A stretch of DNA of 64,000 bases, from assembly GCA_964106645.2 (NCBI GenBank), contig OZ067038.1; one strand, written 5' to 3'. The notes below the pieces were generated by a model, which made no database searches, had not been told where the DNA came from, and worked only from the letters and a program-made list of their open reading frames with translations. The translations under genes were made by a program, and so were the position numbers. Positions 1 to 64,000 of the stretch are shown piece by piece (within the stretch, counting starts at the first letter, position 1; the number at the start of each line of letters is the position of its first letter). This DNA is from Podarcis pityusensis (Eukaryota).

Positions 1-249
1 CTTAACAGAGTGTATAGGCTGGTAAAATTAACATATGCTACAAGAACAACTGTACACAGTTCCTTGCACTCACACCTCACTGAAGGGTTATGCATTCCAG
101 TTCCTGCTTAAGTCTCACAATAGGAAATAAAGAGCACTCTGTCTAATGTTGATGTATTCTTTCCCAACTCCTTTAATGTTTTCATATTTTTAAGAAAATC
201 CGAGATTTACAAACTGTCACTTGTTATATAAATAGTAAATACAATTACT

Positions 250-1650
250 TTCATCTTTGGCACAAACTCTTGAATAACATTGCCTGCCAAGAACAAATAC
301 TGCTTGTGGTCATAGATTTTCAAAATGGGAATCAAAAGGGGCACAGTGTGTTTTCGGAGACTTAGAAAAATTATGAGAATATCAATTGTCACTTACACTT
401 TGTAAAGTTTATATCCCTCATGGCTGCATAAAAAAGAATGAAAAGGTGGTTGTGCTCTCAGGGGATGCTCTTAAGGCTTCAGTGCAACCTTCTTCAGCCT
501 TTGGGGATTTAATGCAATATAATAATATGGGCTCCAAAATACATTTGCAGAGAAAGAACTGCTTCCATCAGCTGAAGCAGGAGAAGAAGGTAGAGGAGGC
601 CCATCCCAGAAGACAGGATAAAAATAAGAGAGCCACACTGCAGTAGTGAGCAATCAGAAGGAGCTGTGAGTCACAAAGAGCGAGGGAATCAATATCCGCC
701 TTAAAGGCAGTAAGCATAGAGATGTAGGGAGCCAGTTGGTTCTATTCAGAAAAGTTTGGGTGGAGTCAGTAATGAATTCCTTTGGTTCCATCCATTACAA
801 GGTTCTGGAATGGATACTACAACACATAGTGGGCATGCACAGTGACTCCTAGTTCAAAACTGCTAGACCAGGCATCCCCAAACTCGGCCCTCCAGATGTT
901 TTAGGATTACAATTCCCATTATCCCTGACCACTGGTCCTGTTAGCTAGGGATGATAGGAGTTGTAGTCCCAAAACATCTGGAGGGCTGAGTTTGGGGATG
1001 CCTGTCTTTGGGGGTACCCTTAGGACATACTAGGCTTTGCCTTTCATGCTACCTACAGAATGGACTTTGCAACCCTCCCACATATGCAGACTTTCTTTGC
1101 TAATTCTAAAAATCATTACAAATGCCATCTGGGTTGTACCAAATTGGGTTCCAGCTGTTGTTGAATCCACCTCCATAAAGGTCAAGATGATATGCATTGG
1201 TACTAACAGAGCTGCTTGGAAGTTGAAGAAGATTTTGGAAGATACACTGCAAGAGCCCTATTTCATATGCATTACTAATTGGGATCAGGGAGTTTTGTGT
1301 CCTTTCCCAAATGCTAGAAAAGATCTCCATACCTGGAGTTCGTAAGTGACCCACAGCTAAATGACTTTCAAGAACTTTATCAGGATCTCTGTGCATCCAC
1401 CTTCACCAATATACACATACAGGAAATATGGTTTCTTATCTTTCCAGCCCTTTAATTTTCTTGTTAACTCAGTTGCTACTTCTCTTTTCCAGCAAACAAG
1501 CCCTACTCACAGAAGCAGACACGGCTGTTTCTGCTGAATCAACTGAACAAATGAAACCACTACTGATGAACTATAGCCAAACAGTATTGATTTCTTCTAA
1601 AAGCACTCATTTTAGGAGGCCTGGCATAATGTAAAATATATACATTATTT
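250..1650 (+). pseudogene. Very degraded non-LTR retrotransposon relic (RTE-X-like), fragments of endonuclease and C-terminal ORF
   Basis: Scattered motif remnants in plus frames: NNIACQE (cf. DIICLQE), LCKVYIP...VVVLSGD (cf. LINVYIP...IIxGDFN), LKIITNAIWVVPNWV (cf. FLRxILxVPxxVPN). Many stops and frameshifts; boundaries very approximate. Confidence 0.3.
869..1004. mobile_element. Non-autonomous hAT (Charlie-like) MITE, palindromic
   Basis: Terminal inverted repeats CAGGCATCCCCAAACT...AGTTTGGGGATGCCTG with extended internal inverted symmetry (ccctccagatgtttt / aaaacatctggaggg). The 8-bp flanks do not match. Confidence 0.85.
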
Positions 1651-3094
1651 TGATGGGCTTTCTGGAGTGGGAAAACATATGAAATAACAGCAAGAGTTCA
1701 GATAAACAAAGAAGGTAGAAAGGTGGCATGATATAATTTACACTTCATCAGTGAGATGCTAATTGTTAGTGACTGAAATATGACAGTGCCTCATTTTTTA
1801 CTATTTTATTTTCTTGTTTTATGAAGTTTGCATTTTTAACTTCTACATGTGATACTCAGCTACATTTTATTGAAGAAGGCATTTATGATTTATATTGTGT
1901 ATGTTTTCTGCTCATGTTTTTATTATACAGGACTTACTCAGTTTTTATTATGCATATGTGTATTTGTGTGTGTGTAAAAATGTACAACACATACTGCATG
2001 TGCATAGGGAGAATAAACATTCTGTATGTAATACATAAAGCATCTCAAGTTCCTATGTATTTAGGAAGAAAATCTGTGAGCTTATATTGAACAACAGGAA
2101 AATAACACTGAGGTCACAATCCAACAGACAGTTAAAGTACGCTTTAACCCTAGTAGGTTGAATCAAATGTTAGTCATACTAACTTTAGTTGGTGTTTACC
2201 TTTAAAGCCCTACACAACTTTGGCTCTGACTAACTTGGGTACATTAATCTCAATGGGTCTACTCTGTGTAAAGCTTAGTTGGTTATAATATGTTGATTTT
2301 AATATGCTTAAGCATGTTTCAATATATACTGATACTCAATATATAGATAAGGGTAGGGAAATATCGAGTTAGAAAGGGTAATAAACCTGGAGCAGACATA
2401 CAAGCAGAGTGAAGGAATAGAGGCATTTATGTTCTGCATTACCTAACATTTAATATCTGGCCAACAAAGGCCGGCTATGGTCACTTCCCAGGGGCACGTA
2501 TGTCTTCTTTCCTCCACAGTGCAGTACACATAGTAATGAGGTTTCTTTATGGCTTAAAATATTTCTTTTGCAGCAGGATAAAGAATTATATTTACTGAGT
2601 CCTTGTGACCTCTGCTTATTGATCCAGCAGGTTGAACAAACATTCTAACATGAAAGACCCACAAATCAATGGTTTGTTTTCACAACTCTTGCAACAAACT
2701 GTGCCCTATGCTGAGATACAAAGGTAAGAGGTGGAACTTTGCATTGAGTATAGACAGGAAGTAGCTGGCATCTGTTCTGGTCAAGGGGTAAATTAATTCG
2801 AATATCAGGATCAAATTATTCACCTTCTCACCCAATCCCACTGAAAATCTTTAGTATATGATGGAATAAAGTAATCCTTAACTACTGGTACAGATTGCTA
2901 GTAATTGAGAAGCTGAGACCTCTTTAAAATGTAACTTCAGCAGAGGCCATGTGGAGTGTATCTAAACCACTGGCATCCAAACCACAACTATTAGACTGTG
3001 CCCACTGAGATGCTCCAGATGTAGAACTATGACATTGTGTGAAGGTTACTCTCTTCACAGAGAGGCACAGGTAAGTGATACCAATAGTTTAAAC

Positions 3095-3178
3095 CAGGGT
3101 TTCCCAACCTTTGGTCTTCAGCTGTTTTTGGACTACAACTCCCATCATCCCTAGCTAGCAGGACCAGTAGTTTAGGGA
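3095..3178. mobile_element. Partial hAT MITE related to 869-1004
   Basis: CAGGGTTTCCCAACCT terminus followed by ggactacaactcccatcatccctagcta..ggaccagt core shared with the 869-1004 element. Right half missing. Confidence 0.7.
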
Positions 3179-3789
3179 TTTTCCAAGTTTTGTTTTTTGT
3201 TATTGTTTTGGCAGGAGATAGCCACTCCAAGCAGCTGAAAAGCCTGGCTGCCTCTTTGACTGTCACTTGCTAATTTCAGATAGGGCCATGAAAGTCCCTT
3301 GGAGAGACAGCAGGTGATACATGCCATTCGTCCCAGGGACACTGTATGAAAATAAAGCTGGCTCCCCATTCTGTATAAGGTTCCTGGGAGGGAGGGAACA
3401 TCATCACATGCTACTGCTCTCAGGGACATTTGCAAACCTATTTGAATGCATATGTAGCAACAGCAGAACTTTCTTGCTCCATGAGTGGCTATTAGCCACA
3501 AACACCCACAAACACAGGTCCTGCCCTTGTTTGTTTGGTTTTTTTTCCTGATATTGCAAGTTTTCAAAAGAACTCTCACCATGAACCCTTTCCCCACCAA
3601 CACAAACATCTTTCTCCTGAACTTTAAGAGATTTCTTTACACCACCAGACCACCCTGAATGCAACTGTAAAAATTTGTCTGCATTCAATACTAACAGCAC
3701 CAATTGTTTCATTCACACACAACTGGAGTGACTTTCCTGGTGATGTGTGTCAAGAGAAATTTTAAAACATTCCCATTTTCCCTGGCATT

Positions 3790-3963
3790 CGATAGCTGAA
3801 ATGTACAGTTTCTGGCAACTCTGAAATCACTGGCTAAGAGACTGTTTTTAACTGTTTTTATAATGCTTTTTAAAAATAGTAAGAATAAGACTAGATGTGT
3901 TTGTTGCCCTGGGCTCTTTTGGGAGGAAGGGTGAGATATAAATTGATTGAATGAATTAATAAA
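3790..3963 (+). mobile_element. L2 LINE 3' UTR/tail remnant
   Basis: ttgttgccctgggctcttttgggaggaagggtgagatataaat followed by AATA-rich tail, the typical L2 stem-loop/tail layout. Confidence 0.45.
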
Positions 3964-4349
3964 TTGCATTATCCTTAGCTAAGGAGTGGTAAGCAATCAA
4001 TTCTCCCTATTCAGAATGTTCCAGAATAGTCCTGATAAGTCTTGATAAGAAGCAGTTGTCTAGCATTTAGTTCCCATAGAAACACATCACCAGAATATTA
4101 GCGACCATCAACACTCTTGTCAAGTCCAAGACTCTTTGCCTCAGGGCAGCCCACACTTGCAGAATTCTGACAGGAAACCCACAGATTATATATGACCCCT
4201 TATTCTCCATTCTATACTTACAAACACAGGTACCGTTTTTAAAATGTGTGGTCTATGTACAAAACAACTGAATCAATATAAACATTAATTCTTAAGTTAA
4301 TTCCTCTTCCAAGCCTTTCCACATAAGAATAATTGTTGTTTTTTATTGT

Positions 4350-5740
4350 TTTTTGCAATAAATTACATCCAATACTGCTTACAAAAGCAACAATCAATAA
4401 AGCACTTTATAAATAAGAAAGGTGAAAACATCTACAATTAGAACAAAGTAACAGTGCCAGTGATAACAGACAGTTTAAATCAGGGTGCTGTTGTTTTAAA
4501 AAAGTAGTGTATTATATATTCAATGCTTGTTTGAACAACTACATCTTCACAAGCCTTCTAAACTCAGGAAGAGAAGGAATCTGACAGGTTTTCCCAAGGT
4601 GGCCATCCCAAAGTTTTGGCACCATCACCTAAAACAGTTCTGTTTCTTGGACCCATCCAGTAGTGAAGGAACAGGAAGTACCGGTAACTTCCCTAAAGCT
4701 AAAGTAAGTTCTCCTTAAAGCTTAGGCAAGTTTATATAGGACAGAGTGGTTATTGATATACCCCAATCCTAGACCATTAAGAACCTTAAAGGTCCACTCT
4801 AGTACCTTAAACTGAGACCGAAAACAAATGGGTAGCATGTGTAGATGGTTCAAGTTTAACATCAAATACTCCAACTGTTCAGCTCCAGTCAAAGCTTTGG
4901 CAGCTGAATTCTGGACCAATTGTCTTTTCTGAGCTACAGAAAGCACCATAGCCAGTAGAAAGCATCATAGCAATCCAAATTTAACTGAGCATGAATGACT
5001 AGAAAACCAGCCTGATGTGGAGGTGCTGCCACCCGAAAAATATAAAGGGAGAGCCCTGGATCCAGGAGCAGTGTTTCAGAACAGGGTAAAAACCCACTTA
5101 CTGATCAGCTGAACCCATCTCCAACTACATCCATCTTTCATTTTCAGCTAGCTTGCCCTGATCTGCTTCTGAAGTGACAAGAGGTTATTAGCTCCCTGCC
5201 TCTTTAGGATCAGAAGATGGAAAATGGAGATAGAGCTGTAAGCCATCAGTATACTGATGAAATTCCAGACAACATCTCTGAATGTCCTCACAACAGTCCC
5301 ATGCAGATGTTAGAAACCAAAGGAGAAAGCCTGGAAACTTGTGGTATCCCACAGGCCAAAGGCCATTGGGTAGAACTACAATATCCCATCAACCAGTTTC
5401 TGGACAATAAACAGGATTGCACTTCCCCTGTTAGTGGACATTAGGGTAGCCAAGGTTGCTTCTGTTTCAAAAACTGGAGCAGAAGCAAGACTAAATTTCA
5501 TCTAAGTTATCAAGTTCACTTAGGAATGAATGAGGTGAACACCTTGTCCAAATAAGGTAGGCCTGACATGGGGAAGTAATTATTTATATCACCTGGATCC
5601 AGATTAGTTTTCTTCAGAAGGGATCTCACAGCAATCTTGTATGCTTAAAGGAGCTATACCCTTTCCCAGGGAAGCAGTGACAAGACCACCCCTGAGACCC
5701 ACAAAGACAAGCTGTCTATATGATTTTCTAGTTCCTACAA
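4350..5740 (-). mobile_element. Old, degenerate L2 LINE (RT domain to 3' end)
   Basis: Minus-strand remnants colinear with the young L2 ORF: LVTASLGKG...LLKKTNLDP, ETEATLATL, WPLACGIPQ, FHQYTDGLQLY (YADD eroded), LLLDPGLSL, QLVQNSAAKALTG...LHMLPICFRSQFKVL..TFKVLNGLG, VPKLWD...EFRRLVK..LFKQAL. Confidence 0.8.
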
Positions 5741-6217
5741 ACATTATCTGACAGACGTTTATATGCCAAGCTTTTCAGATCATTTAAATTCCTTCCTTTC
5801 TCACACACGGATGCTGTTTTATGGGATAACCTGCAGTTGAAAACTGAAAACAGACTATTGATGTGGAAAGAATGGATGGAAATAGGAATTGTTTTGCTCT
5901 CACACTTAATTAGCCAAAATCATTTTGCACTTTTCTCATGCAAGCAGTAGCCATTTGTTATTCATGGCATGGTGTAGCTTTCTTCTCCCTGAGCTTTCTG
6001 GGGAGCTTCTTCTAGTGCGCTCAATTCCCAAAAAACTTCCCCCAGAGACAAACAAGTTTGTCGATACCCTTGAACTGAAAACTAGACTCCCAGTATAAAA
6101 TATTCACAACAGGCTTTGAAATAAGGAACTAGGCACCCCATTGAACATAAATAAAAGTATCTAACTGGGTTGTATTGTCTGATCATTCAGTAGAATATCA
6201 TGACTGTTATCACAGAA

Positions 6218-6510
6218 GAACATAAGAAACTGTGATTGCAGGTTAGACTAGTGATTCATTCAGCAGCATATCCCACACTGTGGGAACCCAGGTGATGCCT
6301 GGAAATTACAAACAAAGCATTGCACATTGTTAGCTCCAACAATCACATTCATTTTGCATGTGTCTTGCCTGTATCATATATGTTTCCCCTTATGATCTGC
6401 ATGCCCTTTGCATTTATCTGTCCTTATAAAAACTGCTTACTCTGTTGACCCTAAGTTTTATTGGATGACCGCAAGTTTTTGGACTTTGAGAGATCTTTCC
6501 CAATTTATAA
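6218..6510 (-). mobile_element. CR1 LINE 3' end remnant
   Basis: gaacataagaa start (reverse of the CR1 TTCTTATG tail) and cctaagttttattggatgacc (reverse of the CR1 ORF2 C-terminal GHPMKL motif). Heavily diverged. Confidence 0.4.
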
Positions 6511-8230
6511 TCTCAGCATAAGTCACAGTACATCTACTATGACTGGCTGGCCTTACTAGCCAAACCAAAAACTTTGCCCCCCCCCCCCACTAAACCTAAT
6601 CTGGCCCTGTACAGTAGTGACGTCCAAGCATTCCTCACAGAAAAGACTTGCAGTTGCTTGGCAGTTAGGGTACCCTGACTCAAGCTGCCCCAGCTGGCCA
6701 AAGGAAGGTTGAAAGGGAGCTTCCCACTTTGGTCACTTCTTGGTCAATATACCCTTGGAACCACAGGAATGAAGTGACCCAGCAGCCCTTAGCCTTCCTC
6801 CCAGACTTTAAGCTAGGGAGTGGATGAAGGTCACTGCACAACTGCTAGGCTGAGCTCTCCAAGGCTGGGAAGAACCAGGGAATGGCAATATGCTTACCAT
6901 GGTTAAGAAGAATATGGAACACTGATGGTGCTGTACTTACTGTCTGACCAGTTATTTTTAGGCTTCTGTGATGGGCACCCACTACAGAAAAGGTAGTATA
7001 GGCAGCTGTTTTGGAATACAGAAGGAAGAGATATAGAAACCTGAGCAATGAGACAAAATGTCAGTTGATGTGGAGTGAAACATTTGTTAAAGCAGACTGT
7101 GGGTGGCATTTTTAAGTTTGGGGATGCATAAAAGACTTAAATGAATATGGAGGGAACAGGAAAAGGGTGGAAGAATGAATAAATGCAATGGGGAGACTGA
7201 CAGTGAGAAATGGCAGGACAAAAGAATTATACCATATAGGAGACAGATCTGCCTCCCTCCTAACCTTGCTTGCTCAATAGTAAATTCACAAGGGCTATTG
7301 AATAGGAACTACAGGTAAATGGACATGGCCCAATCATGTCTGAGGCAGTGGAGTGTGGGTGTGAAAGCAACTGCTGAAACTGTATTTTTTTAAAAAATAA
7401 CACCAACAGAAACAAAGGGCAGAAGGAATCACTGTAGTTCATACATTGTCAAAAGTTCTTAAATTAAACACTGTACTTGTGGTCTAAAGTTGACATATGC
7501 ATCAATTTAAAAAATGCAACTGAATAATATCCCTGGGCTCTTAATATTTTCTTGGAAATATTCAGCAGCAGCATTTCCTAAGGCTTTTATAAGTAGCTTA
7601 TGTGGCAGCTCTGGAGAAACCAACTTTTCCTCCTGGAGTCAAACATTGGCTTCTTTAGCAGCTTGGCTGAACTAGGAGCCGAAGAGATGGTTACATAAAA
7701 TAGGCTAACAGGGTTGGGCTAATTTTCAGGTTGCTCAATGTGTCTTATTTCCAGGTTAATGTGCATAGAACTGCAGCCGTCATTTCTTTGCTGTTCTCTC
7801 CTAGTATGACCTCTCATTTCTCTGCCTCTCTTTGCTAAAATAATCCATTAAAGCATAGGCTAGTGCACATCCAGGGTAATAACTGTATTATAGATATATG
7901 AAATTTGCATTTCCGAGTGATCTTGATATTTACTTCAGAATGCTGAAAGCTATATTCTTTTTTATAAAGGTTTAGAACAAATGTTTGTTAGACCAATACA
8001 GCTGACATGATGGAGTATACAGTACTTAAAACAACTATATGATGATTTTTGTTCTTTATAAATATTGTCCCTCAACATTGTCACATTTCCGATATCACTT
8101 CATTTCAACTCCATTCCCCCCATGTCCTCTCTACATATATTCAAAATAATCAATAAAAAAAGAAACAAAACACTAGAAGGGTAAGCATTCCTAATTTTCT
8201 GTAAGTAAAATGTTTGGAATACTTTGCAAG

Positions 8231-8781
8231 TGTCTGGGAGCTGACAAGGAGAACAGGTCATTCGCAGATCAGAGAAATACAGTGAAACACCAGCTAACTC
8301 ACAGGTAGTTTCTTTATTAAGGGAGCAAATCAAGTAACAAATGGTTGCTTCTGATGAAGCAGTTGTCCATACTGGCTTGGAACTCCTCCTCCACTCCCTA
8401 TCCCTCTGTCTATGGCAAGCCCCAAGGGACCCTCTCTGTTGCTTCCTGGCTCGGTAACATGCATTTAGGTGAGAGTTTTGGGATGTGGAGGTGGGGGTTT
8501 GCAAGCTGTTAGCAGAGAAGCTGTCAGGGTGGCTCTGTGGTGGATCTAACAAGTCTGATTCCTGTCTCTGCCCTGTGCTGGGGCACCTGCCTGTTTCCTC
8601 CTCTTCCTCATCCTCCAAGCTCCCAGCCTCCAGTACTTCCCAGCTCTTCCCCTCCTCTGGGGTGTGGCTGGTTTCCCACCAGCAGAAGACAGGATCTAAA
8701 TCCTCTCCCTCTGTGCTTCCCCTGGGGGGCTCTTGGTCAGGTGGCTTCCACCACCACTCCTCATCCAGCCAGTCCCTGACA
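8231..8781 (-). mobile_element. Solo LTR of a Gypsy/Ty3-type retrotransposon
   Basis: 551 bp; on minus starts TGTCAGGGA and ends TCCCAGACA (terminal inverted repeat, TG..CA); flanks gcaag (8226-8230) and tcaag (8782-8786) form a 5-bp TSD with 1 mismatch; AATAAA on minus near 8313; related 5' end at 52410-52584. Confidence 0.8.
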
Positions 8782-9049
8782 TCAAGCAATAGAAGAATAT
8801 ACTTTTTTGTAAAACTGATATCTAAAGTAAAATTCTGTTTGGTGTAATCAAACAAGTTTCTCCACAAGTTACCCCATCAAAGGAAAACCTACCATGCCTT
8901 TTTGTAAAAGAAAACATGTCAATGCCTTTGCCCTCACAAGGGGTAATGATAAACTTCTGCACAGACTTCCTTAGGTAACATTCAAGACCATCCAATCACA
9001 CCTGTGCTGAACTGGACTGGACTCCTACTGAGACTGAAAAGGTTGAAGA

Positions 9050-9195
9050 TACCTGGTCTGCTCTAAACTGCCAGTAGTTTTCCAGGGTTTTAGATAGGGG
9101 ACAGTCCCAGCCCTGCTTGGAGATGCTGGGAATTGAACTGGGACCTTCTGTACACAAGTCAGATGCTCTACCACTGAGCTACCATCCTTACCCTG
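9050..9195 (-). mobile_element. tRNA-derived SINE (Squam2-type)
   Basis: Minus strand: gtagctcagtggtagagcat (A box) ...cccagttcaattcccagcatctcca (B box) followed by gggctggga..cccct..aaaccctgga body. Confidence 0.8.
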
Positions 9196-10229
9196 GGAAG
9201 GAACACAAGCAGTCTCTAAAACCAGGGAAACATCCCAGTATCCCCAAATCAGAAATACAGAATTGTACCACAATTAAAAGCATAAACCATGTCACAGGTC
9301 TGCTGAATGCATGCACACAGGCAAGAGCAAGCAATTGCGTTGCTTGAAGAGTGTCTTGCTTTTGCTTTGTGCTTAGCCCATATAGTCACTCAGCCGGATC
9401 TTCTTTTCCCTCTGTTCTGACTGACACCATCTGCCCACCCACACTATGCCTTTCAGGGAGCAATTTTCCTAAATAAGAAACTGTCCAATTAAATCCACCC
9501 ATACAAAGAGGCACATTTTATGAACCCAGCCATGAAATCCATTTTGCTTTTCAGACCGCTATGTCAGAAACACCACATCACGTTTAATAAACTTCTCCGA
9601 GTAAGCGTGCTGATAACTAAACAATGTGACATTTCTAACAGTAAGAAGACAGAAAACCAGAAGTAATTACATTAAAAAAAAAAAATCAAGGGAGGAGGAA
9701 AACATAGAAATAGAGAGTGGTGGAGAGAGCTCATTTTAAGGGAAGCATTTTTAAAGTTCTGATCAAGCATTCCCCGGGGGGGGGGGAACCTCCAAAGACC
9801 CCAAGTGTCCTTGTGTCAAGTTTCCACTTCCCTTTCTACTAACTTCATCCTGACATTATTACAACAGCTGAACAGAGCAGGAAGGTGTCAAAGTAGAAGG
9901 GTTTTCTTTAAGACTATTCAGCCATTCTTAGATATTGTCAGATAGAAAGTTATCACTACCTTTAAAAGGGTAGGTATTTTTTTAGGTGTATCTAGGAGCA
10001 CTACTGTGATTCATTAGTTTAGATTCATGTTTATTTTTTTAATGAGAGGAACAAAAAGTGTGAGATACTTCTATCATAGGCATTGTGAGGTTGTGAGGGA
10101 GAAATAGGCAGATAGAGAGATGTGGGAGAAAGAAGGGGGGTAATCACTTACCATACTTCTCTTGCATAGTGTAGGTGCACTGTTTTTGTGTCAGCATCAC
10201 GTAGATAGGTTCTTCATCTATTTATTTTT

Positions 10230-10770
10230 TAGTTTTTGTTGGTGGTGAGAGAGATTGGAGAGCTCAGGCCATGGTTGGTTGCATTTGGTTGATTGCAGTG
10301 AGTTTTGCTGTTATGTTGAGGGGGAGGGAGTTGTTGGGTCAAATTAGCCATGTCAATTTGTATGCTGTTGGGGGCTTATATTGTTGTCTTTTGGGGCTGT
10401 GTATGTACAAGGGTGAAGGCATCCACTTTTGTTTGTCCTCGTGTTAATTGCAATTTGTTGGTTAACTTTTCTAGTACGACTGTTTCCCATATGGTTTATT
10501 AACTGAGCAGCATAAACAGTCCTCCTGGTGAATGGGAAAAAATATCTGGTATTATGGCACATATTATTAACTTCAGCAATGTATTTCATTTAACATAGTC
10601 ATTTCAGGGACTTCGGGATATTGGAAGGTGTCTGACTGAAGTAAGACCATATTTCAATCAATAGGGCTTATGTTTCCCCCATTATTTTAATAGTTGTGCA
10701 TCAAGCTCTGCCCACACGCATTTGCAATTAGAGCAACATGTTTGATAGTGCAACAGATTTTGTGCCAGCA
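10230..10770 (-). mobile_element. Degenerate L1 LINE 3' fragment
   Basis: Minus-frame remnant TIWETVVLEKLTNKLQLTRGQTKVDAFT resembles squamate L1 ORF2 C-termini; followed by an A/C-rich 3' UTR-like tract. Confidence 0.45.
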
Positions 10771-11094
10771 GGCAGACTATGGGGAGTCAATGATGGAAGG
10801 CAAGTTTTAAAAAAAACTAAAAAAACTTTTGATGCTCTGCTGCAATATTGCTATATATAAGTTTTTGAATGTTTGCATTCATTCAGATTATAGTCCTAAA
10901 TAAGTGTTGTAAAAGACTTCAGAAGACGGTCAGTTATGAAGGCTTTGGCAATTTCCCTGCATGCTCTGTAAGTTGCTAGTTTAACTGACTTGTGGCTGAA
11001 CGTCTCCAAGCTTAAGTGCCTGAACTCAGCAAACTTCCAAAGCACCTGAGCTCTTGCTGAGAATTCTAGGGTGATTAGGCAAAATGGTGATTGC

Positions 11095-11195
11095 ATTATA
11101 CTAAGTCAGTATTATACTAAGTCAGAATACTAAGCTGTTCTGTCCAGCTCAGTATTGTCTGCACTGACAAACAGCAGCTCTCCGGGGTTTGAGAA
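11095..11195 (-). mobile_element. 3' part of Squam2-type SINE
   Basis: tccagctcagtattgtctgcactgac..cagcagctctccggggttt is the reverse complement of the Squam2-type 3' body. Confidence 0.5.
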
Positions 11196-11549
11196 TAACT
11201 ATAGTTTGTGTTTAGGGAGGAAGGAGCTTAGCCGCAAGCCCTATTTTGGATGGCATGTTAAACCAAATGTTGACTTAGCTTAGCACACACAAAAAACAGC
11301 AACAACAGAGGAGCAAAGGATCTATAAATACCTCTCCAGGTTCCCTTACATTTGTTAAGCCATAATATGGCTTGCCATGTCATACAAACAAGGCTTGTGC
11401 CTCCAATGCTTTCATCCATAAACATAATTAACAGACCCACCCAATCTTCCAGACTTTTCTGCTAGACACTGTTGTAAATAAAAATATGCCCTTTTCCCTT
11501 ATGGGGTATCCAAGAGCCCATATATAGAGTCCTTACATAGGTTCCCTAT

Positions 11550-12119
11550 TGGTAGGAGAAAATAACAGAGGCCAACCAGAGAATATTGAGAAGCAAAGCA
11601 GCTAGTAAGCTTGATCTTTATTAATCTGTTGCAACAGGGTGCTCCCCTCACACGCAGGAGAGGAAGAGGCCCCCAAAAATGCTATGCAAGGGCTTATAAA
11701 GACTTTTGAAATTCCCATCCTCTAGATCAAGACCACCCCCAGAAACATTATGCATTCATCACAGAAGGGGTGTAACCTAAGACCACCCCTCAGGTAAGGC
11801 GGTCTAAAACAGAACATTTGCATGTTGTTTTCTCCTGTCGCTTTGCTTATTTCCTGTCTGGCAGGTTACTTGATTGGATTTCTTGGGGAGCCTTGGCAGT
11901 CTTTTGTAATGATAAGGCTCACACCCTTATTCAAACACAGATTAAGACAGGATTTGTGAAGGAAGAGACAATGGGGAGGCTTTTCCATTTTTACCATGCA
12001 GAGAAACATTTGCTCAGTTTAGGAATCAAAATGGTTCCAGGTTGGCTTTCCTGTGCTGATCTATGTACGTGTGGTTATGAACGTTGCCATATATCTAAAA
12101 CCATAAAATTCCTATCACA
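11550..12119 (-). mobile_element. Endogenous retrovirus-type LTR (3' LTR)
   Basis: 570 bp; minus strand begins TGTGATAGGA and ends TCCTACCA; TATA-like TTTATAAG near 11695 about 75 nt before AATAAA (11617-11622); direct repeat aagaccacccc x2 in U3; polypurine tract immediately upstream. Confidence 0.75.
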
Positions 12120-12142
12120 ACACCCCTCTTTTTTACCTTTTT
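12120..12142 (-). other. Polypurine tract abutting the ERV LTR
   Basis: Minus strand AAAAAGGTAAAAAAGAGGGGTGT directly precedes the LTR TG. Confidence 0.65.
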
Positions 12143-13589
12143 CCAGAGCTGAAATAAGAGTAATTTGTAGAAAACATGGAGAAATCCAGGGTCTTAACAT
12201 ATTTGTGACTGAGCTGCAGCATGTGTTTCCTTGTCCTACGAAAGGTAGTAGAAGGCTGCTAGTTCCTGTCTTTGATGTTCATCATAAACCTGGAAGTTCC
12301 ATCTTTAGACAATGGGGCGAGCAACTTTATCTCCATAGCCTCAACTGCCAACAACATTTCATTAGTTCAGGAAGCTCATAGGTCCTTGGCAGGCTGTTTT
12401 GGAATTTGTTGTTTTAAGCATTATTTTAATTTACAAACTTACAGCACTTCTGTGTACCTACATATATATGGAAAGCTCTTGTTTTTTGCTGGCTTTGTTT
12501 CACTTCCAAACTGAGAGGAACGTAACTACTTGAGTTTTGATAGAGGGAATAAGGGAAGTAATTTACTTTTGTTAAAGGTAGTTTTAACAGGCATAACACA
12601 GGACATTTTCTGGAACTAAGCTGGCTGAAGAACAATTAAAGGACAGAAAGGAGCCACTTTGGAGCCGATCTAGTGTAGTATCTGTTCTTGTTAGCAAGCT
12701 TTGGCTGAAGCTATTAAACAGGCAGCTGTGGTGAACATTCAAGGCTTTATTGTAAGCCTGGCAACTTTAAACATTTACTCATGTAAGTACCTGTTTGTCC
12801 TTATTATTTCTTTGTATTGCTGGCTGAGATTAAATAGTTCATATAGCACTCTTCACACAGGAAGAGAAACACAGAAGGTTCCTTCCATGAGCAAGAGGTC
12901 AAAACTAGATTGGAAGAAGCATTATTTTCTGAATTACCAATAAAAATAAAAAGTGATCACAGTGAAAGGGAAATGTAGGTATTTATTATTTGTAAAAGGG
13001 AAGAAATAAATAAATAAATTCATAGCTGCAGGCAGCTTAACAAATATTTCTACTTCAGTACATGCTGGTGGCAATTTATTTTCCCAGCATGACCCCTTAG
13101 TTTTAATAACCTGATGTCTCAGAAGCATTTATTTTCCCAACTCCATGTGCCACTTCAAACTATGGCAAACTGTTTGACCACAGGAAACCTGTAAAACAAG
13201 TTCGGACACTCAAAAGCTACAGACATGAAGAAAAGAAGTATATTCACCACTACTAAACACTCTTACAGAAACTGACAAAAAAAATGTATCAGAATTTATT
13301 ATCATGAATTAAACCACAAACAACCATCTGCTTAGTTTTAACAAAAGAACAATGGGTGACTCACCATATTAACCTTTTCACTCCACCAAGTGTGGTGGTG
13401 ATGGGGAATCCACAGGTGACTCAACATGCTAGTAGCTTTGATAACATAAAAAACCCATTAAGTAGTAGTCCAAGTTTAGTTTTGCCAGCTGAAACGGCAT
13501 GCAAGAATATGAAGAACATAATTCTGTACCATGCTGCAACTAGGTCTAGACTACCTTCAGCCCATTTCAGGCCTGGCACAATTTAGGGT

Positions 13590-14455
13590 GGGCATTTGAA
13601 ACAACAGTGAACTTACTGTGGGTGTCTTCTATAAACCACCAAGCCAAACCAAAGACTTGGATAATACTTTCCTAGAGCAAATGACCAAACATTCAAAAAG
13701 GAGAGATATAGTAGTCATGGGAGACTTCAATTACCCCAAAATCTGTTGGAAGTCAAACTCTGCCAAGAAGGTAAGTTCCAACAAATTCCTGAATTGCCTT
13801 ACTCACCATTTCATTTTCCCAGAATGTGGAAGAAGCAACGAGGTGATCATTTATCTTGGACTCTTGGACCTGGTCCTCACTAATAGGGGGGAACTGATTG
13901 ATGAAGTGGAAGTACTGGGAACATTGGGATGAAGTGTCCTCTTGAATTTCATTATACACAGGCAAAGGAAAGCCAAGTGTGGTCAGGCATGCACTCTGGA
14001 CTTTAAGAAGGCTGATTTCAAAAAGCTTAAGGAACTCCTGGGTGTGAGATCCCCTGGTGAGAAATACTCAAAGAGAAAGGAGTCAGTCCAAGATGGATAG
14101 GAGTTTCTTAAAGGTGAAATACTGAAGGCACAAAGGCAGACAATGCCAACAAGAAAGAAAAGTGGGAGGCATCTAAAGAAACCAGTGTGGCTGCATAAGG
14201 ACTTTACAGATGAGCTGAGATTTTAAAAGGGCACGTATAAGAAATGGAAGAAAGGGGAAATCATGAAGGAGACATATATACGAATACCCAACATTTGTGG
14301 GGAGAAGGTCAGGTGGGCCGAAGCTCAGAATGAGCTCAGACTTGCTAGAGAGGTTAAAAATAATTTTAAAAGGTTTCTTCAGCTATGTTCGAAGCAAGAA
14401 GATGATCAGGAAAGTGGTAGGTCCTCTGTGTGGAGAAATGTTATTTGGTGACAGA
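13590..14455 (+). mobile_element. CR1 LINE ORF2 fragment (APE endonuclease plus linker), pseudogenised
   Basis: GVFYKPP...IVVMGDFNYPKICW...KFLNCL, LDLVLTNR.ELIDEVEV.GTLG, TLDFKKADFKKLKELLG, KKPVWL, KVR.AEAQNELRLAREVK, KGFFSYVRSK; frameshifts and stops. Confidence 0.9.
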
Positions 14456-15236
14456 TGTTTATTAATTAATGCCAACAAACAGTAAGAAATGGGGGGGCTA
14501 GATGCACTGGGCACAACTACAGTGCAAGTGCTGCATTTGTTTGGACAAACAAAACATGCAAATTTGTAAACTAAAGCAAAGCTGTTTAAGCAAAAGAGGA
14601 AAGAGGAAAGAATATTTTGTTCACTGAAAGCAGAATATGAACAGAGTTTCTTTAAACATTGTACTAGCAGAATAAATAGGAATCTGTATAGAATGTATGA
14701 TACGTTCCTCATTGCCAGGCGTTTGATGGTCAATGAAAATTAGATGACTAAAACTCTTCTTTCACACCATAGTACAAACACAAGGACTACGAAATCAGGA
14801 GCTGAAGAGATGACAGGCGAACCAGCTGCCCACCATCTCCTCCCCCACCCACCACACATGCACACACAGAGAGCCATATTTCACCTGATTAATCCTCTCC
14901 CAGGGCAGATTAACGCTTATCTGCTCAATATCCATCTGCTTTGTGATTTCTCTAGATTGTATCCAATCCCAGGGCCCTATCTGCACCACTTCCCCCATTT
15001 GCGGATAGGAAAAGATAGGAAGCATCATGTTCTATTAGCAAAGGCAATGACAACATGTTATCACAGCTGCTTCCTCCCCACACACCCTGAATTTAGGTTA
15101 CACACCGTAGAAATGTGTGAAGCAGAGAAACCTCTGTGTGTATGGGAGAGAGTGAGTGAGAGAGATAGGGAACTGACAAGGCAACACAAACTAACATTCT
15201 CACACCATTTTTAACTTTGGCTGGAATATGCTCAAG

Positions 15237-15238
<2 letters not shown>

Positions 15239-15270
<32 letters not shown>
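15239..15270. repeat. (GT)16 microsatellite
   Basis: Perfect dinucleotide run. Confidence 0.95.
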
Positions 15271-15273
<3 letters not shown>

Positions 15274-15319
15274 CTATACCAGTTTTCCACCAAATAGCTT
15301 GCATTTTATACACGATGCC

Positions 15320-15353
<34 letters not shown>

Positions 15354-17295
15354 TTATTATTTATACCCCGCCCATCTGGCTGGGTTTCCCCAGCCACTCT
15401 GGGCGGCTTCCAAAAGAATATTAAAATACTATGATACATCAAACATTAAAAGCTTCCCTAAACAGGGCTGCCTTCAGATGTCTTCTAAAAGTCTGGTAGT
15501 TGTTGTTCTCTTTGACATCTGGTGGGAGGGCGTTCCACAGGGAGGGCGCCACTACCGAGAAGGCCCTCTGCCTGGTTCCCTGTAACTTGGCTTCTCGCAG
15601 TGAGGGAACCGCCAGAAGGCCCTCGGTGCTGGACCTCAGTGTCCGGGTAGAACGATGGAGGTGGAGACGCTCCTTCAGGTATACTGGACCGAGGCCGTTT
15701 AGGGCTTTAAAGGTCAGCACCAACACTTTGAATTGTGCTCGGAAACGTACTGGGAGCCAATGTAGGTCTTTCAAGACCGGTGTTATATGGTCTCGGCGGC
15801 TGTTCCCAGTCACCAGTCTGGCTGCTGCATTCTGGATTAGTTGTAGTTTCCGGGTCACCTTCAAAGGTAGCCCCACGTAGAGTGCATTGCAGTAGTCCAA
15901 GCGGGAGATAACCAGAGCATGCACCACTCTGGCGAGGCAGTCCGCGGGCAGATAGGGTCTCAACCTACGTACCAGATGGAGCTGGTACACAGCTGCCCTG
16001 GACACGGATTTAACCTGTGCCTCCATGGACAACTGTGAGTCCAAAATGACTCCCAGGCTGCGCACCTGGTCCTTCAGGGGCACGGTTACCCCATTCAGGA
16101 CCAGGGAATCCCCCACACCTGCCCGCCTCCTGTCCCCCAGAAACAGTACTTCTGTCTTGTCAGGATTCAACCTCAATCTGTTTGCCGCCATCCATCCTCC
16201 AACCGCCTCCAGACACTCACACAGGACCTTCACCGCCTTCACTGGTTCTGATTTAAAGGAGAGGTAGAGCTGGGTGTCATCTGCATACTGATGAACACCC
16301 AGTCCAAACCCCCTGATGATCTCTCCCAGCGGCTTCATATAGATATTAAAAAGCATGGGGGAGAGGACAGAACCCTGAGGCACCCCACAAGTGAGAGCCC
16401 AAGGGTCTGAACACTCATCCCCCACCACCACTTTCTGAACACGGCCCAGGAGGAAGGAGCGGAACCACTGTATGACAGTGCCCCCAGCTCCCAGCCCCTC
16501 AAGACGGTCCAGAAGGATGTTATGGTCGATGGTATCAAACGCCGCTGAGAGATCCAGCAGAACTAGGAAACAGCTCTCACCTTTGTCCCTAGCCCGCCGG
16601 AGATCATCAACCAGTGCGACCAAGGCAGTTTCAGTCCCGTGATGAGGCCTGAATCCCGATTGGAAGGGATCCAAATGGTCCGCTTCTTCCAGGCGTGCCT
16701 GGAGTTGTTCAGCAACCACTCGCTCAATCACCTTGCCCAGGAATGGAAGATTTGAGACTGGGCGATAGTTGGCCATCGTGGCCGCATCTAAAGATGGTTT
16801 TTTAAGAAGCGGTTTAATAACCGCCTCTTTCAGCGGGTCTGGGAAGGCTCCCTCACGGAGGGAAGCATTCACCACCCCACGAAGCCCATCGCCCAGCCCT
16901 TCCCGGCTAGCTTTTATAAGCCAGGATGGGCAAGGATCAAGGAGACAGGTGGTTGGTTTCACTCGTCCAAGCAGCCTGTCCACATCCTCGGAGGTAACAG
17001 ATTGGAATTGATCCCACACAATTTGACTAGACAGGACTCTAGCACTCCCCCGCCCCGGCCCTGCTCCCACGGTGGCGTCTACCTCTTCCCGAATCTGAGC
17101 GACTTTATCTGCAAAAAACTTTGCAAAATCATTGCAGGAGATCATGTGGCCCGTATTGGGCCCCGATGTAGCAGGTGGTTCCGCTAAATTGCGGACCACC
17201 TGAAAAAGTCTCCTGGTGCTGTTTTCTGCAGATGCAATAGAGGCGGCGAAGAAAGCCTTCTTCGCCGTCGCTACCGCCACTTGGTAGGCTCGACA
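15320..17295 (-). mobile_element. Young 5'-truncated L2 LINE with (TTA)n tail
   Basis: Uninterrupted RT ORF, high CpG retention, 3' stem-loop gccgcccagagtggctggggaaacccagccagatgggcggggtata and (TTA)n tail at about 15320-15352; abrupt switch to AT-rich flank at about 17295. Confidence 0.97.
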
Positions 17296-17298
17296 CAT
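15439..17298 (-). CDS. L2 ORF2 reverse transcriptase (endonuclease domain missing), 619 aa from the junction ATG
   Basis: ORF track 15439..17367: NYRPVSNLPFLGKVIER, QSGFR..HGTETAL, LLDLSAAFDTIDH, GVPQGSVLSP, HQYADDTQLY, LNPDKTE, RLDYCN, LHWLPV; no stop or frameshift. Confidence 0.9.
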   Translation of the reverse strand: MCRAYQVAVATAKKAFFAASIASAENSTRRLFQVVRNLAEPPATSGPNTGHMISCNDFAKFFADKVAQIREEVDATVGAGPGRGSARVLSSQIVWDQFQSVTSEDVDRLLGRVKPTTCLLDPCPSWLIKASREGLGDGLRGVVNASLREGAFPDPLKEAVIKPLLKKPSLDAATMANYRPVSNLPFLGKVIERVVAEQLQARLEEADHLDPFQSGFRPHHGTETALVALVDDLRRARDKGESCFLVLLDLSAAFDTIDHNILLDRLEGLGAGGTVIQWFRSFLLGRVQKVVVGDECSDPWALTCGVPQGSVLSPMLFNIYMKPLGEIIRGFGLGVHQYADDTQLYLSFKSEPVKAVKVLCECLEAVGGWMAANRLRLNPDKTEVLFLGDRRRAGVGDSLVLNGVTVPLKDQVRSLGVILDSQLSMEAQVKSVSRAAVYQLHLVRRLRPYLPADCLARVVHALVISRLDYCNALYVGLPLKVTRKLQLIQNAAARLVTGNSRRDHITPVLKDLHWLPVRFRAQFKVLVLTFKALNGLGPVYLKERLHLHRSTRTLRSSTEGLLAVPSLREAKLQGTRQRAFSVVAPSLWNALPPDVKENNNYQTFRRHLKAALFREAFNV

Positions 17299-19411
17299 AA
17301 TTATTTGACTATACTGGGGATCTGTTCCAGTCCTTTTGAGCCCCTTGGCTGCAAATGAAGCAACCACAGTAGAAGCAAACGCAAACTGGCAGGGTGTAAA
17401 ATTGGTTTGGGGCTCATGTCTTTAAATGCATCCTGACCAAAAACAAAACAAAATACTCCCCATGTGAAATATTGTGGAGAACTTTAGCCTAAGGTCAATG
17501 GGATTATTTGCTATATAATTTCACAGAGATAAAGTACTACCCAGATGGTGAAAATTACATGACACAGTAACAGTCCTCAGCCCATGGTTTATTAGTCCAA
17601 TATTGTCAATGAAAACAACACCATTCAAAACATTTAAGGAAAAAGAGGCACATACATGCAATGGATGTTCTTATTTTGGGAGAAGCAGAGGAAAGATGGT
17701 GAGCATAATTTATTGAGACAGTCTTCTAACCAAAGCCCCTTAAAAACAATGGGAAGTTTGCAAGATCTATCATTCGCCATTTCACCTAGCTACAGCAGAG
17801 GAAAAGGAGAAATGAGATCAGGCCCACTCCATTAGTTGGCTGAGAGACCAGCAGCCATTCTCTCCCCCCACCCCCACCCCGCTCAGGCAACTATTTCCGT
17901 TCTAGCTGGTCATAACATGAGCGGCTGTGTAACTTTAAGAGTTGCTTGTTTCCCCCTTCTCTTTTTCTGTGTTGTGCCTTAGATTGAAAGCCTTTAGATA
18001 TACGGTGCTTGGGAGATTCCAGGTCCAGTACTTTATATTCAGTGGGCCAGTGCAGAAGTTGCAATGGATTGTGGCAAGTGAATGTTCGTTTCAGTGCACT
18101 GAAGTTTTAGCTTTTTCACAAATTTTGAAACAGAGGTGCAACAAGTGTTGCATTGCTATACTTGCACGTGGCTATGTAAACTGTTGCAAATATTTCATTG
18201 CTAATTATTAAAAAAAACACACACATTATAGTATAGGTCCATACCAGCAGTGCTCCATCTCCAAAACAGTTTTACCAGACTGCTTAGTCTGGTAAAAAAA
18301 TAACAGATGAAGAACACCTAGCAGTTGAAAAGGCAGGATATAAATTGAAGTAATTAAATGAAGAATCTCAGCATTTCTTTATCCGTTATTCAACCTGAAG
18401 AGATTCTGGTTGTGTAGATGGTGGAGTAATACCCTCTTCACTTGTTGAACTTATCTAGCACCAAATCATCTAGTACCTTCCACAGCGAAAGTACCAAGTG
18501 ATCATTACTATAGCCTTCTGGGCAAAATTTGAAGCACTTGCCTTGAATTTTAAAAGCTTTAAATTGTTTGAACTCATCTCCCCTCAGTTATCATCATCAT
18601 GATTTCATCTAATGGTGAACTCAGTGATAAGTGCCAACAGGACTGGAGCCAAACAGGACCACTGGGAAATAAGAGTCAGGTATCATACTTAGAGGGACCC
18701 CAAGGGTTGCAGAAGTACAAAAATAAAAAAGGAGAAAACCTAAGGGGCAGCACCTTCCAATGAGGACTGAACATGCTCAGGCTCTGTAAACATTACTGCT
18801 TACTCCAGCGCCAGTGTGCTCCCACCACTGGTGTCTGAAGCCAAGTATGCATGGTGTTAGCCACAGTCTTTATGCATCCTGTAGGTTTATTGTGTAGAGC
18901 AAGTGCAACTACAACTTGAAAGACAACTGGAGGAAGGGGCATGGATAGAACAACCTCCCTGCATTTTAAGCCACTCATGCGGACATAGCCTCAGGGGCCA
19001 CAGAAATGTTGCTAGAAGTGGTGGGAAACTGGAAGGGGGAAGGGGGAATGGTGTATCCTGGGGGGGGGGGGAGCATGGCTGGCTGGCAGCCTCTAATAGA
19101 GAATTTAGCTGGTTAAGTGCCTATCATTTTGGAAACGAAAGTGGGCCACACAAAAATAAGATAACTGCTTCTACATACTTGGGGAACACCCTAAGTAGGT
19201 AGAAGTACTTAAGTTTTGAATTAAAAGAAATTGATATTTTTAAAAACCCTTTTAAAAAACCTGCCAAAAACCTGTAAGTTTGTTGAACACTGATGGCAGT
19301 AAAGCCTATACAGAGAGAATGGGGTAAAAGAGGTTTGAAGAAATCTTCAGGCAAGTGAGATTCATTATTTATAATTAAATATGCCACATAATGCAATGTT
19401 CATGTGTAAGT

Positions 19412-19640
19412 TGACAATGTTTAGATTGTTGGACTATGACCTAGGAGACCAAGGTTTGAATCCCCACTCGGTCATGAAGCTCACTGGGTGACCTTTGGCT
19501 GGTCACCATATCTCAGCCTAATCGACCTCACAGGGTTCTTGTGAGGATAAAATGTGGAGGAGGAGAACCATGCACATTGCCATGTGTTCCTTGGAGGGAA
19601 AAGGGGATATAGAAATATAATAAGTAAATCAATAAAATAA
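19412..19640 (+). mobile_element. CORE-type SINE (Squam3-like)
   Basis: tRNA-like head (ggtttgaatcccc B box), catgaagctcactgggtgacc..tctcagcctaa..cctcacagggtt..gtgaggataaaatg core, L2-like 3' end and A-rich tail. Confidence 0.85.
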
Positions 19641-19891
19641 AGGGGAGGGATCAATGGAGGCCAAAGAAAGACAGGGAAATGAGCTGTACAAGCTCCTGAC
19701 GACTTAGAGTAAGTATCATGGAGGGGAATGATTAAAGCTGAGGGAATGCCTTTTCCATCTCCAGAATCTCCAGCTACTGTAAATAGCTATAAAACACTCT
19801 AGCTTCTTCATCTGTCTACTGCTGGCTGTGCTACTGTCCTACATGAGCTCCTTTTAAATGGAGGTATAGGGGCTGAACCTGACAGCTTTAG

Positions 19892-19892
<1 letters not shown>

Positions 19893-19928
<36 letters not shown>

Positions 19929-19972
19929 CCATCCATCTGATTGGGTTGCCCCCGTTACCATTCTGGGCAGCA
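19893..19972 (-). mobile_element. Extreme 3' end of L2 with (TAA)n tail
   Basis: (ATT)n followed by accccatccatctgattgggttgcccc..ccattctgggcagc, homologous to the tail of the 15320 L2. Confidence 0.65.
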
Positions 19973-20659
19973 AAAACAGTTAGATGCAGTTAGACAGTGA
20001 AGCAGCCTTAGTTGTCTAGTGGATGACCAAGAGCTGAACAGGGAAGAGCATAACTTTAAAAAAAAAAAATCCACCCAAGATACATCATTCCTTACTGTGA
20101 CAAAACTATTATGTTGACAAGAGCTTTATAACAAATTGTGTCCCTGTTTCTGTGGTCTTGAACCTCTGTAGAATGATTGGGAAAGCATCGGACCTTTCGG
20201 CAGCTTTTAATACCATTAGCCAGCAGTCGACAAATGAAGTAGCTATAGTCACCATGACGACCAAGAATTTAATTCTGGCAAGTCCCTTTGTTTCTGTTTT
20301 AACTTCTTGCATTTTCACTATGAAGCATCTAAAGATGGTTACAATAATAGACTGCTGCTGCCTTGTCCTGTCTTTAATCCTGCCCTGCCCATCCTTGCAT
20401 TCCTGATTGACTGATTGATTGACTGACTGTCTGACTGACTGAATGGGAGAAGGCAGTGGGCAATTTCAGACCCAGGTTTTTTTAAAACCAGATTTTCCAG
20501 CTGCAAAAATTCCCTGCCAGACACCCCACACTAAAAAGAAAAGAAACCAAATGCTTACCCCTTGTGTCATTGGTGGTTTCGCCATAGGAGTCAGTAGTTC
20601 TTGTTTACTATTCAGTAACTAACAGGACAATCCAATGCCCCCTGCACCGAGGTAAATCC

Positions 20660-20995
20660 ACAGCGAGTGGCACTGTGGTCTAAACCACAGAGCCTAGGGC
20701 TTGCTGATCAGAAGGTTGGCGGTTCGAATCCCCGCGAAGGGATGAGCTCCCGATGCTCGGTCCCTGCTCCTACCAACCTAGCAGTTCGAAAGCACATCAA
20801 AATGCAAGTAGATAAATAGCGGGAAGGTAAACGGCGTTTCCGTGCGCTGCTCTGGTTTCGCCAGAAGCGGCTTAGTCATGCTGGCCACATGACCCGGAAG
20901 CTGTATGCTGGCTCCCTCGGCTAGTAAAGTGAGATGAGCGCCGCAACCCCAGAGTTGTCTGCGACTGGGCATAACAGTCAGGGGTCCCTTTTACC
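20660..20995 (+). mobile_element. Sauria SINE
   Basis: gtggcactgtgg..ggcggttcgaatccc head, cctagcagttcgaaagcac and catgctggccacatgacccggaag body, BovB-like 3' end ggggtcccttttacc; flanked by a 44-bp direct repeat. Confidence 0.95.
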
Positions 20996-21312
20996 TAACT
21001 AACAGGGCAATCCAATGCCCCTTGCACCAAGGTGAATCCTAACTCAGTGCCATTTTAACTGGTGTACGGGACACTGGATCATCACGAAAGTTACCTTTCT
21101 ATTCCTGTTACCTCATCAAACTTCTGCTGCCAAAACTGGTGAATTTCAAACCCTGGGCTTTTCCAGTTTTCACCAAGATTGCCTGTTAAGCACAACACAG
21201 CTGGTGGCTTAAGCTGGTTCATTTTACACTGCAGTCAATAGGGTCTGCAGTGCAGACTTTCAGTACCAACCGCAGTTAGCTCACAGAGGAAACATGACAA
21301 CTCCCCTTATAC

Positions 21313-21582
21313 CAGGCATGTCCAAAGTCTGTTTCGGGGTCTAATCCGGCCTGCTGGTTGGTTTAATCTGGCTCCTGTGGCAGTTTATTTCCTGGGGTAA
21401 AATCCTAAAAAACCTCGACAACTCCAATCCTAAAAGTAGCCCAGCAACGTCAACCATAAAAGAAGCTCAAGAACTTCAATCCTAAAAAGAGGTCAACAAC
21501 TTTGGTCGGCCCTTTGGTCAGCCCTCACGGCCCTTCACTTCATCAAATCTGGCCCTCTTTGAAAAAAGTTTGGATACCACTG
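21313..21582. mobile_element. Non-autonomous hAT (Charlie-like) element
   Basis: TIRs CAGGCATGTCCAAA...TTTGGATACCACTG; perfect 8-bp TSD ccttatac (21305-21312 and 21583-21590); internal degenerate caacttcaatcctaaaa repeats. Confidence 0.9.
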
Positions 21583-22154
21583 CCTTATACCATATGATTT
21601 TATTGTTTATGTGTTTCTGGTCTCACGGGTGAGGGGCATATATATGGGTGAAAAGAAAGAAAGCAGGATAACCAATCTCTTTTCCCACCCCAGGTTCCTG
21701 ATTGAAAATATCCCAGTGTCAGACGTTGGCCCAGGTTCCTAAACTGATGTTGTTCTACAACCTTCATTTTGAACACCCAGGGCTGAATAAGGAACACTCT
21801 CACACAAAGATGACTGGGTTGTGATGGTCAACACTGCTGCCAGAAAGAAAGAAAAAGATGGGGTGGGTTTCTCTGAGAGGAAGGGAACACATTTTCTCCT
21901 AGCTTTAACACTGCTTTTGATAGAAAGAAAAAGCTTGCTGGGCTGTGCTCATGCACAAATTAGCCCCTTTGTTAAGGTGGGAGCAAGGGACAGACTGTGC
22001 CTAAAGCACAATTAGGGAGTTAGAGTTTGGGAAAGGGGAGTATTTTAATTATGCAGAGCTCAGAAAACCAGGGCTGGATTATTTTTTACTTTATCTTTAG
22101 GGAAGGTTTTTGTGCTTGCTAGTTTTAATACAAAACAGTCACCATAAATCTATG

Positions 22155-22272
22155 CATGATAGAGCACATGCTTTGCATGCAAAAAGTCCCAAGTACAATT
22201 TCTGGCATATCCAGATAGGTCTAGGAAATGCCTGTGTCCAAAATCCTGAAGAATTGCTGCCAGCTTCCTATG
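22155..22272 (+). mobile_element. Squam2-type SINE, degraded
   Basis: tagagcacatgctttgcatgca..gtccca..ggcatatccagatagg..aaatcctgaaga..gctgccag..cttcctatg. Confidence 0.65.
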
Positions 22273-22539
22273 TGATGCTTGATCTTTTTTAAAAAAAAAG
22301 CTTGTAAATTAACATAACCACATGAAATTGCAAAGTAATGATCCAATGTATTTCAGATTTTCTGATACTACATGAATCTGTTACACCAGGTTCCCCTCTA
22401 TGGCTTATTTCATAAAATTTATTTGGCATTCAAATCAAGCTGTAGGCATAAGTCCATATTTCCTGCTCTCTGAGAACTGTTTGTACTCTTCCATCTGTTT
22501 ATCTGACTGAATGGATATCTAGGAACAGTAGTATTTTTC

Positions 22540-22790
22540 TACCCCCATTATATATTTTGTAGATATCATCTAACAACAATCTCAGTGTTTATATATCACA
22601 TACATTTTCTAGTAATTCTTGCTGTAACAAACTCACAAGTTTGGCTTACTATGGGTAACCCACCTTCCGCATGAGGTTGAAGAAAAGTAGTTTGCTTTGC
22701 TACACAGTGAGTTCATGGTTGACTTCGATTTGAGTCATGGGTCTCCAGCTCCTGGATTCATGCTTTTACAACTGCACCATACAATCTCTC
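22540..22790 (-). mobile_element. Degraded CORE/Squam3-like SINE
   Basis: acacagtgagttcatgg..gatttga..gggtctcc..actgcaccatac..tctctc is the reverse of a Squam3/MIR-like head and core. Confidence 0.4.
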
Positions 22791-22991
22791 ATAAGAGATA
22801 TACCGTATATGATAAAAAGTATATAAAATGACACCTACTATTTAGGTGATAGGTAGAAGAATGAGAGGCTGTGGAGAAATCTTGTTTCTGAGGCAAAGTT
22901 TTTATTTCAAAAGGTATAAAGGTTTTTATGTGGAATAGAGATAAGGGATGTTATGTCAACTGTTTTGTGTTCCTCCTAGGAGCTATAGTGG

Positions 22992-23371
22992 GGGACGCGG
23001 GTGGCGCTGTGGGTAAAACCTCAGTGTCTAGGGCTTGCCGATCGCATGGTCAGCGGTTCGAATCCCCGCGGCAGGGTGAGCTCCCGTCTTTCGGTCCCAG
23101 CTCCTACCCACCTAGCAGTTCGAAAGCACCCCTAAGTGCAAGTAGATAAATAGGTACCGCTTTCTAGCGGGAAGGTAAACGGTGTTTCCGTGTGCTACGC
23201 TGGTGCCGGCTCGCCAGAGCAGCTTCGTCACGCTGGCCATGTGACCCGGAAGTGTCTCCGGACAGCGCTGGCCCCCGGCCTCTTAAGTGAGATGGGCGCG
23301 CAACCCTAGAGTCGGACACGACTGGCCCGTACGGGCAGGGGTACCTTTACCTTTACCTTTACCTTTACCTT
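22992..23371 (+). mobile_element. Sauria SINE, young distinct subfamily
   Basis: Full-length GGGACGCGGGTGGCGCTGTGG head, (ACCTTT)n tail, CpG-rich, perfect 15-bp TSD taggagctatagtgg (22977-22991 and 23372-23386). Confidence 0.97.
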
Positions 23372-23507
23372 TAGGAGCTATAGTGGATCACCAGCTTGCC
23401 TGACTGACAGTTAAAAGTGCCATTGTTTGCATTATTTCGAACAGGAGATGGATATGTGAGTGAGGTTTCTATATTGATGTCCAGGAGTCAAAGCAGATTC
23501 TATTTGG

Positions 23508-23681
23508 CACAGGCGGATTTGGGGGAGTGCAACCAGTTCGCCTGCTCTGGGCACCAAGCTGAGAGGGTGCCACAGGGGGCACATCAACAATGATGTAGAA
23601 CAGAAGGTGAGAGGTGAGGGCGCCAAATTTTGGTGCCACATAGGACGCCACTGACATTTGAAAGTCCCAAATCCACCACTG
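23508..23681. mobile_element. hAT MITE
   Basis: Ends ggcggattt...aaatccaccactg form imperfect TIRs; subterminal ggcgcc/ggcacc motifs. Confidence 0.6.
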
Positions 23682-24002
23682 GATTTTGTCAGCTGATGGA
23701 CATTCTTTTCCATCCTATTGGATCATAGTTATAGTTCAATTAGGGGACAGAATTCCACCCAAAGTAAAACTATTGGTCCCCAATTTGGTAACCTTTACTC
23801 AAAAGGGAGTTAATCCACCCTCTTGATCATTTTCATTGCACACATATACCATGTGTTGATTTTAATAAAAATCATAAATAAAATAAATACTTTGTTTTAT
23901 ATTTGGATCTCTATACTGTTTTGCCCTATGCATGACCATAGCTACTGCCGATGAAACTATGGAAGAAGATAAATAGTATTGAGATACATGGTAGTCCCTG
24001 TA

Positions 24003-24344
24003 CAGAGGCAGATTTAAGGTACTGTGACTGGTTCTGCCTCTCAGGGCGCCAATCCGAGAGGGCGCTTTATCACCTCCTTCCAAAAGCCTAGTAAGCAGGA
24101 AGGAGGTGTGAGGGCTCTGACAGAGTCCTAAAATCGTCCCACCTCCTTCCCAAAGCCTAGTTAGTATCTGCTCTGCTTTGGGAAAGGGGAAAGAAGGCTC
24201 TAGAACCCTCCCTGAGCCCTCACACCTCCTTCCCAAAGCCCAGTGCCTCCTTTACCCTGCTTTGACAAGGCAGTGTGAGGGTTGAGGGAGGGGTGTCAAA
24301 TTTTGGCCTCACACAGGCTGCCATATCACCAAGGTCTATCCCTG
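24003..24344. mobile_element. hAT MITE with internal repeats
   Basis: Ends CAGAGGCAGATTT...TCTATCCCTG; ccctgta on both flanks; three copies of cacctccttcc(c/a)aaagcc(t/c)agt inside. Confidence 0.65.
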
Positions 24345-25886
24345 CCCTGTAACCATTTCTTTTTTAAGTAATAGGTCATAGTAGGAAAAACTGAAATGCA
24401 ATATGCTCCTCAATAATGATGGAGTGGGGGATTCACTACAGAAGCAGTTGATATTAGGAAATTCTGGACAGTCTTTTCAGAAGCTTCTGTAGATATTCTC
24501 TCCTGTGACTTAAAAAAAATACAGAATGTAAATTTCCCCTTAAAGAAGAGAATGGCTGTGATTGCATGGTGAGTGACCATCTGCCTGTTCACTGAATTTG
24601 TTCATGTACTAGAGGCAGCAGCAGGGTTGCATATGCATTATGGGAATAATAATGTCAGGATTGTAAATAGCCACTCCCTTGGTGACTTGTGGCAAGTATT
24701 AATCACCTCCAGATAATCAAGAAGGTGCATTTCACAAGCCTCATTTTTGTGTACATTTGTGTACTTATTTGCATGGCTGAAATATCCTGAAGGACCTATT
24801 ATCAATACTTTTTATAGCTTGCAGTGACTATCAGAACTACTTTTGTGACTGTGGTGGAAATTCAAACACCAAAACACTGATCCAATTTCCATTGACAATG
24901 GAACAAAGGAGTCTTGCCCTGGGTTCAGCTGCTTAAATTAATGCTCTAGTGAGCCAGAACACATAGCTGGCTTACATATTACAGTTTTCTTCTTGGTTGG
25001 GGATATACTTCTGTGTAGGTAAAACTGGCATGGAATTCCTGCATGAATAAAGAAAACTTTTTCTTATGCTTTTGCTGCAGCTAAACTGTTCACGGTGGCA
25101 GCAGGAAACATCCTGAATTGCAGACATGTCCACAAAGGATCTCAGACAGCAGTGCTGTGAACGATCTGTACCTAAAGAGTTATGAGTTCATTACTTGCTG
25201 GCAGCAGTCAGATTTGACAGAATTGGCTGGGTCAAAGAGAAAAGCTCTATTGAAGGAGTGAAACTCATGTTTTGCATTTGGAAGGTCCAATGTTCAGTCC
25301 TTGGTACCTCTGGTTAAAATATCTATATCGTAAAACATAAAATAAAAATCTGAGACTGCCATACCGGTACTGCCTAGTCCCTGTGACTCTTAACATCCAC
25401 CTGAAGTCTATCTCCAAGCAGAAAAATCCAGGCTTACTATAAGATACTGTGTTGATGCTTTTCAAGCCAGAAGTGCACTGATCAGGTAACCAATTATATA
25501 TAACCGAATCAGTATGCAAGCACACATACGTGTTGTCACACACTACAGTAGACACAATCTCTTGCAAACATTACACTTTCTGTACTGGCACACTCATCCC
25601 TGTTTGTAGCTGCTGGGCTTCCATGGGTAGGGGTACATAAAAAGGCATATCCATTCCCCACCATCTTTTTCTTTTGCACAAATGGCCACAGTCACTGGCA
25701 TGCTCAGTTCATCAACTATTCCATCACACACTAATAGTTGTCCCCAACAATGCAAGAGGTACATCTCCCTAGACATTAAGGCAGCTTCCCTGGATTAAGG
25801 TTTAGTCAACCAGAGGTCCCACTCAAGCACAATTTGGTAGCCAGTAGATACAATCCAATAGTTTTCTTTTCCAGCAGCTTTTACCT

Positions 25887-26106
25887 CAGCCTTCCCTGGC
25901 GCTGGTGTGCAAAAGGGGAGGGACCCTCTTGCTCTTTTCTTCCATGACCATCCCACCCCCCTTTACAGCAGAAATGGAGAATGTGTTACCCATAAGATGT
26001 TGCCAGACTACAACTCACAGCACCCCTGATAACAGGCCGTAATAGCTGGGACTGATTGGAGCTGGAGTCCAGCAACCCTGGATGAGCACCAGGTTGGCTT
26101 CCCCTA
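25887..26106. mobile_element. Degraded hAT MITE
   Basis: gatgttgccagactacaactc..gctgggactgattgggagctggagtcc..caccaggttggcttcccct core of the same palindromic MITE group as 869-1004. Confidence 0.55.
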
Positions 26107-26214
26107 CTTTACACAAGAGCACAGCTATTTTATTGTCAACTATTGTGTCAGTAAGAAGTTCAGATGTAGCATTGCAGGTGTAATAGCACATCTACTCTGA
26201 AATGTTTTGAATAT

Positions 26215-26482
26215 TGACATTAGGCAGGAACCCTCACTATACAACTTTAAAGCATTTGCTGAAAACGTTTCTGTTTCAGAAGCCTATCCAGACACATGGT
26301 TTAGTTATACTGTAATTCTTCTAAAAGTTTTATTGATTTCATCTTTGTTTTAATTATGCATCTTTGTTTTTAATCCATTTGTGCCGTTTAGTCATATTTT
26401 ATATTTTATTTTATTTTATTTGTACTCTATTTGAAGATTTGTTTATTTATTGGACAAGTGCTTTATAAAATTTCTAAATAAT
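26215..26482 (+). mobile_element. L2 3' end (ORF end plus T-rich 3' UTR)
   Basis: attaggcaggaaccctcact..tttaaagcatttgctgaaaacgtttctgtttcagaagcctatcc (IRQ.P.L..F..LLKTFLF..AY) then T-rich UTR and tail. Confidence 0.55.
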
Positions 26483-26729
26483 ACAGGATATAGTTTCCTT
26501 TGTATGAGAATATACTAAAGACTTGAGATGTATTTGTGCTGTTTGTTTTCTTTATAAGTATACAAGCAAAGTCTACAGGCTTTTGGAAGCAAGCAAACAT
26601 CTACAAAACAGGTAGCAAAATAATTCATCCTGCATAAATTTTCTAAGAGCTATATAGAGCCCAGTCTTTTTTCTAGCCCAACCAGCTACATTATATAACT
26701 CTCTCTGCCTCTGAGCTCTTTTTTTATAC

Positions 26730-27040
26730 CAGGGGTGGGGAATCTCCAGCCTGAAGGCCAAACTTGGCTTGCCAGACCTTCCCACCATTTGACCGTCCAA
26801 GCTGTATTCCTGAAACCATGCCCACCTGCCACACACCTGGTATCATAGGATGTCAGGGATGGGGCAGGTAGAGATGTGGATTCAGGAAACAGGATTGAAA
26901 ACCACCACCACCCCATGTATCAATTGATACATATCGAGTTGAATCCTGTTTGGTTCAGATGTGACAGCCAGTCCCTGCAAAAAGCAGGATTGAACTCCCT
27001 GCCGATCAGCTGACATTGACACATGCAGACTCCATCTTGC
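26730..27040. mobile_element. hAT (Charlie-like) element fragment
   Basis: CAGGGGTGGGGAATCT terminus after a ttttatac target-like site; right end not found. Confidence 0.5.
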
Positions 27041-28839
27041 TGGTAAATTCCCTATTCAGGAAAGATTCTTCCTAATCACTAGCAGCCACTGAGAGATTAT
27101 AAACTGATCACTTATTAGTATTTGTTTGCAGTCAGCTTTACAAAGAATGATCACCTAGCAGCCATAATACTAATATTTCAGATTTTTCAAGCAGGAATAT
27201 CAAGCTGATAAACTTCTAAAGAACAGGATATCCCAGTGTGACATATCCAAAGAGGAGAATCTTGAAACAGCTTAAAATATAGCCATTAAAAATGTTACAC
27301 AAGGGTTAGCTGTCTCAGTAGGAAAGCACCACACTGATGTATTGATCTCTTTGAAGAAAGCAATTTTTCTTCAATAATTAATCTGTTTACCAGAACCTAT
27401 GCACTTAAGTATTTCAACAATATAGCTTTCATCTGCTCAGGCATACTTCCATCTTCCTCATGCCTTCCCTCTCTGTAAACTTATCAGAAGTCAGTAAGAG
27501 CCTATCCTGAGCTTAAATGAAAGTGTACACTCTTTAGATGTGTAAAATATATCCTCAAAAACCAATGAAGTAACTTGCCATGCCAAAGCCAAACACAGGT
27601 GATTGGAAGAGGAACGAAGAAGCAACTTGCGGAAAGACACAGGACCAGCTCTGATAAAGCAACCACAGAAACAAAAGTAAGGAAAGAAAGAAAAGAGGAA
27701 GGGAAGGGCATGACAGTTTGGCCTTAATAGCTATCAGAAAGGAAGGAGCATCAGCATGTGAAAAAGAAATGTAATGTGAGCTGATCATTAGGACATACCT
27801 CCTTCAAACTACCCAAAGCCAGCCCAGTTCACTGGAGAGGTTCAAAACAGTTATCTTATTATTGACACACTATGGTTCTGCTTATAGGCAGATACAATCT
27901 TGCTGATTACCCATAATGCCTGCTAAAATAAAAAATTTTATGAGACGTGGTACGCGATTGCTTCACAACCTGCTGTCATTTCGAAGTGAATGGAGTATTT
28001 TGCATGTCTGAGAGATTATTACAGGCTCTCTGCAAAATAAACTAGTCAACTCTGGGTGGAACATAGTTTTCAAGGTACCCTAGGTTCCATAATAATTGGA
28101 TGTAGAAAAAAGCAACCGAAAACTAATATTTTGCCTCAACTGCTCCTTGAATTTCCACATTCCTCCTCCTCCACTGTTTACAGAAGACCAATATACATGC
28201 CATTTATGTGGGTGTGTTTGTACAGAATACAGCTGCACAAATTTATTATAGGATGGATATATGTTCTTTAGCACAGTCTGCTGACCTTCAGGGAATATTG
28301 CAATGCAACGCAAGCCTTTTCTTAGGCCTTGCTTTTGTAGTTTCAAGTTGAGCAGCCTGGCAAACTCCTGTTTGTTTTTCTATCACAGACATTGACTAGG
28401 TAATCTGAAATGAAACAATATATGGAGGGAAATCCTAGTTTCTCTGTTAAATCACCAATTCAGGGGGTGGGGGGCTCCAGAAGAGGATGTCCCTACTTAG
28501 CAGGCAATAACAGAGAAACATACACTGATCCTGGTTCTCAAATCACTTTGGGAGATGCACTTAAGGACAAAGCAGATATAGCTGCTGCTATGGAGAACAT
28601 GGGGTAAAATGCAGGCAGGCAGGCGCACATGCACCTGCAGACAAATCCCTACCAGGTAAGGTCATATCAACCTTCAATAGTCCCTTGTGAACTAAACACA
28701 GAAGACTTGTCTCAAGCAGAATCCTAGAGATCGTGAGTTTCTGCCTGCAGTTAACAGCATGGGTCTGTTAACTCAGTGAAGACTTCTCAATACCAGTGTC
28801 CATGATAGGTACTAGACAAACAATTATTGAGGGAGGGGG

Positions 28840-29290
28840 GAAACCCCGTTGTTTCCCCTCGAGCGCAACAGTGACTTAGAAACATTTCTACAGTAATGAA
28901 CATCGCTGATGATACCAGTTGTAGCTTAGAGCAGGGAAAGCCCTGAACCCTCCTGCGATCGAGGCTGCGTTGCTGTGTGCCTGTACTAAAGTGCAGCTGA
29001 TGCTGAACACTGTGGCTCCACTGCGAGATGCCAAGTGCCACTGTGCAAAATTGCTTTGCAATGCACGTGTCCTGCTCAAAGCTGCCTCTGCTGCCTGCAC
29101 CTTTGGCATCAGAAAGGATTTAATTTCCCTGCAAGGGCCCGTGAGAAATGAACAATACAATGTTCACAGTGGGCATAATCCTTGGCTCTTGTTGACGCCA
29201 CACAGAAATCCATTCTGTCTTCTTCTAATCCTAGCACACAGCCGAGGTTTGCACGATGAAGCTGAAGGGACAGGCGCTATTTATAGCCTT
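28840..29290. promoter_or_regulatory. Candidate enhancer or alternative promoter (MEF2/TATA, E-boxes, CpG retention)
   Basis: About 14 CpGs in 450 bp of non-repeat DNA; canonical MEF2 site CTATTTATAG (29277-29286), which reads TATAAATA on minus; E-boxes CAGCTG (28994) and CACGTG (29064). Confidence 0.4.
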
Positions 29291-30857
29291 TAATTTCACC
29301 CTGCATCAGTGGATTTTTCAGGCAAAGAAAAACAGAGCTTTTAGCTCGTTTCCATTTTTAACCTGTTCAATGCTCACAGATTGAGGAAGTCAAAACAGGT
29401 TTATTTTGTGTGATTCAGAGAACAGGGAAATAATTTAAATGAAAATGGTTTGCAGAGCATTAGAGGCTCAGACCTACTTTGATTCATCTGCTGGAAAGTA
29501 GCAGCAGTATTTAGCCAATACTGCCCCTAGAGCTCTGTGGACAAAAAGGAATAGCCAAATGGCACAAAGATGACCATTAGTAATTTGACTAGATAGAAGA
29601 TGGGACAATGGGCACCTGCCCGCCACAACTTTTGTACTGGCCTATTTCTTCTCTCTCACTGTGACTAAGGGGCTCATGAATTCTCCCTCCTGCTTCACAC
29701 CATTACAACCCCCCCCCCCAAAAAACCCCCGAAAAGTAAAAATGTTGCGATGCTGCAATGGATGAATTTCATGCAGCCACACAAAGCAGACAGCAAGCTG
29801 CTTGTGTAAGATAACAGACCAGAGAGAACATGTTTGTTAAAACCACTAATCCTAAGCACACAGAACTTCAGCCTCATACATACAGAGCACAAATCAGAGA
29901 TACAATGAACAAAGAATTTCACCCAATTTTTCCATCTGAAAATGTGCTAATTTTTAATGCTTTGCTGAATTGTACTTTTCATTATTTTATTACCCCCTCC
30001 TTTGATTAGCTGTGCCAGGTTTTTTGGGGGTGGGTGGGGGTGGCTAGATGTTTCACATTGCTTGATATAGCTTTCACCAGAGTCAGATCAGCACAAAAGC
30101 TTCCCACTCATTTCCATTACAAAACAGGAAATGAGGAGTTATTACGTGGAAAAAAGAGGCACAAGTTTGGCACTAAAGGGGCTGAGGGTACACAACAATG
30201 ATGTTCCTTCCCATTTGTAGAATGTGTCAACCATTCACAGCCTGCATTTTCCTGAATTAGCCACGGAAGGGGAATGCAACCTGTGAATTCTGCAACCTAT
30301 AGAATCCTTCTTGGGCCCACTCACAAAGCAAATGGTTCTTCTCCCCGCCACCTGACCCCTGACCTCAATTTGAACATGATTAAATTTTCAGATTGTTGTT
30401 GTTGTTTATAAAGAATAAACTTTACCTATTCAAGCAAAATTTGTGTGGCAATAGATATTTTTTTTAAAAAGGTGGAAAAAGAGAGATAAAAGAAGAAGAA
30501 AGGATGTTGAGTTTCTATATAAAAGGGTATGAGAAAGAAAACCTGCTGAGTAGCTTTCATAGAGCATCTCTAGCTAGATGTGCCACCTTCTACAAACCTG
30601 TACTCATGCCACAGGAAAGAAGCAATCATACAGCTCACTGAACTGTTTCAGTGGCATACACAAAACAAGAACAGCACAATAATTTGGGACTGACAATTAA
30701 TCTGGTGTAATTAAACCCAGTTAGTGATGGTTCAAAGAAAAATAGGTAAAAAAGGAGAATTCCTGGATGCCAAGACCCAAATTTGGGTCAAATACTCTTT
30801 GGTGAGAGAACCCCAGCAGAGATTTAAAATACAAAATATGCAGCAAATAATGGAAAA

Positions 30858-31288
30858 ATTCAAAGTGCTGGTTTTGACCTATAAAGCCTTAAACAGCTCA
30901 GGACCGCAATACCTCAAGGACTACCTCTTTCCACATGAACCTACCCAGACCCTGAGATCATCTTCTGAGGCCCTCCTTTGTGTGCCTCTTCCTTGAGAGG
31001 TCTGGAGGGTGGCAACACAAGAACGGGCCTTCTCTGCAGTGGCTCCCCATCTGTGGAATGCTCTCCCCAGGGAAGTTTGCCTGGTGCCTTCATTATACAC
31101 CTTTAGGTGCCAGGCAAAACTATCCTTTTTAACCAAGCCTTTGTTGATTTGATTGACATCCTATACGCTTTTAAAATGCGGGGGGCTATTGGGTTGTTGT
31201 TTTTATTTTTATTAGGTATTTTGTGGTTTTATATCTTGATTTTATTCTGTGAACCACCCTGAGGCCTCTGGGTATAGGGCGGTATATA

Positions 31289-31323
<35 letters not shown>
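30858..31323 (+). mobile_element. 5'-truncated L2 LINE with (AAT)n tail
   Basis: FKVLVLTYKALNSSGPQYLKD..TLRSSSEALL..RAFSAVAPHLWNALP; 3' gaaccaccctgagg..tagggcggtatataaat(aat)n. Confidence 0.9.
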
Positions 31324-31324
<1 letters not shown>

Positions 31325-31396
31325 TGCAGATAGAAGAACTACTTTACAGCAGGAGTGTAGAGCGCGCATATTACTGGTCCAAAGTGCTTAATGTTG

Positions 31397-31478
31397 GAAT
31401 CCTATAAAATTTTACCTAAGATTAAGTCCCACTGAACTAAATGGTGCCTTGTTTCTAAGAAGACATGCATAAGATTGT
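31397..31478. repeat. Short palindromic MITE-like dispersed repeat
   Basis: aatcctat..taagtcccactgaact.aatgg..catgcataagattg; related copies near 49840-49915, 51185-51215 and 61150-61205. Confidence 0.55.
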
Positions 31479-32268
31479 GAGGTTTCTCTTATTCCTAGGC
31501 CTCATTGCAAGATGATGTTGCATTTTCCGATTTTTCCTTAGAGCTGAAGTTATTGAAATATTAAGGATATTGAGGTTTGGTGGAACTTCCAAGCAATTGT
31601 GATGGCAATGTCTCACAAAGACAGGGGTCAAAACAAAACTATTTGTTTAACAATGCTTAATACAACTTTGCACTATCCAGAAAACGTTACATACGCCTTG
31701 AGCATTAGTGAAGCATTTGCCTCTGTACCGTTGATTTCACTGGGACATGTCCATGTGACATTGGGTTGAGATGACTCAAAGGACTGACTCATGGTTTCTG
31801 AACTTTTGGCACCAGCCAAATGCATATTTGATGAGGCTGTTACATAAAATGTTAGACTATGAAGCATCTGAGAGACAATACATTCAGGTTGGGGGGGTGT
31901 CAGGTTGAGCTTACAGCGTTTGCTTTTGTTACAAATCAGAGACCTGCTATGTAACAATGTGCTACTTGTCACGTACCCCAAAATGCAAATAGCAAATTGA
32001 CTGCTGGATCATCACCATTTTCTACAAATACTGTCAAAAATAAATATAAACACTTCATATCAGTCCATCAACTATCTGTACACTAAGAATCAAAGCTAAA
32101 AAATAAGATAATTGCTTTGGGCAGCAAAAAAGAAAAAGAAGAAGAAGAAGAAGAAATCCCCTCTCCCTGCTAGTTGACCCCATGACAGTTAACAGGAAAT
32201 AATCATTTGCTACTGGGAACACAAATACATGCTCCATGGGCGGTGCCAATAGATCAGTCTAGATTTGC

Positions 32269-32514
32269 TAGGGTTGCCATGTTCCCAAAGGTGAAAATCC
32301 AGACAAAGCTGTTGGGGGAAAGAAGCTGTTGAGCTTTTTTGGGGAACATCTCCTCCCAAAAAAACTAAGACTTTGGGCTTTTCTTTTCTTTAAAAAATCA
32401 CCCTAGCTGCCATATGTCCAGGTTTTCCCCGACATTTTGCCAATTCAGGAAAATCCGCCCAGACGCTATTTTGACAGTCTGATTCCCGGATGTGTCCAGG
32501 AAAACCCAGATGTA
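32269..32514. mobile_element. hAT-Tip100-like MITE, right TIR eroded
   Basis: TAGGGTTGCCA left TIR; 8-bp TSD agatttgc (32261-32268 and 32515-32522); same family as 44299-44554. Confidence 0.8.
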
Positions 32515-32762
32515 AGATTTGCTAGATTTGCAATTTCTCTAGGACAGTCACTAACAAAAGCATGAGTCAGTCTCCTCTGCCACAGACTAGCATTTTGTTT
32601 GTGTGTGTCTGTTGCTCTCTTGTTTTTTTTTCCTCTCTCTCTCTCTCTCACACACCTGAATAAAAAAACCTAAAGATCACCATGGTGTCCCAGGTGGTGA
32701 CTTTAGTGCTTTTTATCATGTTTGGCTTATATGCCTGTCACTACTTTGTCTGTCCTGAATGA

Positions 32763-33044
32763 CAATAACAATAACACTTTATTATACCCCGCCCATCTGG
32801 TTGGGTTTCCTCAGCCATTCTGGGCAGCTCCCATCCTAATATTAAAAACATGATAAAAAAATCAAACATTAGAAGCTTCCTTAAACAGGGCTGCCTTCAG
32901 ATGTCTTCTAAAAGTCAGGTAGTTGTTTATACTCTTGATATCTGATGGGAGGACATTCCACTGGGGAGGGGGGGCACTACCAAGAAGGCCCTCTGCCTGG
33001 TTCCCTGTAACCTCGCTTCTCGCAGTGAGGGAACCGCCAGAAGG
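32763..33044 (-). mobile_element. Short 5'-truncated L2, same family as the 15320 copy
   Basis: Near-identical to 15350-15620 (WNVLPSDIKSINNYLTFRRHLKAALFKEA; same 3' stem-loop). Confidence 0.92.
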
Positions 33045-33084
33045 AATCAACTGCAAATGAATTTCTGATTTCTAAAGTGATGAA

Positions 33085-33270
33085 CAGAAGAAAACTTAAA
33101 CACCTGCTTTCTCCACTCCACTCATAATTTTCCCATCTAAAGACATTTTTTCCTAAACTAAAAAGCCTCAAATATTTAAGCTTTTGCCTAAGTGGAAGGT
33201 CTCCAACCCCCTGATAGTTTTGATTCCCCTTTCCTGCACCATTTCTACTTCTATAATAATGTTTCATAAC
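33085..33270 (-). mobile_element. CR1 ORF2 C-terminal fragment
   Basis: Minus-frame GVGDLPL..KLKYLRLFSLGK (cf. GLExLxYEERLxxLGLFSLEK). Confidence 0.6.
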
Positions 33271-36200
33271 CCATTCATGAAATCAGTAGCACATCCACAT
33301 GAAATTTCTGCGCACTGACTTGAATTAGGCAAAATCTTTGCCTCATTTTGGGCATAGTTTTGCATAATTTGTGAGATACAATTGAAGTATGAGCCTAACT
33401 TGGGAAAAGCTTTTTTATATTGGGTAATGATGTCGCTGATTCACTCCACTAGGTAAAGACTTTGCAATCCAATCCACTAGGTAGAGTCTTTGTAATCATT
33501 ACCATTTTTCCCCCAAATTTCCAATGGATGGTTTCTTTCAGAAGACACAATCCCAAATTTTAAAAACACCTGCCGATAGGCTAAAATTCCATACTACTTA
33601 GAAATTACATCACCAATTGTTGAAAGAGGATAAATAATCCTGACCTCCTTTCACAGCGGCTACGCACACTATCATAAAGCCACAATACATTTCAGTTTAG
33701 CAGCTTGGATCCTAAGGTAAGTTAATTTATAAAAGTTCAGAGAACAATGTTTTCCTCCTCCCGCCTGCAGGCCTGAAAAACATTTATGTGGGGTAGGGAG
33801 AGTCTGTCTCCGTTCCTCTTTCTGGTTGCTACTCCCTGCCTTCTCTTCCCTACCACCACCACCACATTGATCCCTAGAGATATGGGTAGGAAAAGGCATA
33901 GTTCTTCGGTGTCCCATCCAATCTTCCACCTCCCAAATGGATGCATGCAACCCTCTCATCCTCAGAAAGCCTTCTGTGTCAAAGCAATACTTTTGTAGTT
34001 TACAAAAAGTGACAGCAGAGTCATAGGAAAAGACATGATAGGCAGTGAAAGTCCAATGAGTAACAGTCGTTGAAGAAACAGAACAGCTTCAAAGACTTGA
34101 ACTTTCACACTTTAAGGACCTAACAGTGACAGGTGACAGCTGAGCTATCTCCAAAAAAAAAAAAAAAAAGAGGGGGGGGGAGGCAGAAATGATAGCAAAA
34201 GTCCAGCGGAATAGATGCAAACTTTCTCAGCAGCACCTGGTGGAGCAGAGTGGTGCAGTCATAATCCTGCTAGCCAATAGGGGTTTCCCCTAGTCTTTCT
34301 CCAGAGTTGCAGTTTTCCCGAACTTTAAAGTACTTTTAAAATGAACACTATCACAGCTTGAGCAAGCAATCTCCTTCCCACACCGTTAGCTATTGATTGT
34401 TACTAATAGCACACTGAATTGTGAAATCTAGGGGGATTTCTCCTCCCTCAGCAGGCTCCCATGCTCCATGAGTGTTCCCAGAGATGTTTTTTGCAGGCAA
34501 AGGGAAGAGGGGTGTCTACAGAGGGTGGGAGAGAAAACCTTCATTCCATAGACTGCCTTCCATTGTTATTTAATACATTTTCAGCCTGCCCTTCATTAAC
34601 AAGCAAACAATAAAACAATACAAAACAATAAAACAATAAAACAATACAAAAACTTCACTATTCCATAATACCAAGAAAATAAAATATCTTTTTGTAACCA
34701 ACTTTGAGGGTTTGGGGTTTGTTTTTTTAACAATCAAGTAGAGTATAATTTTTATGAAACAAATAAATAAAAAAGTGCAGCAAAAAGAATAGCAAGAATA
34801 GCAAGGTCCTTGGCATTAAAGCCCCACTCAGGTCTGTGAGAAAAAGTAGGTATTCAGTTGGCAGTGAAAACTTTTGAGAGTTATCTTTGGTTCTAATCCA
34901 ATATATTTTTGCATTGAAGAATTCAGCAGAGCTCAGAGGGCTTAAGGAGCCCACATTTCCCCTAGTAAGTATATGCAGATTTCCTCCCATATAACTTGGA
35001 CGGAAAAACTCACATTTCTCCCACAGATCATAAGTTACCCTGAAGGTCTGCCTGATCTGTGGCATATACAGAAGTATTGATAATATTGAATTAATGGATT
35101 GGAATTAAAAATGGCGGAATGTATTAGAAGTTACCATTCTGAATACATGGACCTGCATATATGATCCTTAGCTGGTAACCACATCCAGGGGAGGGGTCAG
35201 GAGAATGCTATGACTAAGATTAGGGGTGGAGCGAGTGAAATATATTCTAATGTTTCTTCTTTCATAAGGAAGATTCTTCTGTTTAGTTTTTCACATACCA
35301 ATTTGGTTTGAATTTCCATCAAAGGATACCATAGATTCATAAGAGTCAGCCAGGCAGATTCAGGGCTGCTCAAGCCTAATGGATACAAATGAATATGACA
35401 GACAATTTTTACAGAACACACAAAATTACACCTTAAACAGGTAGTTCTGCCTGTCACTGGAGTTTATCTTCTACCTCAGCTGGCTAACCAATTAAAAATT
35501 AATACTTATGTACGAATGAAAAATCCCTCCACTCTCCTCCAGATTTCTGTTTAGAGGTAATAATCTCCTGGATTGTGACATCAGTGTCTGCTGCTGTGGG
35601 GATTGATTGGCAATGACACAAATTGGAGATTAAGGGAGTGAATGATGCCAAAGGCAGCGTAGAATTACAGGAGACGACTTTGCCCCATATACCTGGACAT
35701 TCACAAAAGTACAACAACAAGAGAGTGCTTGGGATACAGGAATCAGGACACCAAGGCCATTTCTATTAGGCAGCAGACCACCAAACTAGTATCAAGTAAC
35801 CATATCCCACAGCAGACTGTGCTGCTGAGTGAGTTCCCACAGTCCATTCTAGCAGAGATTACTGGATGCCACAACATTAGTTATACAATCAAGGACTCTT
35901 TTGGTAGCATGTGTTCTGGTGTGATACATGCCACAACAGCTGGTCAGCAGTATATACAGGATAAATTGCACAGTCCCAGCATAAGAGAATAAATGGGCAC
36001 AAATTTAACACTGTAAATGAGAATTCACAGAAACAAATAATGGGACATTTTGGTTTTCTTGCACACTGCTTTTGTATTTAAGCAGGAGCAAAACAGACTA
36101 CAAATGGCAATTGCAGAAAGAGACTGCAGATTGAAAAGATTACCGTATGTTTTGTGCTTTCGTTCACTCCATAGTTGCAAACATAGTAATATGTCTATTG

Positions 36201-36704
36201 CAGTCTGCTCCAAGCTTTAAGGACTGGGTGGGATTTTAAAAAACAACAACACATCACCAAGTTCTGTAGGTAGACAGGAAACAATAAGACTTCCAACTCT
36301 ACAATTCTATGATTTTACAGCTTGATCATATTTGTGCTGAGAATCCCAGTGCTGATGCTAGGGAACAACTTTCCTCTGCCATCCACCTGAGCCCCCTTGT
36401 GGCACAGCTGTGATGTCCAAAAGGCCCTTTTGCCACTTTTACCAAACAGACAAGGGTCATCTTCTGTCCTCTTCTCTTCTTGGCTGAGGTCTTTTTGGCC
36501 TGATAGGTGCTGTGAATACTTATCCAAAGCTGTGCAGGCCACTGTCAGAAGGAAAAGAAAGGATTTTTCTAGGGCAACTGGACAGCATTTCAGCAAGGTG
36601 GTGCTGAAGCCAATCAAGAGGATTGGGGCAAAAATTTCCTGTCAAGGAAGTGTGTTGATACAACACATCTTCATTCTTGGGAATTACAATACAACCTCTT
36701 TGCT

Positions 36705-36708
<4 letters not shown>

Positions 36709-36740
<32 letters not shown>
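36709..36740. repeat. (GT)16 microsatellite
   Basis: Perfect dinucleotide run. Confidence 0.95.
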
Positions 36741-36743
<3 letters not shown>

Positions 36744-37276
36744 AGCTCTGTGCATACAGCACCAGCACACACGACAATTTCAGAGAAGGTCTGCCTCCTA
36801 AAATATTAATTCCTTCATTTCATATACCAAAGGACTTATATATAAATAGGAGAAAAATCATGTGGAGGCATCTATGGGTTACACACAGATCATAGCCACA
36901 GCACTTTTGATAAGATCTCCATTAAGCAGGAAAGCGTAATTGTCCCCATAAGGAGTTCAATTCCTGTACACTGCAGTGCACAGTGCTTCCACGTACTCTA
37001 TCCTGGCTCCTGTCTTTCTTCAGTTACTGTAAATCTTTTTAGCATAATGAATAATTGAAGATGGCATATTACATGAATGTTACTCCAACCATAGCTACAA
37101 AGCCACAGTTCCAATCTATCCCCCCCCCCCCGTTTTCTCCCTCCCCACCCATATAATTCCTTCCCCATTTTCATTCTATAGCAATTTTGCTTCAACTAAA
37201 GTCTGTGCTTTTCCTCATCTCAATGTGCACTGCTCAGGAAACAAGTGCGAAATCTGTGTTCCTAAGGATTTAAACG

Positions 37277-37385
37277 TTATTATTATTACATTTCTATACT
37301 GCCCCTCATCTGAGGATCACATGGTGGTTTACAATATAAAAATTCATAATGTAGTAACAAACAAAAACAACACCCTCCCCCTACA
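37277..37385 (-). mobile_element. L2 3' tail remnant
   Basis: ttattattatt..ctatactgccc..gaggatcac..ggtggtttacaat, reverse of the tail seen at 31250-31323. Confidence 0.55.
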
Positions 37386-38748
37386 CACATGGTATTATTA
37401 TTTTGTTAATAACTTTAGCAGGTTATTATTACAACTATGTCTACTTTGCACAGTTATGTGCTAGGTGCTGTACAGGACACATACACAGCACAGGTCATCC
37501 CAATAGAATTAACTATCTATAACCTATAACTAGACATAGGGGGGGCAGATACAGAGGTAAAGAATTGACAATGAAAAGTGGGGAGACGGACTGGGAGGGA
37601 GCAGAATAGTCAAGGCAACAGGCAGCCTGAACATTTAAAGGCAACTACAAAGACTTTTATGAGCTTGGTGAAAATTCCAGAAGTGGGTGCATGGGTTCAT
37701 CATGTTTTCACATGGAGGAAGAAGACATGGAGTCAGAAATGACCCAGAGGTTCATGCCTCTGATATAGGGAAGGTGGCATCTTCAATAATGACAGAGAAG
37801 TGAGGAGGCAGCTGGTTGGGGTAACCAGAAGCAGTTGCCTTTGCCATGATCGTTCAGCACAATAAGCCTTTTTTTTTGTATAGCTCACATGATTGGAAAG
37901 CAGCAGGGCCAGCCCAAGGCACGTTGCTGCCTGAGACAAAACACAAGATGATCCCCCTCTCAGTCCGTTCCAGACAGAAGGAGGCTATACTGGGAGATTC
38001 ATTTTATGTCACTGGTGGGTGCTCCACTGCTCCTAAGGTGCCACGTGTGGAAAACATGGGGCAGGCCACGTGGCACACACAGCTCTGTCCTCCTGCACCT
38101 CACCTCAACTTGCTCACTATGTACTCCCAGGAAAGTGTGTTTAGGATTGCAATCCAAGAGTCTGTTATGACAAGTTAAGTTCCACACCACAATCAGGTCC
38201 ATTCTCTCTGAAGGGTCACAATTGACAGTGTGCTTGTTTGAAGTGTAAAGAAAAATAGCCCCAAACACACTGCATGGTTCACTACCATCTGGTTGGGTGA
38301 AGGTGGGACATCTATGACAGCCTCCCAGGGGCAAATGCTGCTGCCCAGCCATTATTCCCTGGATTCAGATTAGCTAAGCATTAATAGGGTTGTAAATCAC
38401 TGCCAAACCCAGGTGCAGAAAGGGTAAACGTTGAACCTCTTTTTGTATGCTGTAAAATGCATGCAATACATGAAGGATGCTTCCTGGCTGTCTGCTGCAT
38501 AAATATGTTCACCGTTAACCCTGTTTCGGGTGATTTCAGTCCACAAAAAGAAAAGTAGTCAAAAACAGGTGATAAGGCAATATGACAGATTGCAGATCTG
38601 TGCCAGAAAAACGAGAAATAAAATTAGGCTAAAAGTCCAAGTCAGTAAACTATTGTGATCCCACCATGCCATGCCCTGATTCAGTGGGAAGACAGATAGC
38701 TTACCTCACACTAGGTCAGACCTTTGGCCAGCTCAATACTGTCTTCAT

Positions 38749-39076
38749 CAGGGTTGGGGAAACTTTTCCAGACCAAAGGCCATATTTCCTTTGGGACAAC
38801 CTTCTGAGGAGCTCTTGGCAGTGGTGGACAAGGCCAGTGGCAGAAGTGTGAGGAGCAACAAATACAAATGATACTTTCAAACAATAGGCAATTTCCGCAC
38901 ACACCTCTCTATTCCCCATCTGGACAAGTTCCAAGCTAAGGCACTTGGGGTGAAAAGCAGGGCCAGTGAGGGGTGTGGTCTAAGAAGAAGAGGTGTAGCC
39001 TAGGGAGAGTTCTGAGCACCAGACAGAGAAGCCCAAAGGCCTGCATTTGGCCCCTGGCCTAAGTATCCCAGCCCTG
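38749..39076. mobile_element. Non-autonomous hAT element
   Basis: CAGGGTTGGGGAA...TCCCAGCCCTG imperfect TIRs; gcctgcatttggccc subterminal motif; TSD not preserved. Confidence 0.65.
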
Positions 39077-39077
39077 T

Positions 39078-39193
39078 CCAGCAGCAGCTTTCCATGGTTT
39101 CAGACAAGTTATTTTTGTAGTCTAAGCTGAAATGCTAAGGATTGAATCTAGAACTTTTTGCGTGTGTTCTACTACTGAGTTATGGCCTTTCCC
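39078..39193 (-). mobile_element. Squam2-type SINE, degraded
   Basis: ggtttcagaca..ggattgaatctagaac..tctactactgagttatggcc, the reverse of a tRNA-like head with A and B boxes. Confidence 0.6.
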
Positions 39194-41834
39194 AATAATT
39201 TAAAATTAGTAATTTTCCCACATTAAGGACAACAAAAAGGGAAAGGGAGCCAAAGAACTGAGTATAACTGGACTCTGAAGTTCCAATGTTAACCACTGTT
39301 CTCTCTTGCAGTCCCAAAATTCAAAGTGCAGTTTCAAGTGTGTTGCCTTTGTTTTCTTGTCATCCAGTACACAATCAGGGAGCTTTCACTTTCTCCAGCA
39401 ATCCCTGGATTTTGAGTACTCCAGTTCAGCACAAATTTGTCACTAAGGCTTTTGATAATTATAGTGCCGCTGAACAATAAATAGCACACAGAAAGTCTCT
39501 GTGGATGTAGGAATGGCATGTACAGTGACAGATACCATCTAAAGGAGTTCTTAGTGACAGATATGTCTGAAAGTCTAGTGAGTTTGCAGAGGGAGAGTTA
39601 AGAAAATCCTGCATGAGATGAATTTTGAATGAGAGCCAGGTACAAATTGCTGGCACAGTAAATGGCTGAGCTGGCTTAATTCAAGAACAAGAAACAAAAT
39701 AGCAACAGCTCTTGCATTCTCCTCAAGCACCCCAATTTGAAAAGCACAATGTTCAATTGAGCTTGTTTGAAACATCTGGAGACACTTGCCCTGCAGGGCA
39801 AACCTTTGGTGTGTTCTGGATTTATTACTTCCTGCTTTTCTAATTTGTTGCACTAATTTTGAAATACTAGTTAAAAGGAAATTGATCCAGATGACAATGT
39901 ATTTCTTTCCATCTATACAATTCTAGTATTTTCCAGAATTTCTTGGGGGTTTTTCCCACTAGACTATCTTTTCTGTATTTGTTATTTAAATCTGATGCTT
40001 AAAACATGCAAAGTACTTCAAAAATAATAGGCACAATCTTTTTCGTATTTGATTGTGAAGGACATATCTGTAGAGTGTTTTATTAACCTAACAAAGGTTG
40101 GAAGCTAACTAACAAAAAATGCAAACCCATTATTGCAATTCCTGGGTCTCTGTTTTCTAAGAAGTGCACCAATTTTTAAAAATGTAGACAATCTGTGTAG
40201 CCACCAGTGATGTTCAGTTCCCAAGGGCAAGTTATGCCTTGCACTTCAAAAGATTGTTCTGGATATGAGATTCTGGGTGCCATCTATCACAAACTGCTGT
40301 GGCATGTCCTTCATTAACACTCCTATGCTCAATCATAATGTCTGTGAATGACCAACACTCTAAATACTTCCCAGATTTGAGCAAGGTTCGTAATTTACAT
40401 TCATGATGTAGCTGTCTTCATTCATGCAGCAGTGGCTATAACTAAATGGAACTTTTACCAACAGTTACCATGACCAAATAAGAAGGGGTGGCTATTACCT
40501 TCATGTTCTGCTTCCAAGCGTCCAGAGGAATTTGATTGGATGCTGTTGGAAGCGGAATACTCAGCTGGTGGCCTGATCCAACAAAGTAATTCAGATGACT
40601 TAAGAGCAAGTGTTTCTTCCCAGTCTGGACCAGTGCACAGACTGATGAATTTCCATCTGAAACTCCAGGTTCAAAAACCTTTTTGGCATAACCTCCTCGT
40701 GCCTCCTTGGGAAATACATCTTTTCAACCTTACTTCCCCATCTGTGAAAAGCAAACATCGGCCTACCTTACAAGAATTTTTTTTTATACTAATGGAGATA
40801 AAGGGCAAACTTCAGCCAAAGTTAAGCATTTTCCATTCCAATGACATCAATGTAAGAGGTTTAATTTGCATGCTTATCGTTTCCATTTAAATCCATGGAA
40901 CTTTAAAATGCTTAACTTGCCTGGATTATGTACAACACTGCATGCTAAAAAAAAGTTAGCTATTTACACATGCACAAGGCAACAACCATTAGGTTGCTGA
41001 TGTCATTTTCATGGCCAGTCCCACGGCCAATGAAGCCCTCTGCAAGCTGAAAATCAGCTTGCATCATCTAATGTGAGAGATGGTGCAGTGAGAAGCTGAA
41101 GAAAATTCTGGCTCACATACAGTTCCATTGCCTGCACATAAATGGGTCCTTTGGATCTCAGCCAAAATAATAATAAAACTGCTCCACCATGAGTACCAAT
41201 CGGATGCACTCATCAAAGAACATTACTGGATGGGAGGTAGCTGCAATATCATAATCCTGACCTGTAATAGCCACTGTGTTTGTGGGCACACACATCTGAA
41301 ATAATGCATGGGGGAACAACAGTTTTGGGGTGGCAATTTGGAGCTGGGAAATGGAAGGTGAAGAAAGGGTCCCTCAAATCTTTTATGCTATCATCCTCCT
41401 TGAAGCAGCTTTTCCTGTTCTGTATTGGCCATCCAAGCATAGAGTCTGAGCCTCAGTTTTGATTACAGGTGTTGTTTTCCTTTGAGTCCTTTCACTGTTA
41501 AAATACCCTGTTTATCCACTGTTGACACTATTATGTTGAAAGGAAGGAACATTTATATTGTTCTAAGCTAAGCTGGATGGAAGGCAATCAGGAGAGAAGA
41601 AAGGTTTTGTTGGCCAGGGCCACATTTAATTGAAATCAGTGTAAACATGAGTTTGAAATTGTTAAATTAATCAATTACAGTGACTAACAGCTGAAGTAAT
41701 TGCAGCAATAATATATCTGTGGGACCTAGCCCAGGAAGAAAACTTCAAGATTTTCCAGTGCCAGAAACTGGGACAGACCACCATGACAAGGTAACAGGAC
41801 ATAATAAGGAAATGCAAATTCTCTAATTTCTATA

Positions 41835-42045
41835 GCAAGGGGGAGCCATTATAGCTATGGACTACCTCCACTGCCAGGGCTGGCATGCTTATGAATACCA
41901 GTTGCTGGAAATCGCAAGTGGGGAACATATTGTTGCACTCAGGTCCTGCTTTATAGACATCCTATAGGCATCTAATCGTTTGCTGTGGGAACAGGATGCT
42001 GGACTAGATAGTCCTTTGGCCTGATACAGCATGGCTCTTATGTCC
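41835..42045 (+). mobile_element. CR1 LINE 3' UTR
   Basis: gaataccagttgctgg..ctcaggtcctgctt..ggcatct..gaacaggatgctggactagat..ggcctgat.cagcatggctcttatg, the squamate CR1 3' end layout. Confidence 0.8.
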
Positions 42046-44298
42046 TCAGTCCACAAATGTTTCCCTTCACATTCTTTGCAGAATTACTTTCAATAAAAGA
42101 TTAAGCAAGGATGTTTTGTGAGCGTAAGATTTCCTGTCAGAGCTTTGCAACACACGCCATTATTTATTCTGTCACAGGTGTTGTACTGTATGTTCATTGG
42201 AATGTACTTATGAGTGTACATAGGAAAGAGCACACACACAAACAAAAGGTAGCAACAGCACCTATGCATAAATAGGTATAATTCTAATCTAGCTTCAACA
42301 GCCCTTGCACCTGATCTAAATTTGGTCCCCTCATTTGGGGAGATCCTTAGAGGATATAAATAGGTGCTCTAGCTGCTAGTTCCTGCTCTTTACATCAGTG
42401 AAATATTCAGCTGATACGTTGTCTTTTTCTGATTCTGTTTCATTTAGAGTTCTGGGGGAGGAATTCATTCTCCTTCAGCAAATTTAAATGGCCCTCAGTT
42501 ACCATGGTTACTCTGAAGACATTCAAAAACTGCCTGCATGATGCAACCAGCTGAAATGACTAGGCACAAAAATTGATGTCCCTGTGAAAAAAGGCTGCTT
42601 GTCCAGCACTTAAAAGCAAACGGCCTGGATAGCATCAACACTGTGGTTGTAATATTTACCTCCATGGCTCCAGGCTCCAGCTCAAAGACTTGCAGAACTA
42701 TCAAAATTAGCATTTCCCATTGCAGTCTAGCTGGTGACATTGAGCACAAGTGCTTTTGTTTCAACAAAGCCCAGTGTGTTAAGTTCACTCCTGTGAGGTT
42801 TTAAGACAATGATGAAATGCTATTCAAGAGAGCAGCAAACAATGGGCCATTATCTACCCCATTCATCCGGCAAAGCAGACAAGGGGAAAGGTGTGTGTGT
42901 AGTAGGAAGGGGAAGCATTATTTGTATAGGAAATCATGTCACAAATTGCATGAGAAGCTGGGTGTAGAAACACTTTGTGCCTGCTGTCCTGCCATGCTCA
43001 GCAGGTCTTAGAGGGAAAAGCCATGGAGTTCCTTCTCTGCCTGCCTCCTCCCTTCACGTTTGCTACACCAGTTTAGACAAAAAACGCAATTTGAGACACA
43101 AGAAAAGCAGTTACATTCATACAAATAACCTGCACTTTTTTTCTCCACAGCACAGCTATTCATGCACCCACTAGGCTGAATATTTTTAGCTTGACAAAAC
43201 CCTGCTATTTTAATAATGATCTAAAGAAAGCACTGGAGTAATATTTTTTCTAATGCATTTTAATTCACCACCTTTCTTGCGGCCTGATACTGAACGGCTT
43301 ATTACTCTTCCCCCATATCATCTTGAACAAGGAAAAGCTTGCTGAACAAGGTGTACCAGATGGATTCAGATATCTGATTTTCATTATACTGGGGGACTGA
43401 CAACACTGCTTAGAAGTCTAAAATCATTGAATAAATGCTGCAGTATTTAAAATGGCATGGACAACCTTTCTTCCTTTGTATACCAACAGCAGAGACTTCA
43501 AGATTTTGTGTTTTGCTTAACAGCAAAAAACACTAATGTACTGAACATTCCCAGAGGGCATTGCAGTTTTAGGTCATAGGCCTGGTTCTCTCGATTGTTA
43601 GGAGACAGGACCATCTGCCCACCTCTCATCGCATCCCAAGATAGACTGGTCTTTCACATTTTGGAATGCAATGTACCACAAGCAGAGAGCAGGTGTACAA
43701 AGGTGCTTGCAAAGCAAATAGCGCCAGATGTCTGCTGCAAGGGGGGGGGGAGAAGAAGGGGGGGGGGAGAAAGAACCTCAGGATCACTGGTCAATCTGAC
43801 CTAAAGGAAAATTCCTTTTGACTTAGCATGTCACAAATGCTACAGTTGTCAGATTCCTAAGCATGAAGAAAGTCACCCACTGAATCATTACAGAGCAAAT
43901 GTCATTGATCAGGGCACAACTCCTCACCTCCAAACATCTCCTCTGAGCCTGTTGAGGCAGCCCCTGATGCCTCAAATGAAATGGAGGAAAAGCAGATGGT
44001 GCAAGAGAAAAAAGTTCTGAGTTCCAAGTCTAACAGCTCATCACAACATTCCCTAATGGCTCATTTGCTCAGGATTTGTTTTTCTCTGTGTTTGCCAATA
44101 AAGCAGATGTCATCAAGGCACCCAATGTGTATCCCTTCCATGCCACAGGACAACAATTTTCTGTTGTTCAAATGTGATGCATGAATGGTTGCCAGGAGGC
44201 TAGCTGCTTCCTGCCCACATCCAGTTTGTGATTGCACCCAGCCCAGCCGTTCTCATCACCTTCCGAACAGCATAGTAAAAAAGGATGTATATACTACC

Positions 44299-44554
44299 TA
44301 GGGTTGCCATATTTCAAAAAGTAAAATTCCCGACACCCGCAAAGTTGTTCAGCTTTGTTGGGCCTTTTGGGGGGGAACCTCCCCCAAAATAGCAATTTTA
44401 AGCTTTTGGAGCTGTTTCCACTGCCTTTTCCATCACATTCCTATACATCCAGGTTTTCCCAAACATTTTGCCGTTTCAGCAAAATTTCCCGATGCCATTT
44501 TTACACCCGAAAACCAGGACAAGTCAGGAATTTTCCTGATGTATGGCAAGCCTA
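44299..44554. mobile_element. hAT-Tip100-like MITE
   Basis: TIRs TAGGGTTGCCATA...TATGGCAAGCCTA; TSD atactacc / atgctacc (7 of 8). Confidence 0.88.
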
Positions 44555-46194
44555 ATGCTACCTCTTCTTATGACCAGTGCTAGAAATTTATGGAACAACT
44601 CTAGTTTACCCACATTTTTTCTTCTTCCAAAATGTCTTCCAAAGGAGCCAAATACGACCATGGTTCTTCCCTTTTATTTTGACTCCATGAACCTTTTTTT
44701 TTGGGGGGGGGAGCAAAAATAAATAAATATCCTTTTGCTTTTTATTAGCTATATATGAAGAGGTTGGGACACTTTATTCTGAGTGAGCCTAAGTCCACCC
44801 AGAATAAAATATCACACACCCGTGTAAAAAATAATAATTCACAAGCACATAAATATCATCCAGGGATGGGGGCTCAGGGCTGAGAGAGAGAGACTAGAGA
44901 ATGGCAGTGAAGTCTACTGTTGTTATTAGGTCTCTTCATATTCTTTTTAAAGGAAAATGCAGTTGTGGGTATTGTTTTTTTTCACGTTCACTGCAGCAAT
45001 ATGTGTATTGATGGTGGGGAGAGGGGCAAGGCAGGAATGATTGCTTTCCCACAAATGGGGGCATCTTGTAGGTGAGTTGTTGCTTCTTGTTTAAGCACTT
45101 AAATGCCTCTATTCATGTCAAATGTTCAAATCCTTTTTGCTTAAAAAAGAACGAGGTGGGAGGGTGACTTGTGTCAATAATGTTTCTATAGTTATTGTAA
45201 GATATATATATATATTTTAAAGCACAAAATTGCTCTTAGAATACATTCTTTACTTTTTAATCATTAAATCCTGATTCCATCCAAACATGGGATCTGAATC
45301 TTGGTTGCTGTCTTAAATTTCTTTTGACACCCCCACCCCTATCCTGAAATACCTCGCCTAATCTTGCACTGAATGTAGTATAACCAAACTAAGATCAGTT
45401 GATTAAAACAAAAACAAAAACCACAGTAACATACTGTATATGGTTTACAGTGAATACATATTGAGGTTTTGCATGATTTAAGGTTATTGTGCCTTTATCA
45501 GCCATGAAGGAGGCAGAAATTCACTAGGTTAAGCATTTCCTCATATGAAAATATCATTATTGGAAAAGTCTCATCTGTCAGATATCTTATTACTTGTGTG
45601 TGGTCCCAAATGGATTATTTTTCTGTGGGTCAATGGTCCTTCATAGGAAAAGAGTTTTCTATCCTTGCCTTACACTGAGCTAAGCAAAGAGAAAGCCCAG
45701 AGGGCAGGTAAGAAGTCACCTGACCAGGTCACATGTTTCCTCACTATGACAAGTGATGGTGTTTCTATTTAAATTACAGAAATTATTTCTATTTTTGAAT
45801 GTATCCATAGAAATTAGCAGAGGGTTATTTTATGCCATTTGTGCCATCTTCTGCAGTAAGACATAAGTCCTATACACACTGAGTGCATTGGGCCCAAAAA
45901 TTATGCTGGTGTTCCTGCATACACAGGGGGAGAAGAGGTTGTGTGAGAAGACCCTTGTTTCTGTGCATGCACCAACTTATTTGCATCTCACCCGCAACAG
46001 TTCCATAAAATGCTAATAGGAAAGAAGGAAAGAAAAGTGTGGACAACAGCAATGATTAAGATTGTGATATTCTCTGTCATTATTCTCTGTTACCTGCTTT
46101 GAGCTTCAGGGCAGGAACTTAAACTGAGGCCGCTTCTGGGAACCCCAACAGTTAAAAGTTCCTGTGAAGCAGCGAAAGTTCCTGCCTTCAAGCA

Positions 46195-46515
46195 TGGGAG
46201 AGTAACTTGGGTGTTTTCTGTTATTGCCTTGAAGATTTGGAATAAATTCCCTGCTGGTGCATGGAGCTGTCATTCTCTGGTTGTTATCAGGAGAAAAATG
46301 TAATACTTGTCTGTTTTCCAAGCATTTTTTAAAAAGTGTGTTGTGTTGTGGTTCTACTGTTTGCTTCACTTTAAAGGCTGGGTCTTGGAGCAGAATATTA
46401 TGAATATTTTTTACTTGTTGGTTTTCTTTGTGCATTTTTATTTATGTTTGATATTTCGATCTATTGTGTGTTACATAAAGAAAACTGGGTGAAGTAGGAT
46501 ATAAATTTATAAAAT
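46195..46515 (+). mobile_element. Degraded L2-like 3' end
   Basis: FSVIALKIWNKFP (cf. FSVxAPxLWNxLP), then T-rich UTR and gtaggatataaat tail. Confidence 0.4.
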
Positions 46516-47409
46516 TAAAATTTTTTAAAAATAGCCTTGCCATGAACAAGATATATGCAGTATGAGAGACAGGCAGGCAGGAATTATTACCTCTGAAGAA
46601 AAAGTTTGCCTTACAAGGTCCAGTGGAGAGGAACAGATCAACAAAGGAACAGCCTTCAAATATTAAGCCATATGTCTAATAGAGCAGGCAAAAGAGCAGA
46701 TCGATGCGCTTCCAGATGTACAGCCTAAGATAAGAGTTGTTCAGTCTTTCACAAGGAACAGAAAAGGCATTGCAAATGGCAAAGGGTGATTCTGTCTTCC
46801 TATTCCATTTCCAGGAAAGTAATTGCTAAAGGTAAAAAGTCTGCAGTTTATTTCGGTAAGCCTGTTTGTTACCCATTGCTCTGCTCCCCAATCTGCCCCA
46901 AACCACAAATTTATCATCTGTATCATAATTTGGTCTCCAACAGCAAAGTTCCAAAGGAGCTGTTGCTTATAGTATTAATGGAGTTAGATAGGCAGGTGTT
47001 TTCTTTTATTCAGCCCTATGCCTGCAAGCAGCAGAACCCAAGGACTAAAAAAAAAGTCCAGCTCTACGAAGCACATGCAGCTTACAGCTTGGAAATATGC
47101 ATGTTTATGTGGAAGTAAGTTTTCCTGTGCTCAGTGAAAGTAAGTCTACACAGCACAGCAGCCTTCCTTAGTTCTTCTTAGCAAAAGAGGATATGCGAGC
47201 ACTATGCCATGCTTTATCATCATGCAGCAGCAGCAGCAGCAGCACTGTGAATGCCCTGGCTGTCCTGCTCCTGTTGTTGTTTCAGCAAACAGAAGAAGAC
47301 TGGTTAGGCTAAAGAACAAACAGCAGGAAATCCTTGGTGGCTGGTCCATTTCTACCCCATAGAAAAGCAGATGACCACTGGCCACATCCATTTTCTGTGC
47401 CCTCTAAAT

Positions 47410-47658
47410 CAGGGGTCAGCAACCTTTTTCAGCTGTGGGCCAATCCACTGTCCCTCAGACCATGTGGTGGGCCGGACTATATTGGGGGGGGGGTGTTAAC
47501 AAATTCCTATGCCCCACAAATAACCCAGAGATGCATTATAAATAAAAGGACACATTCTACTCATGTAAAAACACGCTGATTCCCGGACCATCTGCGGGCC
47601 GGATTGAAAAGGCGACTGGGCCGCATCCGGCCTCCAGGCCTTAGGTTGCCTACCCCTG
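47410..47658. mobile_element. Non-autonomous hAT (Charlie-like) element
   Basis: TIRs CAGGGGTCAGCAACC...GGTTGCCTACCCCTG; perfect 8-bp TSD ctctaaat (47402-47409 and 47659-47666). Confidence 0.92.
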
Positions 47659-48329
47659 CTCTAAATCACTGAAACATGCTCAGTGCTTCGTCTCACAAGT
47701 GACCGCACTGAGGAAGGCACCTAGCCAAACGACCCAGTGGAGAGAAAGCAGAATTGCTTGAAAGAAAACCCATTCACATAATGAGACCCTGCTGGCCATG
47801 TAAAAATCATCTATTAAATGTATCTTAAACCATTTCCCTTACTCTAATGACTGGCTGTGGGTCTCTTGATTTGTACTGGAAAAGTAACATTGCAAATGCA
47901 TCAGGCAGGGCACTGAGAACGAATGCACGGAACATATGCTGCTGTCTAGCTGTTTATGTTTCAGTATGTGAAAGGAAGCAGTTGTTTCAATAAATTCGAA
48001 ATGCATTTCTGTCACCCCTGAGATAAGAAAGTCAATACTGTTATTTAGATTACCAAGAAATGCAGGTGCAACAACTTTATTTTCCAAATATGCAAGCTTA
48101 AAAATCAAGACATACCAGTGCAGAAACTATTCTCTTATCAGCATCACATGCAGAACTTTTATACTTTCTGAATTTGGTATGCTTGTTCTAGGCAAATACA
48201 ATGCAGAAAGTATATATGCACCAGGGAGGAAAAGGAAGTACAATATTAATCATAGATGTGTATAGCATTTAAAGTTAGCACAGATACAGTAAGTTTCCAA
48301 ACTTTGTTGGGTTTTAAAGCTCTACTACA

Positions 48330-48860
48330 ATAGTAATAATAAAAAACCACTTTGAAGAAAAACAAGGCAGCTCACAAAAATTAAAACAAATGTGAATACA
48401 ACACAGAAAGCTAAAAATGTATAAAATGTATAAAAGAATTGTTTAAAAAATAAGTAAACTATAATAGAATTAAAATGAGATAAAAACAAATATAGTAAAA
48501 TGCATATAGTAAAAACAGCACAGCACTATTAAAAGCCCTTCCCTTAAAAACAATCTTCATCTGCAACAGAAGGACAACAAGGAGGGAACCAGTTTAGCCT
48601 GTCTAGGAAGGGAGTTCCAAGGTCTGGGTGCAGCCACTGAGAAGGCCCTGTCCCACGTTCCCACCAAACATGCCGGTGAGGGTGGCAGGACGGAGAGAAG
48701 GGCCTCCCCTGAAGTTCTCAGAGCCTGAGCAGGTGCATATGGGAGCCTGGGCCTAAACCATATAGGGCTTTCTAAGTCATAACCAGCAGAGTGATTTGTG
48801 CCCAGAAACACTCCGGTAGCCTGCAGAGCTGTTGTAACAAGGGAGCTGTATGCTCCATGG
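48330..48860 (-). mobile_element. L2 LINE 3' fragment
   Basis: YAPAQALRTSGEALLSV..RAFSVAAPRPWNSLPRQ..PSLLSF; A-rich (minus T-rich) 3' UTR. Confidence 0.85.
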
Positions 48861-49515
48861 CATTCATAATTATGTAATGCAAAGGGCAAGGAAAACATTC
48901 TAGTATGCTTATAAGAGGGTGGTTAAAGGGTATAGCTAATGTGGATTATTTATCTCTTGAGTATGCACCTTAAAGAGTGTGAAATATTCCCCCATTGGAA
49001 GTGAAAATATAGACAGAAGGAGCGATAGATTATCCTTAATAAAACAAAGAGAAGCAAACAATATTACCTGGTCTCGAGAGAAGGTGCCAACTGTGGATTG
49101 ATTTAGAGAGGACATATCTGTGGGATTAGAGCTGTAAGTATCAAGGTTTGCCAGCCATTTGTGCGCTAAAAAGGCTGTTTTTGCAGCTTAAGCCAGCCGA
49201 ATCTCAATAATACTTTTAGCCTCCATGATTCCTTCACAAGAGGTTTATGATTATGGCTTCAGGTTATAAAAGGAAAGGCCACACCAGTGACAGAGAAAAT
49301 GAAACCCATACATGTTGCTATAGATTTAATGACCAAATCAGCCTTCCAGCACAATGCTTCAGTCAAGTTTATCCCAATGAGTCTAAACACTTATTCTGAC
49401 ACAAGACATACATAGGTCATTCCTGCTTGTACAGCTCCTGCAGCTGTAAAAGTAGCTGATAGTCAATCATATAGGATTTACCTCCAATGAGAGGTTTCGG
49501 CTACAATCTTACTTA

Positions 49516-49838
49516 AAGGTAAAGGGATCCCTGACCGTTAGGTCCAGTTGCGAACAACTCTGGGGTTGCAACGCTCATCAGGCTTTATTGGCCAAGGGAG
49601 CCGGCGTACAGCTTCCGGGTCATGTGGCCAGCATGACTAAGCTGCTTCTGGTGAAACCAGAGCAGCACACGGAAATGCCGTTTACCTTCCCGCACTTTGG
49701 CATGCTTTCTAACTGCTAGGTTGGTAGGAGCTGGGACCAAACAACGGGAGCTCACCCCGTCGCGGGGATTTGAACCGCCAACCTTCTTATCGGCAAGTCC
49801 TAGTCTCCCTGGTTTAGACCACAGCACCATCCTTGTCT
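49516..49838 (-). mobile_element. Sauria SINE inserted into a palindromic MITE-like repeat
   Basis: aaaggtaaagg tail, Sauria body with a short internal deletion; TSD ct(a/g)caatcttactta (49501-49515 and 49839-49853). Confidence 0.95.
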
Positions 49839-49998
49839 CTGCAATCTTACTTACCTAGGAGTAAATGTCACTGAACACAATGGTGCTTACTTCTGAGTAG
49901 ACATGTATGGGATTATATTGTTAAGAACACACCATACACCACAGGGGTCACGAGCAGCATAGCAGACCACCTCTGGATTTTATTTCTATTACATGTTG

Positions 49999-50410
49999 AT
50001 GAATCTAGCTAAGACTAAAATAATGTTTAAAGAAGGGAACAATATGCAAATATAAAGTAAAGAAATTGAGCAAGTTGAAGAATATACCTATATAGGACAA
50101 AATAAAAATCATACTGGGGAGAGAAACCAAAGAGCAGAAATAAAAAGAAGAATAAAACAATTGTGGACAGCCTTTGGAAAAGTCATCTCCATATTGAAAA
50201 ATGAAAAGTATTTCCTTCATTATGGAGAGATACGACTCAGGCCAATGAAATAAAACAATGCTACAATTTTAAAAGACCAAGGGGACAGCCACTTATGTGA
50301 TGGATGGACAATCTAAAACTTGCTTGCTTCCTACAAAACTGTTGTAGGAAACAACAGAGAACTCTGGAGGGAACTTGAAGAGTTCCAAAAAACATCCAAA
50401 GATGGATGCA
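49999..50410 (+). pseudogene. Degenerate RTE-clade LINE fragment (not BovB-type)
   Basis: MNLAKTKIM...IEQVEEYTYIGQ...EIKRRIKQLWTAFGKVISILK, then KRPRGQP..WMDNLK and NRELWRELEEF; one in-frame stop and an internal deletion. Confidence 0.8.
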
Positions 50411-50894
50411 AGACACTGTAAAATAACAATAGCAGCAGCAGCAATTTCTAAGATTCAGAGCAATTATTTTCCACCTCTGTTATTACATAAGAATACAAAA
50501 TGAGCCTTGTGGGTCAGAGCAAAGGTCCAGCATCCAGCAGTGGCCTTTTACAGTGGCCCATACAGTGGAGGATTGAAAAAAGACATGGAATATATGCCAA
50601 AACTTATGCCTGCATAATTTGGTGATTTATATGCTACTCTCTGCTCTTCCTTTAAATAATCAAAGCAATAATACCGAAGTTTAGTGAAACTAAGTAGAGG
50701 GGAAAGTATTTTTAATGTTATGTTCAATACACATTTCCCTTGTTCACATATGTGACTGTTTAGGATTCAGGCTTTAGAGAGAGCTCTTTATAATGAACTA
50801 ATTGGCTCCAGTAGCTTCTTCCAGAAGGTAGAAGAAGAGATTGGGGATCAACTATCCTACACCTGATCTTCATCTACAATTAATAACTGGCTGA

Positions 50895-51165
50895 TGAGGT
50901 GAAAGTAGTACAGATCTTGGGATTTGTGATACCAAGGAAAGAGGAAACTTCTGCATAGTTGGGCACACACTCAAAACTTTAGGAAAGCTGATTTCAACAA
51001 GTTTAAAGAAATACTGGGTGTAAGCCCATGCATGGGTAGAAATACTAAGGGAGAAGGGGATTTCTTATCAGTGAGATTCATGAATGCACAATCACAAAGC
51101 ATTCCAATGCACAAGAAAAAATGGGTGGTGTCTAAAGAAACCAGAGTGGCTGTATAAGGAGCTTC
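50895..51165 (+). mobile_element. CR1 ORF2 fragment (end of endonuclease/linker)
   Basis: LADEVKV, FRKADFNKFKEILG, ILREKG, AQSQSIP, LKKPEWLYKEL; homologous to 13900-14210. Confidence 0.75.
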
Positions 51166-52409
51166 CTCCACTTATGTTAGGAAGACTTACTTCTGAGTAG
51201 GCATGCATAGGATTGTGCTGTTAGTCCATACAGAGACAACTACCCCATATTTCACTGAGTTGCTGTCTAATAGCAATAATGCAAACACTACCATTATTAT
51301 TAATTTATGCTGAAATACAAGCCACTTGCTCCAATCGGTATCTGGATGGGAATATTACCTACTTTAGTACAGAACAGCATATACCCTGAAGATTTGTCAA
51401 AAGTTGCATCCTGTTTACTAAGCTCTGTTGTTGTTTCATCAGTGCAAACTAATCTGAGAAACAAGAACGCTCTTCAATTCTGAATTCCATCAATATAACC
51501 TGAGGCTGATACAATAAAACCTTAACATTTCAAATAATGCCACATTCAGCTATAATCTGGAAATCCTTCTGAACACGTTTCTCTGAATATATATATTTTT
51601 TCCATTACAATAGTTCAGAGTTCAACTTTAAAAAAGAAAGAAAAAACCCAAATCCCTCTGGGTTAACCATATATAATAGATACATGCCCCTCTATCTATA
51701 AATATGCATAGTGTCTGATACCTAAGAGGCAAGAAAGAGATGGCATCTCTGTCTGTTGGAAATGATCCCATCGATTTCATGAAGGGGCATCCACTGTAAG
51801 GGATGCAGGGAACAGGATCTCTTCTGAATTTCTGAATTTCCTCCTTTCTTTCCAAAATGGCTAGAATCATTCCCCATTCCTCACCCCACCCCCCTACACA
51901 CACCCCTTCATCTCGGCTGTCGATAACAGAGGAAGGGCTCTTTGGTGCCCTGACAGTTCTGACAGTCTTCACAGTTACAGCTCATTAAAAAGAGTGCCAA
52001 GTGTGACACTTGTGCCTTAAAGCCTCCTCCCAGTTCCGACATTTCCCACACACCACATTTCCTAACCTTGCCTGGCAGCTCACCTTATTCTCCTGGGATT
52101 AGGTGCTTGTCAGTAATTGAGACTCCATTACACCATCCACTGGCAAAGAGCATAAAAATACCAAGTTAAAAACCCTCCTACCTTTTCCATATATTAACTC
52201 ACTGGATGAGAGAAAAATCATGAGTGCCAAACCCATAGATCAATAACTCACCCCAAAGTGCACCAGTGTCATCAGTATTTCCATTGTCTGCTTGGGAGAA
52301 GATCCATTACAATTAAAAAATACCTTGTGTCTCTCTCTCACACACTGCATCATTGTGTTTGGCTGATTTTAAGACACCCTTTACATTTACCTTTTCTGTA
52401 GTGGTAGCT

Positions 52410-52584
52410 CTACAATTGCTCCCACACTGATAAGGGGCTCCCACTCTGCTCCCTCTCCTTCCTTTGGCTATGTAGCATCATCCCACCACCAACCCCCTGG
52501 CTCTGAGCCTGCCTTCCTTCCTTCCTTGGGGGCTCCCTCTTTGGTGCCCCCCACCACTCCTCTGCATACAGCCAGTCCCTAACA
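52410..52584 (-). mobile_element. 5' portion of a Gypsy-type LTR related to 8231-8781
   Basis: Minus start TGTTAGGGACTGGCTG..GAGGAGTGGTGG..GAGCCCCCAAGG aligns with the start of the 8231-8781 LTR; 3' part absent. Confidence 0.7.
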
Positions 52585-53201
52585 TCTGCTCTGGAGGGTT
52601 GGGAGAACAGTGCCTGGGGGGAAAGAGAGCTGTCCCACCAGGGAAGCAGAAATGCTTGCACTGATAGAACAATCTCTATATTGCTACATTGAATTCCACC
52701 CACAGTCTTAAAAAAAAAAAGTCATTTTTCGTATATAAAATCATTTGGAAATGGAAAAAAGATAAGAGTTTTTTTAAAAAATGAACCTCCAAATAAATAG
52801 CTTAAAGAGGATTTTCTTGTGAGAAGTTTAAACGATTATAATTGTTGTGCTCCTATCTCTGAGAGTTTGCAAGGAAGGATGAAAAATATTATAGGATGAG
52901 AGAGTACAGCTCCTACAGAGCTAAAGAAAACACCTATTTTGCAACCAGAACTTCAAACAAATCTAGCACACCCATTCTTCCTTCACCTAGGTCTACACTA
53001 CAGTGTAAGGCAAGGCTAAATACATATGTTTGTGAGTTCTCCGGAATGCGTGTGCAGGGGAAGGGGGAAGAAAAGGAGAATCTGAATAGGAAAGGCTGGA
53101 TAGGGACGTGCCTGGGACTGGACCTGCCTGGGAGGGACTGATGGTTCCCCACCCTTGGTCTACAGGAAATGAAGCATTTAATATGTATGATATTCCAATG
53201 C

Positions 53202-53203
<2 letters not shown>

Positions 53204-53243
<40 letters not shown>
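53204..53243. repeat. (AT)20 microsatellite
   Basis: Perfect dinucleotide run. Confidence 0.95.
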
Positions 53244-53246
<3 letters not shown>

Positions 53247-54120
53247 CTTGAGATTACCTACAGCAAGAATGAATCAGAACAGAAAGTCAGAGTCATTTAA
53301 ACCTAAAGCTGTGGCCATCTGCTTCCTCCCCGCTTTCAGTCTGTGAGCAGGAGGCAAAATTCAGAACCTAAATCTTGCCAAAGGCTTCCTTCATAAAATC
53401 ATCCAGGATTTCCTTGTTCAAAGACAGATCCACCTACTGACCTACCTACTGACCAGGCAAGTGGATTCTTAAAGAGATAGGAGTCTAGGCTGGTTTGCTG
53501 ATAGAAACTTCAGCAGCACAGATTCTTGAACCATTCAAAGGATAGCCAAAGCTTAGAGGGAGGCACATATGCTTCCTTTAAGCTGCAACTTCTGAGGAAG
53601 GCTCCCATCTTTTTGAGAAATACAGGTTTAAGATCTTATAAAGTACTACCAGTAATACAGTAATGTTGTTGTTTAAAAAAGTTTAGTCCTTTTAATAATA
53701 CTTTTCAGAAAACCCAATGTCTTGTAGATTGCAGTTCAGTGGTATTGCCCCCTGATATTTATTCCTCCCCAATATCTAATATATGTGACTTCACAACTCA
53801 TAAAGGGAATTTGAGGCAACTCACCAACAAACTTAGCTAAACCGAACAAAAATTGAACTGCAGTGACAATTAATGTAGGTTTATAATTAGACTTCGATTT
53901 AAAAAAACAAAAGTGTTACTACAAGTTTGATTCCAGCACAAAACCTCATACAACTTAAATTTAAATTGTGGATATTGAAGTGAAGTGATATTAAATTATT
54001 CACTATACCAGTAGCTACAGTCGCAATATATAGGAAGCCTATGACCCTGATTTGCCAGGCTTCCTGATGGCCCACAGGTATCTCAATGAGCGCACAGGTG
54101 TATGCACATAGATTCTATAC

Positions 54121-54224
54121 CAGCCTTCCCAACCTGATGCCTTCTGGATATTTTGGGCTATGACGCTACTCATACATGATTAGTGGCCATGCTGGCTGGA
54201 GGATGCCAGGTTGGAGAAAGGTGT
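54121..54224. mobile_element. Degraded hAT MITE
   Basis: cagccttcccaacctg...caggttggagaaaggtg inverted ends. Confidence 0.6.
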
Positions 54225-55494
54225 TCAATGCAGTCATTCAGCTGATTGTGTGGCAGTCAGGGGTGGTAGCAGTACATGTGATGCTGCCCCCACCCCCAGC
54301 TGCCATTCCATTAATTCATCATAACATCTGCAAATGGCCAAAGTGTTAAAGAGTTCTTAACAAGAATGCTCGTAAACTTTGCCTGATAATTCCCGATGCC
54401 CTATTTTCTTTGCAAAAACCCTTTCCAATCTTTGTTTTGAAGCTAAACGATAAGGGTAAGGTAGTGATTTCAGACATCTGCTGGCTACCTCCCATTTGAG
54501 ACACACATGACTGGGATAATGCCTTAAAGTAGTTTACAAGTGTTTGGTGAGAATTAGCCTCAGAACAGTCAAACACTATTTGACTTCAACTGAGCCTGAA
54601 TTTTGTCTAGTGACTACTCAGCTGCAAAGCTCTGTTTCACACGTCTTGTTAAAAAAATTTTTTAAGCAGTTAATTTAATTGTGCTTATACTTTTTCAGCT
54701 TGCAAAACATTTTCATGTCCCAATACACAAACTAGGAGTTATAAATATCCCAGTATATGTATATGTATGTTTTCTATCTTACTGCAGAAAAATTGGGTTC
54801 TCATTTTCAATTTGGATTGCACCAGTTGATCTTATTTGATTTTTTTATTAGCTTTCCTTTATGCCTCAGCTCAATATTTTTAAATTAGCACAATTCAATA
54901 TTGTGATACAATTCAATAACAATTTGGTATTTCAATGAGACAAATGGTTTTTACTCCATGTTCTAATTTACTATGCCAGACCTCCTCCCTTTTGCAATTA
55001 ATATTATGTTTATTGTGATCTAGATCAATAAAGAATAAACGGACAGTTTTCAATTGGAACTCAATGATACACTGAGTTACAACCTAACCCACAATGAAGT
55101 TGAGTTGAAGTACTTGGACCAAAATGCCAACTGAAGTGGAGGGGTAAGTATGTCAATTAATAGAATTTTGACTGAACGGAAGGGTTCTTAATAAGGAGAG
55201 TAAAAGGGATTCTACATAACTCAATGATACAGCTTTATCACAGCAAGCAACTTAGGTACTCTGTATCTTGTTCAAAATGAAGAGTGAAACCATTTGCTGT
55301 CCCTTCTCCATATGAGCCAATGGACCTGAGCAGGGTTCATGGCGGGCTATCATCTGGCTCTTCCTGGATACATCTATGTCAGTAGAGACCCAAGTGTCCT
55401 CTGTGACTAGAAGTGCCTTTCATCAGCTTTCTCTTGTTTGCCAGCTATGACCATTCCTGAACAGGGATAGTCTTACCACTGTAGCCCCTATTCT

Positions 55495-56445
55495 GATAAA
55501 CCTTGAGACTGGATAACTGCAATGCATTCTATTTGAGGCTGCCCTTGAGCCTGGTTCAGAAGCTCCAGCTGCAACAAAATGAGGCAGCCAGACTGCTGAC
55601 GATAGGGCACCTGGCTGACAACACTTGACACCATTAAAAAATCTGCACTGGCTGCTTATCTGGTACCGAGCCAGGTTCAATGTCCTTATATTAACTTACA
55701 AATCCCTGAAAAAGTTAGGCCCGGGGTACCTTAGGGGCTACCAGAACCCTTATATACCAGCACGATCACTGAAATCATCTACAGGAGCATCATTGTTCAT
55801 TCCCTGGCTCAACAAGGCTCATCTGAGAGCAACAAGAAACCAAGTCTTTAGAGTCATTGGGCCAGTCCCATGGAATACTCTGCTAATAGAGATTCAGCAG
55901 GCACCTTTAAATGCCTGCTTCAAACTTTTCTATCCTGCCAGGCTGATAAAGGTAAAGGTAAAGGGACCCCTGACCATTAGGTCCAGTCGTGACCGACTCT
56001 GGGGTTGCGGCGCTCATCTCGCTTTATTGGCCGAGGGAGCCGGCATTTGTCCACAAACAGCTTCCGGATCATGTGGCCAGCATGACTAAGCCACTTCTGG
56101 CAAACCAGAGCAGCGCATGGAAACGCCGTTTACCTTCCCGCCGGAGTGGTACCTATTTATCTACTTGCACTTTGACGTGCTTTTGAACTGCTAGGTTGGC
56201 AGAAGCTGGGGCCGAGCAACGGGAGCTCACCCCGTCGCGGTGATTCGAACCATCAACCTTCTGATTGGCAAGTCCTAGGGTCTGTGGTTTAACCCACAGC
56301 ACCATTAATAGGTGATTTCCATTTAAAAAATAAATAAATAAAATTATATGGTTCTTATGGTATAGTTTTATGTATGACTGTTGTAAACCACTCTGATTTT
56401 TTTAAAAAAACGAACAGAGGTATATAAATATTTTTTTTATAAATA
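55495..56445 (+). mobile_element. Older L2 3' fragment interrupted by a Sauria SINE
   Basis: TPLKNLHWLLIWYRARFNVLILTYKSL..LGPGYL..ARSLKSS..WNTL..EIQQAP; the 3' UTR and tail resume after 56305. Confidence 0.85.
55948..56304 (-). mobile_element. Sauria SINE
   Basis: (AAAGGT)n tail plus full Sauria body and tRNA-like head on minus. Confidence 0.95.
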
Positions 56446-58104
56446 AAATAAACAGGAGGCTGGTTATAAGCACTGTAAGATCAGAAATGAAACAAAACAG
56501 ATGGAGCTCATTACAAAGAATGCCTTTATGGAAATCTCTGTGTACATTAAAGAGAATTTCCACTTGGAAGCCAAAAGTAAATGGAACCCTGCCTGCATTA
56601 AAATGGCACCGTAGGAAATATGTTGGTCTGCTGTAAAATAACAAATAACTAGCCAGATACAATGACAACAATATTTCAATACAAACATACATAAAAACCT
56701 ACCTCCCCATCACTCATGCTTCATTACATGTAGGAGGGAAATGCACGCCACATAGGGAAAACATGAGAAAAAGGAAGCAGGATTGGATAAATTGGGGGGG
56801 GGGAGGTAATTCAGTTCAGCAATTGACTTTGTTCTTCCTTCCTTCCATCTATCCCTCCCCCTCCCCCTACTCCTTAGTCATCCACCATGAAATAAGCTTG
56901 TTAATTGCTCTGTAACCAAAGCAGCCTTTCCCTCCAATTGACTGAGAAGGCAATGCTACTGTCTAGGGATTACAGGCCCTATGGTGACAGTTTTAATTCT
57001 GGCCAGAGTGGAGAAGTCAATAAATCGTTCTTGCAGAAGTCGTTACTGACCCTGAGCAAGCCCTGGGAGAAGAGAAGCAATCTCCATCTACTGGAAAATT
57101 ATATATCTCCACAACCCCAAAGCAAACAAATAAAAGCTGAAGAAAAGAATACCATTTCAGAGGTAGGAGGAAAGCAATCTCCCTCTCTTTGTGTGACTTG
57201 TGTCTACAGAGAAGTAACTAGATGCAGGGTAAAACAACAACAAGGTGGGATACATTAGTATATTACTCTGTACTAGTCACAATAAATGTAATCTAACGCA
57301 GAGAGGCAACTGTATAGCAGTAAAATGAATGCAGGTTCCATCACTGAATGTCATATTCATTTGTGAGGGTTCTACTCCCACAACCTGATCCCATGAGGTC
57401 AACCTGAAAGGGGGCTTAAAGCCTATTTATTAAAGCAATGCAGATGACTGAATAAAATGTAACTCTTCATTAGAGGCAATTACTGTAGCCATGTGCCCTA
57501 ATTTACAAATGATAACTCTCTATTTGAAGGACTGTCCAGCTAGCACCTGGACAAGCTAATCAGACCTGTGCAGACAGAGCTTCCCAGTACGGTAAGATGT
57601 ACTATATTTTTGTTTAAATTCTAGCAATTATTTCTATATTTGCATATATACATATAAATTAGCACATTCAGATTTTATGCAAATCTTATTTCTCCTTTGT
57701 TCTCTTTTTGGTGATACATTTCCTCTTTGGGGACAATGCATATGTGGCCATCTTAGAGGCACAACCATTTTACACATTCTGCATAGTTGGTGTATCCTGC
57801 ATTATACATTTTCTTCTTGAGAAAGGGGGGTGTTATCCTTTTAACAACTCTTGAGGTTCACTTAATTTGGTTTGTTGAGCTTGTCCAGTTATATTTCCCC
57901 ATCTTTCTACTCCCACACTGGAATTTACAAAGCCTGAAATCCTAGATATTTCAAGAGATCAAGTGGGTTGCTAGCTAGTAGCTTAACTGAAGAATCATTC
58001 AATATTATGTTTCCTTCAAAGGACGGATTCTCAGTGGCGTAGCGTGGGGGGTGCCAGGGGTGCCGGCCGCACCGGGCGCAACTTCTGGGGGGGGCGCGAG
58101 TCCA

Positions 58105-58616
58105 GAGGGAAGGGGAACGCCCCTCGCTCAGCCCGCGCATCCCTCGCCCGCCGGCAGCTTCTCCTCCTCGCCTCGCTCAGCGCCGCCGCCGCGGATGCCG
58201 CCCAGACCCCCCAGCGCCCAGGGCCATTTCCCGGGGAGCCTCCTCTGGCACATGCCCCGCGCAGGAGGAGGAGGGGGAGGCGGCTCCGGGATGCTCCCTC
58301 CCGCCCCGGGAGGCAGAACGCAACGCACAACACACACACACCCTGTCGCCCCCGCGGCAGAGCAAGGCAGCCAGACGCGGAGCAGGGAGAAAGGCTCGGG
58401 CTCACCTTGGGGCAGCCTCCGGAGAAGCGAGTCCCGAGGAGGAGGAGGAGGAGGAGGAGGAGGAGGAGGAGAAGCCGCCGCTGCCGCTGCCGCCGCCGCC
58501 GTGCGCCCCCAGCACCGGGAGAGAGGCCGCTGGCCGCCCGGCGGGCCGTGGTTCCTTCCTCCGTCGGGCGCCCAAGGGGAGGGGGCTTTGGCTGCCTCGG
58601 CCCGCGGGGGCTCCAC
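58105..58616 (-). other. Captured CpG-island fragment resembling a host first exon plus start of intron 1
   Basis: Extremely GC/CpG-rich with sharp borders; (GGC)n and (CTC)12 repeats on minus; splice donor AAG|GTGAGC with exon end at 58406. Confidence 0.65.
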
Positions 58617-58639
58617 AAATAATAAATTTAATAAATTCC

Positions 58640-59226
58640 TTTTTTTAAAATAAGATATTTATTAAAGTTTTCAATTTTATACAAAGAGAAAAATGCAAAA
58701 AATAGAAAAAATATATATTAAAAACACATAAAATTCACAACTTATTTTTCAATAACATATTTCCCTGACCTCCTCATACCTCCCCTTCTTGTTTTCTAGT
58801 TCAAATTATTTGTTCAGCAAATCCTTATCTCATAGCATTACCGCTAAATAACACCTTATTTTCTATCCAAGTTCTTGAAACTTAAACTTTTACTTTAAAA
58901 AACCATTTTTTCATAACCTTTTATACCATTACAGCTAGAAACCACTTAACGTAATTTCAATCCAACATCATTCAACATTCCTTAATATTGCAGTATTTCT
59001 GTAAATAGTCCTTAAATTTCTTCCAATCTTCTTCTGCCGACTCTTCTCCCTGGTTGCGGATTCTGCCAGTCATTTCTGCCAATCCCATGCAGTCAATCAA
59101 CTTCATCTGCCATTCTTCCAGAGTGGGTAAATCTTGCGTCTTCCAATACTTTGCAATGAGTATTCTTGCTGCTGTTGTAGCATACATAAAAAAAGTTCTA
59201 TCTTTTTTAACACCAACTGGCCAACC
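58640..59226 (-). mobile_element. L1 LINE 3' end (ORF2 C-terminus, 3' UTR, polyA signal) inside the composite hAT
   Basis: KKDRTFFMYATTAARILIAKYWKTQDLPTLEEWQMK...DWKKFKDYL, stop at 58972; AATAAA on minus at 58658-58663; short A tail at about 58640. Confidence 0.88.
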
Positions 59227-59406
59227 CAGTGGCGTAGCATGGGGGGTGCAGGGGGGGCCGGCCACACCGGGCGCAACATCTGGGGTTAGGGCAAATCCAT
59301 GGGTTAGGGGGCGCAAATCCACAGGTTAGGGGGCGCAAATCCATGGGTTAGGGGGCGCAAATTACTTGCCTTGCCCCGGGTGCTGACAACCCACGCTACG
59401 CCACTG
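59227..59406. mobile_element. Complete 180-bp hAT MITE forming the right arm of the composite
   Basis: Own TIRs CAGTGGCGTAGC...GCTACGCCACTG; left about 57 bp nearly identical to 58032-58090; about four 22-bp tandem units ggttagggggcgcaaatcca. Confidence 0.9.
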
Positions 59407-59715
59407 CGGATTCTGCTCAGTGTTCTAAAAGCCAGAATTGATTCAAAAGCCAGGATATATGAATGAAAACATGTGATTCATTCCCTCAATTTATGAAGAA
59501 GTAACTCAAACAACTTAAGCAGAAGCACAAGCTTTTAAATCCCAAACATGAATGTAAGTATTGTGCTGCTATTCCATATATAGTGGAGCACCAGAGTCCA
59601 TAATGTACAACAGTGCCAGCATCTACACTTAATACCGTGACTACTAGATTACAACTAGCTTAGCAATGCCACCACATTCAAACCTAACAAGGAATGGTGA
59701 TAGAGCCCTTTAAGC

Positions 59716-60527
59716 CAGTGTTTCCCAGTCTCTAGGTCACAACCCACAAGTGGATCACGCGAAGTCTATGCAAGTAGATCAGGCTTTATAAGTACAGTGG
59801 AACCTCAGGTTGCGAATCCATGTGGGATCCGTGCTCCGTGTGGGAGGCACGTTCGCAACCCGCAGTGTTCACAACCCGTAGCGCTGCGTCTGCACACGTG
59901 TGGGTCGCAATTTGGTGTTTCTGTGCATGCACGAGTGCCAAAACTCGGAAGTAACTCGTTCTGGTACTTCTGGGTTCAGCATGGTGTGAAACCTGAAATT
60001 GTGTAACCTGAAGCATCTGCAACCCGAGATACCACTGTAAACCCAAAATAATTATTGCTTGTAATCCTTAACCAATATGATGAATACCTCTTATAACTTT
60101 TTCTTTTGTTAGCATATTGCTGTTTTAGACAGTTGGAACTGAGCACCAGAAAGGCTCAAGGCTTCCATTTTAACACTTGTGAACCACTCTCTAGTGGTTT
60201 GCAGCAGATGTGGTAAAGGCCCACCCCAAAGTAACCTCACAAGGAGATCCCTTTAATGACTTTGGAACCTACACATCAGATATAAGCTACAATGAAACTG
60301 TGAATAACTTTGTAGGTACTATAGATATTTCAACAATTCTACATTAATAGGAGTGTTAAGCAACTTTTTCCTGGATGCCTCAAGTAACGGTTGCAGTAAA
60401 AAGGAACAAAACCAACAGCTGCTAAAGACCTAAGGTCCAAAATTCATGTGACACTAAATTAGTGGGTGACCATACCACGTCAATTTGGACTAATGGGTTG
60501 CCATACCGCAAAGTTTCAGAATCACTG
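59716..60527. mobile_element. Non-autonomous hAT (Charlie-like) element hosting a nested Tigger MITE
   Basis: Ends CAGTGTTTC...GAATCACTG; TSD ctttaagc / ctctaagc (7 of 8); gggtc(a/g)c subterminal motifs. Confidence 0.75.
59795..60037. mobile_element. Tc1/mariner-pogo (Tigger-like) MITE
   Basis: TIRs CAGTGGAACCTCAGGTTGC...GCAACCCGAGATACCACTG flanked by TA on both sides. Confidence 0.9.
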
Positions 60528-62062
60528 CTCTAAGCATCTCTCTGCAAAACCAGTTTTCTGTGCAGTTTTCTGCGCACAAAAAGGGCAGTTTTGTATGCTC
60601 CAGCATACACAGCAATTATTGGAACTCTAAGCTAGCCGTAGCAAACATAGAACTACTGTAATTGTAGACATATACTTTTAAAGTTTATCACCTTTCAAGA
60701 ATATAGATTTGTCATTTATTGTTAAACCCCTGTACAATAAAAAGTGGAGGTTCAAAGTTACATCTCTGCACCAAGCATTAAGAAGATGTTTTCTCCAGTA
60801 TCCAAATTCCAAGCCATCCCACTTATAATTTATGTTGTTATGCTAATTAGCTCATTTTCAAGTCATGAAGATATGAAAAAGCCCAGCGTGTTCCCATGAA
60901 CATCATGTCCATTGTACCATCTAGTGAGTTTATCTAGTACAGGGTGATCATCAGCTGATGAAGAACTGAAAGTATGTTCCAGTTCTGTAAGCAGACCTCA
61001 CCTAGGATGCAAAGCACTGTCACAATCCTATCTTGATAACATAAAGCACCCCTTGAAAACACTGTCAGCATTTGACCAACTTCAAGGTACGCTAAGCCTC
61101 ATATAGCTCAGGTGCTGAAAATTTTTTAAGGATTATGGATTTAAGTCATAATCCTACACATGCTTACCTGGACATTGAACTCAATGGAACTAACCTCTGA
61201 GTAGTCACATGGACCAGTGACCTATCTAGTTCAACATCCTATTCTCACAGTGGTCAACCAGAATAATCAAGACAGAGCTCTCTAATACCATTGATTCCTG
61301 TTGAGTATTGTCTATGATCTGGTTCTAGAAAAGCAATTCCCAAGGAACGTTTCCACATGTTATATACTTGTACAAGCCACTTCGAAAAGTAACCCAAGAT
61401 GCCCTTAGTTGTTCACTAACTCACATGTCTCAACACATGAATATCTAAATGCTACTGAGAAATTGTCTGGTTCTACTTAACAGTCGTGCTAATCATACAG
61501 CAAGCAGCACCACCACTACTTTTTGTGTGATATGGACCAAACTTTCCACTCAACAAACAGTTTAGCAAGTATAAGGTATTGTTATGAAGTACTGAAAAAC
61601 CCCAAAACCTTATGCAAAAAGAAGTCTTTATTTAGAATGTTCTAATAGGAGATGGGGTATGGCAAAATTAGACTACAGGGAAGTAAAGCATATGCTTAAA
61701 TCTTTCCCACCAAAATATGGTAAATTGTAATTAATCTCAACTTTGTCTAGATCACACTCAACTGAGAACATCGTCACACCTAATAAAACAATTGGAAAAC
61801 TAAGAAACAACATGAAAAGAAACATGATCAAAGCCACGGGAACGGCCATGAAAGGTAGCAGCAGAAGTTGAATCTCCTTGCAGAGGTAATTCTGTATAGT
61901 TTTTCTTGAACAGAGTTTTTCTCCCTTCTATTGTACTTTGCATACCTAAAAAACAAATTGCAACTGTGCCCAAGTCAAAGAAAATGTAAAGAAAGCAATC
62001 TCAGCACATATACAGGTTGTTATTGCTTCACTTCTTCATTGACTGGATTGTGGGGGGAAATC

Positions 62063-62123
62063 AATAAGAACCCCTATGAACCCCTATGAACCCCTATGAA
62101 CCCAATAAGAACCCCTATGAACA
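62063..62123. repeat. 10-bp minisatellite (GAACCCCTAT)n
   Basis: aataagaacccctat gaacccctat gaacccctat gaaccc aataagaacccctat gaac. Confidence 0.9.
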
Positions 62124-62399
62124 CATCCACCCTAATAAAATATGTGGCTTACATATATCAACCACTAACAAGTGTGGCTTGTATGCTGAGAGAAGAAAAT
62201 TGCAACATAATATAATCCTCCCTGTGAAATGTCTAGGGAGATAATGTCCACAAAGAGGGCAGGACTAAATAATAATGCTGTCAACAAAGATAGCAAATAT
62301 TATTATAATGAGCTACATGGCTTGATTTGTTATGGCACATCCTATGTCATGTATTACACCGAGATGGTGCAAACACAGCATTCTGGCCTATATCCAGTA

Positions 62400-62623
62400 T
62401 AGGGTCTATAAAGTTCTCTCTTGGTCATCAATAATCTGATCTATCAAGTTAAAACAAGTTGCCAACAGGTGTGGACTTTGGTAATATGGTGCTCTGAGTG
62501 AGGACAAAATTTGGCATCCACCCCTACCCCTACCACAATATTCCTTATTTTCATAATAATGCCTTTTGGTACAGTTGCTTTTTATGGATCTTCTCAGTAG
62601 GTAACCATATAAATATAGGTCTT

Positions 62624-62663
<40 letters not shown>

Positions 62664-63850
62664 GCACCCCCTCAGCTTGGTACCCTGTGGAGGGAGACAG
62701 CCAGCAGTGTCGTAAATTTGGCTTTGTTGCCAGCCATAATATAAAACACTCCAATACAAGAAAGAGGCAACTTATTAAAGGGGAGGGATTTGCATATCGC
62801 AGGAGCTATGTAATGAAGAATGGGAATAGCATCTCTGCTTTTTGACCAAATATTACCACTATTGGGTGAATGGATCTTGCCTGTTGTTCCACTTGCAAGC
62901 CCAGTTCCAAGGGCTGCCACCAGGTGTGCTTCCAGGCTTTTGCTATTTTGGGGTAGGATGCAATTACATATTGGCAAATTTAGGTTTTGCTTTAAATCTT
63001 GATTTGGCACTCTTGTGCAACAAACCCATTTCATCTGAAAATGTAACATTTTGAGATGAGGAAAAATGACAGGAAAATGTTCTGGAAAGTATGGGATAAT
63101 ATTTGTTTGATGCAACTGCATATAACCTTCCCACAAACAAATCAATAATTGATTATTGCTCATCAATTAGCCAAAGTTATCTGACCTCTCTGCAAACTTT
63201 GTGCAAAGAAATCAGGATGAATGCTCAATAAAGGCATTGTCTGAAACCTAGCAGGATTTGATCAGCAGACAGGACTTTGCATATGAATGAAGGCACAAAA
63301 AAATGTTTAAGAATTTCAAAACTAAGATAACCAATTAGTCCTAGGGAGCACAGCAACTGGAGGATCAGAACCCCTAGAACAGCATGGGGGGGATCATTCC
63401 ACCTGGCAAGTTGTTAATACTTGCACTGATGGGACATTCACCATAGTATGACATTGAATTCCACCGTATGTCTTTATTGTTATGGATAAACACCAAAGGT
63501 ATGAGAATTATCACCAGGTCCATAAAGAAGAAAGTAGCAACTGGAAGCACAAACTACTACAGTATTCCATGAAGCCAATTTTTGATAATGCCTAGGCACT
63601 GTGCATCAATTATGCAGGTCTCTATTACAGAAAGCTTAAAGATATGTGTATGCTTTTGCATTGTCAGCATGATGCGCAATTAATTCAATTGCAGTTAATC
63701 CACATACAATGGGAAATAATGATCCTAACTTGGAATTCAGATATACTTCATTTCCACTTTTGCAGATAAAGATCCTGAAAACATATGATGCCACAACTCT
63801 TCTTCATTAGGGATTTCTAAGCAGAAGCTGAATGTGCACCTAATAGGGAA
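62400..63850 (-). pseudogene. Degenerate non-LTR retrotransposon (RTE-X-like) RT and C-terminal relic
   Basis: Colinear minus-strand remnants VVASYVFRIFI (cf. CVLAPxLFNLYI), HHADNA (cf. LYADD), FMEYC, FSYL(G)VY, PGSTP..ALELGL (cf. PxSTPxAALRLELG). Confidence 0.5.
62625..62663. repeat. (TAT)13 microsatellite
   Basis: Perfect trinucleotide run. Confidence 0.95.
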
Positions 63851-64000
63851 TTTGTGACAGGGCCTGATTTAAAAGTGATGCCAGGTAAGCATGATGAACC
63901 CAACAAGTGACATTTCTTTCAGACAGATTAACATTTAAACCTGATCCTCAGGTGTGCCTTGTTAGCATACCAGCACAGTGTCTACCTGGGTGACAGATGC

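Follow-up and report, generated by a model that had tools for sequence, protein, structure and literature searches.

Anatomy of the composite element

The window, meaning the whole 64,000-nt stretch of DNA analysed here, contains zero N and carries a 1375-bp composite element (58032-59406) made of a left end, a CpG-rich cargo, the 3′ end of an L1 and a complete 180-bp MITE. Its features run as follows.

58024-58031, no strand: left target-site duplication (TSD), 8 bp, CGGATTCT, an exact match to 59407-59414
58032-58048, plus strand: outer left terminal inverted repeat (TIR), 17 bp, perfect against the right TIR at 59390-59406
58032-58109, plus strand: family left end, 78 bp, 8/8 CpGs intact; 75/78 identical to L009:4127-4203, with the same breakpoint
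58110-58616, minus strand: CpG-island cargo, ascribed below to a putative donor 1; GC 0.75 and CpG observed/expected (o/e) 0.75, both measured on 58104-58617
58400-58408, minus strand: splice-donor-like site AAG/GTGAGC (slash at the boundary), GT at 58405-58404, the best in the cargo with a score of 6.2
58436-58501, no strand: (GAG)12 and (GCC)9 runs, repeat content typical of 5′ UTRs
58617-58639, no strand: 23-bp AT-rich spacer past the L1 poly(A), belonging neither to the L1 nor to the CpG island
58640-59226, minus strand: L1 3′ end with the last ~85 codons of ORF2, 3′ UTR, AATAAA and poly(A), its 5′ side cut by the inner MITE
59227-59406, plus strand: complete 180-bp MITE of the same TIR family but a different left-end subtype, with five CpG decays
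59291-59362, plus strand: 22-bp subterminal repeat, 3.3 copies, each with GGGTTAGGG
59324-59406, plus strand: family right end, 83 bp, 81/83 identical to L009:4693-4775
59407-59414, no strand: right TSD, 8 bp, CGGATTCT, an exact match to 58024-58031

Both the exact 8-bp TSD and the perfect 17-bp TIRs that the initial annotation placed around these 1375 bp are present in the sequence. From the composition of the window, an exact 8-mer at the right-hand position has a chance probability of ~1.3e-5, and empirically an 8-mer is repeated at the TSD spacing at 4/62,609 window positions. The TIRs start with CAGTG, the outer ends diverge beyond them, and the window holds three TIR copies only (58032, 59227 and 59390-59406). 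By its 8-bp TSD and its short TIRs beginning YARNG, the latter a hAT criterion (PMC3014272), the composite is a non-autonomous hAT-type element, in line with the hAT ends first proposed. The TSD does belong to the whole unit, as annotated: the outer pair is exact, the left flank of the inner MITE (GGCCAACC) is unlike its right flank, and the inner MITE's own left TIR matches at 16/17 positions. The TSD attests no more than the insertion of an element with these outer ends at this site; arrival of the whole unit and later filling are both compatible with it, and it is from the TSD that we infer movement of the composite as one unit. A third CGGATTCT at 59057 was considered as a hidden TSD and ruled out, being L1 consensus and present in both P. 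raffonei L1 copies. The target site (59407-59421) also resembles a motif in the carried L1 (59057-59070), with 10 bases identical, or 14 with one gap; this likeness is probably a coincidence because the motif is L1 consensus.

The four modules originally listed stand, with two corrections to their borders. The left end runs to 58109 rather than ~58103, terminating at the GGG of a degenerate 22-bp subterminal repeat unit, and the GC-rich cargo does not touch the L1 directly but is separated from it by the 23-bp non-L1 AT-rich spacer (58617-58639). GC content is 0.38 in the left flank, climbs to 0.75 in the cargo and drops to 0.31 across the L1 part, and the CpG o/e of the cargo (0.75) compares with 0.13 in the left flank and 0.22 window-wide.

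On the minus strand, the cargo reads like the start of an intron 1 (58110-58405) joined to a non-coding first exon (58406-58616), and the CpG island is probably a gene start, which would give it a host-gene origin. The splice-donor score is modestly above chance, being equalled by 29/1000 shuffles. No parental copy of the cargo lies within 58 kb to the left or 4.6 kb to the right of the unit, the rest of the window and 220 kb of lacertid loci contain no match to it apart from the GAG run, and no repeat match appears in the 284 kb compared locally; an exon scan of the window returned no recognisable host gene or host exon. With no parent found and a donor site that shuffling can equal, the cargo, earlier designated a host exon, is a candidate for one. 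Long GC-rich ORFs across the cargo were set aside, being stop-poor from composition and lacking an ATG where the cargo is exon-like.

Over 249 bp, the L1 part shares 83% identity with a 5′-truncated P. raffonei L1 copy (locus L005) that has its own poly(A) and TSD. The peptide of that copy matches the C-terminus of RT-bearing proteins, and one relative aligns to LINE-1 ORF2p 1138-1238. With its ORF2 C-terminus, 3′ UTR and poly(A) tail, the carried piece reads as a member of the L1 clade, a class assigned via the 83%-identical L005 copy; searching Pfam, PDB and Atlas with only the 87-aa L1 peptide gave no informative result. In the ORF2 of the L1, GGCCAACC translates to VGQ with a one-base frameshift; relatives agree, and in them a G-x-x-I-x-K motif lies just upstream; the left flank of the inner MITE is therefore L1 ORF2 sequence, and the insertion of this MITE in L1 coding sequence, part of the initial annotation, holds. 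No L1 TSD pair accompanies the carried L1, which rules out its direct insertion into the element: the L1 did not retrotranspose here. The L005 copy has its TSD at the same place as the spacer of the composite, and the 23-bp spacer is most likely the native 3′ flank of the L1 copy at a second donor.

The inner MITE is TIR-bounded and non-coding with a fold z of -3.8, as expected of a MITE, and no simple copy of it occurs in the 220 kb of lacertid loci. The GGGTTAGGG motif in its 22-bp subterminal repeat is telomere-repeat-like. Five of its 15 CpG sites have changed to TpG or CpA, and three repeat units show TG, CA and TG at one and the same CpG site, whereas the outer left end has lost none. 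Judged by this contrast (one-sided Fisher p 0.07, or 0.011 under a post hoc split that groups the last ~60 bp with the outer ends), the inner MITE looks older than the outer ends, rather than nested later. Other possible causes of the CpG retention at the outer ends are selection to keep these ends working and shielding by the CpG island. The recent event first proposed is supported in so far as the outer ends look young (8/8 left-end CpGs intact); the CpG kept in both TSD copies, its original ground, is only weak evidence of age.

The window contains other mobile elements. A simple 249-bp hAT MITE of another family (47410-47658) has an exact TSD, CTCTAAAT, and a TIR that starts CAGGGGT and resembles the anole hAT-HT2 type. 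An uninterrupted 642-codon L2-type RT frame (15439-17367, minus strand) shares 95% identity with Podarcis muralis proteins and appears to be a young LINE insertion. At the DNA level its identity is 98% with a P. muralis copy, 95% with P. raffonei and ~92.5% with Zootoca copies, which places the genome among the lacertids, most likely in Podarcis.

A sister element with different cargo

The family was sampled in nine lacertid loci totalling 220 kb (~105 kb Podarcis, ~115 kb Zootoca), fetched via unrelated proteins; the sample is tiny, but blind to the family. Its sole family member is a 649-bp element of P. raffonei (L009:4127-4775), which lies within the ZNF704 gene range and has its own exact 8-bp TSD, CCTCAGTG. 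No other TIR copy that could belong to an autonomous partner occurs in the window or in these loci, and the Zootoca NT5C3A locus has no family member. The right end of the sister element is the same as that of the composite, without any inner left end. Its cargo has a GC content of 0.63, a CpG o/e of 0.88 against ~0.2 in the flanks, and CCAAT and GC boxes; it is CpG-island sequence unrelated to the cargo of the composite, and no copy of it is found elsewhere in the L009 locus. Both copies bearing this left end (2/2) thus hold promoter-like cargo, different in each. In the composite as in its sister, the cargo borders lie at the G-rich 22-bp repeat, and G4Hunter rates the two left ends as G4-prone.

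A sister with the same ends, its own TSD and a different CpG-island cargo argues that the two form a cargo-carrying hAT family, probably of the Pack-TIR type, and not a one-off event, and it supports the idea of a wider cargo-carrying system in lacertids. It also suggests repeated uptake of gene starts by the family, in the manner of some plant transposons. A 10-nt run, CTCAGCCCGC, is common to both cargos (58127-58136 and L009:4221-4230), in exact register 17 nt past the left-end breakpoint; 11/20,000 random offset pairs give such a run. It could be left over from a longer family end or from an earlier common cargo.

The sampled loci hold further insertions. A 267-bp GC-rich hAT-like MITE of another family in Zootoca (L002:17577-17843), with an exact TSD, ACCACTAG, sits in the ORF2 C-terminus of an L1-like element. 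Two hAT-like elements of P. lilfordi (L006:14573-15218 and L006:18772-18979) have other TIR types and GC-rich interiors, and the first, 646 bp long, may also carry cargo. A GC-rich block of Zootoca without TIRs and with AT-rich flanks on either side (L001:851-1300) is possibly a Helitron-like insertion, and CpG-rich coding stretches at L003:5700-9450 and L004:1450-4300 are LTR-retroelement-like.

Origin of the cargo

We consider it somewhat probable that the cargo was acquired by template-switch capture in a young, non-autonomous Podarcis hAT family. Copies of such a family would share a fixed 78-bp left end and a right end of ~83 bp around exchangeable cargo, and a transposase supplied in trans would, as hAT biology leads one to expect, bind both ends, excise the element and reinsert it with an 8-bp TSD. 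Repair of a break in the G-rich 22-bp subterminal repeats, or of a fork stalled there, would copy cargo in, with template switches to no fewer than two donors: a CpG island, and an AT-rich locus with an older MITE inside an L1. One strand would copy the CpG island while the other invades the older MITE copy, guided in this second switch by the homology of the element's right end with that MITE of the same TIR family. Synthesis continuing through the MITE left end into the L1 would leave the extra left end.

Gap filling and fork template switching are routes proposed for animal Pack-TIRs (PMC8277862). Template-switch capture is favoured here because there is no second right end between cargo and L1, because the L1 has kept a 23-bp AT-rich flank lying right against the CpG island, which points to a second donor, and because of the CpG decay of the inner MITE. 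The sister element, with its shared ends, common left breakpoint and unrelated cargo, speaks for it as well, as do the junctions at the 22-bp G-rich repeat and the G4-prone left ends. Against it stand the single sister element in the sample and the failure to find a parent of either cargo: 57% of the Pack-TIRs of Tan et al. lie within 15 kb of their parent (PMC8277862), whereas the composite cargo has none within 58 kb to the left or 4.6 kb to the right. The 10-nt in-register match between the cargos also counts against this reading and goes without explanation under it.

Alternatively, the initial annotation had a transposase pair a distant left end with the right end of the MITE on one donor chromosome and lift the contiguous block between them (end-bypass or alternative-end transposition). 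We regard this as less parsimonious than template-switch capture and rather unlikely, although several features count in its favour: the TSD encloses the unit in full, the inner MITE is intact with its L1 flank kept, the outer TIRs match each other at 17/17 positions against 16/17 for the inner left TIR, and MITEs do insert in L1 ORF2, as at L002:17577-17843. Such a transposition requires, however, that the left element's own right end was lost without trace and that an L1 with its AT-rich flank already lay right against a CpG island. Later nesting of L1 and MITE in a Pack element would make the inner MITE the younger part, yet it is the more decayed, and the sister element has the same right end without the inner left end.

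It is less likely still that the GC-rich part is the interior of a transposon subfamily, amplified with the element rather than captured from a gene start. GC-rich interiors occur in other lacertid hAT-like MITEs (L002:17577-17843 and L006:18772-18979), no cargo parent was found, the splice donor is modestly above chance (29/1000), and a 10-nt run is common to both cargos in register. Near-identical ends nevertheless hold unrelated interiors in the two copies, and the triplet runs, donor site, and CCAAT and GC boxes are typical of gene starts. That the unit is an assembly chimera of reads joined through MITE copies is very improbable, given the exact TSD on both sides with no gaps, a cargo/L1 junction in non-repeat sequence and an element of like design in an independent assembly.

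Relation to known cargo-carrying transposons

Capture of genomic DNA by a lizard hAT, even together with TE pieces, is already known. According to Novick et al. 2010, anole hATs acquire genomic DNA together with fragments of TEs, and recombination occurs between their families (PMC3014272). The composite is like hobo_AC and hobo-N1 to N15 of Anolis carolinensis in its similar ends, variable interiors and captured DNA with TE fragments (PMC3014272). Unlike in those elements, its TIR matches none in Table 1 of Novick et al.; the anole hobo elements are larger, and their cargo is presented as filler with TE content rather than as CpG islands or gene starts (PMC3014272). Across 100 animal genomes, Tan et al. 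2021 list 370 Pack-TIRs, 208 of them hAT and four multicopy, among them the frog hAT Pack-hAT-N8_XT of Xenopus tropicalis, which carries a piece of the 5′ UTR of CAPSL (PMC8277862). The view in the initial annotation that capture is much less described in amniotes than in plants is accordingly tempered by these 370 animal elements and by the anole hATs with captured DNA.

Like animal Pack-TIRs, the lizard elements have non-autonomous hAT ends and a TSD around an interior that reads as non-TE. Animal Pack-TIRs number ~2 per 10,000 TIR elements and are mostly old, single-copy and near their parent (PMC8277862). By contrast, the two lizard copies observed are young, each with cargo and neither with a parent close by. 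The survey of Tan et al. included no lacertid and found no Pack-TIR in the anole, where only 77 TIR elements were annotated (PMC8277862). A literature search whose coverage stopped short of Repbase, Dfam and most subscription journals yielded no account of this lacertid family, and a young amniote or lizard family that repeatedly captures different CpG-island cargo far from any parent appears undescribed.

Rice Pack-MULEs, which favour GC-rich gene sequence, offer a similar design: family ends around different GC-rich gene fragments with a sharp GC step at the TSD, open chromatin having been proposed to favour capture (Zhao et al. 2018, PMC5861414). The lizard family likewise has its ends around different GC-rich cargo, with a GC step at the TSD. 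Pack-MULEs belong to the Mutator superfamily, with long TIRs, an 8-11-bp TSD, ~3000 elements, mapped parents and measured expression (PMC5861414), whereas the lizard element has hAT ends and 17-bp TIRs, beyond which the ends differ, in place of Mutator-type long TIRs, and two copies were examined. By analogy, the lizard element would work like a Pack-MULE but is a hAT.

In animals, TIR transposons are held to capture sequence rarely, locally and for the most part independently of transposition (PMC8277862). On its own, the one copy described here, which lies in a stretch devoid of recognisable exons, does not demonstrate any function. We tentatively entertain, as a possibility that falls short of an expectation, that a hAT family has been active recently in wall lizards and that a large proportion of its copies bear captured CpG-island promoters or first exons, different from copy to copy, with some drawn from several donors and then re-amplified; it would be an amniote counterpart of rice Pack-MULEs that spreads working promoters and splice donors. 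If so, the repeated packaging of CpG-island gene starts by a young vertebrate family would be an exception to the animal pattern. The cause of the cargo bias to GC-rich gene starts was left open for Pack-MULEs (PMC5861414), and the lizard family would provide a testable animal model for it. Several chromosome-level Podarcis genomes allow parents, empty sites and expression to be scored. The family would also be a possible source of new promoters and first exons.

What the first reader, a model, noticed from the sequence alone, without database searches (positions are those of the whole stretch)
58105..58616. Cargo looks like a transduplicated host first exon with an intact splice donor
Seen: about 510 bp of CpG-island-grade DNA with abrupt edges in an otherwise CpG-poor window. 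On minus it has GGC-rich and (CTC)12 repeats ending at AAG|GTGAGC (8 of 9 match to the donor consensus, exon end 58406), followed by GC-rich intron-like sequence. There is no ATG in the exon part, so it may be a 5' UTR exon. One frame nevertheless reads RRRRQRQRR-L13-GTRFSGGCPK up to a phase-0 donor, the layout of a long signal peptide. Inference: copied from the 5' end of an unidentified host gene. At a new site it could act as a portable CpG promoter or alternative first exon, or give small RNAs matching the donor gene.
Basis: partly seen in the sequence, partly recalled or inferred. Interest (0 to 1): 0.8.

Follow-up and report, generated by a model that had tools for sequence, protein, structure and literature searches.

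The report
Multicopy lizard transposon carrying exon-like DNA
A small cut-and-paste transposon that recently jumped into this spot of a lizard genome carries about 500 bases that look like the end of a gene's first exon and the start of its first intron, and it seems to have spread to dozens of copies in some species; the source gene was not found and nothing shows that the passenger does anything.

Summary
In detail: 58105-58616 is 75% GC (CpG o/e 0.75 against 0.22 for the window), with a strong minus-strand donor at 58406 and no ATG before it. It is cargo inside a 1,375-bp non-autonomous hAT element (58032-59406; 17-bp terminal repeats, 8-bp target duplication) that also carries a LINE 3' end and a whole 180-bp MITE. 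Public DNA runs of four related species all show the empty site, one with flanks identical to the window, so this is a recent insertion and not a native promoter. Contigs identical to the cargo and to the LINE piece stand at about 60 times flank depth in one species; the cargo is at about 28 times in another and about once in two more. That points to amplification as a unit. No parent gene, protein relative or RNA was found. The signal-peptide reading is unsupported: a GGC run followed by a CTC run gives it automatically. Best reading: a multicopy Pack-type hAT with probable first-exon/first-intron cargo, a known kind, seemingly with more copies than the three-copy frog example. Unchecked scan notes list similar Pack-type hATs elsewhere in this genome.

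The parts
58024..58031 (+). left target-site duplication CGGATTCT (8 bp)
   Evidence: identical to 59407-59414; a single copy in the empty allele, joint 58023 to 59407 with 8 shared letters
58032..58098 (+). left arm of a non-autonomous hAT; 17-bp terminal inverted repeat at 58032-58048 starting CAGTG (YARNG); 58090-58115 resembles the MITE's 22-bp unit (20 of 26), so the arm may reach about 58116
   Evidence: other family members leave the path at 58091-58098 (tables 5, 5c, 7)
58099..58405 (-). cargo, intron-like part (G-rich, TG-rich, begins with the GT of the donor at 58405)
   Evidence: intron identity is inferred
58400..58408 (-). splice-donor-like 9-mer AAG|GTGAGC
   Evidence: best donor on either strand; 48 of 2000 shuffles match it; use in RNA not shown
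58406..58616 (-). cargo, exon-like part (211 nt, C-rich, GGC/GGCAGC run and (CTC)12, no ATG, one GGGCGG box at 58539)
   Evidence: 5' UTR identity is inferred
58617..58646 (.). AT-rich junction segment, an imperfect inverted copy of the adjoining LINE tail (fold-back)
   Evidence: inverted repeat with 58647-58676, 77%; 46 nt at 82.6%, E 2.8e-7
58640..59226 (-). 3' end of a high-copy LINE (L1/Tx1-like by my own knowledge): last 84 codons of an ORF, stop near 58972, 3' UTR, AATAAA at 58663-58658, short A run
   Evidence: very high depth of relatives; nearest Atlas clusters are uncharacterised chordate fragments; no Pfam or PDB hit, so the L1 label is from memory
59227..59406 (+). complete 180-bp hAT MITE that supplies the right end; its own left end has one mismatch in the 17-bp repeat and no duplication of its own (8-mer before it is GGCCAACC); 22-bp unit x3.3
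59407..59414 (+). right target-site duplication CGGATTCT

Best explanation
The stretch is passenger DNA in a young composite non-autonomous hAT (Pack-type TIR element). Shown: the element's ends, its target duplication and the empty site. Strongly indicated: the unit of arm, cargo and LINE tail has been amplified to tens of near-identical copies in at least one related species. Inferred: the cargo was copied as DNA from a CpG island spanning the end of a host gene's first (probably non-coding) exon and the start of intron 1. The likely route is template switching during repair or replication of a broken hAT copy; a LINE end with an inserted MITE was joined on, and a transposase supplied in trans then used the outermost left and right ends. 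At this site the cargo is most likely a neutral passenger, probably silenced; function as a promoter or exon is possible but has no support.
For: 17-bp perfect terminal repeats with YARNG ends and an exact 8-bp duplication, the hAT marks given in PMC3014272. Empty site in X1, X2 and X10 (joint 58023 to 59407) and X4 (record 23); X2's flanks have 0 differences from the window. In X2, contigs with 0 differences over the cargo (records 16-18, depth 983-1074) and over the AT-rich LINE 3' UTR (record 19, 1071) stand at 56-61 times the flank contig (17.5); equal depth in GC-rich and AT-rich parts argues against a GC artefact. X4 cargo 28-30 times; X1 1.4-1.6; X10 0.8-1.1. Contigs run unbroken from arm into cargo (X1 record 4) and from cargo into the LINE tail (X1 record 5, X2 record 18). 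Donor strength and exon/intron composition switch. About single-copy depth in the most distant species and presence in all six organisms listed argue against the cargo being a general repeat. Precedents: PMC8277862, PMC4224331, PMC3014272.
Against: No parent locus identified. At the cargo positions that could be probed, only one contig covers the place in X1, X2 and X10. The X10 contig already begins in arm-like sequence at 58087, so even the single-copy version may be transposon-linked. Contig depth is not a true copy number (the tool's own warning), and no second filled site with its own duplication was read. The donor alone has P about 0.024, uncorrected for being noticed after the fact. 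No RNA support.
Confidence: 0.7

Rival explanations
1. The element and its amplification are real, but the cargo is not from a gene's first exon. It is GC-rich filler from an orphan CpG island or another low-copy source, or an old part of this hAT subfamily whose parent has decayed or gone; the donor would be chance.
For: No parent seen in four DNA runs; every laid copy whose end could be read joins arm-like sequence or the LINE tail. The single-copy X10 version has two CpG-to-TpG changes (58562, 58565), as a methylated transposon copy might. All protein searches blank.
Against: Strong donor together with the C-rich to G/TG-rich switch exactly at it. CpG o/e of 0.75 is retained. Contigs pop bubbles, drop rare variants and silently lose human-like records, so a parent could be hidden. 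X4 has a second contig at single-copy depth (11.5) at 58562-58565.
Confidence: 0.2
2. The cargo is an active portable promoter or first exon: copies stay unmethylated, start transcription inside the cargo and splice from 58406 into neighbouring host exons.
For: Intact donor, CpG-island composition and GC boxes. The interior differs less between species than the flanks do (X1 1/837 against 7/982; X4 0/342 against 13/992; Fisher P 0.05-0.16). Bat Helitrons with promoters or first exons reach higher copy numbers (PMC4224331); 30% or more of animal Pack-TIRs are transcribed as chimeras (PMC8277862).
Against: No RNA run holds it (weak evidence). Only 211 nt lie upstream of the donor, and they abut a LINE tail with AATAAA, so the upstream promoter is probably missing. 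Low divergence is equally explained by young copies or introgression. No credible host exon was found by Pfam in 30-64 kb (blind to short exons).
Confidence: 0.12
3. The exon part is coding and encodes a long signal peptide of a secreted or membrane protein.
For: Basic-hydrophobic-small residue layout ending at a phase-0 donor.
Against: No ATG in 70 codons. All six frames are open, and a GGC run followed by a CTC run must read R-run then L-run in one frame. The 70-aa peptide finds only two unrelated weak hits among 1.84 billion representatives and none in the word searches (length-limited).
Confidence: 0.12
4. This locus is itself the native, conserved promoter of a gene.
For: CpG-island composition only.
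Against: The orthologous site is empty, with one copy of the 8-mer, in four runs from four organisms, one with flanks identical to the window.
Confidence: 0.01

Closest known systems
Multicopy Pack-TIRs of animals, especially Pack-hAT-N8_XT of Xenopus tropicalis (Tan et al. 2021, PMC8277862)
   Same: Non-autonomous hAT ends around a few hundred bases of GC-rich, 5'-UTR-type DNA, moved by repeated transposition with a target duplication; multicopy Pack-TIRs tend to capture high-GC regions.
   Different: There the parent (CAPSL 5' UTR, 291 bp) is known and the example has three copies; only four multicopy cases were found in that survey of 370. Here depth suggests about 30-60 copies, the site is empty in a run with identical flanks, the cargo spans a donor into an intron, and the right end comes from a second, complete MITE beyond a LINE fragment. 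The parent is unknown.
HelibatN3 and related Myotis Helitrons (Thomas et al. 2014, PMC4224331)
   Same: Vertebrate transposon amplifying promoter/5' UTR/first exon/partial first intron DNA (NUBPL, about a thousand copies); bias for 5' ends of genes.
   Different: Rolling-circle Helitron, not a cut-and-paste hAT; parents identified; higher copy number; older.
hobo_AC and hobo-N hATs of Anolis carolinensis (PMC3014272)
   Same: Lizard hATs with 8-bp duplications and YARNG ends that incorporate extraneous genomic DNA, including retroelement fragments, and still amplify.
   Different: Different terminal repeat (TAGGCTT... against CAGTGGCGTAGC...); the passages read describe transposon fragments and genomic filler, not first-exon CpG islands.
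Pack-MULEs of rice and maize (PMC5861414, PMC3310237)
   Same: TIR elements that preferentially acquire GC-rich gene fragments; young, similar copies give more siRNA and are silenced; versions with extra internal TIRs exist.
   Different: Plant Mutator superfamily with long TIRs; thousands of cases with known parents. In PMC3310237 elements with one extra solo TIR rarely amplified, unlike what depth suggests here.

Membership tests
hAT superfamily, non-autonomous | 8-bp target-site duplication | tested here: met
   CGGATTCT on both sides, single in the empty allele
hAT superfamily, non-autonomous | short terminal inverted repeats beginning YARNG | tested here: met
   17-bp perfect repeat starting CAGTG; motif from PMC3014272
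hAT superfamily, non-autonomous | no transposase of its own; a matching autonomous partner exists | tested here: inconclusive
   no transposase-sized ORF in the element; partner not searchable with these tools
Pack-TIR (Tan et al. 2021) | internal sequence of 100-5000 bp between two ends of the same TIR element | tested here: met
   about 500 bp cargo plus about 610 bp LINE piece between matching ends
Pack-TIR (Tan et al. 2021) | parental copy at 90% or more identity that is not flanked by the transposon | tested here: inconclusive
   none visible in four contig sets, but contigs collapse variants, skip 58430-58507 and lose human-like records; X10's single-copy contig and X4's second contig are candidates; protein routes blank
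Pack-TIR, multicopy class | several copies of the same chimera, each with a different target duplication | tested here: inconclusive
   depth ratios of about 60 and about 28 in two species, and a non-orthologous copy implied in X1; no second duplication was read
Pack-TIR | microhomology at the capture breakpoints (common, not obligatory) | not testable with these tools
   needs the parent sequence
SVA-like or retroposon exon trapping (RNA-level capture) | cargo ends at the donor, spliced to an acceptor in the element; no intron kept | tested here: not met
   about 300 nt of intron-like DNA follows the donor
Native CpG-island promoter | present at the orthologous site in related species | tested here: not met
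   empty site in X1, X2, X4, X10
Signal-peptide-coding first exon | in-frame start codon and a protein relative | tested here: not met
   no ATG; no relative; SignalP not available; the start could lie outside the captured piece

The most novel reading that the evidence does not exclude
A currently mobile hAT family in these lizards repeatedly picks up CpG-island first exons of host genes and spreads them to tens of sites per genome, differently in sister species, and some copies stay unmethylated and act as new promoters or first exons for neighbouring genes: a Pack-MULE-like system, live and polymorphic, in an amniote.
Probability: 0.12. Interest if true: 0.75.

Novelty: new member of a known kind. 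Interest (0 to 1): 0.42.

Why it matters
Most animal Pack-TIRs are single-copy relics; the survey of 100 genomes found four multicopy cases, and the example it describes has three copies (PMC8277862). If the depth reading holds, this element is an order of magnitude more amplified, differs between close species (about 60, 28, 1 and 1 copies) and has filled and empty alleles. That would give a natural comparison for asking whether a transposed CpG island keeps its promoter state or is silenced, and whether amplification affects the parent gene. Without a named parent or any sign of activity it remains a good example rather than a new principle.

Tried and rejected
Parent by protein: word searches with the 194-aa and 70-aa signal-peptide frame and with the poly-Ala/poly-Pro frame (each sees only 0.55-1.75 times the query length); exact look-up of ten ORFs; phmmer against 1.84 billion representatives with the 70-aa peptide (two unrelated weak hits); Pfam. 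All blank. The poly-Ser minus frame and the plus frames were not searched by similarity. A three-frame profile was built and dropped as too gapped. Pattern scan of metagenome contigs and Rfam (one sub-threshold match) gave nothing. Earlier-findings look-up by sequence was blank, which means nothing. Host gene around the insertion: splice-site heuristics and Pfam on 136 ORFs, nearly all from 30-64 kb, found no credible exon. The LINE piece had no Pfam or PDB match. RNA: no lizard RNA run held the stretch, so the single read-laying run went to DNA runs; it skipped 58430-58507 as repeat. Rejected: native promoter, RNA-level exon trapping, and GC bias as the cause of the high depth. Paper searches on lizard hAT capture found no description of this family.

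Full report
What is in the sequence. The stretch 58105-58616 is 75% GC with 54 CpG (o/e 0.75) in a window of o/e 0.22; nothing else in the window exceeds GC 0.56 or 32 CpG per 512 bp. On the minus strand a GGC-rich run and (CTC)12 (58436-58471) are followed 29 bases later by the end of the exon-like part at AAG|GTGAGC, last exon base 58406. It is the best donor on either strand, and 48 of 2000 dinucleotide shuffles match its score (matrix from memory). At the donor the strand changes from C-rich to G-rich and TG-rich, as vertebrate first exons and first introns usually do (own knowledge). There is no ATG before the donor.

The container. The cargo sits in a 1,375-bp unit, 58032-59406, with perfect 17-bp inverted ends beginning CAGTG and an exact 8-bp duplication CGGATTCT. 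These are the hAT marks given for lizard elements in PMC3014272. Inside, from left to right: a 67-85-bp left arm; the cargo; a 30-bp AT-rich fold-back of the next segment; the 3' end of a LINE on minus (84 final codons, 3' UTR, AATAAA; L1-like by my own knowledge, with only uncharacterised chordate fragments as neighbours); and a complete 180-bp MITE whose left end is internal, has one mismatch and has no duplication of its own. So the unit has two left ends and one right end and moved on the outer pair.

It moved recently. Six related organisms (coded A-F) hold 66-96% of the cargo's sampled words. Laying the contigs of four of them shows the empty site in all four: a joint 58023 to 59407 with 8 shared letters in X1, X2 and X10, and record 23 in X4. 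X2's flanks have no difference from the window over 982 bases, so the insertion is probably polymorphic within the window's own species or a very close one. This refutes the reading that the locus is a native promoter. Scan notes call the genome a lacertid lizard; I did not verify the species.

It appears to be amplified as a unit. In X2, single contigs with zero differences cover the cargo (depth 983-1074) and the AT-rich LINE 3' UTR (1071), against 17.5 for the flank contig: 56-61 times, the same in GC-rich and AT-rich parts. In X4 the cargo is 28-30 times flank; in X1 1.4-1.6 and in X10 0.8-1.1. Contigs run unbroken from the arm into the cargo (X1 record 4) and from the cargo into the LINE tail (X1 record 5, X2 record 18). 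The tool warns that contig depth is not a copy number, so these are order-of-magnitude inferences, and no second filled site was read. Within that limit, the simplest reading is a lineage-specific burst of one composite element.

The parent was not found. At the probed cargo positions only one contig covers the place in X1, X2 and X10; X4 has a second at single-copy depth at 58562-58565. X10's single-copy contig starts at 58087 in arm-like sequence, so it may be an ancestral element copy, or the parent with a 12-base microhomology; it also carries two CpG-to-TpG changes. Because these contigs collapse variants, skip 58430-58507 and silently lose human-like records, this is inconclusive. Protein routes were blank. 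The signal-peptide layout carries little weight: all six frames are open over the exon part, a GGC run followed by a CTC run must give an R-run then an L-run in one frame, and the peptide has no relative among 1.84 billion representatives. No RNA run holds more than 0.04 of the words, and four runs guessed to be RNA from organisms C and F hold next to none; this is weak evidence of absence.

How it most likely works. Shown: ends, duplication, empty site, physical linkage of arm, cargo and LINE tail. Indicated: amplification. Inferred: capture at the DNA level, because the intron side is kept, by template switching in a broken or stalled hAT copy (the gap-filling and FoSTeST models of PMC8277862). 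The fold-back at 58617-58676 fits such a repair scar but could also be two LINE tails meeting. A LINE end already holding a MITE was added, and a transposase acting in trans used the outer ends. The cargo starts only 211 nt above the donor, directly behind a LINE tail with a polyadenylation signal, so any transcription through the donor would have to begin inside the cargo. The default expectation is a neutral and probably methylated passenger (young, similar Pack-MULE copies are the most silenced, PMC5861414). The interior is somewhat less diverged than the flanks (Fisher P 0.05-0.16), which fits young copies or introgression as well as constraint.

Comparison with what is known. It works like the multicopy Pack-TIRs of PMC8277862, the closest being the frog Pack-hAT-N8_XT that carries 291 bp of the CAPSL 5' UTR at three sites; only four multicopy cases were found in that survey. 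[quoted passage not shown] Membership of hAT is met on the two structural marks. Strict Pack-TIR membership is open, because the transposon-free parent and a second target duplication were not shown. Unchecked notes of this scan describe several other Pack-type hATs with CpG-rich cargo elsewhere in this genome; I could not test them, and they are leads only.

Verdict. A real feature and a new member of a known kind: a young composite hAT with probable first-exon/first-intron cargo (confidence about 0.7). Its points of interest are the apparent high, species-specific copy number and the filled/empty polymorphism. The proposed roles as portable promoter, alternative first exon or small-RNA source are untested. 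Interest 0.42.

Noticed in passing
window 15439-17367 (-): 642-codon open frame with a reverse transcriptase domain (PF00078, E 3.7e-37); L2/CR1-like by my own knowledge, apparently a young 5'-truncated LINE copy and one of the CpG-richer patches of the window.
   Followed up: partly
window 58502-58500 (-): ACG in a Kozak-like context opens a poly-Ala/poly-Pro frame; it falls in the zone that read laying skipped, so other species' letters there are unknown. A word search of this frame was blank.
   Followed up: partly
window 58784-58925, run X4: The LINE 3' UTR piece is at about 63 times flank depth with 0 differences while the cargo is at about 28 times, hinting at sister elements that carry the LINE piece without this cargo, or at young LINE copies.
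   Followed up: no
window 58564, runs X4 and X10: X4's multicopy contig and X10's single copy have C, while the window, X1, X2 and a second single-copy X4 contig have T; this could separate two sub-lineages, or parent and copy.
   Followed up: no
window 58566-58633, runs X2, X4, X10: High summed depth in this bin that X1 lacks; an unidentified repeat overlaps the right junction in three of four species.
   Followed up: no
window 58091-58098 and 59301-59345: Joints in other contigs show several internally shortened members of the same hAT family with short different fillers, so the breakpoint used by this cargo is a recurrent one (tables 5 and 5c).
   Followed up: no
window 22900-23450: Second CpG-rich patch (32 CpG per 512 bp, GC 0.555, o/e 0.81), probably a young repeat.
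   Followed up: no
window 8100-8867 (-): 255-codon open frame without a Pfam match; a scan note calls it a Gypsy-type LTR (s1-725681).
   Followed up: no
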